From assembly GCA_963785235.1 (NCBI GenBank), contig CAWAUM010000007.1:32001-96000 (forward strand): DNA of 64,000 bases, written 5' to 3'. How positions within the stretch are numbered: position 1 is the stretch's first letter; every line of letters begins with the position of its first letter. The position numbers and the translations under genes were made by a program. The notes under the pieces were generated by a model, which did not search any database, was not told the DNA's origin, and saw only the letters and a program-made list of their open reading frames with translations. Shown here in pieces: positions 1 through 64,000 of the stretch. Source of the stretch: an uncultured delta proteobacterium. GTDB taxonomy: Bacteria; Desulfobacterota; Desulfomonilia; UBA1062.

Positions 1-231
1 CTCACCAGGGCCTTTTTTTTCCGTTTTCTGCCGAGAGAGGAGATGTGCGCCCAGTTTGACCATGAGATCAGCTCACTTGATGAGCAGCTTGAGGACCTTG
101 AACAGATACGCCATGATGTTGAAGATCGCAACGATGATGACGGAAAGTTTATCTTTTCCACCATAGTCAGCATGATTCAGATGCTCAAAGACAGGTACAC
201 AAAGGAGCTCGAGAAGAGAAAAGGGGCGTAA
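1..231 (+). CDS. 3' end of a protein truncated by the window edge, possibly a PadR-like regulator C-terminal helical region
   Basis: Frame is open from base 1 (LTRAFFFRFL...ELEKRKGA*). The family guess rests on the helical pattern only. Confidence 0.35.
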   Translation, partial: LTRAFFFRFLPREEMCAQFDHEISSLDEQLEDLEQIRHDVEDRNDDDGKFIFSTIVSMIQMLKDRYTKELEKRKGA

Positions 232-303
232 TGTCCCCTCAAAAAAAGCTGAGGATTTCAGTACTCAGGGAAGAAAGTACGGTCAACCAGAGGAGGCGCA
301 TCA

Positions 304-1749
304 ATGAATACGTTTTTCAACCCTACATCTATAGTTGTAGTGGGGGCATCAAATTCACCATTCAATCTCGGTGCAACGATATGCAGGTCTCTCAATGAAT
401 TCTCACCATTCAGCGCACCGGTCTATGCAGTAAACAGAAAAGGTGAAGATGTCTACGGCTGCCCCGGTCATACGTCTGTCATGGATGTTCCTGGTAACCC
501 GACCTTGCGGTGATTATTACCCCGGCCCAGGTGGTACCGGGATTTGTCAAGCAGTGCGGAGAAAAGGGGATCAGGCATATTGTCATCGAGAGCTCGGGAT
601 TCTCAGAGGGCGGAGAGATGGGCAAGATCCTCCAGCGGGAGATTGATGATATCAGACATGCCTATGGTATGCGCATCATGGGCCCCAACTGTCTGGGTGT
701 TCTCAATACAGAGAATAAGTTCTGCTGCTTCTATGGCGTCCAGAAGGATAACTTCGACACCTTTATCCAGGAATCAGGCGAGATATCGTATATTATCCAG
801 AGCGGAGGGATCGTCGTGATCGTGCTGGAATCCTTCATGAGTGATGTGGTCAAGGCCGCAAAGATCGTGAGTATCGGCAACAAGAGCGATATCGACGAGT
901 CGGACATGATCGAATATTTCAATACCGATGATAAGACCAAGGTTATCTGCATGTATATGGAAAACATCAAGGATGGCAGAAAGTTCATCGAGGTTGCAAG
1001 GAAAGTGACTAAAGCCCATCCTTGTCTTCAAGGTGGGCAGGACGTCAGAGGGCGTTCGTGCCGCACAGTCTCACACCGCCGGTATGGCGAACAATGACCT
1101 CATCTTCGAGAACGCCTGCAAACAGGCCGGTGTCATCCGGGTCAATTCCATTTCTGAGCTGCATTCCATGCCCAAGATCTTCACCCATATGCCGCCTCTG
1201 AAGGGCAAGAGAATAGCCATGTTTACAAACTCAGGCGCCTTCGGCGGCATCACGGCGGATCTGCTCATTCAGTCAGGACTCGAGATGGCCAAGCTTTCTC
1301 CTGAGACCCAGGAAAGGCTTTCAAGGACCGGCCAGATTTTCAATGTGACGAACCCCATTGATCTCGGCCCCGCTCTGTCCATGCAGACCTTCCTGGAGAT
1401 CTTCGACATCCTGCTTTCATCCGATGAAGTGGACGGACTCCTGCCTGTACCGAGTCTATGGCATCCAATGGTTATCGAGGCAATCATGGAACTTGTCAAG
1501 AAATGCCATGAGTATGGCAAACCTGCAGCCATCTACACACCGAACGCAGCAGATAAAACCATAGCCTACCGGGGTAAGTACAATGTCCCTCTGTTCGAAT
1601 CCCCTGAAGAGGCGGTCAGGGCATTAGCTGTCTCAAATCGTCAATACAACTACCAGCTGATGAAGGAGGAAATGTTCAGTAGGACTTATTATAAGACCCG
1701 TCTCAGCCAGAGTGGTGATGCCTATGGGGATTTTGCTGAAGGTGCTTGA
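304..1749 (+). CDS. Acyl-CoA synthetase (NDP-forming) / CoA-binding protein, split by two frameshifts
   Basis: FFNPTSIVVVGAS, GPNCLG, SIGNKSDIDE, SHTAG and NPIDL motifs lie across ORFs 304-513, 510-1097 and 1033-1749. Indels at about 498-500 and 1011-1013. Confidence 0.85.
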
Positions 1750-1780
1750 CAGGTATCAGTGATTCGAAGGTTCAGGACAT

Positions 1781-2729
1781 TCATCCATAATCGATCACTG
1801 CAAAGTATTCCTCGATCCTCTGAGCAATAAGGCCGGGCTTGTCCAGGAGACATGCCTCCATACGGAAATGCGCGGCGCCGTGCAGTCCTTTGACATAGGA
1901 TGAGAGGAACTTCCTCATATGACGCACACCCGATTTTGCCCCATGACAGGCACAGAGCATGTCAAGGTGAGAGAGCATGAGTTCCTTGTGTTCATTCAAT
2001 GGAAAGCGAAGGGCCGCCTGCAAGCTCGCGGAAGATCCACGGTCTGCCGATTGCCCCCCTGCCGATCATGAAGGCGTCTGCACCCATGCCCTTGAGCATG
2101 TTCACATCATCTGTTGTGCGGATATCCCCGCTGGCTATAACAGGGATCATGATGCGGTTTTTCACCTCCTGGAGAACCTCCCACCTGGGAATGCCCCGGT
2201 ACATGTCAGAGCGCGTTCTGGGGTGAAGTATGATGGAATCTGCGCCCGCATATTCCAGGGCCTCGGCCAGGGCAGGGGCATTCAGAGAGTCTGCATCCCA
2301 TCCGGAGCGCATCTTGATGCTTACCGGGATATTGACACGCCTGATCACGGTCTCTGCCAGGCGGACAGCAAGATCCGGGTCGGTCATAAGGGCCACGCCT
2401 GCACCCTTTGATACTACCTTCTTTACCGGGCAGCCCATGTTAATGTCGATGCCATCAAAGCCCTGGTCCTCGATCATGTGAGCCGCCTGAGCCGCCTCTT
2501 CGGGCGAATTGGTGAAGATCTGGGCAACCAGGGGCGTATCTTCGGGCGGTCTCTTCAGGATTGCCCCTGTGTTTTGCGTGTTCCGGATAAGGCCTGCAGC
2601 ACTGATCATCTCGGTATAGCACAGCTCTGCCCCGTATTCCCTGCAAAGCATCCTCATGGGCCAGCTCGAGTATCCCGAAAGCGGGGCAAGGAAGAGTCCT
2701 TTGTCGAAATTGAGTTTGTATGCCCTCAT
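1781..2729 (-). CDS. dusB: tRNA-dihydrouridine synthase, frameshifted near the C-terminus
   Basis: LAPLSG, DINMGCP and GRGAIGRPWIF motifs. The C-terminal MRKFLSSY part is in ORF 1781-2023 after an indel at about 1995. Confidence 0.88.
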
Positions 2730-2732
2730 GTC

Positions 2733-3644
2733 TCAGCCGACCATACAGCCCTGGGTTATTCCGGAAGAGACCAGGTCCTCATGGATGGCCTGGCGCACCT
2801 TGCCCTTGTCCAATGCCCATTTCGGTTCAACGAGCTCATCAGCATGCGGGTCGCCGGTGATGCGCTGTATTACGATGTCTTCACGGAGATGGGCGATGAA
2901 TTGCGCCACGGCCCGGGCGTATTCTTTCTGGGACAAAGGTGTATATTCGCCACTTTGATACATTGCCTCAAGAGGTGTGCCTTTGACCACATAGAGCAGG
3001 TGGATCTTGATGTCGGTAATGGGCAGCGAGGATATGGTTCGTGCTGTAGAAACATAGTCATCCATTCCTTCTCCGGGAAGCCCGATAATGACATGGGCGC
3101 ACTGGCGCACCTTGAAGTGTGAGGTAAGGGTGACTGCATCAATGAATGTCTTCACATCGTGACCCCGGTTGATGCGCAAGAGCGTGTCATCGTTGCCTGA
3201 CTGGAGTCCGTATTCCATCCAGATGAGGCGCCCAGGGGTGTATGATTCGATGAGCCTGAGCTTGTCTTGGTCTATACAGTCAGGACGGGTCCCGATAGCA
3301 AGGCCCTTGATCTCGGGATAGGGGAGAATGGTATCAAAAATGGATTTCAGTTCATCCAGAGGTGCATGGGTGTTGGAAAATGACTGGAAATAGGCGATAA
3401 AGGCCTGGGCCTTGTAACGCCTCTTCATGGCCTGCATCTGCTCCTCGATCTGTTCCTTAAGGCTGATGCCACGGCCAAGCGCGCCGGTTCCGGAGCCTTG
3501 GGCATTGCAGTAAATGCAACCGCCTCTCTTGAACGAGTCGCGGTGCGGGCAGGTCAGGCCCGCGTCGAGGGTGATCTTCTGTACACGGACGCCGAAGCGT
3601 TCACGAAGAATGGTGTTGAGCGTCTTGTACGGGAGCCCTGTCAT
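2733..3644 (-). CDS. TIGR01212/YhcC-family radical SAM protein
   Basis: DAGLTCPHRD...GGCIYC, YFQSFSNT, IGTRPDC and RINRGH motifs. Confidence 0.9.
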   Translation of the reverse strand: MTGLPYKTLNTILRERFGVRVQKITLDAGLTCPHRDSFKRGGCIYCNAQGSGTGALGRGISLKEQIEEQMQAMKRRYKAQAFIAYFQSFSNTHAPLDELKSIFDTILPYPEIKGLAIGTRPDCIDQDKLRLIESYTPGRLIWMEYGLQSGNDDTLLRINRGHDVKTFIDAVTLTSHFKVRQCAHVIIGLPGEGMDDYVSTARTISSLPITDIKIHLLYVVKGTPLEAMYQSGEYTPLSQKEYARAVAQFIAHLREDIVIQRITGDPHADELVEPKWALDKGKVRQAIHEDLVSSGITQGCMVG

Positions 3645-3682
3645 TTAAGAAAAAAGGGAAGTCAAAACTCCCGAGCTTAAGC

Positions 3683-4753
3683 TCATACTTTGAGCCCGAT
3701 CATGATGTCCTGCAGGGCCTTGTTGATAGGAACGCCCTCTTTCTTGCGGCGCTCGATCATCTCGAATTCCTTCTCGCCTGCAAGGAAGATCCTGTCCTGG
3801 CCGGGGACCTTGGCGGAAGCCCTTATCTCGCGCATGATGGAGCCGGTAATCATCTTGAAGACCTTAACAGGAACGAAGCTCTCGATGTTGATGGCGACAA
3901 AGAAGTGCCCGAGCCGGTGGGGGACGCTTTTCTCACCGTCAAGACCGGTCAGGTCCTTGCCGAAGCTTCCGCCGGAGAAGGCCGCGCAGAGGATTTCCAC
4001 CATGACACCCAGGCCGTAGCCCTTGTGCCCCCCGAGTTCTTCGCCTGCTCCGCCTAATGGCAGCAGCGATGCAGTGCCGTCAACGAACAGCTTCAGCAGT
4101 GCATTGCTGTCCGTCGGCTCGTTGCCGTTCATATCAATGGTGAGGCCTTTCGGTGTTGGCTTGCCCTCACGGGCATAGACCTCTATCTTGCCGCGCTGGG
4201 TGGTTGACGTGGCGATATCCAGCAGGAAGGGATATGCTTCATCACAGGGCGCGCCGAAACTGATGGGGTTTGTCCCGATCATCGGCTCCACGCCATAGGT
4301 GGGCGCCACAGAAGGCCGCGCATTGGAAAAGGCAAGACCTACCATGTTGTTCTTGACAGCCATGGTAGGATAGTAGCCGGTAATGCCGAAGTGGGTGCTG
4401 TTTTTTACCGCAACTATGCCTATGTTATTTTTCCTGGCCTTGTCGATGGCGAGCTGCATGGCGTTGTAAGCCACTATGTGGCCCAGAGAGTCACCCCCGT
4501 CAATGAGCGCGGTATTATCGGTTTCCTTGATAATGGTCTGCCGGTCGACCGGGCTGATGATGCCGTCCTTCATGCGGTCCACATACATCTTGAACCTTCC
4601 GATGCCGTGGGATTCGACACCCCTTAAATCCGACTCAATGAGAACGGTTGCACAGATCTGGGCATCCGCCTCGGGGACGCCAAGGGCGATAAAGCCTTCT
4701 TTCATGAATCGTTCCAGTTCCTGATGATCAACATAAATCAAGTCTGATGACAT
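3683..4753 (-). CDS. Ldh_2 (malate/L-lactate/sulfolactate dehydrogenase) family oxidoreductase
   Basis: DLRGVESHG, NSTHFG, GTNPI and GGHKGYGL motifs. Confidence 0.9.
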   Translation of the reverse strand: MSSDLIYVDHQELERFMKEGFIALGVPEADAQICATVLIESDLRGVESHGIGRFKMYVDRMKDGIISPVDRQTIIKETDNTALIDGGDSLGHIVAYNAMQLAIDKARKNNIGIVAVKNSTHFGITGYYPTMAVKNNMVGLAFSNARPSVAPTYGVEPMIGTNPISFGAPCDEAYPFLLDIATSTTQRGKIEVYAREGKPTPKGLTIDMNGNEPTDSNALLKLFVDGTASLLPLGGAGEELGGHKGYGLGVMVEILCAAFSGGSFGKDLTGLDGEKSVPHRLGHFFVAINIESFVPVKVFKMITGSIMREIRASAKVPGQDRIFLAGEKEFEMIERRKKEGVPINKALQDIMIGLKV

Positions 4754-4879
4754 ACTGATTTTCCCTTTTTCTTTAGATGGTATTATAGCTCAGCGGGTTT
4801 CTTACCAGATCACTCTCTTTTCGGAAAGGGTAAAATCATTCGCAGGCATGGAGTGATGGATCACTGGGGGTCTTGAAGG

Positions 4880-5809
4880 TCAAGCGATATCGCTCAGATG
4901 CGCCTTTGCCGTTTCCATGAACAGCAGGTGCTGAGGCAGGGCGGTGAACTGTTTCCTGCGGATCATAAAGAAGGACCGCTTGATCTTCGGGCCTGCCAGG
5001 GGGACACGGACAAGGATGCCCTGGGTGAGCTCGCGCCTCACCGCATGGATGGAAAGCACGGAAATACCGAGACCTGCGATGACTGATTCTTTTACCGCCT
5101 CTGTGGAGCCCATTTCGCTCACAATCTGAAAATTTAGAAGCATGGTTTCATGCTGATCTTTAAGAAATTCATCAAATACAGACATGGTGCCTGATCCCTT
5201 TTCCCTGATAATAAACGGTTCCTGTGCCAGCTCGGAGATACTCACCCCGGAAGAGGCCTCCCAGGGATGGCCTTTGCAGGCGATGAGAATAAGCTCATCG
5301 TTCCAGACAGGCTCGGACAGCAGCCTTTTATCGTGAACCGGTTTTCCTATGAACCCGATCTCCGCATGACCGTCAATCACCATGTGGATGACACTGTCAC
5401 TGTCCCCTGGAGATAAATGGACCCTGATTTCCGGGTATGTTTTTTTCAGCGAGGTGAGGACCGTGGGGAGTAGGTAGGTAGCAGGTATGGTGCTGGCGCT
5501 GGTAAAGATGAGGCCCGAGGCAGTATCTTTTGCCAGCATGATCTTGTCGCGGGCCTCGTCCCTGAGCCGCAATATCCTCTTGGCGTACCCATAGAGGATG
5601 GTGCCTTCGGAAGTGAGGCTGATGCCGGACTTGGTCCGGTTGATGAGCCGGCACGAGGTGAAGTCCTCAAGGTTTTTGATATGCTTGCTCAGAGAAGGCT
5701 GGGTAAGCAGCATCTTGCGGGCAGCCCTGGAGAAGCTCCGCTCCTCAACAAGACACACCATTGCATCCAACTGCTGGAGTGTGATGTGTCTGAACTGGTC
5801 GGTATTCAT
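4880..5809 (-). CDS. LysR-family regulator, selenium-metabolism-associated type, divergent from selD
   Basis: SFSRAARKMLLTQPSLSKHIKNLE HTH, ASTIP and REKGSGT motifs; adjacent to selD. Confidence 0.88.
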   Translation of the reverse strand: MNTDQFRHITLQQLDAMVCLVEERSFSRAARKMLLTQPSLSKHIKNLEDFTSCRLINRTKSGISLTSEGTILYGYAKRILRLRDEARDKIMLAKDTASGLIFTSASTIPATYLLPTVLTSLKKTYPEIRVHLSPGDSDSVIHMVIDGHAEIGFIGKPVHDKRLLSEPVWNDELILIACKGHPWEASSGVSISELAQEPFIIREKGSGTMSVFDEFLKDQHETMLLNFQIVSEMGSTEAVKESVIAGLGISVLSIHAVRRELTQGILVRVPLAGPKIKRSFFMIRRKQFTALPQHLLFMETAKAHLSDIA

Positions 5810-5968
5810 GATTCTGCATCATACCTTGGGTATTTTGGGGTATCAATGGAAACATTTCTTATTTTGAGTTATAGATGGTTGAGAAACAGGCACTCGGCGG
5901 GCTTCAGGCATGGATCGAGGGAGTATCTCCTTTGACGAGCGCATAGCGCCTGTGAAAATGGAGAGAAA

Positions 5969-7015
5969 ATGGACAAAAAGGTGAAACTTACCACTACCGT
6001 CCACGGCGCTGGTTGAGCCTGCAAGCTCGGTCCGGAGTTTCTGGACAAGGCATTGCGCTCGATAGCGGTCATGCATGACCCGAACCTGATCGTCGGCATG
6101 GACAGGCCCGATGACGCGGGGGTGTACAGGATCGCCCGGGATCTGGCACTGATCCTTACCCTGGATTTTTTTACCCCCATCGTGGACGATCCTTATGATT
6201 TCGGCCAGATCGCGGTGGCCAATGCCTTAAGCGATGTCTATGCCATGGGAGGCAGGCCGCTGCTTGCCATGAATATTATATGTTTCCCTGAGAAGACTAT
6301 GGATATTACAATTTTGCAGGAGATCTTACGGGGGGGCTCAGACAAGATGGTCGAGGCCGGTGTCCTGCTGGTGGGAGGACACAGCGTGGACGATCCTGAG
6401 ATCAAATACGGCCTGTCCGTTACCGGCACAGTCCACCCGGACAAGGTCCTGAAAAATACCGGGGGCATACCGGGTGATGCGGTCATCCTCACCAAGCCAT
6501 TGGGGTGCGGGATTATCAGCACTGCCATCAAGGCGGACATGGCAACCACGGCAGCCGAGGAAAAGGCCGTCCGATCAATGAAGACCCTCAATGGAAAGGC
6601 TGCCAAGATCATGGAGGGATTTACGGTCCATGCCTGCACGGATGTAACCGGCTTCGGCCTGCTGGGCCATGCATGCGAAATGATAGAGGGCACTGATGTG
6701 GGCCTGAAAATCCATGCATCGCAGGTGCATGTCTTTCCTGAGGCACTGGAATATGCCCGCATGGGGTTGATCCCAGGGGGGGCATACCGGAACAGGGAAT
6801 TCAGGGCTAAGATGGTGGATATTCAACAAGGCATCAGTGATGAGCTTGCAATAACACTTTTCGACCCGCAGACCTCAGGCGGCCTGCTCATCGTACTGCC
6901 CGGCAATGATGCCGAAAAGCTTGTCTTACAGCTTAGAGAAGGCGGTGTTGAAGAGGCAGCAATTATCGGCGAGATCACTGATGCCCATCCGGGAAGGATT
7001 GTAGTTGAAAAGTGA
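5969..7015 (+). CDS. selD: Selenide, water dikinase (selenophosphate synthetase); selenoprotein with in-frame UGA at 6014-6016
   Basis: ATG at 5969 reads MDKKVKLTTTVHGAG-UGA-ACKLGPEFL, in frame with ORF 6053-7015 (DDAGVY, DFFTPIVDDP, DVTGFGL, DPQTSGGLL). Confidence 0.93.
6017..6051 (+). promoter_or_regulatory. Putative bacterial SECIS hairpin directly 3' of the selD UGA
   Basis: Upper stem GTCCGGA-GTT-TCTGGAC with basal GCCT/AGGC pairing, immediately downstream of the UGA. Confidence 0.6.
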
Positions 7016-7127
7016 CCGGCTACTAATCACTGTTCACTCTTCTCATGTATGTCTTCTTGTAATTATCCTGGTTTGTGATTAAATAGACCTGTTAAAGAAA
7101 CCAATAATTATCTGAGGGGGAATGTAT

Positions 7128-7925
7128 ATGAAGAAAGGATTATTGACTGTTCTCTTAATGGCAGCGCTGGCCTTTGTGTTCACGAACACCGTATTTGCAG
7201 CTGACGACGGTTCATGGGACAGGGTAAAGAAAGAGGGCAAGCTTACGATCGGTATTGATGATGCCTTCCCGCCGATGGAGTTCCGCAACGACAAGAATGA
7301 GCTTGTGGGCTTTGACATTGATGCATCAAAGGAGCTTGCGAAGAGGCTCGGTATCAAGGTTGAGCATATCCCCACCGTATGGGACACCGTTATCTTGTCG
7401 CTCAAGTCCAAGAAGTTCGACATCATCTGGTCCGGCATGTCCATTACTGCAGAACGTGAAAAAGAGATCGCCTTCACCAAGGCCTATATCATGGAGAAGC
7501 AGGTCATCGTGGTAAAGAAGGGCAATAAGAAGATCAAGGGACTAAAGGACCTCACCGAGGCAACCATTGTGGGGGTACAGCTCGGCTCAACCTCGGAAGA
7601 AGCCCTTAAGAAGCTGAACAAGAAGTTCAAGGAGATCAAAAAGTACGACAAGAACACCGATGCCTTCATGGACCTGAAGATCGGCAGGATCGACGCCTTG
7701 GCAGTAGATGAGCTGGTCGGCCGGTACTACCTCTCCCAGAAGCCCGGCGAATACTCTGTCATCAAGGAAGAGCTTCTCTCAGAGCCCATCGGCATAGGCA
7801 TGAGAAAAGAGGATGTCGCGTTAAAGGAAAAGATCCAGAAGACCTTGGAAGGCATGTTCAAGGATGGCACCATGAAGAAGATATCCATCAAGTGGTTCGG
7901 GGATGACATCACTTCCTGGAAATAA
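7128..7925 (+). CDS. Polar amino acid ABC transporter substrate-binding protein
   Basis: Signal peptide; FPPMEF, GFDID, KFDII and GVQLGST motifs. Confidence 0.92.
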   Translation: MKKGLLTVLLMAALAFVFTNTVFAADDGSWDRVKKEGKLTIGIDDAFPPMEFRNDKNELVGFDIDASKELAKRLGIKVEHIPTVWDTVILSLKSKKFDIIWSGMSITAEREKEIAFTKAYIMEKQVIVVKKGNKKIKGLKDLTEATIVGVQLGSTSEEALKKLNKKFKEIKKYDKNTDAFMDLKIGRIDALAVDELVGRYYLSQKPGEYSVIKEELLSEPIGIGMRKEDVALKEKIQKTLEGMFKDGTMKKISIKWFGDDITSWK

Positions 7926-8964
7926 GACCATAACCATTCTCAGGCACAGCGCGTTCTTCGGCGCGCTGTGCCTTTTGTATCTCATTACCCTCTTATTCTG
8001 TAATACTGCAGCGTATGCTGCTGCAGGGCCGGATCCGTCCGCACTTTTGGCCAAGGGAATGCAGCTGATCCAGGAAGACAGGGGCGATGAAGCTGTAGTG
8101 TTATTCAAGAAGGTCCCGACGCCGGCCCCTGGTGAAGATGCAGGGCCATTCGTACGATCACGGGTGGAGGCGGCAAAGATCCTCTTCAGCAAAAAGGATT
8201 ATTCAGGAAGCTCGGTAATGTGTCATGAGATCCTTGCATTGCTGCCGGATAACCTCGAGGCCAACAATCTCCTTGCCGAGATTCAGGCAACCCAGACCCC
8301 TGAATGGCTCCGCTTCCTCAAGGACATGAGAAAATTTCTCCCCACCCTGGCGAAGGCCACCATCATGACCTTGCTCCTTGTCTTCATCACCATGATAATA
8401 TCGCCTATTGGCGGTCTCTTCATAGCCCTTGGCAGGATCAGCCGCATCAAGGTACTTTCGTCCTTTTTCTGGTGCTTTATCTGGATTTTCAGGGGCACTC
8501 CGCTTCTCCTGCAGCTTTTCTTTATCTACTACGCACTGCCGTCCTTAGGCATTACCTTAAAACCTTTTACCGCTGCCGTGCTCGGCCTGGGCCTGAATTA
8601 CTCGGCCTACTTGGCTGAGATCATGCGCGGGGCTATTGAAAGCATCGACTCCGGCCAGATGGAGGCTGCCAAGGCCATTGGGATGAGCTATTGGCAGGCC
8701 ATGCGGCGGATCATCATACCCCAGACCTACAAACGCCTCGTACCGCCGGTAGGCAATGAATTCATCGCACTTATCAAGGACACCGCATTGGTATCCACCA
8801 TTGCCATGGTGGAGCTCATGAGGGCTGCAAACCAGATTTTCAGCGCTACGTTCAATGTGTATATTCTTATCGAGGCAGCCTTTATCTATCTCATTCTCAC
8901 GAGTATCTTCACCGTATCCTTCAGAAAGATTGAGGACCGACTGGGGGTATATGAAATCCGATGA
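7903..8964 (+). CDS. Amino acid ABC transporter permease with an N-terminal TPR-like extension (start uncertain)
   Basis: C-terminal half has FRGTPLLLQL, SAYLAEIMRG, GQMEAA and IKDTAL. N-terminal half is a hydrophobic segment plus TPR-like helices. Confidence 0.85.
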   Translation: MTSLPGNKTITILRHSAFFGALCLLYLITLLFCNTAAYAAAGPDPSALLAKGMQLIQEDRGDEAVVLFKKVPTPAPGEDAGPFVRSRVEAAKILFSKKDYSGSSVMCHEILALLPDNLEANNLLAEIQATQTPEWLRFLKDMRKFLPTLAKATIMTLLLVFITMIISPIGGLFIALGRISRIKVLSSFFWCFIWIFRGTPLLLQLFFIYYALPSLGITLKPFTAAVLGLGLNYSAYLAEIMRGAIESIDSGQMEAAKAIGMSYWQAMRRIIIPQTYKRLVPPVGNEFIALIKDTALVSTIAMVELMRAANQIFSATFNVYILIEAAFIYLILTSIFTVSFRKIEDRLGVYEIR

Positions 8965-9719
8965 TTGAACTGCAGGGGGTTCTCAAACGCTTCGGTAGTT
9001 TTACTGCCGTGGATCATGTAGATCTTACTATCAATGAAGGCGAGAGGATCGTCATCATCGGGCCGTCAGGATCAGGTAAGACCACCTTGCTCAGGATGAT
9101 TAACTTTCTTGCAAAGATCGATGAGGGCAGAATCCTTCTGGACGGTATGGAGGTCGGTTACCGGCGCGACAAAAAGGGAAGGCTCATTCTGGAAAAACCC
9201 GAGGTGATCTGCAAGCTGCGATCAGAAATAGGCATGGTATTCCAGCATTTTCACCTCTTTCCCCACATGACAGCGCTGCAAAATGTCATGGAAGGGCCTG
9301 TAACGGTAAAAAGGATGCCAAGAGAAGAGGCCAGGGATATTGCCCTTGATATCCTGGGTAAGGTCGGGCTGCTTGACAAGAAAGATGTCTTTCCTGCCTT
9401 TCTTTCGGGCGGACAGAAACAGCGCGTGGCCATTGCCAGGGCACTGGCTATGAAACCCAGGCTCATGCTCTTTGATGAGCCCACTTCAGCCCTGGATCCG
9501 GAGCTGGTGGGCGAGGTCTTCGGGACGATCAAAGCCTTGGCTGCTGAAGGCATGACCATGGTGATCGTCACCCATCAGATGGGATTTGCCCGGGAGATGG
9601 CTGACCGGGTGATCTTTATGGATAACGGTGCCTTTATCTTTGACGGGCCCCCTTGTGAGGTGTTTTCAGAGAATATGGACAACCCCAGGGTCAAGTCCTT
9701 TATGGAAAAGGTACTGTAG
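8961..9719 (+). CDS. Amino acid ABC transporter ATP-binding protein
   Basis: GPSGSGKT, LSGGQKQRVAIARAL and DEPTSALDPE motifs. Confidence 0.95.
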   Translation: MIELQGVLKRFGSFTAVDHVDLTINEGERIVIIGPSGSGKTTLLRMINFLAKIDEGRILLDGMEVGYRRDKKGRLILEKPEVICKLRSEIGMVFQHFHLFPHMTALQNVMEGPVTVKRMPREEARDIALDILGKVGLLDKKDVFPAFLSGGQKQRVAIARALAMKPRLMLFDEPTSALDPELVGEVFGTIKALAAEGMTMVIVTHQMGFAREMADRVIFMDNGAFIFDGPPCEVFSENMDNPRVKSFMEKVL

Positions 9720-9739
9720 ATATGTGTGGGTAGTCAACC

Positions 9740-10159
9740 TCACATAACCGACATGATCTTGGTGAGTCGTGTCAGAAGTATGGGGTGGAAGAACATGCCC
9801 TGGATCTTGAGGTCGCCATTCCATAGCTGCTTAAGCACATTCATGCCCGCCTCGTCGAAGTAGTAAGGAAGCCCGAACTTGATGTTGATGGCATTGAGCG
9901 AAATGATATTCTCCGAGCTGGAGTTAATGATGAGGTCGGGCTTGCCCAGGATACCCGGTTCGATCCGTAGCCGTCCGCCTGCGAAGATGAGCGTAACTGC
10001 TGCCTCTATGTCCGGCAGGTTCAGTGCCACTACACCGAACATGTTATTAAATGTAGCCATCTTTTTGGGTTTCTGCTGAAGATTGCCCGAGAGGAGATCT
10101 GCGATTACATAGGAAAAGGGCACCTCTTCGGCGCGGTTATCAACAATAGTTTCTGCCAT
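9740..10159 (-). CDS. SCP2-like (sterol carrier fold) small protein
   Basis: ATG at 10159 with GGAGG RBS. The TLIFAGGRLRI..PDLII and NGDLKIQG pattern is typical of SCP2-like folds. Confidence 0.6.
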   Translation of the reverse strand: MAETIVDNRAEEVPFSYVIADLLSGNLQQKPKKMATFNNMFGVVALNLPDIEAAVTLIFAGGRLRIEPGILGKPDLIINSSSENIISLNAINIKFGLPYYFDEAGMNVLKQLWNGDLKIQGMFFHPILLTRLTKIMSVM

Positions 10160-10191
10160 GATAAATCCCTCCTGGAAATGTAGAGTTGTAA

Positions 10192-10222
10192 AGGGAAGGG
10201 GGCTTTCATGCCTCCCTTCCCT
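10192..10222 (-). terminator. Intergenic GC-rich hairpin between ADH and the distal SCP2-like gene
   Basis: AGGGAAGGGGGC-TTTCAT-GCCTCCCTTCCCT inverted repeat. Confidence 0.5.
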
Positions 10223-10229
10223 GGAATCC

Positions 10230-11393
10230 TTAAAGAACTTTTTTATAGATCTCGAGCATCTCGGATGCATCGAGTACGAGCCGCGGGTTGTTGACAATGG
10301 CACCGTCGCCCAAGCTGAGCTCGGCAGCCTTTACGATGTCATCCTCTTTCACCTTAAACTCTGAGAGCCTCTGGGGGTGAGAGATCTTCTTGGTGAATCC
10401 CCTCATGGCGGCAATGGCTGCCTTGGCGGCATCCATGTCATCCATGCCCTTCTCGCGTACCCCGCAGGCCTCGGCCACCATGGCATAGGCCTCGGGACAG
10501 CTCTCGAGGTTGAATTCCATGCAGTCTGCCAGCAGGATGCCGTTGGCAAAGCCGTGCGGCACATGGGCAACGGCACCGATGGAGTGCGCCAGGGCATGCA
10601 CGTTGCCCACACCGGCGATACCAAAGGCCCATCCGGCCATAGTAGCCGCGATCTGCACCTGGCCCCTTGCAACGAGGTCTGTGCCGTTCTCAACACATAC
10701 GGGCAGGTATTTGTAGAGCAACCGGATAGCATGGAGGCCCAGGGCGTCGGTTATAGGTTCATGCGGTAAGGCGTGGAGGGACTCCACAGCGTGAGTCATG
10801 GCATCCATGCCCGTGCCTGCAGTCAGGAGCTTGGGCAGCTTGGCCGTCATCTTCGGGTCAAGGATGGCAAGCCTGGGAACGTTGAAATTCTCAACGACCA
10901 AACGCTTCTGGCCCATCTCTTTATCCATGATAACTGCGACATTGGTTACTTCACTGCCTGTACCTGCTGTGGTGGGGATTACAACATGCGGGGTCTGAGG
11001 CCTTGAGAGCAGTTGGACACCATTGAAGTCCCGCAGATTGCCGCCTTCAGTAAGCAGTATGCAAATGCCTTTGGCCGTATCGATAACACTGCCGCCGCCT
11101 ACGCTGACAACGATGTCTGCACCGTTCTTTTTGGCAAAGGCAGCACCGGCATCCACTACTTCCACCCCGGTGTCCTGGGGAACATCGCTGAAGACGCCCA
11201 CGCACTTGCTGCCGAGTGCCTTCACGATGTGATCGATGAGTCCTGCATTGATGATGCCCTGATCAGTGACAACGACAGCCTTTGTGCCTCCAGAGTAACT
11301 CATCTCGATTTCAACATCTTTCGATGAATCCACCCCGAAGACAATCTTCGTTGGTCCGAAATAATTGAATGACAGATCTGAATCGTAAGCCAT
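10230..11393 (-). CDS. Iron-containing alcohol dehydrogenase
   Basis: GGGSVIDTAK, PTTAGTGSE, GMDAMTHAVE, HALAH and PHG motifs. Confidence 0.93.
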   Translation of the reverse strand: MAYDSDLSFNYFGPTKIVFGVDSSKDVEIEMSYSGGTKAVVVTDQGIINAGLIDHIVKALGSKCVGVFSDVPQDTGVEVVDAGAAFAKKNGADIVVSVGGGSVIDTAKGICILLTEGGNLRDFNGVQLLSRPQTPHVVIPTTAGTGSEVTNVAVIMDKEMGQKRLVVENFNVPRLAILDPKMTAKLPKLLTAGTGMDAMTHAVESLHALPHEPITDALGLHAIRLLYKYLPVCVENGTDLVARGQVQIAATMAGWAFGIAGVGNVHALAHSIGAVAHVPHGFANGILLADCMEFNLESCPEAYAMVAEACGVREKGMDDMDAAKAAIAAMRGFTKKISHPQRLSEFKVKEDDIVKAAELSLGDGAIVNNPRLVLDASEMLEIYKKVL

Positions 11394-11411
11394 ACCTCTC
11401 TCCTTATGAAA

Positions 11412-11846
11412 TCATGCAGGGTCATCAGGCCACTGTGTTTCGAACTTTCCAAGGATATCGACGACCTTGTTGACTACCTTGATGTTCCTCACTACATAAG
11501 GCAGGTCACCCTTCATCTTCAGCTTGCCCTGCAGGAGTCCCTTGGTGGCATCAAGCTCCTTGAGTGCAACCTGTTTCCAGCGGGAATAGTCGCCGGTCAT
11601 GACGAATTTTGCGCTCTCGGCCTTTGCCTTGTCGCACACAACGAACTCGCCCACGTCGCCGTGCCAGTAGTCCTGGAAGAGATAAACCGGCTCGGGCACT
11701 CCCTTGGACGGGTCTGCATTCACGATCAGTGAAACGCTCCCCTCCCAGCCCTTGGCGATCTCCTTGTAATCAGGGTCCGATATGATCGCTGCCTTGTATG
11801 CATCCATCCATTCCTGTGTCAATGCCTTTACTTTTGCCATAAACAA
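11412..11846 (-). CDS. SCP2 sterol-binding domain protein
   Basis: W....LDATKGLLQGKLKMKGD SCP2 signature. Confidence 0.8.
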   Translation of the reverse strand: MFMAKVKALTQEWMDAYKAAIISDPDYKEIAKGWEGSVSLIVNADPSKGVPEPVYLFQDYWHGDVGEFVVCDKAKAESAKFVMTGDYSRWKQVALKELDATKGLLQGKLKMKGDLPYVVRNIKVVNKVVDILGKFETQWPDDPA

Positions 11847-11869
11847 TACCTCCTCTTAAGGATAAGGTG

Positions 11870-13730
11870 TTATGTATAGAGTCTGTTCTTAAGTTCATCC
11901 AGGCCAAGCTCGGTAAGCATCTCTATCTTTGGGTAGCCCCTCTCGTCGAGGCCGCGCAGTGCGTAATACTCTTTCAGGAGCAGCTCGACATCAGGGTACG
12001 GAACCTGCACCCCCACCATCTTCGAGGGCTGTCAGGAGCTTCTTGGGGAGCTTGTCGTCTTTCACCGTGATGCCCAGCAGGTTGTTGAATCCGCGTTTCA
12101 GTGTCCAGTCCCTCATGCCTGCCTTGAGAAGGTCCTGGGAGCTCAGGTTCCAGCCGGTGATGGCATTGAAGGCGCCCAGGATGGTCTCGGGTTTTAATAT
12201 GTCGACAAGATAGTGGCAGATGGCCAGCGAGTTCCCTAGGATGCCGTAGTTCTCGGAATTGTAGACCAGGGCTGCCTTGCCGACACTGGTGGTGCCCTGG
12301 TAATCGTCCTTCATGTCAAAGAGCTGCGGCCAGGAGGCCATGCCCTGCTCTGTTGCGAGTACCGCATGCTGGAGGTGGCAGGCGCCCCTGTTGGACATCA
12401 TGTAGGCAAGCCCCATTCCGTGGAACCCTCTGGGGTCGTGCATGGGGGCCTCAAGGCCCTTGACCGAGACCACTAAGTCAATGGCGCCTTTGCCGATCTT
12501 AAGGGCTGCCTTCACGCTCCCTTCGGCCAGGATATCACCGAATCCCTCCCGGTAGGCGATCTTCTTGATTAGTGCAATCACTGCATCCATGTTACCCCAG
12601 GTAAGATCGAGCCCACCCAGGTCGTCTTTTGTAATAATGCCCTTTTCATAGAGCTCCATGGCAAGGGCAATGGCCGAACCGCAACTGATAGTGTCCATGC
12701 CGTACTTGTTGCAGAGCTCATTGGCCTTGATCACGGCAGCCAGATCAGGGTTCATCATCATGGTGCCGAAGGTGCCGCATGTCTCATATTCGGGGCCGGG
12801 GCCTTCATCGGTCTTGAAGGGGCCATCGTCCACCTTGACCACCCTTTTGCAGGCAACCGGGCAGTTCGAGCATGCGTGCGCCTTGGTAAGGTAGCTCTCC
12901 TTCATGGTGGGTCCGCTCAGGCTGGAGGAGAGCATGAAGTCCTCTCCCACGGTCCAGTTCTTGATGGGTACATCACCTGAGATCATCCCGAGGTCCATGT
13001 TGGCGTCGGATCCCATCTGGTGGAGGCCGTCCGCAAGGGCGGAGTCTTTCACCTCCTGCATGGCTTCCTTCAAGTACTGCTTATACTTCTCTTCATCGGC
13101 CTTGGTGAGTTTTTTGGAGCCCTTCACAATGATGGCCTTCAGGTTCTTGGAGCCCATGACGGCACCGAGGCCTGTCCTTCCGCTGAAATGGCCCTTGTCA
13201 TTTCCGATGGCGGCTATCTTTACAAGATTCTCTCCGGCAGGCCCGATAGTAAGGACCTTAAGCGATTTGTCCGGCGCCTTGAGAATGTCGGTGGCTTCAT
13301 AGATGTCCTTGCCCCATAAATGCGATGCATCCATGATCTGCGCACCATCATCCGTTATGGATATGTACACGGGGGTATTCGCCTTTCCTTCTATTAATAT
13401 ACCATCGTATCCTGCGCGTTTCAGATCCGGGCTGAAGGTGCCCCCGCAGGAGGATTCACCCCATATCCCTGTCTGGGGAGATTTTGCACAGATGGTGAAC
13501 CTTGACGTGCCGGGGAATCCGCTGCCTACCATAGGGCCTGTCATGATCATGAAAGGGTTTCCCGGGGCCAGGGGGTCGAGATCAAGCGGATACCTGTCGA
13601 GAAAGAGCTTGGCTGCGAGGCAACTCCCGCCGATGCATTTTTTCAATGTGGCATCATCAATGGTGAAATCAGAACAGGTCGCATTTGTTAAATTAACATG
13701 TAAGAATTTCCCTGCGTACCCACCGCCCAT
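11870..13730 (-). CDS. Tungsten-dependent aldehyde:ferredoxin oxidoreductase family protein; C-terminus restored by removing one base at about 11995
   Basis: KSPQTG, IGPAGE, GRTGLGAVMGSKNLKAI, CSNCPVAC, GPEYET, GMDTIS, HDPR and RGACH motifs. The other frame continues PDVELLLKEYYALRGLDERGYP...LYT* to 11870. Confidence 0.9.
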
Positions 13731-13766
13731 GTGACCACCTCCGGTATTTATTTTCGATAATATTGT

Positions 13767-13794
13767 ATTATAGTCTTATCAGAGAAAAAATCAA
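13767..13794 (-). promoter_or_regulatory. sigma70-like promoter of the AOR operon
   Basis: Minus strand TTGATT-N16-TATAAT, 36 nt upstream of the ATG, which has a GGAGGT RBS. Confidence 0.55.
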
Positions 13795-14113
13795 ATCCTT
13801 GATCATCGCTGAAAGCTGATCATCTTGGTGCCAGAGACGTTTCCATGCTTAACCCCTTATAATGTTGTTACTATTAAAAAAGGGAGTGGTTACAATCTGC
13901 AGTCACAATTATTGTGCAGTGCACCTAATTCAAAATTCAAAACGTAATTATATTATACTAATAATCTCTCATTGAATTCAATCAAGGGGGAAGCTAATCT
14001 TATGTAGTGGCTGCTTGTAGTGCAATGTAGCTGAATATATTACAAATGATGTTTTAGAATATAAAAGATTGATTGGCATTATGTAAGAGAGTAAAAACGA
14101 TATTTAACAAAGA

Positions 14114-14770
14114 TCACTTATTCTCACCCCAGTGGACAGCATATCGTACGAGTTCTGCAGAATTCTTTAACTGAAGTTTTTCTTTGATTCTCTCACGGTA
14201 TGTGCTGATAGTGCTTACGCTCAGGTTCATTTCATCGGCAATATCACTGGTTGACATTCCTTTTCCGATCCTTCTCAATACCTCAAGCTCCCGGTCGGAA
14301 AGGTTCTCAACAGGTGACTTCTCAAAAGTATCCTGGCCTGTCCTCACCCTGTTCAGGAGATTGCCCATGATGCTCTCGCTGACATAGATGTTACCCTGTA
14401 AAATATGTCGAATGGCTTTTACAATGGATTTTGAGGTCTCCTGCTTCATGATATAGCCTTGTGCTCCGGCCTGAAGAGATCGTTCGGCGTAGAGGAGCTC
14501 GTCGTGCATGGACAGAACAAGTACCTTCATATTCTTATGAAAGGTGCTGATCTCTTTGATGAGATCCATGCCGTTACTCCTTTTCAAGGTGATATCTATA
14601 ATGACCAAATCAGGATGGAATTCTTTTATGAGGGTCCTGGCTATGTCTACATCTTCCGCCTCGCCACACACGGTAAGATCATGTTCATGGTTGATCAATT
14701 CTTTGATTCCAAGCCGGAAAATTTCATGATCTTCTACAATTAATATCTTAACCATCTTTGAGCTGTTCAT
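14114..14770 (-). CDS. NarL/LuxR-family response regulator
   Basis: ILIVEDH, DITL, LSMH and GYIMK receiver motifs; LSDRELEVL...TYRERIKEKL HTH. Confidence 0.93.
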   Translation of the reverse strand: MNSSKMVKILIVEDHEIFRLGIKELINHEHDLTVCGEAEDVDIARTLIKEFHPDLVIIDITLKRSNGMDLIKEISTFHKNMKVLVLSMHDELLYAERSLQAGAQGYIMKQETSKSIVKAIRHILQGNIYVSESIMGNLLNRVRTGQDTFEKSPVENLSDRELEVLRRIGKGMSTSDIADEMNLSVSTISTYRERIKEKLQLKNSAELVRYAVHWGENK

Positions 14771-14775
14771 ATCAT

Positions 14776-16641
14776 TTATTTCCAAATACTCGTTTCATTA
14801 TGTCCATCATACTTGAAAGATAAAGTTACTTTGGTTCCTTTGTTCTGATGGCTGGATATTCTTAAATCCGCGCCTATCACATTTGCCCGGAAATTCATAA
14901 TCTTGAGACCCATACCCTGTGGGTCCTCATGGTTTTGTATTCCTCTACCATTATCTTCGGTGGTCAGGGTCACCATATTATTTTCATACAATAAATCAAT
15001 AGTAATTCTATCTGCCTTCCCATGCCTGATTGCATTATAAATGGCTTCATGGACTATATAGTATATATGGGTACATATGGATATGTCATCGATTAAGATG
15101 GATCGCTGATAATGGAACCTGCAGGTAATCCCATGTACCTCGTGTATGTTTGATGCCATTTCCTGCAACAGTGACTCAAGCCCGTGGTCAGCAAGGAAGA
15201 CCGGGCATAATCCTCTGGAGAGTCTCCTTGTTTTTTGAATGGCCTGTTCGATCAGGCTCCTGATCTTTTCAACTTCACCGGTTGAAGGAACGCTGTTTTC
15301 CTGGAGCTTTTTTTTCAACAACTCGCTCATGACTTCAATGCCTATGAGATGTGGTGCGAGGTCGTCATGCAGGTCCTGGCCGATTTTCTGCCGCTCCCTT
15401 TCACCAATAATCAGGATCTCCTTTTCCAAGGTCTTTTTTTCAGTGACATCTTCTATGGTGGCTATCATGCACAGCTCATCGGCGAGCATGATCATCTCGG
15501 CTGATATTGTGACCATCCTGATTTCTCCGGTGCTGGTGTAGAATTCTGTTTCATATCCACGGACCTGTCCTTGACCCTGAAGGGTTTGGACTATGCGGTG
15601 ATAATCAGAGATTGTATTGAAGAGGCCTATTTCTTTAAGTGACCTCCCGAGAACTGAATCTCTTGAAAAACCGCATATCTTGAAAAAACTTTCATTAACA
15701 TTGAGAAAGCAGCCATCGAGCACTCTCCATATTACAATTCCTACAGGGCTTGATCTGAAGGCCTTTGAGAACATCTCTTCTGAGTTTCGTAAAGAGTGGG
15801 CCAGGATATTCACCGATTGACTGATGACACCGATTTCTCCCTTGGCCAACAATGGTATAGGCTCTACGATCAGATTACCCTTTTCGAGTTCTTCCAGGGT
15901 ATCCAAAGTCATTCTTAATCCTGACTGTATACCTGCATTCGATTCATGCACGGTTACAAAGATGGCAGCCAGCGAAAGGGCCAGGATAATAAAAACATTA
16001 ATGGAGAGGTCACTAAGACTGATGGCCTGGAGATGGGATATGAATAAAAAATGACCAAGGGTGATCAGTGGGATGATAAGAACGGAGATAACGATGAGTG
16101 TAGTCCTGGAAGAGACACTGAATAGGGTATATGAGTCCCGGGGGAGGTGTACGCCTTTGATGCGATCATCCATGAGGACAGGCGAAAGGAGATGTTCAGT
16201 AGTGCAATAGGATATAATGCTGTTTATGGGTATACACAGAAGCAGGATAAAGAATACCGGCAATGTCTCAAACCATGTAATACCAACCGATGACTGTAGA
16301 ATTGCATATTGGCATGCAAGGCCGAGGACCCATCGAAGAGCAATGACAATGCTCTCGGTTGTGGGGTAGGAGAGAAGATCAAGCTTGATCGTTGCATAGT
16401 CTTCTGTCCCCCTATTAAGGGCATTCAAGATTCCGGTAAGCTTCCAGATCCGGATGGACATGCCGAAGAGTGTTGCAAGGGTTGCTGAGATTATAGCAGT
16501 ATAGATAACATATAATAATTTTTCCCCCTGAAACATCCCTGCTATTGTTCCGTAATATAAAGCCAAAGGAACAACAATGAGATTAATGTATAGTTCGAGT
16601 CGTAAGGTGAGTTTTGTAATTAATCCTTTTGTAGAAATCAT
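14776..16641 (-). CDS. Membrane sensor histidine kinase (multi-TM, HAMP-like, PAS, HisKA_3, HATPase)
   Basis: ERQKIGQDLHDDL, EAIYNAIRHG, DNGRG and GMGL motifs; PAS region FRSSPVGI...NVNESF. Confidence 0.92.
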   Translation of the reverse strand: MISTKGLITKLTLRLELYINLIVVPLALYYGTIAGMFQGEKLLYVIYTAIISATLATLFGMSIRIWKLTGILNALNRGTEDYATIKLDLLSYPTTESIVIALRWVLGLACQYAILQSSVGITWFETLPVFFILLLCIPINSIISYCTTEHLLSPVLMDDRIKGVHLPRDSYTLFSVSSRTTLIVISVLIIPLITLGHFLFISHLQAISLSDLSINVFIILALSLAAIFVTVHESNAGIQSGLRMTLDTLEELEKGNLIVEPIPLLAKGEIGVISQSVNILAHSLRNSEEMFSKAFRSSPVGIVIWRVLDGCFLNVNESFFKICGFSRDSVLGRSLKEIGLFNTISDYHRIVQTLQGQGQVRGYETEFYTSTGEIRMVTISAEMIMLADELCMIATIEDVTEKKTLEKEILIIGERERQKIGQDLHDDLAPHLIGIEVMSELLKKKLQENSVPSTGEVEKIRSLIEQAIQKTRRLSRGLCPVFLADHGLESLLQEMASNIHEVHGITCRFHYQRSILIDDISICTHIYYIVHEAIYNAIRHGKADRITIDLLYENNMVTLTTEDNGRGIQNHEDPQGMGLKIMNFRANVIGADLRISSHQNKGTKVTLSFKYDGHNETSIWK

Positions 16642-17161
16642 ATATTGTTATGGGCGCCTTTACGCCGGCATAGAATATTGATCAGCCCCATACAAACCTG
16701 GTTGATATTTTCATAGCAGAGCCAATTGCAAAAGTCCAAGATTGTCATTTCCGAGAAAGCTTCGAACCCAGTCTTTTCAAGAACTTCTGGCCCCACGCTT
16801 TCGCTGGGGTGACACCTTTTAAAGTTTTGCAATTGGCTCAGCAGTTTAATCTTTGCTTGGTAAACCATTATGATTTTTTGATTATCCAGGAAAAGCTTTT
16901 CTTCGTATAGTGGAAAAAAAATTCACATAACTAAATATTATCCACTAGCATAAATATTCATAACTGATTGAAATAACTAGTTACGATAAAACAACTACTA
17001 GACAACACCTGATAATCGACTGAGGGTAGTTTCGTAATTTATTTGCCCAATCTTGGCACGTTTCGTGAGTATCATTGGGTCATGATCAATATCCCTGAAT
17101 GGAAAAAACAACAACCGGTAAGTTGGTATTTTTCTCCGGATTTCATGAAAGGAAGGGAATA

Positions 17162-18769
17162 ATGCGAAATACAACGACAGAACCAAGGCTTGTGTCTATC
17201 AGCAGGATATCGGAACCAAAGAATCATATTTCGATATCTCCTATCATCTTGAAGAAGATCTATTCCATTGGAAGCCTGAAGAATGTCGAAGACGGAGTAT
17301 CATTCACTATTAAAAACCCTATGAAAGATGGTTTGATTACAGGTATTTCAGGTATTTGCATCAATGGCCTCGAAATCCCTTTGGATAATGTGGTCATGAG
17401 AAACAACGGAACACGTCTCAAGGCCAGCGAGATAAATCCTGACCAGCCGTTACCTTTCCCTATGGGCATGGATGTTGAGTTTCATGCACGGGCTATAGCC
17501 CTTGCGAAGAACATCGAACACCAGATCACCATATCCTGCCATACTGATCCATATGGTTCTTTTGATCTTGAAGCAACAGACGCAGTTATCGAAACGAGAT
17601 CAACCCAGAAGAAGATACCCTGTGACAAACAGGCCAACTACGACATGGACATTGTCAGAGCGCGACAGGATTTTGTTGAAGAATTCACTGGTGTTCACCT
17701 GCACCATGTAAAGCACCATTCATTTGACCCTCTTGTTACGAAGGGCAATATTGAGAACTTCAGTGGCGTGGCGCAGGTCCCACTGGGATTTGCCGGACCG
17801 TTGAAGGTCAATGGAGAGCATGCCAAGGGAGAATTCCTCATCCCCCTGTGCACAAGCGAAGGGACATTGGTGGCATCTTATAACAGGGGCATGAAAATCA
17901 TCAACATGTGCGGGGGTATAACCACTACAGTTATGGAAGACCGCATGCAGAGGGCCCCGGCTTTTGCATTTGAATCAGCACGGCAGGCCAGGGACTTCGT
18001 GGCATGGCTTGATGACCATATGGATGAGATCAGAGAACAGGCTGAGTCCGGCTCCAGGGTAGCAAAGCTCATCAGTATAGAGAGATATATGGCCAGCAAA
18101 TTCGTATATCTTCGCTTCAATTATTTTACCGGGGATGCAGCTGGGCAGAATATGGTGAGTATGGCCACTTTTACGGCTTGCAGCTGGATACTATCCCAGG
18201 TGAATAATATCAGTCATTTCTACATGGAATCTAACTTCGCCACTGATAAGAAAGCCTCAATGATCAACACCTTGAACACACGTGGGAAGAGGGTTGTGGC
18301 GGAGATCGTCATCCCCAGGGATGTCATGATACAAAATATGAGAGTAGACCCTGAGACATTGGATCATCTGTGCAGGGTATCAAATCTTGGATCCTTTATT
18401 GCTGGATGCTCAGGCAATGGGCTCCATTCGGCCAATGCATTGGCTGCACTGTTCATAGCCACAGGCCAGGATGTAGCAAACATATCAGAGTCATCCACTG
18501 GATTAATTTTTACTGAAATAACTCCAGAAGGCGATCTTTATGCCTCACTGACCCTCCCATCGTTGATTGTTGCAACCTACGGGGGAGGAACTGCACTTCC
18601 TACGCAGAAAGAATGCCTGGATACCCTTGGATGCTATGGCCAGGGAAAGGTCTTAAAGTTTGCAGAGATCGTTGCAGCAGTAGCAATGGCAGGTGAGATA
18701 TCTCTCGCCGGTGCTCTCTCGTCACTGGATTGGGTTACGAGCCATGAGCGTTTCGGGAAAAATCGCTAG
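17162..18769 (+). CDS. Class I HMG-CoA reductase with an extra N-terminal domain
   Basis: NIENFSG, TSEGTLVAS, TGDAAGQNM, TDKK, RGK, ATGQD, YGGGT, AGEIS and C-terminal SH motifs. Confidence 0.9.
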   Translation: MRNTTTEPRLVSISRISEPKNHISISPIILKKIYSIGSLKNVEDGVSFTIKNPMKDGLITGISGICINGLEIPLDNVVMRNNGTRLKASEINPDQPLPFPMGMDVEFHARAIALAKNIEHQITISCHTDPYGSFDLEATDAVIETRSTQKKIPCDKQANYDMDIVRARQDFVEEFTGVHLHHVKHHSFDPLVTKGNIENFSGVAQVPLGFAGPLKVNGEHAKGEFLIPLCTSEGTLVASYNRGMKIINMCGGITTTVMEDRMQRAPAFAFESARQARDFVAWLDDHMDEIREQAESGSRVAKLISIERYMASKFVYLRFNYFTGDAAGQNMVSMATFTACSWILSQVNNISHFYMESNFATDKKASMINTLNTRGKRVVAEIVIPRDVMIQNMRVDPETLDHLCRVSNLGSFIAGCSGNGLHSANALAALFIATGQDVANISESSTGLIFTEITPEGDLYASLTLPSLIVATYGGGTALPTQKECLDTLGCYGQGKVLKFAEIVAAVAMAGEISLAGALSSLDWVTSHERFGKNR

Positions 18770-18804
18770 GACATAAACGGATAACAGAAAAGGAGAGCTG
18801 AAAT

Positions 18805-19872
18805 ATGAGTACCATGGCGCAGGCAAAACCACTCGTAAGTAGTCCAAGGGAATTCTTCCCAGCCAAGGTTATCTCCATAGATGATTACAGACCCGGAACC
18901 CATGCAGGGATCAATGTCTTCACATTTGATGAGAGGATCTCCTATCTCAGAAAATACGGTGATCACTGCCTGTCATTTTCAATGCTGCAACCGGAAATGC
19001 ACTTTTTCGATATGCCCGGGGTCGGATTCATCACCTTCAGGAAGAAATGGGGTACCCGGTTCGTCCTTGCCGACCCTGTCTGTGATGTGAAAGATAGGGA
19101 ACTCCTCATCCGGGAGTTTCTCAAGGACAAGACAAACACGGCTTTTATCCAGATCTCTCAGGGTATGGCAGAATTTCTTCACGAAAAGTTCGGGTATTAC
19201 GCGACTCAGTTTGGTGTCGAATCAATCGTTGATCTTGAGAAATGGGATCTCAAGGGCAAGAAGAAACAGGTACTGAGGACATCGGTAAATCATGCTAAAA
19301 ATGAGGGTGTGACGATAGAGGAAAACAGTTCAGAAGATGGGTGCCGCCAGCTCACCAAGGAATGGCTCAAGACCCGCAAGGTCAGAAATCGCGAGGTCGT
19401 TTTTCTCATCCGTCCCATGGACCAGGAATACCAGGAAGGTACAAGAAAATTCTGTGCGTATCATGATGGAAAACTCGTTGGTTTTATCTTCTTCGATCCG
19501 CTCTATAAGGACGGCAAGGTAGTCAGCTATGTGCCCAACATCTCCCGTTTCAGCAACGATTTCAAACAGGGAATCTTTTATCCCCTCATGTGCCATGCCA
19601 TGGAAGTCTTCAAGAAAGAGGGTGTGAAGTATTTGCACCTCGGCCTGTGCCCGGCGGTTGTGGATGAGAAGGATGAGTCCTACGAGTCAAAGCTCCTGAA
19701 AATGATTGTCCGATTGCTCTATAAGTTTGGGAACATGATATACAGCTTCAAGGGATTATACTTCACCAAATCCAGGTTTGAGGGTGTAGAGCAAAAGACA
19801 TTCTGTGCACACCGAGAAATTCTGCCCTCGAAGTCCATGCTCACGGTGTTCATGATTTCCAATATTCTATAG
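18805..19872 (+). CDS. Stand-alone soluble DUF2156 / LPG-synthase C-terminal (aminoacyl-tRNA-dependent transferase) domain protein
   Basis: VLADPV, LKGKKKQVLRTSVN, YLHLGLCP, YSFKGLYFTKSRF motifs; no transmembrane segments; AAGGAG RBS. Confidence 0.8.
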   Translation: MSTMAQAKPLVSSPREFFPAKVISIDDYRPGTHAGINVFTFDERISYLRKYGDHCLSFSMLQPEMHFFDMPGVGFITFRKKWGTRFVLADPVCDVKDRELLIREFLKDKTNTAFIQISQGMAEFLHEKFGYYATQFGVESIVDLEKWDLKGKKKQVLRTSVNHAKNEGVTIEENSSEDGCRQLTKEWLKTRKVRNREVVFLIRPMDQEYQEGTRKFCAYHDGKLVGFIFFDPLYKDGKVVSYVPNISRFSNDFKQGIFYPLMCHAMEVFKKEGVKYLHLGLCPAVVDEKDESYESKLLKMIVRLLYKFGNMIYSFKGLYFTKSRFEGVEQKTFCAHREILPSKSMLTVFMISNIL

Positions 19873-19893
19873 TTTGTTTTCTTAAGGAAATAT

Positions 19894-19921
19894 CGGGCTG
19901 CAGGCGATGTGCCTCAGCCCG
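19894..19921. terminator. Hairpin between convergent DUF2156 and HAD genes
   Basis: CGGGCTG-CAGGC...GCCT-CAGCCCG followed by TATTTATTTT. Confidence 0.55.
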
Positions 19922-19953
19922 TATTTATTTTGAGGCTCATGCTCATTGATTGA

Positions 19954-20625
19954 TTAGAAAGCTGATTCTCTTTTGAAATCCAGGATATTCCAGTTTTTTC
20001 GCAGTGCCTCCTGTCTTAGTCTTCTATCGGGATTTGTTGCAAACGGAAGACCTACTTCATGCAACAGTTCAATATCATAGAATGAATCCGTGTAGAAATA
20101 ACTTTGTACAAGGTCGACCCCGTGGCCTTTTGCCCAGGATAGTGCATAGTCCCTTTTCCCTTTTCCATAGCAAAGAGGTTTGATGAGTTTTCCTGTTAGG
20201 ACGTCGTCTCGTATCTCCACCTGGGATGTGATGATTTCACCTATGCCGAGTGCATCAGCCAGTGGCCTTACAAAAAAAGGCGGTGAGTTTGAGATGACCA
20301 CCAGGCGGTGTCCTTTTGATTGATGATCATGGATACGTTCATGTGCTTCTTTATAGATGCATTTTCTGATCATTGTCTCAAACCATGCCTTTGAGAATTT
20401 ATCCATGTCCGAAAGGCTCAATCCTGCCAGGAGTTCCATGTTTCGCTCATACCATTTATCTATGTTGAGTAGAGACATCCGGTAGAGTCCGATTTTCAGA
20501 ACCCCCAAAAGGAGAAAACCTAAAGGGACTATGCCTTGTTTATAGGCGAACTGCACTGAAGAAAGCCCTGCGTTCTTCCAGGTGATCGTGTGGTCCATAT
20601 CGAATAAAGCTGCTATCTGGCTCAT
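19954..20625 (-). CDS. HAD-IB (SerB-like) hydrolase
   Basis: FDMDHT, CYGKGK, YTDSFYD and NPD motifs. Confidence 0.88.
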   Translation of the reverse strand: MSQIAALFDMDHTITWKNAGLSSVQFAYKQGIVPLGFLLLGVLKIGLYRMSLLNIDKWYERNMELLAGLSLSDMDKFSKAWFETMIRKCIYKEAHERIHDHQSKGHRLVVISNSPPFFVRPLADALGIGEIITSQVEIRDDVLTGKLIKPLCYGKGKRDYALSWAKGHGVDLVQSYFYTDSFYDIELLHEVGLPFATNPDRRLRQEALRKNWNILDFKRESAF

Positions 20626-20667
20626 GTGAGAGATCCTTTTTGAAGATACAGAGTAATAGGGGTAATG

Positions 20668-21981
20668 CTATGATATCTTGGCATGCTGCCTTGTTTCAGA
20701 CCCGATGATATCGAAGACCTTCATGGCCGAGGAAAAACTGATATCACCCGAGCACCCATCACCTTGTACTGTATCCCCAACAAAGTAGAGTCCCTTGATG
20801 GATTCACACACCACATGGGGTCTGTTTGGCCTGGCATGGTTCGGGGTAAGCACGTTCCCGTTCATCACGTCAACAACGAGCCTGCGTTCCTTGATCAGAT
20901 TGGGAAGCAGGTGAGGGAAGAGCAGGGCAATGGTGATCTTCAGTCTCTTTTGGGTTGCCTTAACCACCTCAGGGTCTCCATCAAATCTCCAGGGCAGCAT
21001 GATCCCCCATGTGGAGAGAAACTTTCCCTGAGGGGTGAAGCTCGGGTCAGCGTTTGTCTGGAAACGTGCCCATATAGGTATATCCACACCCAGAATACTC
21101 CCCTTTATGTCGGTTACTGGATAGTTGGTAATAAAGTCGAAACTCAAACATGAGCTGTGTTCTATGCCCTCAGTATATCTCACGAAATCCTGAGAAAAAA
21201 GACCTTTGTCCATAATATCAAACAGTAGTGGCAGGCGAGCAGCGAAGATTATCCGTTTTGTTTCATAAAGTCCCCTATCTGTCCTGACTCCTTTGACCTC
21301 TCCATGTTCAACTATGAGGTCGGTAACCTTTTCATTACTATGGATAAGTCCTTTGGATTCCACATGGAACTGAAGTTTGCGGAAGATCTGAGATGATCCC
21401 CCCACAGGTTCTCCGACACTGACCCCGGCAGTAAGCAACCTCTGAATAAAAGTTATTACCTCGCCTGCACTTACCTTATCCGGGGTCGGGCACATCACTG
21501 AGATCCCCAGTAGAGGCAGGATATCTTCCACCTCCTTGTTTGTGAAATATGTATGATAGAAATCAGCAAGGGTTTTGTCGTACCACTGTGCTGGATCACA
21601 ATGTTTTATCTTCGATAGTAGTCTTAATAAAGCCAGTCTTCCGAAAAAGGAAAGCATGGGCGTCTTCAGGTAGCCCATTACCCCTTCCGGCCTTTCCCAG
21701 AGCTGATTTTTATAAATGAGCTTAGCGTCATTCGACCTTGGCAGAAAGGTGATTTCGTCTCCCAATCGGCAGAAAAGTTGGTTGGCGATGCCCATCTCTG
21801 CAAGGCGATGGGAGTGTGCCCCGTATTCCCATTGGTATCCGTCCTCATCGGAAAAAAAACTGGCCCTTCCACCAATTAGCGAGGCTTGCTCAATAACCAT
21901 AATCTTGAGGCCCGAATGGGCAAGGAGGGCGGCAACACCCATTCCGCCATATCCTGCGCCGATTATGATTGCGTCAAGCAT
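20668..21981 (-). CDS. FAD-dependent oxidoreductase of the phytoene desaturase/amine oxidase superfamily
   Basis: IIGAGYGG, IGGRA and GLYFVGD motifs. Confidence 0.8.
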   Translation of the reverse strand: MLDAIIIGAGYGGMGVAALLAHSGLKIMVIEQASLIGGRASFFSDEDGYQWEYGAHSHRLAEMGIANQLFCRLGDEITFLPRSNDAKLIYKNQLWERPEGVMGYLKTPMLSFFGRLALLRLLSKIKHCDPAQWYDKTLADFYHTYFTNKEVEDILPLLGISVMCPTPDKVSAGEVITFIQRLLTAGVSVGEPVGGSSQIFRKLQFHVESKGLIHSNEKVTDLIVEHGEVKGVRTDRGLYETKRIIFAARLPLLFDIMDKGLFSQDFVRYTEGIEHSSCLSFDFITNYPVTDIKGSILGVDIPIWARFQTNADPSFTPQGKFLSTWGIMLPWRFDGDPEVVKATQKRLKITIALLFPHLLPNLIKERRLVVDVMNGNVLTPNHARPNRPHVVCESIKGLYFVGDTVQGDGCSGDISFSSAMKVFDIIGSETRQHAKIS

Positions 21982-22206
21982 TCACATCACCTTCATCTGA
22001 TAAGAATATATTTTGCTCATCCTGAAGATAGTTCCTTCAGGGTATATACCTTGGACTGTATATTTACAGCATGATTAAGGCTTTGTCCATTTTATGATAA
22101 TGGTGTTTTATCAGACAGCCCCGGTTTGAATCTTTACACGTTCAAGGACTTCGTATTATATGAAGCCCACCTGTTTTCAATAATAAGTATTTTTGAGGCC
22201 ACCTGT

Positions 22207-22743
22207 ATGAGTCAGAGAAGACCTTCATGGGACGAATATTTCATGATGCTTGCAAAGCTTGCAGCCTCCCGTTCCACGTGCCTTTCACGGCCTACCGGTG
22301 CTGTGGTGGTAAAGGACAAGCAGGTGGTTACAACAGGCTACAATGGTTCTCTGCCGGGACAATCCCATTGCATGGATGACGGGATATGTTTTCGGAGGTC
22401 GCTCAAGTGGCCTGAGGCCATGAAGTATGACATGTGCAGATCTGCCCATGCAGAGGCCAATGCCGTCTCTCTGGCAGCAAAGAAGGGGGTAAGCCTCGAA
22501 GGGGCAACCATATATTGCACGCTCGAACCGTGTATAACGTGCTCTAAGCTCATCGTGATGTCAGGTATCACTAGGGTTGTGTATGAGCACTCCTACGATT
22601 CACCCATCCCGGAGCGTGATCAGTATTGGAAGGATGTGCTCGCATTGAGCCGAACATCGGTCGAACAACTCATCATTCATGATGAAACAATGAAGTATGC
22701 AATGCAATTCATGAGTGGTGATACATCAAAGAGGAGGCTTTAG
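22207..22743 (+). CDS. dCMP deaminase (ComEB family)
   Basis: RPSWDEYFM, RSTC, TGYNG, HAEANA and PCITC motifs. Confidence 0.92.
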   Translation: MSQRRPSWDEYFMMLAKLAASRSTCLSRPTGAVVVKDKQVVTTGYNGSLPGQSHCMDDGICFRRSLKWPEAMKYDMCRSAHAEANAVSLAAKKGVSLEGATIYCTLEPCITCSKLIVMSGITRVVYEHSYDSPIPERDQYWKDVLALSRTSVEQLIIHDETMKYAMQFMSGDTSKRRL

Positions 22744-23328
22744 ATGGTATTGGGTGCTGACAGGATCATTCAGATGGTCTGCCAGGGGGTTGAGGTGGAA
22801 GACCATATCACGGGGAAGAATGTTATGAAACCTCTTGTGGAATTTCTCGGCTCAGACCAGATTGACGGTATTGAGGGAACAACCGTGGACTTGCGCCTGG
22901 GTGCGATATACAAACCCGTGGGCAAGGCATGTCTCATGAGAGACAGCCGGGTCACTCCCGAGATTGACAGGATCATGGATATAACCGACACACCCGATGG
23001 GGTGTTCACGATCAAGCCTGGTGATTATCTGCTTTTTCAGACCATTGAGCAGGTCAATCTGCCAGCGAATCTTTTTGCATATATAAGACCGCGCACCACC
23101 CTGATTCGTTCCGGCATACCCCTGGAAACGGCCTTTGTATCCCCCAATTACCAGGGCAGGCTTACCGTGGGCATGAAGCATCAGGGACTCATGGATGTGG
23201 AGATACAGATGGGTTTCCGTATCTTGTGCATCGCATTTTTTCCCATTGAGGGCAATGCAGTGCCATACAGGGGAGTATGGCAGGGTGACAGGGTTTCAAC
23301 CAATGGCAAGGAGGAGAGACCATTTTGA
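22744..23328 (+). CDS. dCTP deaminase/dUTPase superfamily protein with atypical active-site motifs
   Basis: VDLRLG, TIEQVNLP, RTTLIRSG, SPNYQG and YRGVWQG motifs. Confidence 0.75.
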   Translation: MVLGADRIIQMVCQGVEVEDHITGKNVMKPLVEFLGSDQIDGIEGTTVDLRLGAIYKPVGKACLMRDSRVTPEIDRIMDITDTPDGVFTIKPGDYLLFQTIEQVNLPANLFAYIRPRTTLIRSGIPLETAFVSPNYQGRLTVGMKHQGLMDVEIQMGFRILCIAFFPIEGNAVPYRGVWQGDRVSTNGKEERPF

Positions 23329-24056
23329 AGTACTTTAATCGTGAAATGGAGCATATAGAAAAGTGGGGACACATCAGGCAGGGCCTGTTCAGGAACGAGG
23401 AACCCCTGGTTAAGCTTATCGGGGTTACCACCCCCGTAGAAGAAATGACCTCCCAGGATGTAACCATTGAGACTTTGCCGGCCTATACTGCCAGGCAGAG
23501 CCATGAATCGGAAGGTACCCATGAGGACGACCTGCGGCTCAACAAAAAGCTTATCTCCTGGGGCCACCAGACCTGCCTGGAGGCAGTACAGTTTGTGTAC
23601 TATGTGACAGGGGTGTCCAAATCACTGGCCGGCCAGTGGACACGTCATAGGATCGGCATCGGGTGGACCTTCCGATCAACAAGATATGTAAAGGCCAATA
23701 AGAATATGTTCATCTACCCGGCACTGGAATATATCGATTCAGAAGACCAGGTGAAGTCTATTTATCAAGCGTATGAAAAGGAACACAGACATTCCATGGA
23801 TGTCTATGAAGAGCTCCAGAAGCTTGGGGTGCGCAACCAGGAACTGAGAAGGCTCATGCCTGTGGGGTGGTCCACATCGGCATATGTCTATGTCAATGCC
23901 AGGTCATTACGGCATTTCTTCGAGCTTCGCTTGGAAAAGTCTGCCGAATGGGAGATCAGACGTCTGGCATATCTCATGTTCAATGACGTCATGGCAATAG
24001 CCCCTACCTTGTTTGAAGACCTCATCAAAGAAGAAACAGGTTCTTCTGATAAATAG
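23325..24056 (+). CDS. thyX: FAD-dependent thymidylate synthase
   Basis: GHQTCLE, RHR-X8-S-TRY, NARSLRHFFELR and AEWEIR motifs. Confidence 0.9.
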   Translation: MKYFNREMEHIEKWGHIRQGLFRNEEPLVKLIGVTTPVEEMTSQDVTIETLPAYTARQSHESEGTHEDDLRLNKKLISWGHQTCLEAVQFVYYVTGVSKSLAGQWTRHRIGIGWTFRSTRYVKANKNMFIYPALEYIDSEDQVKSIYQAYEKEHRHSMDVYEELQKLGVRNQELRRLMPVGWSTSAYVYVNARSLRHFFELRLEKSAEWEIRRLAYLMFNDVMAIAPTLFEDLIKEETGSSDK

Positions 24057-24090
24057 TCCGACTGAGCCGCCGGGAAAGGGATAGAGATGG

Positions 24091-24846
24091 ATGAAAGGAA
24101 AATGCGAGCCGAATAAGGATGAGACGTTCGATCTCTTATCGTGTTGCAACCTGTCCATCCTCCAGAAGAAAAAAGGTTACCGGTATTCGCTAGATTCATA
24201 TCTTCTCGGGGCCTTTGTAGATGAGGCACCAGGAACAGAGGTCATCGAGATAGGGTCAGGGTCCGGTGTGGTGTCTATCCTGCTTTCAGCAGTGAAGGGT
24301 CTTCATGTAACCGGCATAGAGATACAGGAAGACCTGGCTGAGATGTCAAAAAGATCCATTGAGCACTCCGGCCTGTCGGATAAGATCAGGATAACCTGCT
24401 GTGATATAAAGGATTATTCCGGACCCAAGGTTGATGTAGTTGTTGCGAATCCCCCATACAGACCCCTTTCCACCGGTAGGATAAACCCGGACAGGTCAAA
24501 GGCAATAGCCAGGCATGAGATCTCTCTGGATCTTGATTTGTTGCTCAAGAAGACGTATGGAATCCTGCGGCCGCTTGGAAGATTATACATCGTGTATCCG
24601 GCATGGAGAGTACCGGATCTCCTGGTTGCCATGCGGAACAGACGGATCGAGCCGAAACAAATGAAGTGTGTGTATACATCCCCGGTAAGGACATGCGAGA
24701 TCTGCCTTGTATGCGGGGTAAAGGGCGGCGGCAAGGAGTTCATCATCGAGAGTCCTCTGATTGTCTATAATCAAGACAACACATACCACCATGACATGGA
24801 GATGGTATTCCAGAGTCTTACCTTACCGAAAAAGCCATTGACCTGA
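24091..24846 (+). CDS. tRNA1(Val) adenine(37)-N6-methyltransferase family
   Basis: GYRYSLDS, EIGSGSG, NPPY and ARHE motifs. Confidence 0.85.
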   Translation: MKGKCEPNKDETFDLLSCCNLSILQKKKGYRYSLDSYLLGAFVDEAPGTEVIEIGSGSGVVSILLSAVKGLHVTGIEIQEDLAEMSKRSIEHSGLSDKIRITCCDIKDYSGPKVDVVVANPPYRPLSTGRINPDRSKAIARHEISLDLDLLLKKTYGILRPLGRLYIVYPAWRVPDLLVAMRNRRIEPKQMKCVYTSPVRTCEICLVCGVKGGGKEFIIESPLIVYNQDNTYHHDMEMVFQSLTLPKKPLT

Positions 24847-24902
24847 ATATAAGATACATGAGAAAGGAATAGCCACTTCGGCAGATAGAGAAAGGATTCA
24901 TA

Positions 24903-26204
24903 ATGAGAGTCGAGATTACTGATGTTGGCGGCACAAAAAGGCAGATGAAGGTGGTTGTCCCTAAAGAGGAAGTGACCACGGTCACGCAGGAGATCTACCA
25001 GGAGATTGCCCAGGGTGTTGCCATAAAAGGATTCAGGAAAGGGAAGGCGCCCAAGCACATTATCAAGATGTACTACCAGGAATACATTAACAATGAGCTC
25101 TCCCGCAAGCTTGTAAGGGAAAAATTCGAAGAGGCAGCGAAAGAACAGAATATCTTTGTCGTGTCGGTCCCTGAGTTTGAGAATGAACCGCCGAAGGAGA
25201 ATGAAGAGTTTGAATTCTCTGCAAAGTTTGATGTGAAACCCGAAGTAGTACCCCAGGTGTATACCGGGTTTGAGTTGAAAAAGCCGAAAGTTGCAGTGGA
25301 AGATAAGAATATTGATGACGTCATTACGAGGTTGTTGGAAACCTATGCCACGGTTAAGGATGTGGACGACGCTGATTTTGAAGTAAAGAATGGTGATTAT
25401 GCCATTGTTAACATTACCTGCGAGGAAAACGATAAGTTGAACCGGGATAAGATCACGGTTGAAGCGGGTGTTCGCAGTGCCTTCCCAGGGCTTGAGAATG
25501 AGGTGTTGGGGCTTAAGACCGGTGATACGAAAGAGGTAAATATAACCTTCCCTGAAACCCATTTTCTGGAGGATATGAGGGGTAAGCAGGCCTTGCTCAG
25601 AATTCAGGTCCAGGGGATAAAGCAAAAGGAGATGCCGGTATTTGATGACGAGTTCGCCAAGATGGTGCATAAGGATGTAACAAACGTGGACGATCTCAGG
25701 AAGGCCATTGAGAAGGATCTTATAGAGCGACTTGAAGCTGATTCCAGAACATACATTGAGAAACAGCTTTCAGACAAGCTCATGGAGGAAAACCAGTTCG
25801 ATGTTCCTGAGTCAATGGTCAGGTTCCAGGCCATGATGATGCTCCAGGGAATATCCCAGAGGCTTTCATCCCAGGGTGTTAAGTTGCAGGATGTCTATCC
25901 TGATGGCGAAGCCCTCAGGGAAGAGACCATGTCATCCGCAGAGAAGCTTGTGAAGACCACATTGCTCATCGAGGCTATAGCCAAAGCAAATGCCATTGAG
26001 GCAACCGATGAAGATGTGGATAAAGAAATTGCATCATTGGCCGAAAAATACAGTATGACCCCTGATGCAGTTCGAAAGAGCTTCGAAGAGAGGGGAAGTC
26101 TCGAGGAGATGAGATTCGGCATACTGGAGCGCAAAGTGTATGACTATATAATAACAAATTCAACCATCGTAGAGGTGGATAGCATTGAGGAGAAGACCGC
26201 ATGA
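24903..26204 (+). CDS. tig: Trigger factor
   Basis: GFRKGKAP motif; precedes clpP-clpX-lon. Confidence 0.95.
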
Positions 26205-26827
26205 CACTGGTTCCCATTGTAGTGGAGCAGACAAGCCGTGGGGAGCGCTCCTATGACATCTATTCCCGGTTGCTCAAGGACAGGATTGTCATGCTTGGAA
26301 CAGAGATCAATGACGATATTGCCAACCTTCTTGTGGCACAATTCCTCTTTCTGGAATCCGAAGACCCTGACAAGGATATCTTTTTCTACATCAACTCGCC
26401 AGGAGGATCGGTGACTGCAGGATTGGCGGTTTATGATACTATACAGTACATCAAATCAAAGGTGAGCACTATCTGCATTGGGCAGGCGGCTTCAATGGCC
26501 GCGGTGCTTCTTGCAGCAGGAGAGAACGGCATGCGCTATTCGTTGCCGCATTCGCGTATCCTGATCCATCAGCCTCTGGGTGGCGCCCAGGGGCAGGTAA
26601 CGGATGTGAATATCCAGGTCGCCGAGATGTTGCGTCTCAAGGATGCCCTCACCAAGATCTTGTCAAAGCATACCGGTCAGCCTATAGATAAGATAGCAAC
26701 CGATACGGAACGCGACTTTTTCATGGATGCGACAGAAGCACAGAAGTATGGTATAATAGATCACGTCATCTTCAAGAGACCCACCAAGGAGAAAGAAGGG
26801 GAGAAGGCGGATGCCAAAAATAAATGA
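26201..26827 (+). CDS. clpP: ATP-dependent Clp protease proteolytic subunit
   Basis: [19 protein letters not shown] and IHQP motifs. Confidence 0.97.
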
Positions 26828-28064
26828 TCACTACAGGCCCGGGCTGAGGTGCTCGTTCTGTGGAAAATCACAGGAAGAAGTCCGGAAGCTTATCGCGGGT
26901 CCTGATGTATACATCTGCGACGAATGCATCGCCCTGTGCAACGAGATCCTTGCTGAAGAGGAGGGTGAGTACCGGCATTTCAGCACATCATCAAGTATCC
27001 CCAAACCTTCTGAAATAAAAGAGGTTCTCGATGAGTATGTCATCGGCCAGGAGATGACAAAGCGTATCCTGTCCGTTGCGGTTCATAACCATTATAAACG
27101 GATAGAATCGAATACCAATATCGGAGGGGTGGAGATAAGCAAGAGTAACATAATGCTCATCGGCCCCACTGGAAGCGGTAAGACCCTGCTTGCACAGACA
27201 CTGGCCAAGATCCTTGATGTCCCCTTCACCATTGCAGATGCCACCACCCTTACCGAGGCGGGATATGTCGGGGAGGATGTGGAAAACATCATAGTGAACC
27301 TCCTCCAGAATGCTGATTATGATGTGGAGCGTACCCAGAAGGGCATCGTTTATATAGATGAAATCGACAAGATTGCCTCAAGGGGCGATAACCCATCCAT
27401 AACCAGAGATGTATCCGGCGAGGGTGTGCAGCAGGCCCTGCTCAAGATGATTGAGGGCACCATGGCCTCGATCCCACCCAAAGGTGGGCGTAAGCATCCC
27501 CAGCAGGAGTTCATCCAGATCGACACTTCCAATATCCTCTTTATCTGCGGAGGGGCATTCATCAGCCTGGATAAGATAATTTCCCAGAGACTGGACAAGA
27601 AGACTATCGGTTTTGTTGCCGAGATCGCAGGAAAGAAAGAGCACGACATAGGCGAGATACTGAAGAACGTCCAACCGGAAGACCTTATTAAATTCGGAAT
27701 GATTCCCGAGTTTATCGGCCGCATGCCTGTGGTTTCAACGCTCCATGAACTCGACGAAGATGCCCTTATTATTATCCTCACCGAGCCCAAGAACGCACTT
27801 GTGAAGCAGTACCAGGCTCTGTTGAAGCTCGAAGGGGTGGACCTTACCTTTACCAAAGACGCACTGAAGGCAGTAGCTACCGAGGCCATGAAGCGCAAAT
27901 CCGGCGCGAGGGGCCTGAGATCTATCATGGAAGGGATCATGCTCGACATAATGTATGATATCCCGGACATGGAAGGGGTCAAAGAATGCATCATCAGCCA
28001 GGATGTAGTGCTCAAAGGTAAACCACCTATCATTGTGTACGAGAGGAAAACCTCTCAGGCATAA
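26811..28064 (+). CDS. clpX: Clp protease ATP-binding subunit ClpX
   Basis: CSFC...CDEC zinc finger, [14 protein letters not shown] and IGF loop. Confidence 0.97.
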
Positions 28065-28076
28065 AATTTATGATAT

Positions 28077-30386
28077 ATGAAGATTGAGGCATCTGAGCAT
28101 GTCTTTGCAATCCTGTCCCTGAAGGACATCGTTGTATTCCCTCATACGATCATTCCGCTGTTCATTGAGAATGCAAAGACGGTTAAGACAGTGAATGCAG
28201 CCTATGAGGATAAGGAGGAAATCCTTGTCTGCTGTCGAAGGCCGCATGTCCTTGAAGGGCCTCAACAGGATAACATTTTCCCTGTTGGAGTCTCTTCCGA
28301 AATTCTCCAATTGCTTGCGCTCCCCAACGGCTCCATTAAGGTGTTTATCGAGGGAAAGAGCCGTTGGCACATCAAGAATATCCTTTCTGATCAAGATCAG
28401 CTTCTTGCCGCTACAGAACAGTTTGTCGATTTTATTGCCGATGAACAAGAGGCGGAGGCCCTCAGGCGGCTGGTAGTTGAATCATTCAAGGAATATTGTG
28501 AGCTATACAATATTGATATCCCTTCCGAAGTGGTTAAAAAATTGGAATGCCAGGATGATCCCGGCATGGTCAGTGATATTGTGGTTTCTTATACGACCAT
28601 CAAGACTGAGAAAAAACAGGAAATTCTGGAAAATAATCACATCGAATCCCGGCTGGAGAAGGTCTATGAATACCTTTGCTCAGAGATTGATATAGCCAAA
28701 ATCCAATCGAGAAGGATAGAGCAGTCAAGGCAGAAGACCTCTACCACCAAAAGGGCCTCAGTTTTCGACCAGATGCAACCACAGCGAATTCCCATGGAGA
28801 ACATCGAAGATGAGTTGTCCATCCTGGAAAAACAACTCAGAAGTAAGAACATGCCTTCCCATGCCAGGGAGAAGGCCTTTGTCGAGTTGAAGCGGTTACG
28901 CATGATGCCACCAATGAGTGCCGAGGCAACGGTAATAAGAAATTATATTGACTGGTTTCTCGTGTTGCCATGGAATGAGATGAGCGAGGATAAGAAAGAT
29001 ATCGCATTTGCACAGCAGATTCTGGATGAAGACCACTATGGCCTGAACAAGGTGAAGGAACGTATTCTGGAATACCTCGCTGTTCAACAGATGGTGGGCA
29101 CAACGAGAGGGCCCATTCTGTGCCTGGTCGGGCCACCGGGGGTAGGCAAGACATCTTTGGGTAAGTCCATTGCCAGGGCTGTAGCGAGAAAATTTGTGCG
29201 GGTCTCTTTGGGAGGCGTTCGGGACGAAGCAGAGATAAAGGGGCACAGGCGTACATACATTGGTGCAATGCCCGGGAAGATCATTCAAGGCATCAGGCGC
29301 GCAGGGACATCAAATCCGGTGTTCCTCCTGGATGAAGTGGACAAGATGAGCACTGATTTCAGGGGCGACCCGTCTGCTGCCCTCCTGGAGGCCCTTGATC
29401 CGGAACAGAACAACGCATTTAACGATCATTACATGGATGCTGATTACGACGTTTCAAGGGTTATGTTCATTACTACTGCCAATACCACATATACCATACC
29501 TGCTCCACTGCTCGACCGGATGGAACTTATCCAGCTTGAGGGGTATACATCGTATGATAAGCTCAAGATAGGTGCCGGACATATAGTTCCGAAACAGCTT
29601 AAACTTCACGGCCTGGATGAAAGATGTATTCATTTTTCTCCCAGTGCCATTAAAACCATCATTCAGGAATACACCCGCGAGGCAGGGGTAAGGAGCATGG
29701 AGAAAGAGATATCCTCAGTATGCAGAAAGATCGTAAGGGGGATCGTCTCGGGCGGTACCAGGAAACAGATAAAGATTACCAGTAAAAAGGTTCATGATCT
29801 CTTGGGAGTACCTCGCTTCCGACGGCCCATCTATGAAAAGAAGGATTATGTCGGGGTGGTGAACGGTCTTGCCTGGACCGAGGCAGGCGGGGTGCTTCTC
29901 AGGGTGGAGACAACAGTTATGCCGGGCAAGGGCAAACTATTGCTCACGGGCAAGATGGGCGATGTCATGCAGGAATCCGCCCAGGCAGGCATGAGCTATG
30001 TACGGTCCAGGTCTCATGAGCTTGGACTTGATAAGAATTTTTATCAGACTATAGATATCCATATCCATATTCCAGAGGGTGCAATACCAAAGGACGGTCC
30101 ATCCGCGGGCGTTACCATGGCCACATCAATTATTTCCGCCTTGACCGGGAGAAGCGTCAAAAATCAGCTTGCCATGACAGGCGAGCTGACGCTGGGCGGC
30201 AAAGTCCTGCCTGTAGGCGGCCTTAAGGAAAAACTGCTGGCCGCTAAAGAGGCAGGAATAGAGATTGTTATCATCCCTGTGGAGAATGAGAAGGACCTGC
30301 ACGAGACCCCAAAGGATATTTTGCATGGAATGCAGGTCGATCTTGTTGAACACATGGACCAGATAATCGCATGTGCCCTTAACTGA
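28077..30386 (+). CDS. lon: Lon protease
   Basis: [22 protein letters not shown] and GGLKEK motifs. Confidence 0.96.
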
Positions 30387-30390
30387 GCTA

Positions 30391-30419
30391 TTGACAGGCT
30401 TTATAAATGTTGTTAGTTT
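30391..30419 (+). promoter_or_regulatory. sigma70 promoter upstream of HU
   Basis: TTGACA-N17-TAGTTT with an extended TG. Confidence 0.6.
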
Positions 30420-30470
30420 TCGTGTTCACTGGGGCATGGGAAAACAAATACCATTTATAGGAGGAATGCT

Positions 30471-30746
30471 TTGACTAAGACAGAATTGATATCCGTTGTG
30501 GCAAACAAGGCGGGGATCCCCAAGGCAGCTGCTGAGAAGGCAATAAATGCAACAACAGAGGCCATCCAGACTGCACTTAAAAAAGGGGATAAGGTTACGT
30601 TGGTTGGTTTTGGTACGTTTGATGTTGCTATCAGGGCTGCACGGCAGGGAGTGAATCCCAGAACAAGAGAGACAATAAAGATCAAGGCTTCAAAGGCACC
30701 TCGTTTCAGGCCTGGCAAGGCGTTCAAGGAAGTCGTTAACAAGTAG
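30471..30746 (+). CDS. hup: DNA-binding protein HU (TTG start)
   Basis: MTKTELI, GFGTF and GVNPRT motifs; AGGAGG RBS. Confidence 0.95.
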   Translation: MTKTELISVVANKAGIPKAAAEKAINATTEAIQTALKKGDKVTLVGFGTFDVAIRAARQGVNPRTRETIKIKASKAPRFRPGKAFKEVVNK

Positions 30747-30769
30747 TTCTTTCTGATTAAAAAGAATCA

Positions 30770-30845
30770 GGGCGGGTAGCTCAGCCGGGAGAGCGTCGGC
30801 CTTACAAGCCGAATGTCGCAGGTTCAATCCCTGTCCCGCCTACCA
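30770..30845 (+). tRNA. tRNA-Val(TAC)
   Basis: Cloverleaf with anticodon arm TCGGC-CTTACAA-GCCGA, GTTCAATC T-loop and encoded CCA. Confidence 0.95.
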
Positions 30846-30859
30846 TAGTGTTGAAGTTA

Positions 30860-30935
30860 GGGGGCGTAGTTAAGTGGTTATAACGCCGGCCTGTCACGCC
30901 GGAGGTCGCGAGTTCAAGTCTCGTCGCTCCCGCCA
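30860..30935 (+). tRNA. tRNA-Asp(GTC)
   Basis: Anticodon arm CCGGC-CTGTCAC-GCCGG, GTTCAAGT T-loop and encoded CCA. Confidence 0.95.
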
Positions 30936-30940
30936 AAAGT

Positions 30941-30983
30941 AGTCTATACCTCACTCTTGTGAGGTATAGACTTTTATTTTTTT
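30941..30983 (+). terminator. Rho-independent terminator after the tRNAs
   Basis: AGTCTATACCTCAC-TCTT-GTGAGGTATAGACT followed by a T-rich tract. Confidence 0.85.
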
Positions 30984-31087
30984 CTTGATTAAAATTAATC
31001 ATGCGACCTTTCAATTCACTAAATATTTTAAAGAGAATCATCCTGCCATGTTATGACGACAAGACCGCATAGGTTAAGAAGGCTGAC

Positions 31088-32116
31088 ATGGAACAGGTGA
31101 TGACAAAGCGCTGTATTGCGCTGTATTCCGGGGGGCTTGACAGCATCCTTGCCATCAAGATCATGGAAGAGCAGGGGATCGATGTTATTCCCTTGTATTT
31201 CTGCACGCCTTTTTTCGGGTTTGATGCCCTCAGAGATCCTGAGGCCTTCAAAAAGGCGCATGCGGATAAGTATAATATTAACATTCATATCACAGATTAT
31301 ACGAATGACATTACCCGTATCGTAAACGAGCCCCCTCATGGTTTTGGAAAACACCTCAATCCCTGTATCGACTGTAAGATTGGAATGCTCAGGAAAGCAA
31401 AAGAACTCCTTGATAAAATGGATGCGTCCTTTGTCATAACCGGAGAAGTGCTTGGACAGCGCCCAATGTCGCAACGCTCTGATACCATGAATGTCATCGA
31501 GAAGGAGTCGGGATTGCAGGATATTCTCCTGAGGCCTTTATGCGCGCAGCATTTGATAGAGACATTGCCTGAACGAATGGGAATAGTCAGAAGAGAAGGG
31601 CTCTGGGACATATCGGGCCGGGGGCGGAAGATACAGATAGAGCGTGCACTTGAATACGGCATAAAAAAGGAAGACATGCCAACGCCTGCAGGCGGGTGTC
31701 TTCTTACCGATGAGCAGATCTCATATAAGGTAAAAAGGACATTTGCAAGATTTTCACCTGATCTTCCTGAGAAAGCAGATCTCGTTGCCGATGTGCTAGG
31801 CAGGGAGTTTGTATTGAACAGGAGGGCCATACTTGTTGTTGGGAGGGATGAGAAAGAAAACGATATTATTTCAACCATTGTTTATCCGGGAAATATTTTT
31901 TTAAAGGTAGATGATGTGCCGGGGCCGTTGTGTATATTAAGGGGAAACGATACAGATGAGTATATGGCATTGGCAGCCGGCATATGCCTCAGATATAGCA
32001 AGGCAAAAGGTACTCCAGGGCAAAGAGTTGTTTATGGCCCTGATCCGCTCTGTATGGTAGAAGCCATTACAGCCCCGGTCTTTTCTGAAGAATACTGCAA
32101 GTCTTTCCAGGATTGA
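31088..32116 (+). CDS. PP-loop tRNA sulfurtransferase-like protein (ThiI/MnmA-like, DUF814-associated)
   Basis: SGGLDS, NPCIDC, GEVLGQRPMSQ and PAGGCLLTD motifs. Confidence 0.8.
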   Translation: MEQVMTKRCIALYSGGLDSILAIKIMEEQGIDVIPLYFCTPFFGFDALRDPEAFKKAHADKYNINIHITDYTNDITRIVNEPPHGFGKHLNPCIDCKIGMLRKAKELLDKMDASFVITGEVLGQRPMSQRSDTMNVIEKESGLQDILLRPLCAQHLIETLPERMGIVRREGLWDISGRGRKIQIERALEYGIKKEDMPTPAGGCLLTDEQISYKVKRTFARFSPDLPEKADLVADVLGREFVLNRRAILVVGRDEKENDIISTIVYPGNIFLKVDDVPGPLCILRGNDTDEYMALAAGICLRYSKAKGTPGQRVVYGPDPLCMVEAITAPVFSEEYCKSFQD

Positions 32117-32189
32117 CGCATCCATATCATCTTGGATATAAGACCACACCTATGGATTATTTTCTCAACATTATATGGATGTAGCAAAC

Positions 32190-34600
<2,411 letters not shown>

Positions 34601-34614
34601 TTGCGGGGGTTATA

Positions 34615-36186
34615 ATGGATAACTTCAAATTAAGGGGGATACTCATCCTTGTAGTGCTGGTTGTTGGGCTGGTCTTTGCCATCCCCAGCTTCCTCGGCAA
34701 GGGAGAGCTGCCCCAGGGATGGATCGGGCCCAAGTCAAAGTTGAAGCTGGGTCTTGACCTCCAGGGCGGCATCCATCTTGTCCTGAGGGTGGATTCGATA
34801 AAGGCCGTGGAACAACGACTGGGCATCATAGCGGGAGATCTCAAACCGCAGATGATAAGTGCACGCATACGTTATAACAAGACCGCTGTTCTTGCACCGG
34901 ACAAGCTTGTCGTCCAGGTCAGGACAAAGGAAGATTCGGATGCGCTGTCAAAGCTCATGCTCGAAGGTTATCCATACCTGACAGAGGTAGACAGCAAGAC
35001 TGACGAGGGTGCGACTGCGTTCACCTATCAGATGAAGTCCCAAGAGGTCCAAAAGTTAAGTGAACAGGCCGTGGCGCAGGCCCTTGAGACCATACGCAAC
35101 CGCGTTGACCAGTTAGGGGTTAGTGAAACATCCATCATCCCTGAGGGAAAGGAGAGGATAATTCTTCAGATCCCAGGACTTACCGATCCCGAGAGGGCCA
35201 AGAAGATTATCGGAAGGACCGCTGCACTCGAATTCAAGCTGGTTGACGAGGAACATTCAGTGGATAAAGCAGTTTCGGGTGATGTCCCTGAGGGCACCTA
35301 TGTTGCGTATATGAAGGATGGGAAGCAGCCCATTCTCCTGAAGCAACAGGCAGTACTGAACGGCAGCATGCTCGATGATGCACGGGTAAGCATCACGTCA
35401 GATAATCAGCCCTATGTCTCAATATCATTCAATCCCGAAGGCGGGCGGATTTTCGAAAGGGTTACTGGTGAGAATGTTGGCAAGAGGCTCGCAATCCTCC
35501 TGGACGGCAGGGTGTACTCGGCACCTGTAATCAGGGATGCTATTGCAGGCGGTAAGGCCATGATCGAGGGAAGGTTCAACGATCAGGAGGCCAAGGATCT
35601 GGCTATCGTGCTCAGGGCAGGAGCGTTGCCGGCCCCGGTGGAGATCCTGGAAGAACGGATTGTGGGCCCATCCATGGGTGATGATTCGATCCGTATGGGG
35701 ATTATGGCCTGCCTCGTAGGGGGATTACTGGTAATCATTTTCATGGCAGTATACTACAAGTTTTCCGGGATGCTGGCCAATCTGGCGCTCATCGGAAACA
35801 TCGTCCTTCTCACCGCGATAATGGCAGCCTTCCACGCAACACTGACCCTGCCCGGTATCGCAGGCATCGTGCTCACCATCGGTATGGCCGTGGATGCAAA
35901 TGTCCTGATCTTTGAACGGATACGGGAGGAGATCAGGCTCGGAAGGACCCCGAAGATGGCAATCGAGGCGGGATATAAAAACGCCATGTCTTCGGTTGTC
36001 GATTCTAACTTAACCACCCTCATCGCCGGGCTCATTCTGTTCCAGTTCGGAACCGGACCTATCAAGGGCTTTGCCGTAACCCTGTGCGTTGGAATCCTGA
36101 CCTCAATGTTCACCGCGCTCATGGTGTGCAGGTGGATCCAGGAATGGCTGGTCAATAACCGGAAGATCGAGCGGATCAGTATCTAG
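34615..36186 (+). CDS. secD: Protein translocase subunit SecD
   Basis: LGLDLQGG, RVDQLGV, LRAGALPAP and AVDANVLIFERI motifs. Confidence 0.96.
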   Translation: MDNFKLRGILILVVLVVGLVFAIPSFLGKGELPQGWIGPKSKLKLGLDLQGGIHLVLRVDSIKAVEQRLGIIAGDLKPQMISARIRYNKTAVLAPDKLVVQVRTKEDSDALSKLMLEGYPYLTEVDSKTDEGATAFTYQMKSQEVQKLSEQAVAQALETIRNRVDQLGVSETSIIPEGKERIILQIPGLTDPERAKKIIGRTAALEFKLVDEEHSVDKAVSGDVPEGTYVAYMKDGKQPILLKQQAVLNGSMLDDARVSITSDNQPYVSISFNPEGGRIFERVTGENVGKRLAILLDGRVYSAPVIRDAIAGGKAMIEGRFNDQEAKDLAIVLRAGALPAPVEILEERIVGPSMGDDSIRMGIMACLVGGLLVIIFMAVYYKFSGMLANLALIGNIVLLTAIMAAFHATLTLPGIAGIVLTIGMAVDANVLIFERIREEIRLGRTPKMAIEAGYKNAMSSVVDSNLTTLIAGLILFQFGTGPIKGFAVTLCVGILTSMFTALMVCRWIQEWLVNNRKIERISI

Positions 36187-36195
36187 GAGGCTGCA

Positions 36196-37101
36196 ATGGA
36201 ATTCATCAAACCGAATATCTATATTGATTTCATGGGGATGCGAAAGATCAGCCTTGGGGTATCGTTATGCCTTTTCATAGTGAGCATCATTTGCATGATG
36301 CCTTTTGTCCGCGGATTTAATTTCGGGACAGAATTCTCAGGCGGCACGGAGATCCAGGTAGCACTTCCGGGGAGCGTGCAGGCACAGGACGTGAGAAAGG
36401 CCCTGACCCCTCTGAAGCTTGCCGAACTCCGTATCCAGAGCATATCGAGCGAAAAAGGCAATGAGTACCTCATCAGGGTTCCGACTATGAGCGAGTCGGG
36501 AAAGGATATCGCCCAGATGATAGAGAAAAGCCTGAGAGATACCTTTGGCAAGGATAAGGTGGATATCAGGCGGGCTGATATGGTGGGCGCTGCGGTCAGC
36601 AAGGACATCAAAATGAAGGGGCTCCTGTCAATGATCTATGCCTGGATAGGTATCCTTATCTATGTATGGATCAGGTTCGAGTTCAGTTACTCGGTTGGGG
36701 CCATCCTTGCCCTTATTCATGACGCCACCATAACCTTGGGTGTATTTGCCCTCGTGGGCAAGGAGATAAACCTTACCATTGTCGCAGCGATCCTTACCAT
36801 CATCGGTTTTTCCGTAAACGATACCGTCGTGGTCTTCGACCGGATCAGGGAGAACATCAAGAAGAAGAGCGGGTCATTTGACCTCTTCACGGTAATCAAT
36901 GAGAGCACAAGCCAGACGCTCAGCAGGACGATCCTTACCTCCTTTACCGTGTTTCTTGTCGTGGTGGCGCTGTTCTTCCTTGGCGGGAGCGTGATTCACG
37001 ACTTCGCATTTGCCATGATCATCGGGGTAGTTATCGGAACCTACTCGTCCATCTTCATTGCAAGCCCCATCATGGCCATGCTGCATAGAGAAAAGAAATG
37101 A
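36196..37101 (+). CDS. secF: Protein translocase subunit SecF
   Basis: GTEFSGG, NDTVVVFDRIRE and GTYSSIFIA motifs. Confidence 0.96.
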   Translation: MEFIKPNIYIDFMGMRKISLGVSLCLFIVSIICMMPFVRGFNFGTEFSGGTEIQVALPGSVQAQDVRKALTPLKLAELRIQSISSEKGNEYLIRVPTMSESGKDIAQMIEKSLRDTFGKDKVDIRRADMVGAAVSKDIKMKGLLSMIYAWIGILIYVWIRFEFSYSVGAILALIHDATITLGVFALVGKEINLTIVAAILTIIGFSVNDTVVVFDRIRENIKKKSGSFDLFTVINESTSQTLSRTILTSFTVFLVVVALFFLGGSVIHDFAFAMIIGVVIGTYSSIFIASPIMAMLHREKK

Positions 37102-37105
37102 TTCG

Positions 37106-37134
37106 TGAGGGGGGGGCATTTCAGCCCCCCCTCA
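37106..37134. terminator. Hairpin between convergent secF and panP
   Basis: TGAG(G)nC-ATTTCA-G(C)nTCA inverted repeat. Confidence 0.65.
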
Positions 37135-37188
37135 TGTTCTCAATCAGTTTATGTAAGAATATGTGAGTTGTGATATAGACAGGATTTG

Positions 37189-38901
37189 TTATGCAGTCTT
37201 GAGAAGTCCTTTAGAATCAAGGCAGCCCCTCTTCATGTTCCGCCACAACTTGATTCCCATGCTTCTGTGCTCATTCAGTATCTGCTTGAGCATGTAACGT
37301 TCCGTGTTAGGGTTGATGGTTATGGCCCTGAGAACTACAATCTTTCTTGGTGCGTATCTTGTAGACTCTATCCTGGTACGGGACACGAAAGACATATCAT
37401 GATCACGTATGGTCTTGTGCAGCTCTATGTTAAGGTTGTTTATAAGCTTGTTGATGGTGGTGATGCGGTCTGAGTTCTTTCTGGGATTCTTCATCAACTC
37501 GTTAAGCAGAGATCTCAACTCCTCAGGGATGAACCGGTAATTAATGATAAAGAGTTCAGGTTTGTTCATCAGCTCGAAAAGAGGGTCCCGTTCGATAAAT
37601 TCTACGAAGGTGTTCTGCAGATCGCGTGCATGGTCAAAGATGAGCTTGTAGCCGTTTTTACCAAAGATCTTTATGGACGCCCATGGTTTGAGGCAAGAAA
37701 AAGATCGTGACCCTTCAATGGTGAATCTGCCCTGGTCCACTGAACCTTCGCGGATGATGTAGTTTGATGTATGGTAGAGAAATTTGGAATCATCCACATC
37801 CTTGAAAACGCATATGCCCAAGCTGTTTGGGACATAAAGGAGCTTATGGGCATCCATGGTTACGGAGTCGGCCTTCTCGATACCCCGCATCATATCACGT
37901 GCGCCATCCATGAGCAGTGCTCCGCCGCCCCATGCGGCATCCACATGGAAATGGGCACCGAGTTGCTGCGCGATTTCAGCCAGAGAATCTAGGTCATCGA
38001 TGTTGCCTGTCTCGGTTGTTCCTGCAATACCGATGATGGCAACGAATTTCGTTGGTTTCCCGACAGTCTTGTCTTCTTTTCTTATCTTCTCTACAATGCA
38101 CTGAAGCTTGTTGATATCAATTTTGTTGATGCAGGGTTGAACAGGAATGTGTATTACACCCTGCTCGCCGATACCGAGTATGGTGCCTGCCTTGCAGATG
38201 GAGTAATGCCCGCGCTTGGAAACGAGGATGACTGCCTGCCTGTAACCGTAGTGATCCAGTGCCCTGGCGAGCCCTTCAACCCTTACCCCCCTGAACCCTT
38301 TGTTATCGGGTGGAAACGCCTTGGCCATGGCAAGGGTCAGCGCAGTGATGTTGGCAACGGTGCCATCTGAGGTGATATTGCCCAGCACAATTTTCGGGTT
38401 CTGGATATTTTTCTTATAGAAATCAGGGGTGCTGTTATAGATGAGCCGGTGAATCCAGCACAGGAACTCCCTTTCTACAAAGGATGATGCCTTGGCGCTC
38501 TCTATCTTCACCTGATTCTGGTTGAGGCTTACGGCAATCATCTCAAGCAGGATCATGAAATAGGGAATAGCACTTGTCATGTGGCCGATATAATAAGGGT
38601 TGGCAACTTTTACCGAATGCTTGACGATGTTATGTTTGATCTCATCAAGGACGTCCTTGATGAGATGAGGATGGCAAGGCATCTCGATATTGTTAAAAAT
38701 ATCTGCTAGATCTTCCATAGATACGGAAGAATGGATACCGCCCTTCTCTTTAAAAAAATCGTGAATAAGGTCGAGCAGATGAACGCCGAACTCCACGAAC
38801 CTGTCCGATGAGTCGGGCATTATGAAGAGCTTCTTCATATATTCCGGAGTGCTTTCGATCATCTTTTCTATCGGCTCCCCGCCGAGCTTAAGTGACTCCA
38901 T
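37189..38901 (-). CDS. panP: Group II PLP-dependent decarboxylase, PanP-like aspartate 1-decarboxylase
   Basis: YIGHMTSA, GTVANITAL, HYS, GTTETG, HVDAAWGG and DAHK motifs. Confidence 0.8.
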   Translation of the reverse strand: MESLKLGGEPIEKMIESTPEYMKKLFIMPDSSDRFVEFGVHLLDLIHDFFKEKGGIHSSVSMEDLADIFNNIEMPCHPHLIKDVLDEIKHNIVKHSVKVANPYYIGHMTSAIPYFMILLEMIAVSLNQNQVKIESAKASSFVEREFLCWIHRLIYNSTPDFYKKNIQNPKIVLGNITSDGTVANITALTLAMAKAFPPDNKGFRGVRVEGLARALDHYGYRQAVILVSKRGHYSICKAGTILGIGEQGVIHIPVQPCINKIDINKLQCIVEKIRKEDKTVGKPTKFVAIIGIAGTTETGNIDDLDSLAEIAQQLGAHFHVDAAWGGGALLMDGARDMMRGIEKADSVTMDAHKLLYVPNSLGICVFKDVDDSKFLYHTSNYIIREGSVDQGRFTIEGSRSFSCLKPWASIKIFGKNGYKLIFDHARDLQNTFVEFIERDPLFELMNKPELFIINYRFIPEELRSLLNELMKNPRKNSDRITTINKLINNLNIELHKTIRDHDMSFVSRTRIESTRYAPRKIVVLRAITINPNTERYMLKQILNEHRSMGIKLWRNMKRGCLDSKGLLKTA

Positions 38902-38987
38902 GGTGAGGTCTCTTTCTTCCCTTAGCGGCAAAAAACATATATACCATAAGACAGGTATTGGTAAAAAGGAGAAAGTATTAAAAGTTT

Positions 38988-39818
38988 ATGGATAAATCGA
39001 CTCTGTATTTAGTCCCTACACCCATCGGTAATCTCAAGGATATAACCTTCAGGGCCATTGATATTCTTGAAAAGGTGGATTTAATCCTCTGTGAGGACAC
39101 AAGGCATACGAAAAAGCTCCTTACCCATTATGGAATCAGTAAGCCAATGGTAAGCTGCGAACGTTTCAGTGAGGCAAGGAAAATTGCATATATCCTCGAT
39201 CAACTTGATGGGGGAAAGAATATTGCGCTGGTGAGTGATGCAGGAACACCTACCATTTCAGACCCTGGATCGAGGCTTGTAGCACAGGTACATGCCAAAG
39301 GTGGCAGGGTTGAAGCCTTACCAGGACCATGTGCATGTATCACCGCATTATCGGGATCAGGTTTTGAGGCGCCTTTTCGTTTCATCGGGTTTTTTCCGAG
39401 GCAGAAAGACTTAACTGAAAAAGAGCTTTTAAGGATGAAGGCATCGACAGATGCAACTATCTGCTATGAGTCTCCACGGAGGCTCTTGTCCATGATGAAA
39501 CTCATAAAAGGGTATATGCCTGAGCGGAAATTATGTGTTGCAAGAGAGCTTACCAAGATCCATGAAGAATACATGATTGGAACAGCAGATGAGTTGATCT
39601 CCCTACTGGAAGACCATGAGATCAAGGGAGAGGTGACGTTAATAGTCAGTGGGGCCTCCACCAATGAAATTCTTGATCCTGATTCAATAAAAGACCGCGC
39701 CATGTCTCTGTTGGAATCGGGCCATTCCAGGAAGGATGTCCTCCATGTGCTCTCCCAGGAGACAGGCATCGGAAGGAATGAAATTTATAAAATGCTTATC
39801 GATCTAAAAAAAGATTAA
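38988..39818 (+). CDS. rsmI: 16S rRNA (cytidine1402-2'-O)-methyltransferase
   Basis: TPIGNL, EDTR, SDAGTPTISDPG, YESP and RELTKIHEE motifs. Confidence 0.95.
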   Translation: MDKSTLYLVPTPIGNLKDITFRAIDILEKVDLILCEDTRHTKKLLTHYGISKPMVSCERFSEARKIAYILDQLDGGKNIALVSDAGTPTISDPGSRLVAQVHAKGGRVEALPGPCACITALSGSGFEAPFRFIGFFPRQKDLTEKELLRMKASTDATICYESPRRLLSMMKLIKGYMPERKLCVARELTKIHEEYMIGTADELISLLEDHEIKGEVTLIVSGASTNEILDPDSIKDRAMSLLESGHSRKDVLHVLSQETGIGRNEIYKMLIDLKKD

Positions 39819-39842
39819 AGTATTATGAATGGCCACCGATAA
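39816..39842 (+). promoter_or_regulatory. sigma28 (FliA)-type promoter
   Basis: TAAA-N15-ACCGATAA versus consensus TAAA-N15-GCCGATAA. Confidence 0.7.
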
Positions 39843-39874
39843 GTTAAAGGTATAACACTTGAAAGGGGACCGCC

Positions 39875-40141
39875 ATGAAGGTCAATCCTGAATTGGGAAA
39901 TGTAATTAATATTATAACGAAAGAGAAAGACTCTGAATTCAAGAAGAGGACACAAGATGTAAGGTCTCAGGACCGGATTGAAGATATTGTGTCAGTTGAG
40001 AATAAACAGGCGGCAGCGTCCCGAGTGGAGAATGTTGAAGAGGCAAAAAAGATTCTCTCTTATGTGACCAAGGGCATTGAAAATGTATCATCAGGGCTTT
40101 ACAGCCTTGATTATCAGCGAGTATCAAAAGTTATCAACTGA
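39875..40141 (+). CDS. 88-aa protein resembling the flagellin C-terminal helix
   Basis: AAGGGG RBS. ENKQAAASRVENVEEAK resembles the flagellin ENLxAAxSRIxDVDxAK motif. Confidence 0.65.
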   Translation: MKVNPELGNVINIITKEKDSEFKKRTQDVRSQDRIEDIVSVENKQAAASRVENVEEAKKILSYVTKGIENVSSGLYSLDYQRVSKVIN

Positions 40142-40158
40142 GTAAGCTTTTTAGTATG

Positions 40159-40180
40159 CCTTTGGGGTAATTCCCAAAGG
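40159..40180. terminator. Hairpin between convergent 88-aa and HDOD genes
   Basis: CCTTTGGG-GTAATT-CCCAAAGG flanked by T- and A-rich runs. Confidence 0.55.
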
Positions 40181-40318
40181 TAAAAGGATCAAGAGGCATT
40201 TTTTACCAATGCCATTGCCATTAAACTTCGAATACCCTCACCACAAAGAATATCTAATTTAAATAAACCTTGTTTAACGTATAATATTGCCGGGAAAACT
40301 GGAAATGAAAGAAGATTC

Positions 40319-41392
40319 TCAGCTGTTCTGAATAAGATCAGTGCCTTCTTGATCAGGATCAAGCATGACCCTGTGGATGCGTTTCAGATCCCTCGTGATT
40401 TCAGGCGTGAGGATACTCTCTATCTTGGGTTGCTTGTTGATATAACGGTAATAGTCATCACCGATATAAGGGCCCTTAATCTCTTGGGTGAAGTTCTTGG
40501 CTGCAATGTCGGATATGGTCAAGATTGCTAGTTCTTTGATAATATCGTTACAGGATTGGCCGATTTCTCGTAAGGGCCAGAACATGGGCCAGTGATGCTT
40601 CTCAATACACGAGACAAGACGAGGGGGCATACCCCAGCGTTTTGCAAGGACAGCTCCAAGTGTTGCGTGATCAATACCGAAATGATCAATCTCCTGTTTC
40701 AGCCTTTGCCTCGGATCTACCGAGAACGCGTTGGTAGGAGGAGCAAGTGACGTTATCATGATGGTTCGTGCAATATCATGGAGCATGCCAAGAGTAACCA
40801 TTGTTCCTCCCGGCACTCCAAGACGGCTTGTGCTCGCAAGGTAAGCGGCAATGCTAGATGTCAGATTTGCATGTACCCACTGTGCCTTGTCCGGTTTAAT
40901 ACCGATCTTGTGCGTCCTCTCTTCCATAACAATCCGGTAGATCTCGTTATAGCCGAGGATAACAATAGCGTTGAAGATGTTGTCCACCTTCTGTAGAAGG
41001 GCATAATAGGGCGAATTCACACGTTTAAGGATAAAAGAGGTGAGTCCTTGGTCTTGAATAATTATCTTGCTGATTTCTTTTGGGTTTATATCAGGATCAT
41101 TAAGCTTGGATGAAAGTTCGGTGATGAGAGGAGAAATATTTTCGATCTTGTTGACGATCTCTTCAATCTGCGGAGGTATCTGTCTATTTTCGTCACGAAG
41201 AGGTTTCCAGTCCAGGTTATAGGCATCATGAAATGTATTGATAGCATCATCTGTTGGTGCTGTGACATATCTTGCGGGCGATTTCTTAAGGATTGGTTTC
41301 TTTTTTTCGGTCTTTATGCTGGTGAAGGCAATATATACCCCGATGCATGCAGACAGGATTATTAAAGCCCATAGAAACACATTAATATCCAT
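40319..41392 (-). CDS. Membrane-anchored HDOD domain protein
   Basis: N-terminal TM helix; QDQGLTSFILKRVNSPYY, AIVILG, GMLHDIAR, IDHATLG and WGMP motifs. Confidence 0.85.
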   Translation of the reverse strand: MDINVFLWALIILSACIGVYIAFTSIKTEKKKPILKKSPARYVTAPTDDAINTFHDAYNLDWKPLRDENRQIPPQIEEIVNKIENISPLITELSSKLNDPDINPKEISKIIIQDQGLTSFILKRVNSPYYALLQKVDNIFNAIVILGYNEIYRIVMEERTHKIGIKPDKAQWVHANLTSSIAAYLASTSRLGVPGGTMVTLGMLHDIARTIMITSLAPPTNAFSVDPRQRLKQEIDHFGIDHATLGAVLAKRWGMPPRLVSCIEKHHWPMFWPLREIGQSCNDIIKELAILTISDIAAKNFTQEIKGPYIGDDYYRYINKQPKIESILTPEITRDLKRIHRVMLDPDQEGTDLIQNS

Positions 41393-41400
41393 CAAAGATC

Positions 41401-41428
41401 TTATCGGGATATGCGAAACGGCTCTTTA
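41401..41428 (-). promoter_or_regulatory. sigma28-type promoter of the HDOD gene
   Basis: Minus strand TAAA-N16-CCCGATAA, ending 8 nt before the ATG. Confidence 0.55.
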
Positions 41429-41556
41429 GGCATAAATTATGAGTAACAATATCGTATAGGTGGATTTCTGGTGAAATAAATCCCGTGTTGCTGTGGCACT
41501 AAAGTCTATGCCTTCATTCTATTAAGTAACATACCCATTATACCGACTGATTTAAT

Positions 41557-42456
41557 GTGAAAGGTAACATTAATCCCGAGACCGAACGGGAACACATCAA
41601 GGAGATCCTGGACAGGGCTCCTGAAATTCTCACCCTGCCCAGCATTATCAATGAGATCATGGATGTGATCTCCAGGAAGAACTCATCCGCTACAGACCTT
41701 ACCAATATCATTGAGAGTGATCCTGCACTTACCACAAGGATTCTCACCGTGGCAAATTCGGCATATTATGGGTTTGTAAAGAAGATTTCCACAATATCTC
41801 ATGCGGTAGTCGTTCTCGGGTTCAAAGAGATTCAGAATATTGCCCTGGGCATGTCTGTGCTCCAGATGTTTAACAGAAAAGGGTCCGAGTTTTCGGAACA
41901 GTTATGGAAGCACAGCTTTTCTGTTGGAGTAGGCACAAAGATGATCGCCCAGTACCTGAATCTGAAGATAGATGGAAAGTACTTTGTTGGAGGGCTTCTT
42001 CATGATGTGGGGAAAATATTCATCTCCCAGTATATGACCGATACCTTCAGCAATCTTCTTGATGCCATTGATGAAGAAGGCAACAATTATAGCTATCATG
42101 CAGTTGAGAAGAGGTTTTTTGGAATTACACACTCAGAAGTCGGTGAGATTTTACTGAATTCATGGATGTTTCCTCCCGACGTAGTGAATGCTGTTGCGCA
42201 TCATCATTCCCCGGTAATGTCAGAGGTCGATCCGATTTTTGCCGTTTGCGTGCATCTGGCCGACGTTATGTGCACGGCAAAGGGGATAACGCCATTGAAA
42301 GACCAACATTTTATTACTGTTGATCGGGATATTTTGCCGATAATACAGGAACGCAGGCATCACTTTACTACTGAAGACATCATATCACTAATGTCCCAGC
42401 TCGATATTGAGATCGAGAGACAGAACAGCTTTATGACAGCCTTTAAAAGAAATTAG
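41557..42456 (+). CDS. Soluble HDOD domain protein
   Basis: LTLP, SDPALTTRILTVANSAYY, LWKHS, GLLHDVGK and THSEVG motifs. Confidence 0.9.
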   Translation: MKGNINPETEREHIKEILDRAPEILTLPSIINEIMDVISRKNSSATDLTNIIESDPALTTRILTVANSAYYGFVKKISTISHAVVVLGFKEIQNIALGMSVLQMFNRKGSEFSEQLWKHSFSVGVGTKMIAQYLNLKIDGKYFVGGLLHDVGKIFISQYMTDTFSNLLDAIDEEGNNYSYHAVEKRFFGITHSEVGEILLNSWMFPPDVVNAVAHHHSPVMSEVDPIFAVCVHLADVMCTAKGITPLKDQHFITVDRDILPIIQERRHHFTTEDIISLMSQLDIEIERQNSFMTAFKRN

Positions 42457-42503
42457 TAATCAGGGTATTCCTTTAGCTGCAATAACTCCGGAAATAAAAA
42501 GGG

Positions 42504-43706
42504 TCATGAAGGGGATTTCAAGAGCCTGTTCAGCAACGTATGACCTTCCTCTATAAAGACACCGGTGCTGCGGGCAGTATTCTCTGTGAAACAACGTGGA
42601 CTTTTTATTGTCCGGGTGCTGTCATAGATCACATAAGGCACCGGGTCAGATGTATGGGTTTTTTTGCATATGGGGGTTGGGTGGTCAGGAAGGACCAGAA
42701 GCCTGAAGGAAGCGTTGCTCGCATTCAGTCTTTCAAGTATGCGCCCGACGATCTTGGCATCAAAATCCTCGATGGCCCTGATCTTCTCTTTTAAATGTCC
42801 TCCATGTCCGGCTTCGTCCGGGGACTCCACATGGACATAAACGAAATCATGGCGATTCAGAGCATCTATGGCAGCATCAGCCTTGCCAAGGTAGTTGGTG
42901 TCGATCCAGCCGGTAGCACCAGGTACGTTGATCACCTCCATGCCTCTGAGTCTCCCAAGCCCTTTGAGAAGATCCACCGCAGAGATCATGGCCCCGGATA
43001 TGGTGTATTCTTTCTGAAGGGTAGGGACTTGCATTGCTTTTCCTTCACCCCAGGGCCACAGTGATGTGGCCTGGCGTTTACCCATGTTCAATCTCTTTAT
43101 ATTGATGGGCTGGTCTTTCAAGAATGAAAAAGATTTGTTGATGATATCGACCAGCACGGGATCATTGGGGAGAAACTGATCTATGCGCTCACCGGTTATG
43201 TCATGGGGCGGTGTGGTCTTCAAACCGGGCATATGATAACCATGGATGACCATGAGATGCCGGTACTCGATGCCTGGATACATGGCTATTGACGGATTAT
43301 CGGCCACGATATTTGAGAGATTCACGATGAGTTCATGCGCCTCCTCAGTGGTGATGTGGTCCGAACAGTAGTCCTCCATAATCAGGTGGCCATCTTTTGA
43401 TTTGATTGTTACCAGATTGATTCTGAAGGCGGTATCTTCAGGCGCAAGATCAACACCCATACTCACGGCCTCGATAGGTGCCCGGCCTGTGTAGTATCGG
43501 GAAGGGTCCAGGCCCAGCACAGTCATGTTCGCCACATCGCTACCCGGAGGAAAACCTTTCTTTACTGTCCTTACCATTCCAAATTCTCCCTGGGAGGCAA
43601 GGGAGTCCATAAAGGGTGTATGGGCAACTTCAAGCGGCGTCCTGGTGCCAAGCTCTGCCAAGGGCTCGTCAGCCATTCCATCACCGAGCAGGATAATGCT
43701 TTTCAT
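42504..43706 (-). CDS. Cofactor-independent phosphoglycerate mutase (ApgM/archaeal type)
   Basis: GDGMAD, GSDVAN, HVESPDEAGH, PDHPTP and THTSDPVP motifs. Confidence 0.9.
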   Translation of the reverse strand: MKSIILLGDGMADEPLAELGTRTPLEVAHTPFMDSLASQGEFGMVRTVKKGFPPGSDVANMTVLGLDPSRYYTGRAPIEAVSMGVDLAPEDTAFRINLVTIKSKDGHLIMEDYCSDHITTEEAHELIVNLSNIVADNPSIAMYPGIEYRHLMVIHGYHMPGLKTTPPHDITGERIDQFLPNDPVLVDIINKSFSFLKDQPINIKRLNMGKRQATSLWPWGEGKAMQVPTLQKEYTISGAMISAVDLLKGLGRLRGMEVINVPGATGWIDTNYLGKADAAIDALNRHDFVYVHVESPDEAGHGGHLKEKIRAIEDFDAKIVGRILERLNASNASFRLLVLPDHPTPICKKTHTSDPVPYVIYDSTRTIKSPRCFTENTARSTGVFIEEGHTLLNRLLKSPS

Positions 43707-43785
43707 GTAATACAGTCTCCTTCAGTACGGTTATCCTTAAAAAAGGAGAACCACCAGTTATAGTGGAATGCCCCCGGGGCACTCT

Positions 43786-45111
43786 TTATTCTGGTTTGTT
43801 CTTAAGTTTCCTGTCCTCAACACGGATCACCACAGGGGTACCTTTCACCTCCTCAAGGGCGGATATGGATACAATGGCCTTTCTTACATTTGATTCCTTA
43901 GCCTCATGCGTCAGCAAGACAACCGGTATGAAATCCTTATCTTCACCCGCCTTTTGGATCACAGAGACAATACTGATGTCCCTCTCTCCAAGTATGCCGG
44001 CAATTTTTGCCAGCACGCCCGGTTTGTCCGAGGCATTTATCCTCAGATAATAATTCGTATGGATGTCGTCAATGGGCATGTATTTTTTTGGATTTGAGAC
44101 GTCCTTGCGATATCCCAGGTGGGGGATACGGCCTGCAATGCCTGCACGGATGTTTCTCCCTATATCTGCAAGGTCGCTCACTACAGCCGAGGCTGTGGGC
44201 ATCATCCCTGCTCCCCTGCCGTAAAAGAGGGTTGAGTCTACAATGTCTCCCCGTACATAAAAGGCGTTGAATACGCCGTCGACCTTGGACATGAGGTAAT
44301 TCAGGGGAACAAGCGTCGGATGTACACGGGCCTCCACCTTGTCGCCTCTGTCAATGGCCAATGCCAGCAGCTTTATCTTATAGCCCAGTTCCCTGGCAAA
44401 GGTTACATCGAGTTTGTCAAGGTTACTAATCCCATCAACATATACACCATGCATATCAGGCGGTACGCCATAGGCAAGGCTGGTTATCAGTGCGAGCTTG
44501 TGCGCTGCGTCAATGCCTTCTATATCTAAGGTGGGGTCGGCCTCTGCATAACCAAGCTTGGAAGCCTGGGCCAAGGCCTCCTGAAAGGATGAGCCTTTCT
44601 CTCCCATCTCGGTGAGGATGTAGTTGCATGTGCCGTTTAATATCCCATAGATAAAGGAGTAGTTGTTTGCAATGAGGGCCTCGCGCAAGGTTTTGATGAT
44701 GGGTATTCCTCCGCCTACTGCGGCCTCATAGTACAGATCTTTCCCATATGTCTGGGCAGCGTCGAACAGTTCTTTGCCATGGGATGCTAGAAGCGCCTTA
44801 TTGGCAGTCACCACATGCTTTCCATTCTTCAGGGCTTTCAGTATGAAGGTCTTTGCTGTTTCTATCCCGCCGATGAGCTCGATTATGATGTGAATCTCAG
44901 GGTCATTAATGAGCTTATTCGCATCCGTGGTGAGCAGTCCTGTGGGGATGCTTATACCACGGTCTTTGGTGATATCGATGTCCGCGATCCCTTTCAGGGT
45001 TAGAGAAAAACCGAGCCGGTCCTCCAGAAGAGCCTTGTTCTCCAACAGGGTCTTGGCGACCCCGGTACCGATGGTGCCTAACCCGATGAGCCCGATATGT
45101 ATCGTATCCAT
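43786..45111 (-). CDS. hom: Homoserine dehydrogenase with ACT domain
   Basis: GLGTIG, TANK, EAAVGGGIP, GYAEADP and DKPGVL motifs. Confidence 0.95.
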   Translation of the reverse strand: MDTIHIGLIGLGTIGTGVAKTLLENKALLEDRLGFSLTLKGIADIDITKDRGISIPTGLLTTDANKLINDPEIHIIIELIGGIETAKTFILKALKNGKHVVTANKALLASHGKELFDAAQTYGKDLYYEAAVGGGIPIIKTLREALIANNYSFIYGILNGTCNYILTEMGEKGSSFQEALAQASKLGYAEADPTLDIEGIDAAHKLALITSLAYGVPPDMHGVYVDGISNLDKLDVTFARELGYKIKLLALAIDRGDKVEARVHPTLVPLNYLMSKVDGVFNAFYVRGDIVDSTLFYGRGAGMMPTASAVVSDLADIGRNIRAGIAGRIPHLGYRKDVSNPKKYMPIDDIHTNYYLRINASDKPGVLAKIAGILGERDISIVSVIQKAGEDKDFIPVVLLTHEAKESNVRKAIVSISALEEVKGTPVVIRVEDRKLKNKPE

Positions 45112-45121
45112 GTGTTCTCCT

Positions 45122-46039
45122 TTAATCAAACTTATCCTTACCCATATTGTGCCGTGAATTTCGTATTTCTTTGAGGGCTTCTTTGGCTTGGTAAGAGCTC
45201 CTCACAAACGGTCCTGCTATACAATAGCCTATACCGAGTGATTTCGCAAGATTGGACCAGCTTTCAAAAAATACAGGTTCCCAATAACGTGTCACTGGTA
45301 TCTGTAACATGGCGGGTCTCAGGTACTGGCCTATGGTCACCACATCACATCCAACCTCAGCCAGAGCTCCCAGGAGATCCTTTATCTCGGATTCGGATTC
45401 TCCGAGTCCTACCATGAACCCTGACTTGACGATAGTCCCCGGAGAGATATTTTTGATACTTCTGAGTAAATCGAGGCTCCTTGTCAGGCTCGAGTAGGGC
45501 CTGATTGCAGGATAGAGCCTCTGGGCCGTCTCCACATTATGGCCGAATACATCGGGTTTCTCGTTCAGAACAATCTCCAGCAGGTCCTGCCTGCCGGAAA
45601 AGTCGGGGGTGAGTATTTCAATAGTGCATGCAGGGATAAGATCCCTTATGGCCCGGACTGTCGAAGTAAATCCGCAGGCTCCCTTATCCGGCAAGTCATC
45701 TCGTGTAACCGAGGTGATGACCACATGTTCCAGCCCCATTTCTTCTGCAGTGTGTGCCACAAGGGAAGGTTCATGGAGGTTTACCGGGGCCGGGGTGCCC
45801 TTATGAACTGAACAGAAGGAACAACAACGGGTGCACACATCCCCTAAGATGAGGAATGTGGCAGTGGGTTTAAGGAAACATTCACAGATATTGGGGCACC
45901 TTGCTTCTTCACACACTGTGGAGAGCCCGTAATGCCGGAGTTTTGCCTTCAGGTGGTGCAGCGCCGAGAGGTCTCTGTTTTTTTTCAGCCACCCGGGCAG
46001 CCGGGGTGGCTGATTATGGGGTGCTTCCGGATGGTCCAT
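45122..46039 (-). CDS. lipA: Lipoyl synthase
   Basis: CEEARCPNICEC, CTRCCSFC and VRSSY motifs. Confidence 0.95.
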   Translation of the reverse strand: MDHPEAPHNQPPRLPGWLKKNRDLSALHHLKAKLRHYGLSTVCEEARCPNICECFLKPTATFLILGDVCTRCCSFCSVHKGTPAPVNLHEPSLVAHTAEEMGLEHVVITSVTRDDLPDKGACGFTSTVRAIRDLIPACTIEILTPDFSGRQDLLEIVLNEKPDVFGHNVETAQRLYPAIRPYSSLTRSLDLLRSIKNISPGTIVKSGFMVGLGESESEIKDLLGALAEVGCDVVTIGQYLRPAMLQIPVTRYWEPVFFESWSNLAKSLGIGYCIAGPFVRSSYQAKEALKEIRNSRHNMGKDKFD

Positions 46040-46343
46040 CGATATCCCCCGGCGGGGTGAGCGATGTTCTTGCGGCCTTGGCCTGAACAGACCTGTTCTT
46101 GAGATCCTCCAGGTGCTTGTTCGCTCGACGCTCCTCATCTTTCAGGTCGCCTCCCGACATGAAACAAAAGAGGATTGCCGTAATGGTACCTGCAAGGAAA
46201 CAGGCAAAGAGGACAAGGTATAAGGGATAGGATATCGAGTAGTAAGAAAAGACATGTACTGTGGCACTATCCTGGTTGGAAATCCCGAAAAGGATACCGG
46301 TAATGGCCAATAGAAAAAAGATGGCTGCCTTAAGGTATTTCAA
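46014..46343 (-). CDS. LapA family (DUF1049) membrane protein
   Basis: Two hydrophobic helices with FGISNQ and PLYLVLF; basic C-terminal tail. Confidence 0.65.
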   Translation of the reverse strand: MKYLKAAIFFLLAITGILFGISNQDSATVHVFSYYSISYPLYLVLFACFLAGTITAILFCFMSGGDLKDEERRANKHLEDLKNRSVQAKAARTSLTPPGDIDGPSGSTP

Positions 46344-46807
46344 GGGAGGTTCCCCTTGATCTTGTCCCTAGTGTTTTCGATGTGCTCGGAGATTATATGC
46401 GCCTCACCCAGGACCGGCATGAAGTTGGTGTCACCCTTCCAGCGCGGCACTATGTGCATGTGCAGGTGGTCTGCAATCCCGGCCCCTGCAACATCGCCCA
46501 GGTTGAACCCGACATTGAATCCTTGAGGCTTCAAGGCAGGCTTGATTGCGGAAAGGATCGACTGTGTCATTGTCATGATCTCGGAAAGCTCTTCAGTGCC
46601 CAGATCGGTAAAATCCCCAATATGCCTGTAGGGGGCAACCATACAATGGCCTGTAGTATATGGGAAGAGGTTCATGATGGCAAAACAGAGCCTTCCTGTA
46701 GTGAGTATGAGCCTGTCCTTTGCTTCAGGTGCTGTGCAGAAGACGCAGGAGAGCTCTTTCGGTGAAGTCAAATATTCAATCCTCCATGGCGCCCAGAGAT
46801 TTTTCAT
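46340..46807 (-). CDS. HIT family hydrolase
   Basis: LWAPWR, CVFC and HLHMHIVPRW motifs. Confidence 0.93.
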   Translation of the reverse strand: MKNLWAPWRIEYLTSPKELSCVFCTAPEAKDRLILTTGRLCFAIMNLFPYTTGHCMVAPYRHIGDFTDLGTEELSEIMTMTQSILSAIKPALKPQGFNVGFNLGDVAGAGIADHLHMHIVPRWKGDTNFMPVLGEAHIISEHIENTRDKIKGNLP

Positions 46808-46847
46808 AGCGCGATACGTTCCCCCTTGATCGTAGATTCCATGCGCT

Positions 46848-48101
46848 TCATAACGTTGCCTCTGCCTGGGGGTAGATGTTTTTCACATCGTACACCACAC
46901 AGTTCTTGGCCTTGATCTTATCCAGGTCAAGGGGTTTGAATTCATCGTGTGCCACGGCCACTATGATGCCTTCGTATGAAGTGAGCTGGTCTATTCGGGA
47001 TATGATATCGATGCCGTACTCGTGCCTTACCTCATCAGGATCCGCCACAGGGTCGAATACTTCCACCGTGCAGTCAAAGTCCTTGAGCTGGTTGATAACG
47101 TCAACGACCCTGGAGTTTCTGATGTCAGGGCAATTCTCCTTGAAGGTAATGCCGAGCACCAGGATCTTCGTGTCTGTGATGCGGTGGCATTTTTTGATCA
47201 TCATCTTGATGAGCTGGGTGGCCACATACCTGCCCATACCATCGTTGATCCTGCGGCCGGCCAGGATCACCTGGGGTATGTACCCGAGGCTCTCGGCCTT
47301 GTGGGTCAGGTAATAAGGATCTACGCCGATACAGTGTCCTCCCACGAGTCCCGGGGAGAAAGGCAGGAAGTTCCATTTTGTCCCTGCCGCGGTGAGTACG
47401 TCAGAGGTTTTGATGTCCATACGGGCGAAGATCATTGCCAGTTCATTGACAAAGGCGATATTGATGTCGCGCTGGGTGTTCTCAATGACCTTGGCCGCCT
47501 CAGCCACCTTGATGGATGGGGCGAGGTGGGTGCCTGCCGTGATAATGGAACGATAGAGTTCATCGACAATCTTGGCGGTTTCAGGGGTGGATCCCGAGGT
47601 GACCTTCATTATATTCGTGACGCGATGGGCCTTGTCGCCAGGGTTTATTCGTTCAGGGCTGTATCCGCAGAAAAAATCGCGGTTGAATATCAGCCCGGAT
47701 GTCTTTTCAATGACCGGCACGCAGTCATCTTCCGTGGCTCCCGGATAAACCGTGGATTCATAGACAACGATATCGCCTTTTTTTATGACCTTTCCCACTG
47801 TCTCACTCGCCTTGAGCAGCAAGGAGATGTCGGGCCTGTTGAATACGTCAATGGGGGTGGGCACTGTGACGATAAAAAATGTACAGGATCTGAGGTCTTC
47901 AGGATTTGTGGTGTAGCTCAAAAGCTTTGCAGCCTGCAGTTCACTGCTGGTCACCTCGAGGGTCTTGTCTGAAAATGACTTGAGCTCGGATATCCTTTTG
48001 CCATTAATATCAAAACCCACGGTTGAGTATTTTTTACCGAACTCAACAGCCAGGGGCAACCCCACATACCCAAGCCCGATGATCCCTATACGGTGTTCCA
48101 T
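46848..48101 (-). CDS. UDP-N-acetyl-hexosamine 6-dehydrogenase (TviB/WbpO-like)
   Basis: [32 protein letters not shown] and [10 protein letters not shown] motifs. Confidence 0.92.
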
Positions 48102-48232
48102 AGCCCCTCCGGACACTAGTAAAGAATTGTGGTCCTTATACTCCAAGGATCGTTTGTATCGCCAGAACAAAAAATATTGCTTGGAAAACTGCTTTAACCC
48201 CGGATAGCGATTAAGATGAGTAAAAAAATTGA

Positions 48233-48318
48233 TCCGTTAAAAGCCTCAATCTTGCAGCCTTTGCGGGATGCTAATTTCCTTAGTCCTTCAAGGCTGCAAG
48301 ATTGAGGCTTTTAACGGA
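48233..48318. repeat. Perfect 29-bp inverted repeat with a 28-nt spacer (MITE/REP-like)
   Basis: TCCGTTAAAAGCCTCAATCTTGCAGCCTT at 48233-48261 and its exact reverse complement at 48290-48318. Confidence 0.85.
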
Positions 48319-48355
48319 CCTGGTTTTATTCATCGTAAACCCAAAATATCCGGGC

Positions 48356-48392
48356 AAAAAAAGGAGAGCAGGCCTATGCTCCTGCTCTCCTT
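48356..48392 (-). terminator. Rho-independent terminator of the OmpA gene
   Basis: AAGGAGAGCAGG...CCTGCTCTCCTT stem preceded by an A-run, which is the U-tract on the minus strand. Confidence 0.8.
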
Positions 48393-48411
48393 AGATAGTG
48401 TCAGTGTTATG

Positions 48412-49500
48412 TCAGATGGGCTTGAACTCCACCCTCCTGTTCCTGGTCCTGTTTTCATCGGAGTCATTGGGCACAACAGGCTTGCTGAAGCCGAAGCCGT
48501 TTACCTTCAACCTCTCAGGGGCGATCCCTTTGCCAACGATGTACTTTCTCACCGAGTCTGCCCGTTTATAGGATAGTTTCATATTGTACTCAGCCGAGCC
48601 TTTGTTATCCGTGTGGCCCTGAATTTCCATCTTAATGCCCTTGTTTGTCGCCAGATATTCAACAACCTCATCCAGGACAGCAAAAGAGTCCGGTTTGACG
48701 TTCGACTTGTTAAAGTCGAAGAGGATGTTCCTGAAGATGATTGCGCCCTGCTCAGCAGCAGGCGGACAGCCATTGGCATCTACTTTGATCCCCTTCGGCG
48801 TATCCGGGCATTTGTCTATACAGTCAGGGACCCCGTCCCCATCGCTGTCTTTCTTGCACCAGTCTTTTTCTACACAACCATCAGGTCCGCCCGGGCATAG
48901 TTCTTCTTTAAGAGGTTCAACAGGTGCAGGGGGTGCGGGTTCTTCGTCCTCCATGCCGAATTCAAAGGTAAGGCCGGCACTATAGAGCAGATTGTGATGA
49001 AGCTCATTTCCTGTATCGTTTAGAATATATCGTGCATCACCCCTGAGGGCGAAGTTCTTCGAGAGGTAGTGCTTCACGCCGAAACCGGGGTCTAGTATGA
49101 AGTCATAGTTCTTCTGGTTGTCGAGGCCTTTGTTTTTATATGAGGTAAAACCGGCGCCGAGGGAAACATAGGGAACTGTTTTGTCCGAAATGAGTCCAAT
49201 CAGGTGAAGGAGGAGGTCAAACCGATAGAGCAGTATCCTACCGCTATGTCCGCCGCGACTTGAGTCAATTGAGTTAAAGTTGAATTCAGTACCGAGTTTT
49301 TTTGATAAGTTCAAGCCTGCCCCTATTCCCCATTCCATGCCGCTGGAATAGTGCAGACCGCCGTCCACCTTGTATCCGCCAATAGAAGGGGTAATGTTGA
49401 TGGTGCCGGGCTTGATCTCTGCATATGCCCCGGGTGGATTGAGGAGAAAAAGGGTAAGAACGAATAACGCAGCTGCATGTATGATGTGATTGGTTTTCAT
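48412..49500 (-). CDS. OmpA/OprF-family outer membrane protein (beta-barrel, TSP3-like repeat, OmpA_C)
   Basis: Signal peptide; DSDGDGVPDCIDKCPDTP, GHTD, LSYKRA and NRRVEF motifs. Confidence 0.92.
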   Translation of the reverse strand: MKTNHIIHAAALFVLTLFLLNPPGAYAEIKPGTINITPSIGGYKVDGGLHYSSGMEWGIGAGLNLSKKLGTEFNFNSIDSSRGGHSGRILLYRFDLLLHLIGLISDKTVPYVSLGAGFTSYKNKGLDNQKNYDFILDPGFGVKHYLSKNFALRGDARYILNDTGNELHHNLLYSAGLTFEFGMEDEEPAPPAPVEPLKEELCPGGPDGCVEKDWCKKDSDGDGVPDCIDKCPDTPKGIKVDANGCPPAAEQGAIIFRNILFDFNKSNVKPDSFAVLDEVVEYLATNKGIKMEIQGHTDNKGSAEYNMKLSYKRADSVRKYIVGKGIAPERLKVNGFGFSKPVVPNDSDENRTRNRRVEFKPI

Positions 49501-49717
49501 AGAGAATACATCCTCCCCGTTCATCACAGCTCTGACAATGTTCAAAAGGAAAATAATATTTAATATCACACGATATTCATAAAAAAGTCAATATTTTGTG
49601 TAACTCCGAGTATTGTATCCCTGAAACGGTGTCGACTTTTCTTGACAGCACTTTGCAAAAGCACTAGACAGATAACCACTTTTTTAACGTTATCAACTGC
49701 GCGAAAGCTGATTCCTC

Positions 49718-50515
49718 ATGGATAAAAAGATCACACGTATCGGAGTGTTTGATTCGGGAATAGGGGGGCTTACGGTCCTCAAGTGTCTTCTGGAGCTGGT
49801 CCCCGGCGTAGACATGGTTTATCTCGGGGACTCGGCCAGGCTGCCCTATGGCACAAAATCGTCCAGGACCATTATCCGCTACAGCCTTCAGTGCGCGCGG
49901 TTTCTTGCATCCATGGACATCGACATGCTGGTGATCGCTTGTAATACGGCAAGTGCCCATGCCATACCCGCATTGAAGGATGAATTTCATATCCCGGTCA
50001 TCGGCGTGGTAGAGGCGGGCGCCCGGGCTGCAATAGAGTGCGGCGGCAGCAGGATCGGGGTTATCGGCACCTCATCAACCATAAAGAGCCATGCATACGA
50101 GGAGACGATGAGGTCCTTGAAACAGGGGCTTTCGATCTTTCCCCAGGCATGCCCACTGTTCGTACCATTGGTGGAAGAGGGCTGGTATGAAGATGAAATC
50201 ACCGAGCAGGTAGCCAGACGTTACCTGAAAGATATTATTCATTCGAGAGTGGATACGCTGCTGCTGGGATGTACCCATTATCCTCTGCTGAAAAATGTTC
50301 TCTCAAAGGTTATGGGAACAGGTGTAACCATCGTGGATTCCGCTCTCTCCACAGCACGGGTGGTCAAGGGGATTGTAGGACATCAAGATGATAGTTCAGG
50401 GAGTCGTGACACCATCTATTACCTTTCAGATTCATCACCGAGGTTCATTGAACTTGGTGAGCACTTTCTCGGACGTGAAATGAAATATGTATATGATATA
50501 GATCTTTGTGTATAA
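49718..50515 (+). CDS. murI: Glutamate racemase
   Basis: FDSGIGG, PYG, ACNTAS and LGCTHY motifs. Confidence 0.96.
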
Positions 50516-50535
50516 TAGGGAGTGTGAGTAGTCCG

Positions 50536-52555
50536 ATGAAAACAAGAAACCTGGCCAGAATGAGGAACATCGGTTTCGTTGCCCATATCGATGCGGGCAA
50601 GACAACGGTAACCGAGCGGGTCCTCTACTATACCGGCAAGATACACCGGATGGGAGAGGTTCACGACGGGCAGGCCACCATGGACTGGATGCCTCAGGAG
50701 CAGGAACGGGGCATCACCATCACATCTGCTGTCACGACCTGTGAATGGAACAACCATGACATCCACATCATCGACACACCCGGCCATGTGGATTTTACCA
50801 TCGAGGTAGAAAGGTCGCTACGGGTGTTAGATGGGGCAGTAGTAATTCTCTGCGCCGTTGGCGGTGTTGAGGCCCAAACCGAGACTGTCTGGCAGCAGTC
50901 CAGGAAATACCATGTCCCAGCCATGGCCTTTATCAACAAGCTGGACCGCATGGGGGCCGATTTCAACTCCGTGCTCGAACAGATCAGGACACGCCTGGAA
51001 GTGACGCCGCTTCCCATCCAGATTCCCTACTATGAAGGCGATACATTCAAGGGCGTCATTGACCTCATAACCATGCAGAGGCTTGTGTGGGACGATGATA
51101 CCTTAGGGGCCAATTTCGTGACATCGCCCATTCCCGAAGAGATCGTCCCGGAGGCTGTCCTGGCCCGTGAAAATATGTTGGAAAGACTCTGCTGATTTTG
51201 ACGACGAGATTATGGAAAAATTTCTTGCCGGTGAACAGCCGGATGAAAAGAAGATAAAACAGGCCGTACGCAAGGTCACGGTAGATGAGAAACTGGTCCC
51301 GGTGCTGTGCGGTTCCGCCCTGAAGAACAAAGGTATCCAGACCTTGATCGATGCAGTGGTAGATTACCTTCCATCACCACTGGAAGTTAAGCCTGTGATA
51401 GCCCATTCAAAGAAATCTTTCGAAGAGGTCCTGATCCATCCGAATCCAAAAGGGCCTCTTGTTGCGTATGTTTTCAAGGTATACATGGATGAAGGCAGGA
51501 GGATGGTATACTTGCGGCTGTATTCCGGAACGCTCCATGTGGGGGACGATATATACAACAGCACACGGGAGATATATGAGAAGATAGCACGTTTGTTCTC
51601 CATGCATGCCCATCAGAAGCAGCGTATTGAGCAGGCATCAGCAGGTGACATTGTTGCCGTGGTAGGCCTGAAAGATTCTGTGACAGGCGACACAATCATG
51701 CTTCCGGCCGAAGCATTGGTGCTTGAGACCATTGATGTACAGAAGCCCGTCATATCGGTTGCAATAGAACCCAAGACCTCGGAATCATCCGAGCGCCTTC
51801 TTGAGGCCATGCGCAAGATCATGGAGGAAGACCCCACAATCAAGGTCCATGAAGACCCTGATACCGGCCAGGTTATCCTTGCCGGAATGGGAGAGCTTCA
51901 CCTGGAGATCGCACTTGATCGATTCAAGACCGCTTTTGGTGTAGACATCAATGTGGGCAAGCCCCAGGTGCTGTATTGTGCATCCATCGATAAGCCTTCA
52001 CAGGCCCAGAAGATATTTGATAAGCTCATTGGTGAAACGGCCCAATACGGTCATGTAGAGCTGAATATAAAACCTGACAAGAGAGGCATGGGAAATTCGT
52101 TCCACCTGGACCAGACACTTGAAGACGGTTTTAAAAATTATCTCATGAACGGCCTTGAAGAGGCATGTCTGGCTGATCCCATGTTCGGGTACGAGGTCGT
52201 GGACATCGAAGTTCACGTGGATAAGGTCGTGCTTACCGACAAAACCACGGGCCAGGGTCTGAAGATTGCCTCTCAGATGGCCCTGCAGGATGCCATGAAA
52301 AAATCCGGTGTAATCCAGCTTGAGCCCATCATGGAGCTTGACGCATTAGCTCCTGAAGACTATGTGGGGGATGTTGTAGGAGATCTATCGGCCCGGAAGG
52401 CGAGCATAGAGGGTGTTGTCATCAAGGGAAAATATCACCAGATAAAGGCATTTGTCCCTTTGTCCAGCACCTTTGGTTATTCAACTGCTCTGCGGTCATT
52501 GACCAGGGGAAGGGGGAGCTTCAGCATGAGGTTCTATGGGTTTGACAAGGTTTAG
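50536..52555 (+). CDS. Elongation factor G paralogue outside the str operon, frameshifted at about 51189
   Basis: [19 protein letters not shown] and NKLD in the first ORF; GMGELHL, LEPIM and LRSLTRG in ORF 51167-52555. Confidence 0.88.
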
Positions 52556-52585
52556 ACGATAGATGGACAGACGCTATAAGATGGA

Positions 52586-53425
52586 TTGCAGACGATTGTG
52601 ATGATCACCTTTTTCATGTGGGTGATTGCAGGAATAATAACCACAATATTCGGCCACGGCCTCTATAATCCGCCCAAGCCCCAGAAGGTTGACCCGGTGG
52701 CCGGCTTAAGCCGGAACAAACCGCTGAAGACCAGGAGCACTTACGACGTCATCTTAACCCGTGACCTCCTCAAGGTTGCCAAGACAGGGACTTCAGGTCA
52801 GGATCAGCCGATCACCGGAGATGCGGAAAGGCCGCTGGCTGAAATGGGGATTTCTCTCAAAGGTACAATAACCGGGCCCAGCGAAATTGCCCGGGCCATC
52901 ATCGAGGAGTCGAATGCTCAAAAACTGTACCGGATCGGTGATACCCTCAAGGGGGCAACTCTCATAGCAATATTCAGAAACAAGGTGATCATGGACGTGA
53001 ACGGCCAGCAGAAAATGCTTGTGGTTGAAGAAGCGAAATCCGGACCAGGTCTTGCTTCAAGGTCCGGGCGGACAAGCAGGAATCCGAGATTCCCTGTTGG
53101 AAATTCAGTTGCAGGCGCCGGCGGCGTGCCGGAGGCCATGAAGAACATGGACCAGTTACTAGGGAATGCCCGGGTGGTCCCATACTATCGTGGAGGTCAG
53201 CCCTATGGGTTCAGGGTCAGCGACGTTACTGAAGGGGCAAAGGTTTATGAGCTCGGTGTGCGTACGGGTGACATAATCAAGTCAATAAACGGCGTACCTA
53301 TCCGCACCCCGCAGGATGCCCTGAATGCCTACCAGGAACTCCAGAGCAACACAAATGTGCAAATGGAGATCGAGCGGCAAGGAACAACCACCACAGTTGA
53401 CTGTGCCGCTGAAGTGACGTTATGA
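52586..53425 (+). CDS. Type II secretion protein GspC-like (TM, HR, PDZ); start uncertain
   Basis: TM segment, LKGTI..AII..QKLYRIGD HR region, and PDZ motif GVRTGDIIKSING. Confidence 0.75.
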   Translation: MQTIVMITFFMWVIAGIITTIFGHGLYNPPKPQKVDPVAGLSRNKPLKTRSTYDVILTRDLLKVAKTGTSGQDQPITGDAERPLAEMGISLKGTITGPSEIARAIIEESNAQKLYRIGDTLKGATLIAIFRNKVIMDVNGQQKMLVVEEAKSGPGLASRSGRTSRNPRFPVGNSVAGAGGVPEAMKNMDQLLGNARVVPYYRGGQPYGFRVSDVTEGAKVYELGVRTGDIIKSINGVPIRTPQDALNAYQELQSNTNVQMEIERQGTTTTVDCAAEVTL

Positions 53426-53434
53426 CTGGGACAG

Positions 53435-54997
53435 ATGAGCATGTTTGAGCAGTACTTCGGATTATCAGAGAACCCTTTCAATGTGACCCCGGATCCGAAG
53501 TTTCTCTTCCTGTCCAAGGCCCACGAGGAGGCACTGTCATATCTGCGCTATGGAATTGATCAGCGCAAAGGCTTCATAATGATAACAGGTGAAGTGGGTG
53601 CAGGCAAAACAACCATCTGCAGGGCCTTACTCGGAAGTCTTCCCAAGACAGTACGTACGGCACTCGTGCTGAACCCTGCACTGTCGGATATTGAGCTTCT
53701 CCAGACCATCAACCAGGATTTCGGCATTGGATGCTTCATCCACCTCGAAAAAGACCCTCCTTGATGAGTCTCTATGAATTTCTTATAAACGTATTCGTTA
53801 CCGGAGAGAATGCCGTACTCATCATCGATGAGTGCCAGAACCTCTCAGTGGATGTCCTCGAGCAGATCCGCATGCTTTCGAATCTGGAGACCGAAAAGGA
53901 GAAACTCCTCCAGGTCGTCCTGGTAGGCCAGCCAGAGCTTGTAAAGGTTCTGGCTTCGCCTAACATGAAGCAACTCGATGACAGGATAGTACTTCGGTAC
54001 CATATCTGGCCCTTGAACCTTAGGGACACAAAAAGTTACATCAATCACAGGCTCATCATATCAGGCGCCCATGGTGATATTTCATTTACTGCCTTGGCAT
54101 TCAGACTCATCTATCATCAATCACGTGGTATACCAAGAAGGATCAATTCAGTAGCAGAGCGCTCGCTGCTCATTGCCTATTTAAAGGCCACAAAGCGGGT
54201 TACTTCACGCATTGTGCTTGGCGCCATCCGGGAACTCCAAGGAAACTATTCCAGACCCACTATCAGACAAAAAATTATCGTGCCTGTGCTCATCAGTGCC
54301 CTGTTGGTATTGACAGCCATCATAGTCTGGCCAGGTGTTTTTTCACACCGCTTTGAAATACCGGGTACTAAGATGAGCGCAAAAGATCAAAAAATAATCG
54401 CTCCGGTTCAGGAGGCATCCGTAACACCGCAGACCCTCGGAAATGTGCCTGCAAAGGAAAATGTACAGCCAAAGCGTGATTCAAAGGACTGGATAATGCC
54501 GGACTATAATGCTGCCTTTGATATCTTGAGCCAGCTGCCCGACGGGCTAGCCGGGCCTGATGCACTGAACCTTCATCCACAGCCGGATTACCTCAAGTAC
54601 CTTCCATCATCGGCAATCGTTTCCATGGATGGCGGATACCTCGTTATGCTCAAGGCAGAGGCGTCCTTTGTCAGGGTGGTTGGAAAAAACAAGGCTGTTA
54701 TCGAGATCCCTTTGGATGAATTCAAGAACCTTTACCGGTGGAATGTCATGGTCCCCTATGCGAAACCTCTGCATGAAACCGTGTATAGCCTTAATATGAC
54801 GGGTAACGATATTGAGAAGATACAGAAAGTCCTGTTCACACCTGGGCATGCTTGCCATCATGCCTGACGGGGTTTACGGGATAGAGACGGTGCAGGGGGT
54901 TGAAAAATTTCAGGAAGTCTTCGGGCTCAAGAGGGATGGCGTAACAGGTCCGGAGACCTTGGTCCTTTTACGTAATATTTCAGAAGGTGTCAGATGA
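53435..54997 (+). CDS. ExeA/GspA-family AAA ATPase with C-terminal peptidoglycan-binding domain, three indels
   Basis: FGLSENPF, GEVGAGKTT, IIDECQNL, GQPEL and GIPRRIN motifs; FQ...GLKRDGVTGPET PG-binding tail. Confidence 0.85.
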
Positions 54998-55713
54998 GCT
55001 CTATTTACGAAGCCCTCAAGAGGACCCAGATGAACAGGAATGTTTCGTCCAGTGCCGATGTGACTGAAGGTGTTCGGTCACCCAGGATCTACTGGATTAT
55101 CATTATGGCGATCCTTTTGAGTTCGGCACTCACCACGGCCGTGCTCTACGGTATCGGGATTATAGGCAAGGCCCGAACGGCCGGCCATGAAGTGGAACAA
55201 CCGGTCAAGGAGGATTCCAGCCGGATCATCGATCTCATGAATAAAGCAGACAGGCTGCACTCCAAGGGACAGATGACTGACGCCATCAATCTCTATTCTC
55301 AGGTCATCTCCAGGAATCCCGCATTTGTTGAGGCATACCTGAAACTCGGCAGCCTCTACTATGAGCTCAAGATCTATGATAAGGCATTTGAAACCTATAC
55401 GAGCGTTAAGAAACTTACGCCGAATGATGCGCGGTTATTGAATAATATGGGGAGTGTGCTATTAGCTAAAGGAGATCCTGCAAAGGCGTTGACATTTTTC
55501 GTCCAGGCCCGGAGATGTTCGGCAGACTATGTGGAACCTTTCTACAACATGGCCTGTGCCTATGCGAGACTGAAAAAGAATGATGCGGCGCTTTCATCTT
55601 TACGGCAGGCATGCAGCATGCAGCCTGAGGCGAGGCTATGGGCCAGGCGTGATCCGGACCTGGCTTCGCTCAAAGGCACTAAAGAATTTGAAGACATTAT
55701 TCGCGCGCAGTGA
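54994..55713 (+). CDS. Membrane-anchored TPR protein with GspB-like N-terminus
   Basis: MSSIYEALKR start, a TM helix, several TPRs, and YNMACAYA...DPDL C-terminus. Confidence 0.75.
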   Translation: MSSIYEALKRTQMNRNVSSSADVTEGVRSPRIYWIIIMAILLSSALTTAVLYGIGIIGKARTAGHEVEQPVKEDSSRIIDLMNKADRLHSKGQMTDAINLYSQVISRNPAFVEAYLKLGSLYYELKIYDKAFETYTSVKKLTPNDARLLNNMGSVLLAKGDPAKALTFFVQARRCSADYVEPFYNMACAYARLKKNDAALSSLRQACSMQPEARLWARRDPDLASLKGTKEFEDIIRAQ

Positions 55714-55729
55714 TGAATAAGGGGGGAAC

Positions 55730-57986
55730 ATGGATATTCACAGGGTCATTTCTGTTGCTGTTCTGATCTTGCTTTTGTGCGTCTCCGGGCTATGGGCCGC
55801 CAGGCTCATCCAGGATGATGTGCCTGCACCTGTACAGAAGCAGATCACGCCGAGCCAGACAAAGGCTGCAATCCCGGTAAGGCAGCCGGCCATACAGAAA
55901 TCAAAGGCCGGAACAAACAGCAGTACCCCTGGTGAGGCCCTTAACCCCCAGGAAAAGAAATCAGATTCCCGGATGAATTTGCCCCCCCAGGGTGAAACAT
56001 CAGCAACCACGGCTGACGCCACGACAAGGCAACCGATCATAAAAAACGCAGCAGACTCCGGCGGGCAGTTCATAACCATGGACTTTGACGGGGTGGATAT
56101 CAAGGTTTTTATCAAGTTCATCGCTGACATTACCGGCAAAAATTTTATCATTGATGACAAGGTTACCGGCAAGATTACCGTTATTTCTCCAAGGAAAATG
56201 TCATTGGACGAGGCTTACCGGGTATTCCTGAGTGTGCTGGAGGTGAACGGATTCGGCACTGTGGATATGGGCGGGGTGACCAAAGTTGTCAGGTCCGCAG
56301 ATGCCATAACCAAGAGCCTGGAAACCACCATGGAACCTCCGCAGCAGAAAGACGACACCATGATCACCCAGATCATCCAGCTCAAGTATGTAGATGCCAA
56401 TGACATTAAAAACCTGCTCTCGCCGCTCATGTCCAAGGCCTCATCCCAGCTCCTGTCATACCCCCAGAGCAATGTCCTGATCGTCACGGACAACAAGTCG
56501 AACATCAGGAAACTCATGGATATACTCAAGGTAGTCGATGTGGCCGGGTTTGCGCAGGAAGTGAAAATATTCCCGCTCACCTATGCCTCGGCGACGGACC
56601 TTGCATCCAAGCTCAATGACATCCTCTCCGAGGGGAAGCAGGAAGATGTGCAGCGGTTGAGGGCCATGCGCCAGCAGGATGTGGCCGGGTCGAAAACTGC
56701 AACCAAGATCATCCCCTATGAGCGGACCAATTCACTCATCGTGCTTGCGCCGCCTACTGATGTAAGTGGTATCGAAGAGCTCATAAAGAAACTCGATATC
56801 CCTACCCCATCAGGAAAAGAGGATATTCACGTATTCTATCTCCAGTATGCCAATGCAGAGGACATGGCCAAGGTCTTGACTGAAATCCCAACCCCCGAGA
56901 ACCCGGAGGCCCCGGTAGCGTCCTTGGCAGGTCAGAAGGGAGCGACACAGCAACCGTTGGCAACCAGGACAATGCCAAATACTTCACTGAAGGAAAAGAA
57001 CATCAAGATCAGCCCGGACAAGGAGACGAATTCTCTCATCATCTATGCAGACCCCTATGCCTACAAGAGCCTGATAGAGACTATCAAGTATCTCGACATC
57101 CCACGCAAACAGGTCTATGTCAAGTGCCTGATCATGGAGGTGGACACCAACCGCGACTTCAATTTCGGGGTGGAGTGGACTATTGCAAGCGATTTTAAAT
57201 ATGATGGTGATAACAAGACAGGGGCGGTGATCGGTAGAACCGGGGAAAGCTTCCTAACCAGCACCAGCAGTCTTCCTGCCGGTCCGTTGCTGGGTGTGGT
57301 CGGTGAGGCCATCACCATCAAACAAGGCAGTACGACCCTTACGCTTCCAAATATGTCCGCATTCATTCATGCAATGGCCAATGACTCGGATGTGAACGTT
57401 CATTTCCACAGCCCAGGTCCTCACCATGGACAACAAGGAGGCGGAGATCAAGGTAGGTAAGAATGTCCCTTATCTTACGAATACGACACAAGACACGGCT
57501 AATCTGAACAATACGACACGCACGTTCGATTACCGCGATGTGGGGGTTACCCTGAAGCTTACCCCGCAGATCAATCAACAAGGCGATATACGCATGAAGC
57601 TCTTCACGGAAATTTCTACTCTTGTGCAAGGCACTGGAGAGCAGCAGTTCGCCCCGACGACCCTGAAACGGTCTGCCTCCACAACGGTGAACATGCACGA
57701 CGGCACCACCATGGTCATCGGCGGTCTCATAGGTGATACCCTTTCGGTGAGCGATTACCGGGTGCCGTTTTTAGGAGACATACCCATACTGGGCTATCTG
57801 TTTAAATCCATCAGCAGGACAAAGGAGAAGACCAATCTCTATATTTTCTTCACACCCTACATCATTGACACCAATGATAAGGCGCAGGCACTATACCGAG
57901 AGAAAAGCCGTGAAGCTGAAATGATAAAAGATGCGTTGGACTCCTCCAAAAAAAATGGGAAGGCAGATGAGAAGAACAAGCCTTGA
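55730..57986 (+). CDS. gspD: Type II secretion secretin, frameshifted at about 57400
   Basis: MDFDGVDI, RTNSL, LDIPRKQV, DNKEAEIKVG, DVGVTLKLTPQI and VPFLGDIPILGYLF motifs. Confidence 0.9.
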
Positions 57987-59664
57987 GAACGTGCTGTTCG
58001 AAATGCAGCTCCTTGATGAGGCCTCACTCGAGAAGGCCAGGTCTGTCCAGAGTGAACGCGGCATTGGACTGAAAGACGCCCTGGTGCTTACCGGCGCGGT
58101 AAGCGATCATGACATGATCAGTGCGCTTTCAAGGCAGTGGGACATCCCTTCAGTCCAGACCATCAGTGCATTGGAGGTAGACCCATCCGTGCTTGACAAA
58201 CTGCCGGTGAGCTATCTCAGAAAGTACGCCATGGTCCCGGTAAGGATGCAGCAGGACACCATGATAGTGGCAGTACACGACCCTGTGGAGCAGGAGGCCT
58301 TTTTCGACATCTCGCGCATCATGCACCTCAAGGACATCAAGCGAGTACTTGCACCGAAACAGGAAATCCTGAGCGCCATCAACCGGCTCATCGAGATGAA
58401 GGATGACAGCGCAAAGGACATCATGGATGATATCGAGGAGGAAGAAGACGAGATCCTCAAAGACCTCGAAAGCATCCAGGACATCACGGCCATGGAAACC
58501 GAGGCCCCCATCATCCGCCTGGTGAACCGGCTCATGGTACAGGCGTTTCGGGAAAGGGCATCCGATATTCATGTGGAACCGTATCCCAATGACATGAAGA
58601 TCCGTTTCAGGGTGGACGGCATCCTGCACGACGTTCTGAACCTCCCCAAAAGGCTCCATCCTGCAGTGGTATCACGCATCAAGGTTATGGCGACCCTGAA
58701 CATCGCAGAGAAGCGCCTGCCCCAGGACGGCAGGATCGGCATCAAGCTCGGCGATCACTCCATAGACCTGAGGATCTCCACGGTTCCCACAGTGAACGGC
58801 GAGCGGGTCGTCATGAGGATACTCGACAAGACTTCAGTCCTGTTGGGCTTAGAAGAGCTCGGATATTATCCCGATGACCTCGCCATCATAGAGCACCTCA
58901 TAAAACAGGAGCACGGCATCATCCTGGTGACCGGGCCCACAGGTTCAGGCAAGACGACATCATTGTATTCCATGCTCAACAAGATCAATTCACCGGACAA
59001 GAACATCCTCACCATAGAAGACCCCATCGAGTACCAGCTCAAGGGTATCGGCCAGATACCGGTGAACGTGAAGGTCGGGCTCACCTTTGCCTCGGGACTG
59101 AGGTCCATAGTCCGTCAGGACCCCGATGTTATCCTGGTGGGAGAAATCCGCGACCTGGAGACTGCCGAGATCGCCATCCAGGCCGCACTCACCGGTCACC
59201 TGGTCTTTTCAACCCTGCATACCAATGATTCAGCGAGCGCCATAACAAGACTTATAGACATGGGCATTGAGCCATTCCTCGTGACCTCGTCCGTCAATGC
59301 CATTGTTGCCCAGAGGCTGGCCCGCAAGATCTGCCCTGTGTGCAAACAGCAGTACTTCCCGGAAAGCGAGACCCTTTTGGAAATAGGCCTGTCCCAGGAG
59401 ATGCTCGGCAAAGAAGGGTTTCTCTGGCGGGGAGCCGGATGCAAGGATTGCCTCGGAACAGGTTACAAGGGCAGGACCGGCATCTACGAAATCCTTACGA
59501 TCAGTGACTCCATCAAGACCACCATCCTCAAGAGCTCTGACTCCAATATCATCAAAAAACAGGGCGTGGCCGAGGGGCTCCATACACTGCGGGAAGACGG
59601 AGCGCGAAAGGTGGAGGATGGGATCACCACCATTGAAGAGGTCCTGCGGGTCACCCAGCAGTAA
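57967..59664 (+). CDS. gspE: Type II secretion ATPase
   Basis: [34 protein letters not shown] and CxxC...CxxC motifs. Confidence 0.93.
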   Translation: MRRTSLENVLFEMQLLDEASLEKARSVQSERGIGLKDALVLTGAVSDHDMISALSRQWDIPSVQTISALEVDPSVLDKLPVSYLRKYAMVPVRMQQDTMIVAVHDPVEQEAFFDISRIMHLKDIKRVLAPKQEILSAINRLIEMKDDSAKDIMDDIEEEEDEILKDLESIQDITAMETEAPIIRLVNRLMVQAFRERASDIHVEPYPNDMKIRFRVDGILHDVLNLPKRLHPAVVSRIKVMATLNIAEKRLPQDGRIGIKLGDHSIDLRISTVPTVNGERVVMRILDKTSVLLGLEELGYYPDDLAIIEHLIKQEHGIILVTGPTGSGKTTSLYSMLNKINSPDKNILTIEDPIEYQLKGIGQIPVNVKVGLTFASGLRSIVRQDPDVILVGEIRDLETAEIAIQAALTGHLVFSTLHTNDSASAITRLIDMGIEPFLVTSSVNAIVAQRLARKICPVCKQQYFPESETLLEIGLSQEMLGKEGFLWRGAGCKDCLGTGYKGRTGIYEILTISDSIKTTILKSSDSNIIKKQGVAEGLHTLREDGARKVEDGITTIEEVLRVTQQ

Positions 59665-61019
59665 TGGCCAAGCCTAAAAAAGTCTTTCGCTGCTCATCGT
59701 GCGGATTTACGCACCCACAGTTTATGGGAAGATGCACCCAGTGCGGTCTATGGAACACCCTTGAAGAAGACTTTATCGAGGAAGAGAAGAACATCAGTCA
59801 CCGCAAGACCTGCCAGGCAAGACCCATCAATCTCAAAGACATTTCGACCCAAGAATCCTGCAGGAGGGCATGCGGGATCGGCGAGCTCGACCGTGTGCTC
59901 GGCGGAGGGGTTGTTGACGGATCATTTGTGCTTATCGGTGGTGATCCGGGCATAGGCAAGTCCACGCTCATGCTCCAGATGGCACACCGGCTGGCCTCCT
60001 CAGGCATGAAGATCCTTTATGTAAGCGGTGAAGAGTCGGCCCCGCAGCTGAAGTTGCGCGCACACAGGCTGGGCATTGATTCTGACGGGATCATGGTATA
60101 CCCGGAAGTGGTCCTGGAGCGGATCAGGGATGAGATAGACGGCATGAACAGTGATATCGTCATCATCGATTCCATCCAGTCCATCTTTTCATCCTCAATA
60201 GAGGCCCCTCCCGGAGGCGTTTCGCAGATAAGGCACTGTGCCGGGATATTGATGGAGATTGCCAAGGGAAAAGGTGTGAGCGTCTTCATTGTAGGCCATG
60301 TGACAAAGGATGGCTGGATAGCCGGGCCCAAGATGCTGGAACACATGGTGGACACCGTGCTGACCTTTGAGGGCGACGATACCGGTGCATACCGTATCGT
60401 GCGCACCGTGAAGAACCGCTTCGGCACCAGCGGCGAGATCGGCGTATTCGAGATGAAGGCCAGCGGCCTTTCCGAGGTGAAAGACCCTTCATCCATTTTT
60501 ATCCATGGCCTGGGAGGAGAGGTTTCCGGCAGCGCTGTCATGGCAACCATCGAGGGCAGCAGGGCCTTTGTGGTGGAGGTCCAGGCCCTGGTGAGCAGGA
60601 CGACATTCAGCATGCCCCGCAGGATCTCCCTGGGCTCGGACCAGTCCCGCCTGGCAGTCCTCCTGGCAGTGCTTGAAAAGAGGGCAGGCATCTTTCTGGC
60701 CCAGTCGGACATCGTGGTGAACATTGCCGGCGGGTTCAAGGTCACCGAGCCTGCAGTGGACCTTGCCCTTGTCATGGCAGTGGCGTCGAGCGCATTTGAT
60801 AAACCCGTTCCCAAGGGGACGGTATTCATTGGCGAGATCGGCCTTTCCGGGGAACTCAGGCCGGTAAACCACATGGAGTCGCGCATCCGGGAGGCAATGA
60901 AAATGGGCTTCACCCAGGCTGTCATCCCTGATGCCAACCGGGATACCCTTTCAGAACAGGGCGCTATGAAGATCATCGCCTGTGAGCATGTGAAGGCAGC
61001 GTTAAAGATCCTGGCCTGA
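59664..61019 (+). CDS. radA: DNA repair protein RadA/Sms
   Basis: CSSC...CTQC zinc finger, GDPGIGKST and KNRFG motifs. Confidence 0.96.
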   Translation: MAKPKKVFRCSSCGFTHPQFMGRCTQCGLWNTLEEDFIEEEKNISHRKTCQARPINLKDISTQESCRRACGIGELDRVLGGGVVDGSFVLIGGDPGIGKSTLMLQMAHRLASSGMKILYVSGEESAPQLKLRAHRLGIDSDGIMVYPEVVLERIRDEIDGMNSDIVIIDSIQSIFSSSIEAPPGGVSQIRHCAGILMEIAKGKGVSVFIVGHVTKDGWIAGPKMLEHMVDTVLTFEGDDTGAYRIVRTVKNRFGTSGEIGVFEMKASGLSEVKDPSSIFIHGLGGEVSGSAVMATIEGSRAFVVEVQALVSRTTFSMPRRISLGSDQSRLAVLLAVLEKRAGIFLAQSDIVVNIAGGFKVTEPAVDLALVMAVASSAFDKPVPKGTVFIGEIGLSGELRPVNHMESRIREAMKMGFTQAVIPDANRDTLSEQGAMKIIACEHVKAALKILA

Positions 61020-61023
61020 GCCT

Positions 61024-61133
61024 ATTGCAAAACTCCCAGTTTGTCATTCCCGCGGAAGCGGGAATCCAGTTTTTATAAGAACTTATGGACCCCCGCCTTC
61101 GCAGGGGAGACAACTCTTTTCGAGTTTTGCAAT
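61024..61133. repeat. Composite REP/REPIN-like element
   Basis: 12-bp terminal IR (ATTGCAAAACTC/GAGTTTTGCAAT) enclosing GTCATTCCCGCGGAAGCGGGAATCCA and a degenerate inverted copy. Confidence 0.75.
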
Positions 61134-61208
61134 GAACTTGCCTGATAACTATTATTGAGACGCCTGTATACCTCTCCGAGTACATTGTTGCGGGTGGAAA
61201 AAACCTTA

Positions 61209-61259
61209 CCTGTTCAAATCATGCATCTCGGTAAAGCCGAGATGCATGATTTGAACAGG
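61209..61259. repeat. Perfect 23-bp inverted repeat with 5-nt loop
   Basis: CCTGTTCAAATCATGCATCTCGG-TAAAG-CCGAGATGCATGATTTGAACAGG. Confidence 0.85.
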
Positions 61260-61424
61260 CCAATTTTTTAGTTTGCATGTAAAAAATTAATTTTATGCAG
61301 CAATGATCTTAAGTATTTCAGTCTTTATCGTCATTGACTTTTGCCGGTTCGCCGTTAACTTTACGAATATAAAGCGGTGTAAATCAGACTCAAGGCCGAA
61401 GTTTCAGGTGACGATAAGAAATAG

Positions 61425-61772
61425 ATGAGAAGATATAACATCCAGGTAACCGTACCTTCCTCGGGGAGGTATGAAATCATCAAGGAAAACGCTAATCCAA
61501 CCGGGATCCAGGAAGAGGATTACTGGAATGAGTGCTTCACCTGGGAAGACCTTAAGGAAATAACCCCGCGTATGCGTGCGCTCAGGTGGAAACTGAAGAT
61601 CGATCCCATTGACCAGGAGGATCTGGCAGGAAAGATGCACCTGTTCCCATTCACCTACGGGGTGAACCACGAGGTGAAGATGGTCAAGATTTCCCAGATA
61701 AAGGTTATCATGACACGCGATATGGGCCTGTTAGCCTTTCCAATGCATTCCTATCATCCATTTGGATATTGA
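61425..61772 (+). CDS. Hypothetical protein (115 aa)
   Basis: Unopposed ORF with plausible composition; no motif recognised. Confidence 0.55.
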   Translation: MRRYNIQVTVPSSGRYEIIKENANPTGIQEEDYWNECFTWEDLKEITPRMRALRWKLKIDPIDQEDLAGKMHLFPFTYGVNHEVKMVKISQIKVIMTRDMGLLAFPMHSYHPFGY

Positions 61773-61865
61773 CCTGTAAACCATACCGCATCCGTCTGCA
61801 GCCTGGTCACATGAACCGGCGAATATTTCCAACCGTGCCGTTTTTCACTCAATGCTCCTAGCCGT

Positions 61866-62192
61866 TCACTTCAGCAAGATGGAAATATTAAGCCCGTATA
61901 GCTTTTCTTTAGCTGTGTCCCTGTGATAAAAGCTTGCCTTGGCATCCACCACGGAACTGATACCCAAGGCCAATCCGCAGGCAAAACCCACACCGGCCCC
62001 GACGCTCGCATAGGTGTTATAATGATCCTCTGGGTGTTTTGAGAAAAGGCTTGCAAGATATCCTGCAAAGGCACCTATGGTGATCCCCACGAGGGGGGTG
62101 GTAAAGATCGGGCCTACATCTTCGGCACTGGACCTGCAGGGCAGAAAGGCTATAGCAGACACAAGGACGAGTACGACAAGAGGCCTCTTCAT
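61866..62192 (-). CDS. Hypothetical exported/membrane protein (glycine-zipper-like)
   Basis: GGAGG RBS, signal peptide MKRPLVVLVL..., and GxxxG-rich helices. Confidence 0.65.
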   Translation of the reverse strand: MKRPLVVLVLVSAIAFLPCRSSAEDVGPIFTTPLVGITIGAFAGYLASLFSKHPEDHYNTYASVGAGVGFACGLALGISSVVDAKASFYHRDTAKEKLYGLNISILLK

Positions 62193-62918
62193 ATTCCCCT
62201 CCCTGACGTTGCTTTTCAAGGATTCGAAATGCAACATTCTTTATAATTATATAAGGGCTCCAAGGCAAAAGGAAATCAGAATTGATTCCTGAGACGGTGA
62301 TTTCACCCGAATACCCCTCCAGTTCAGATCTTCATTTGCAGTGCATGGTGAAGGCAATGAACTGGTATCGGTGGATATACATCCAGCTAAACTGTTTTCC
62401 AGGCATCATGCGTTCCAACAAACCAATGCCTAATTAACGACTTTTGCCTATATATTGGCATATGAATATTGTTTTTCCGTGTTGACCGCACACCCTTTCT
62501 ATCATCAAAACCCTTTAAAATAGGGGCATTACAATATAATCGTTCCCCGATATTTTCCCTGGCTCATATTTCGCACTCTTCCAGGTGACCTGGCCTGTTT
62601 TTATGAACCCTCCATTACCGCCGGCTTGGTGATTGGATCGAATATGTCCCGAACGCTTGATTGACCGACCCACCCGGGATCAAGATACACAAGGGCTATT
62701 CCTTTTCATGGCAGATAATCTTAAAATAGCGTTATCTGTCTGTTCGAGATATTGAAGGAGTACGAAAGGCGCAACAGCGGTAGAAATTTACGATCCACAT
62801 TATTATTTCATGGCAATGACATGAAGTGGTTTTTGCAGCTGCTCCTATTGAATTGGAAAGGCATTCACAGGACCCATCACCATGTACGAGCTTATGATCG
62901 CATGAATGGACACGGAAG

Positions 62919-64000
62919 ATGAGACGGAACACAAAACTGGTTTTTTCTGCTATCAGCGTATTGACGCTGATAGTCCTGATAACCGCATCTGTCATCATTG
63001 CGGTGTTCGCTTTTGATGAAGAAGACTCACGGGCTCTTCTCGGCTGGGCAATCAAGCAGTTCAGCGGGTATACCGTGACAATACAGGGACCGCTTTCTTT
63101 CGATCTCTCCATGACGCCGTCTCTGAAGGCTTCGAAAATTCTCATCGAACCTCCCGAGGGGACGACGTCCATGAAGATATCCCGTATCGAGAGGATTCAT
63201 GCACGTATTGCACTGTTCCCCTTGGTTCACGGGAGGATACACATCCTGAATCTCGGGGTTGATGGCGCTACCGTATCCTGGGATCCGTGGAAAAAAGAAC
63301 CCGCGTCTACCTGGAAGAAATACGAGGCCCCTGATGAGGCCACATTGAGAAATATTACCCTGCTCATACCCCCCCATGGACATATGAGCGCCTTGAATAT
63401 CTCCGCAGGCAGCCTGCAGCTTCAACATGTCCGTAAAACAAATTCTCTGCTGATCAAGGGAGCAGGCACCATAAACAACAACCCAATCAGCATCAACGGC
63501 CTTTTTGGAATGTTCGCCGCGTCTTCCAACCCGGGAAAGACCTATCCGGTGGATTTCGGTTTGCAGATAGCAGACCTGGACATGAAGATCCAAGGGACAA
63601 TCGATGATTCAAAACAGTTGCAGGGCATGCATCTGTTCGTGGACATGAAAGAACAAGAAGTTGCAACGCTCCTGCATATGCTTGGGATCTCCTCAGGCCC
63701 CATGGGGCAGGTGCATGTCAAGGCAAAGCTCGGCGGGAGCTTTGAATCACCGGGAATAACTGATATCTCCATTGTCAGTACAGGAAGCCCGCTTCTTTCA
63801 TTGTCCGTCACCGGCACCATCCCGGACCTGAAAAACGGGGACGGTGCGTTCCTGAAGATATCCGGGGCATGTACGGATAAAGCGCTTCTCCATGTTCTGT
63901 CCCCGGAGGAGTTCATGATAACGGCAATCGATTTCAAAGGGAATCTGCACGGAACCCGCCAGGGTTTAAGCGTGGAGAACGTCCATGCTTCAGCAGTTAC
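62919..64000 (+). CDS. AsmA-family protein, truncated by the window end
   Basis: ATG at 62919 opens a frame that runs to the window end: MRRNTKLVF, TM anchor, GYTVTIQGPLSFDLSMTP, IALFPLVHGRIHI. Confidence 0.7.
   Translation, partial: MRRNTKLVFSAISVLTLIVLITASVIIAVFAFDEEDSRALLGWAIKQFSGYTVTIQGPLSFDLSMTPSLKASKILIEPPEGTTSMKISRIERIHARIALFPLVHGRIHILNLGVDGATVSWDPWKKEPASTWKKYEAPDEATLRNITLLIPPHGHMSALNISAGSLQLQHVRKTNSLLIKGAGTINNNPISINGLFGMFAASSNPGKTYPVDFGLQIADLDMKIQGTIDDSKQLQGMHLFVDMKEQEVATLLHMLGISSGPMGQVHVKAKLGGSFESPGITDISIVSTGSPLLSLSVTGTIPDLKNGDGAFLKISGACTDKALLHVLSPEEFMITAIDFKGNLHGTRQGLSVENVHASAV

Follow-up and report, generated by a model that had tools for sequence, protein, structure and literature searches.

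Why would a gene of the HMG-CoA reductase (HMGR) family be followed, after a few tens of nucleotides, by a gene for a free-standing DUF2156 protein, and would the two products act in one pathway? The question was raised by a 64,000-nt stretch of DNA from an uncultured delta proteobacterium (hereafter the window), in which the two genes and their neighbours were arranged as follows.

14114..16641, minus strand: divergent two-component system, with a NarL/LuxR-type regulator (14114-14785) and a kinase (14776-16641)
17162..18769, plus strand: gene for a putative HMGR-fold thioester reductase, 535 aa, with PF25653 and PF00368
17246..17587, plus strand: N-terminal accessory domain PF25653 (aa 29-142, 81 bits, Pfam)
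17654..18757, plus strand: catalytic HMG-CoA_red domain PF00368 (aa 165-532, 410.9 bits against a cut-off of 27)
18770..18804, plus strand: intergenic spacer of 35 nt, with the ribosome-binding site AAAGGAGAG ahead of the DUF2156 ATG
18805..19872, plus strand: stand-alone DUF2156 (LPG_synthase_C) gene, 355 aa, PF09924
19880..19935, plus strand: terminator-like hairpin, U-rich on its 3' side, folding at -28 kcal/mol (z -4.49)
19954..20625, minus strand: convergent HAD-IB hydrolase (PF12710, TIGR01490)

The reductase open reading frame has its first ATG at 17099, and an alternative ATG at 17162 is preceded by GGAAGGGAA; the latter yields the 535-aa protein, which is the length of most homologues. 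Neither protein of the pair displayed a 19-residue hydrophobic segment of the membrane-helix type, the Kyte-Doolittle maximum of the DUF2156 protein being 0.96. None of 200 shuffled sequences folded as stably as the hairpin, which escaped a simple terminator scan because its stem is bulged. An earlier note on this DNA had pointed out the 35-nt gap, a soluble DUF2156 protein, the terminator hairpin and the divergent two-component system, and all four were recovered here. The same held for the HMGR motifs that it had described as intact, which read TSEG (E233), TDKK (K363), TGQD (D437) and TSHE (H528) in the protein.

The most ordinary answer would be chance: a genuine HMG-CoA reductase from a mevalonate route with scattered genes, or an enzyme degrading mevalonate or HMG, that happens to lie beside a soluble aminoacyl-phosphatidylglycerol synthase. 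The intact catalytic tetrad speaks for it, as does the best solved relative of the catalytic domain, the Methanothermococcus HMGR 6hr7 (E 1.5e-93). Homologues of the window reductase are all annotated as 'hydroxymethylglutaryl-CoA reductase (NADPH)'. The score of the window reductase against the TIGR00533 equivalog (364.6 bits) nevertheless stayed below the cut-off of 441.8. The lack of HMG-CoA synthase and mevalonate kinase genes, which the earlier note had reported for the window, extended to the whole 93%-complete genome, where neither the HMG-CoA synthase C domain (PF08540) nor mevalonate kinase (TIGR00549) was matched. Genes of the MEP pathway, Dxr and IspH (LytB), were present in the same genome, which places the reductase outside a mevalonate pathway.

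The residues lining the substrate pocket weighed further against HMG as substrate. Compared with class I HMG-CoA reductase (EC 1.1.1.34; 6HR7, human HMGCR 1DQ8), the fold, the catalytic Glu/Lys/Asp/His and the cis-loop DKK were the same, and the equivalents of R590, S565 and N755 were kept. E233, K363, D437 and H528 align with human E559, K691, D767 and H866, and these four catalytic residues were the same in all 46 reductases of this type that were aligned. In contrast, the DAMGMN motif of the class I enzyme reads DAAGQN in the window reductase, and two positions of the HMG pocket have changed. In the human enzyme, K735 forms a salt bridge with the HMG carboxylate, which S684 also helps to hold (PMC9500038). 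By alignment, the window reductase carries S407 at the position of K735 and E356 at that of S684; across the 46 aligned sequences, the former was always a small residue (A/S/C/G/T) and the latter always Asp or Glu. As predicted from these alignments, the enzyme keeps the full machinery for four-electron reduction in a rebuilt HMG pocket, and the invariant acidic residue suggests a polar or cationic substrate rather than a plain fatty acyl chain. The replaced carboxylate contacts (46/46), the sub-threshold TIGR00533 score, the genome content described above, and a pairing seen again in several families and present twice in this genome leave chance adjacency of a genuine HMG-CoA reductase hardly credible. 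Judged by its sequence and by the genome content, the window reductase is most unlikely to be a mevalonate enzyme. The suggestion in the earlier note that it makes mevalonate is not supported, and nothing pointing to isoprenoids was found that would bear out its alternative of feeding an isoprenoid lipid.

The window reductase also differs from class I HMG-CoA reductase by an additional N-terminal domain. Its predicted structure (pLDDT >90 across about aa 35-140) is that of a beta-sandwich resembling the beta subunit of C-glycoside deglycosidases, with 8qvc_B and 7bvr_B as top Foldseek matches (E 2e-7 to 6e-6, TM 0.55-0.72). Elsewhere in the phylum, the PF25653 domain was found joined to URO-D-like proteins. 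It was discarded as a marker of the module, this URO-D-like fusion occurring without DUF2156 in 3 of 7 matching genomes.

The second gene encodes a putative aminoacyl-tRNA transferase homologue. PF09924 (LPG_synthase_C) covered aa 48-335 with 184.8 bits against a cut-off of 27.5 (Pfam), and the DUF2156 profile matched L-PGS 4v36 (E 2.6e-24). The predicted structure (pLDDT 78.7) matched 4v36, 4v35, 5vrv and 7duw at TM 0.69-0.78 (E 4.6e-21 and TM 0.69/0.75 for 4v36), as well as 6lv0, and is consistent with a tandem GNAT fold like that of L-PGS and A-PGS. A basic helix, GKKKQxxR, was found in which G151, K152, K154, Q155 and R158 were invariant in 25 sequences, and which aligns with GKKRAGLR of 4v36. 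Such a positively charged helix is described as binding the tRNA acceptor stem (PMC6103681), and at the sequence level the window protein appears to have it.

When set against the synthase domains of MprF and other aaPGS enzymes (B. licheniformis L-PGS 4V36, P. aeruginosa A-PGS 4V34/4V35, Rhizobium MprF 7DUW), the window protein shared PF09924 at about 20% identity and retained the basic helix as well as a YxFKGLxxxKxxF-type motif at the C-terminus. Unlike MprF, it has no flippase or membrane domain, and its partners are always a thioester reductase and/or a methyltransferase. The bifunctional MprF model NF033480 was matched at model positions 549-814 only (101.9 bits against a cut-off of 600), and the top 20 library matches spanned 218-376 aa with no full-length fused form among them. 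The canonical bifunctional MprF of this genome is a separate gene, an MprF-like open frame of about 855 aa on another contig (C10) than the pair, 22-24% identical to the window DUF2156 protein. Among the distant DUF2156 relatives, none of 15 longer proteins was a reductase fusion and three were alpha/beta-hydrolase fusions. An apparent HMGR-DUF2156 fusion, a 937-aa open reading frame in locus L055, was rejected, its two tblastn matches lying in different frames.

Fungi offer a second comparison, with ErdS reportedly a further system beside ErgS. The latter is a freestanding DUF2156 enzyme that makes ergosteryl-3beta-O-glycine (PMC8913301). ErgS resembles the window protein in being free-standing and soluble; it takes aa-tRNA from a separate synthetase as donor and an alcohol other than a glycerophospholipid as acceptor. 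The window protein differs in being bacterial and in its linkage to a reductase and a methyltransferase instead of a hydrolase. No sterol context was seen in the DUF2156 loci examined. Since structural relatives of the fold include the amide-forming aa-tRNA enzymes FemX and Sbb17, an amine acceptor is also possible.

The pair proved to be a recurrent unit in the neighbourhood search proposed by the earlier note. A second reductase-DUF2156 pair was found in the same genome (71%/64% identity), and the reductase abutted DUF2156 in 11 of 11 loci from related genomes. Among the best 78 species-level loci, 51 of 82 DUF2156 copies abutted an HMGR-like gene on the same strand, with HMGR first in 37 cases and DUF2156 first in 14. 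Gene order holds no information on reaction order. Spacers between the aligned ends of the two genes in the other loci were mostly 19-150 nt, and the pairing outlasted inversions of gene order, duplications in tandem and the replacement of a partner by a non-homologous gene. All such counts rest on the best 78-80 of 215 and 200 matches and many loci come from related MAGs, so that they are not independent samples. In the literature searched, supplementary files apart, no description of the pairing was found.

Non-homologous replacement concerned the reductase. A further 17 of the 82 DUF2156 copies abutted an unrelated 436-aa NAD_binding_4 protein (hereafter the SDR-type partner), whose best NCBIfam match was the thioester-reductase domain TIGR01746, and in five of the best 80 marine loci a classical FAR (NAD_binding_4 and Sterile) adjoined a methyltransferase-DUF2156 pair. 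Together with the HMGR-like enzymes, these partners amount to three unrelated thioester-to-alcohol enzymes in one slot. FARs, such as Marinobacter Maqu_2220 and Maqu_2507, and the R domains of NRPS and CAR enzymes (TIGR01746) thus occupy in other lineages the place held here by the window reductase; the overall chemistry is the same, whereas their Rossmann SDR fold is unrelated to the HMGR fold. FAR-type partners fit poorly with the reading of the pocket as polar or cationic. In the DUF2156 tree, partner type followed clades (support 100/99 for the SDR-partnered clade), and 0 of 200 label shuffles needed as few changes of partner type. A tblastn search of this genome with an SDR-type query detected no SDR-type reductase. 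In addition, sister HMGR-fold proteins that share this reductase's pocket signature were fused to APH/EcKL/choline-kinase-like kinase domains (L205, L206), which points to the hydroxyl as a handle. Of the product proposed in the earlier note, mevalonate or an analogous alcohol, the second half thus gained support from the three reductase types and these kinase fusions.

A third conserved member of the module, a SAM methyltransferase of about 215 aa, had been overlooked in the earlier note. In the best 78 loci, 39 of 82 DUF2156 copies had it encoded no more than 2.3 kb away, and in 74 of the best 80 marine metagenome loci it lay directly upstream of DUF2156. In this genome it sits apart from the pair (C5:133765-134415), and is 79-81% identical to the methyltransferases flanking HMGR-DUF2156 pairs in four other loci (L037, L040, L047, L048).

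These three genes can be read as one pathway. The HMGR-fold enzyme would reduce some acyl-CoA or acyl thioester other than HMG-CoA to a primary alcohol; the soluble DUF2156 protein would move an amino acid from aminoacyl-tRNA to that hydroxyl, giving an O-aminoacyl ester; and the methyltransferase would alter this product, N-methylation of the amino group being the most plausible change. In this way the cell would obtain a cationic, betaine-like lipid or head group with which to remodel its envelope. The core of this reading, in which a non-mevalonate alcohol from the reductase is esterified from aminoacyl-tRNA and the product modified by the methyltransferase, is given an even chance. What was observed is the gene linkage, the duplication, the interchangeable reductases, the lost HMG contacts, the missing mevalonate genes and, for the transferase, its fold and motifs; we infer in which order the steps run, that the alcohol is the acceptor, what the methyltransferase does and that the product is lipid-like. 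In the synthesis of betaine lipids, the donor for BtaA is SAM and the bond it makes is an ether. The likeness to BtaA/BtaB is one of logic only, without homology: an amino-acid-derived group placed on a lipid alcohol and then N-methylated by a small SAM methyltransferase.

Reductase adjacency was rarer in the metagenome set, where 76 of 81 DUF2156 copies from the best 80 loci had no adjacent HMGR-like or SDR-type reductase (5 with FAR). The Marinobacter pelagius genome displayed neither a PF00368 match nor an SDR-type reductase match. The transferase may therefore serve an acceptor that needs no dedicated reductase, and these observations, with most Marinobacter-like loci holding methyltransferase-DUF2156 without an adjacent reductase, count in favor of a parallel remodelling of the envelope. 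DUF2156 would then aminoacylate a common membrane lipid, whether phosphatidylglycerol, diacylglycerol or a glycolipid, whose head group the methyltransferase would methylate, while the reductases, on a route of their own, would provide the fatty alcohols or aldehydes that go into ether lipids or wax esters; co-regulation would be all that links the genes. Lipid genes close by fit this account: in this genome PlsB-type acyltransferase genes lie beside the methyltransferase, Marinobacter-like loci have them near the pair, and PgpA and glycosyltransferase genes are also nearby. The PlsB-type genes equally suit the lipid-like product of the single pathway. Known DUF2156 enzymes act on membrane lipids (PMC8913301, PMC6103681). 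However, co-regulation accounts poorly for a tight same-strand pairing that survives inversion, duplication and replacement, or for a reductase type that tracks DUF2156 clades, and the genome already holds the full-length MprF-like gene for aminoacylation of phosphatidylglycerol. Such parallel remodelling is considered unlikely, with an appreciable minority chance.

The charge reversal of the pocket (Asp/Glu at S684, K735 lost) would suit an ammonium-bearing substrate, and with it a pathway running in the opposite direction. There, DUF2156 would put an aminoacyl group on a thiol (CoA or a carrier) or build an aminoacylated acyl thioester, the reductase would convert it to an amino aldehyde or amino alcohol, and N-methylation would give a choline-like or osmolyte-like molecule. 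A similarity exists between the SDR-type partner, whose weak NCBIfam matches are TIGR01746, alpha-aminoadipate reductase and MxcG, and those NRPS R domains by which aminoacyl thioesters are reduced, and the kinases fused to the sister reductases include choline/ethanolamine-kinase-like models. Against this order, FAR-type partners use fatty acyl-CoA, the reductase-free methyltransferase-DUF2156 pair of Marinobacter-like genomes would be purposeless, and we know of no DUF2156 enzyme that acylates a thiol. The reverse order is accordingly left with a small chance.

Returning to esterification of a reductase-derived alcohol, its widest form would be an undescribed tRNA-dependent pathway in Desulfobacterota and marine Gammaproteobacteria that makes methylated O-aminoacyl esters of such alcohols as new cationic, betaine-like lipids or head groups. 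Enzymes for the alcohol step would have been drawn on at least three occasions from folds unrelated to each other; the HMG-CoA-reductase fold would be one of these, refitted for an acyl-CoA that is not HMG-CoA and may bear an ammonium group. This form is put forward tentatively, somewhat short of an even chance. Aminoacylation from tRNA outside translation is known for phosphatidylglycerol, a few other glycerolipids, fungal ergosterol and a few natural products. If true, the pathway would bring a further class of acceptors to this list, and with it probably a novel family of osmolytes or membrane molecules, in wetland and sediment sulfate reducers and in marine bacteria. It would also provide a testable case of an HMG-CoA-reductase fold acting on something besides HMG-CoA, and the current HMGR annotation would wrongly imply mevalonate metabolism in organisms of the MEP pathway. 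Since the methyltransferase-DUF2156 core is present in cultured Marinobacter strains (L090), a bench study is feasible.

The remaining neighbours did not belong to the conserved unit. The kinase, which has PAS, HisKA_3 and HATPase domains and whose first 240 aa contain some six hydrophobic segments, had been proposed in the earlier note to control the pair with its regulator, but a related kinase was found upstream in only 3 of 78 loci (L015, L017, L039), and an aldehyde oxidoreductase gene occupies its place in a 93%-identical locus (L016). The two-component system adjoins the module here without being conserved as part of it. The HAD-IB hydrolase (cluster 3) occurred in 21 of 78 loci, beside the pair only in the type labelled Desulfomonilia/Syntrophaceae, and its adjacency may be explained by shared descent. 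A methionyl-tRNA synthetase gene (MetRS) lay directly upstream in five Desulfobacteraceae/Desulfococcaceae loci; it was rejected as a dedicated synthetase, being the sole strong MetRS match in 4 of 4 genomes checked and therefore a housekeeping copy, and it lends no support to methionine as the donor.

An Rfam scan of the 520-nt leader and operon gave only a chance-level miRNA-like match (E 0.69), and 12 related loci gave nothing at gathering score, hence neither a riboswitch nor a T-box that might have hinted at the ligand or the amino acid. A sigma-70 promoter scan found 3 sites against 6.1 expected, and a complex prediction for the HMGR-like and DUF2156 proteins, both entered as alignments, scored 0.00 against a mark of 0.32; neither result carries weight in either direction. 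The RNA search, in which gaps in cover have no meaning and which returned short contigs only, 90-95% alike, from one wetland metatranscriptome and two probable DNA runs, included a metatranscriptome contig covering 18652-18892, that is, the junction of the two genes, a weak hint of their co-transcription.

The HMG-CoA-reductase-fold (HMGR-like) gene and the stand-alone DUF2156 gene formed a two-gene arrangement beside a divergent two-component system. This bore out the earlier note, as the open reading frames, domains, 35-nt gap, hairpin and divergent kinase and regulator were all recovered:

17162-18769, + strand: HMGR-like open reading frame, 535 aa (ATG choice and Pfam)
aa 29-142 of the HMGR-like protein, + strand: N-terminal PF25653 domain (Pfam)
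aa 165-532 of the HMGR-like protein, + strand: HMG-CoA_red domain (Pfam, 410.9 bits)
18805-19872, + strand: stand-alone LPG_synthase_C/DUF2156 gene, 355 aa (184.8 bits)
19880-19935: hairpin 3' of the DUF2156 gene (fold -28 kcal/mol, z -4.5)
upstream of the pair, divergent: PAS/HisKA_3 kinase and NarL/LuxR-type regulator (domain searches)

The ATG at 17162 was preceded by a GGAAGGGAA ribosome-binding site and gave, up to the end of the frame at 18769, a protein of the same length as most homologues, while AAAGGAGAG stood ahead of the DUF2156 ATG. The hairpin was absent from the output of a simple terminator scan. A hydrophobicity check found no membrane-type segment in either protein of the pair; the kinase showed about six hydrophobic segments within its first 240 aa.

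In an alignment with the human, Arabidopsis and Methanothermococcus enzymes, the HMGR-like protein retained all four catalytic residues (Glu, Lys, Asp, His) together with the DKK cis-loop and residues equivalent to R590, S565 and N755. It differed from the human enzyme at two pocket positions, K735 being replaced by Ser and S684 by Glu; in the human enzyme these residues hold the HMG carboxylate, K735 through a salt bridge (PMC9500038). Across 46 reductases (that of the window and 45 from loci with DUF2156 orthologues, open reading frames of at least 500 aa), the catalytic residues were invariant, as was the change of DAMGMN to DAAGQN. Since the K735 position held a small residue (A19/S9/C9/G8/T1) and the S684 position Asp or Glu (D30/E16) in all 46, the HMG-carboxylate end of the pocket has lost a cation and gained an anion. 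The score of the protein (364.6 bits) fell below the TIGR00533 cut-off (441.8). Searches of the 93%-complete genome for the HMG-CoA synthase C domain and for mevalonate kinase gave no match; Dxr (421.9 bits, above cut-off) and LytB/IspH were encoded there. Judged from its sequence and the gene content of the genome, the HMGR-like protein is very unlikely to be an enzyme of mevalonate metabolism.

The profile built from 25 DUF2156 orthologues matched the Bacillus licheniformis L-PGS (4v36, E 2.6e-24) and MprF synthase domains, and the structural model (pLDDT 78.7) aligned with 4v36, 4v35, 5vrv, 6lv0 and 7duw at TM 0.69-0.78, FemX and the aa-tRNA-dependent peptide synthase Sbb17 ranking lower. 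A GKKKQxxR basic stretch, invariant in the 25 orthologues, aligned with GKKRAGLR of L-PGS; a positively charged helix is described in PMC6103681 as a tRNA-binding feature common to such transferases. When a 50%-identity library was searched without length limit (230 clusters at E <=1e-30), the top 20 matches were all 218-376 aa long and none was a full-length fused form, so the DUF2156 protein is really stand-alone. Ordinary mevalonate or PG biology is very improbable as an account of the pair. Distant longer relatives were alpha/beta-hydrolase fusions, with no reductase fusion among them; three of these (P0180, P0234, P0261) bore an S33/S9-like hydrolase domain at either end, which reads as a synthase-hydrolase pairing within one polypeptide.

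A second pair, with a 42-nt gap, lay on contig C5 of the window's genome (3.9 Mb, 13 contigs); its two members shared 71% and 64% identity with those of the first. The genome also held a separate MprF-like open frame of about 855 aa (contig C10, 52561-53439), with 24% identity to the stand-alone DUF2156 protein; full-length MprF-like genes similar to this copy were present in several relatives. Within the genus, 13 of the 14 remaining genomes had a strong DUF2156 orthologue (E at most 1e-118); so did 2 of 10 from other genera of the family and none of 16 from the sister family. In one genome of the same genus (G004, contig C8, 57118-58177) the orthologue match came in three pieces with one internal TGA and one TAG, perhaps because the copy is broken or the assembly is wrong. 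Eleven loci were fetched from relatives, and in each of them the reductase and DUF2156 genes abutted in the same orientation.

A one-genome-per-species scan gave 215 DUF2156 relatives, the best 80 of which yielded 78 loci holding 82 DUF2156 copies. Among these copies, 51 were abutted by a same-strand HMGR-like gene (37 with the reductase first, 14 with DUF2156 first), two loci showing a tandem DUF-HMGR-DUF-HMGR order, and 17 were followed by a gene for a 436-aa NAD_binding_4 (SDR-type) protein. Neither reductase type abutted the other 14, of which 6 were no more than 1.7 kb from the end of a contig, 3 were from Marinobacter and 1 had an HMGR-like gene 504 nt away. Both genes were present but separated in JAHDOV01. 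Literature searches, supplements being outside their scope, found no published description of the HMGR-like and DUF2156 pairing. In five Desulfobacteraceae/Desulfococcaceae loci (L067:2920-4875 and the same position in L069, L074, L075 and L081), the only strong MetRS gene of the genome lay directly upstream of the methyltransferase-DUF2156-HMGR module, preceded by holB and a PSP1-domain gene; PfaD-like and PfaA-like polyketide/PUFA-synthase genes came after the module in L063, L067, L068 and L086.

The 436-aa partner matched the NRPS-type thioester-reductase domain TIGR01746, an SDR model, alpha-aminoadipate reductase and MxcG, all NCBIfam matches being far under their cut-offs, and shared only 22% identity over 179 residues with a classical fatty acyl-CoA reductase (FAR). 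When 77 DUF2156 proteins were placed on a maximum-likelihood tree, partner type tracked the clades. The SDR-partnered clade (support 100/99) took in 17 rows and a further one lying at a contig end, Marinobacter formed a second clade on a long branch, and the HMGR-partnered group comprised 56 rows; as few partner-type changes were seen in none of 200 label shuffles. Both kinds of pair coexisted in one genome (G430).

A recurrent third gene, found no more than 2.3 kb from 39 of the 82 DUF2156 copies in the best 80 of 215 relatives, encoded a SAM methyltransferase (Methyltransf_25/11, about 215 aa; CpaM was the best NCBIfam match, under its cut-off). In a metagenome scan with more distant DUF2156 seeds (best 80 loci of 200 relatives), the methyltransferase gene was directly upstream of DUF2156 in 74 of 80 loci, most of them with a Marinobacter-like order of kinase, GGDEF/EAL regulator, methyltransferase, DUF2156, racemase-family gene, NUDIX gene and plsB. 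A classical FAR (NAD_binding_4 and Sterile, 512-556 aa) occurred in 5 of these best 80 loci, divergent in L126, L163 and L169, one gene away in L145 and, in L178, the next gene downstream in the same orientation; Maqu_2220 and Maqu_2507 are Marinobacter FARs. In the window's genome the methyltransferase gene stood apart from the pair, directly downstream of a PlsB-type acyltransferase (C5, 133765-134415), with 79-81% identity to those flanking HMGR-DUF pairs in L037, L040, L047 and L048. A second copy (C5, 108353-108995), found as two tblastn pieces (q5-86, q92-218) in different frames, is probably a frameshifted pseudogene.

The linkage survived order inversion, tandem and dispersed duplication, and a swap to unrelated reductases of the same chemistry, which argues for one pathway. 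The reductase would convert a thioester to a primary alcohol, DUF2156 would place an amino acid from aa-tRNA onto this alcohol, and the methyltransferase would modify the product. This three-step scheme is the most economical reading, and we give it about even chances. It is limited by the lack of an adjacent reductase in most Marinobacter-like loci, and neither an HMGR-like nor an SDR-type enzyme was found in the M. pelagius genome. Parallel envelope remodelling, which would not need the enzymes to act in series and has the persistent linkage against it, is rather unlikely. The three-step scheme is further limited in that an acidic residue in the pocket suits a cationic substrate more than it does a fatty acyl chain, and in that the sequence of reactions cannot be read from the order of the genes; the reverse order, with an aminoacylated thioester reduced to an amino alcohol, is less probable still.

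The PF25653 domain was modelled as a beta-sandwich (pLDDT >90 over about aa 35-140) resembling the C-glycoside deglycosidase beta subunit (8qvc_B, 7bvr_B; E 2e-7 to 6e-6, TM 0.55-0.72). It is not specific to the module: among 401 genomes sampled evenly across the phylum it occurred in 7, in 3 of them fused to a URO-D-like domain, and the search found no DUF2156 orthologue in these 3. Such fusions in other families (L095:7889-9475, L096:1959-3503, L097:561-2069) joined PF25653 to the URO-D-like TIM-barrel with no HMGR domain. The Pfam name HMG-CoA_red_N is misleading, because the domain is also fused to URO-D-like domains and these proteins weakly match the deglycosidase beta-subunit family (CGDB).

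PF00368 matches were obtained in 28 of the 401 genomes (24 above cut-off). Of 19 loci taken, ten were compared, L189, L191, L192, L195, L196 and L198-L201 being left out as too divergent for the BLAST filter. All ten had DAAGQN or DASGQN with a small residue at the K735 position, and nine had Asp/Glu at the S684 position, Ser being retained in L183. Forms without the N-terminal domain (about 390-407 aa) neighboured an epimerase-type SDR, a PlsC-type acyltransferase, a stand-alone LPG_synthase_TM or an ICMT/PEMT methyltransferase, and proteins of 812-903 aa combined the reductase with an APH/EcKL/choline-kinase-like domain. The fusion of kinase domains to sister reductases suggests that, in this family, the next enzyme acts on the hydroxyl of the product. 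No DUF2156 orthologue was found by profile search in five genomes with sister forms (completeness 61-100%). The kinase formed the C-terminal part in L205:5323-7758 (812 aa), beside an MMPL/sterol-sensing-domain transporter, and in L206:5729-8437 (903 aa), near a PEP-utilising enzyme, a UbiA prenyltransferase and phosphatidylserine decarboxylase. In L204 (3180-4142 and 7416-9706) and L203 (2985-6574), the N-domain-less gene was followed by the SDR and PlsC-type genes and preceded by LPG_synthase_TM (MprF flippase-type) and a DegT aminotransferase, possibly another lipid-modification cassette.

As a general feature, the control by the adjacent kinase and regulator that the earlier note proposed was not supported: a related kinase was upstream in just 3 of 78 loci, and the near-identical L016 was without it. 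The 520-nt leader separating the kinase and HMGR-like genes held an 18-nt inverted repeat (GCAGAGCCAATTGCAAAA / TTTTGCAATTGGCTCAGC, 16716-16842; 94% complementary, arms 91 nt apart), with just a chance-level miRNA-like Rfam match (E 0.69), that may represent a site for a regulator or else a small repeat element. Four short contigs, 90-95% alike to the window, were found in one wetland metatranscriptome. One covered the HMGR-like/DUF2156 junction (18652-18892); as it came from a relative and DNA carry-over is possible, it gives a weak hint of co-transcription. Elsewhere in the window, genes for dCMP/cytidine deaminase, a dCTP-deaminase-like protein, ThyX and a methyltransferase ran in one direction (22126-24846), trigger factor coming next (24903-26204); this cluster, which keeps its synteny with the pair across many loci of the Desulfomonilia type, appears to serve ordinary nucleotide metabolism.
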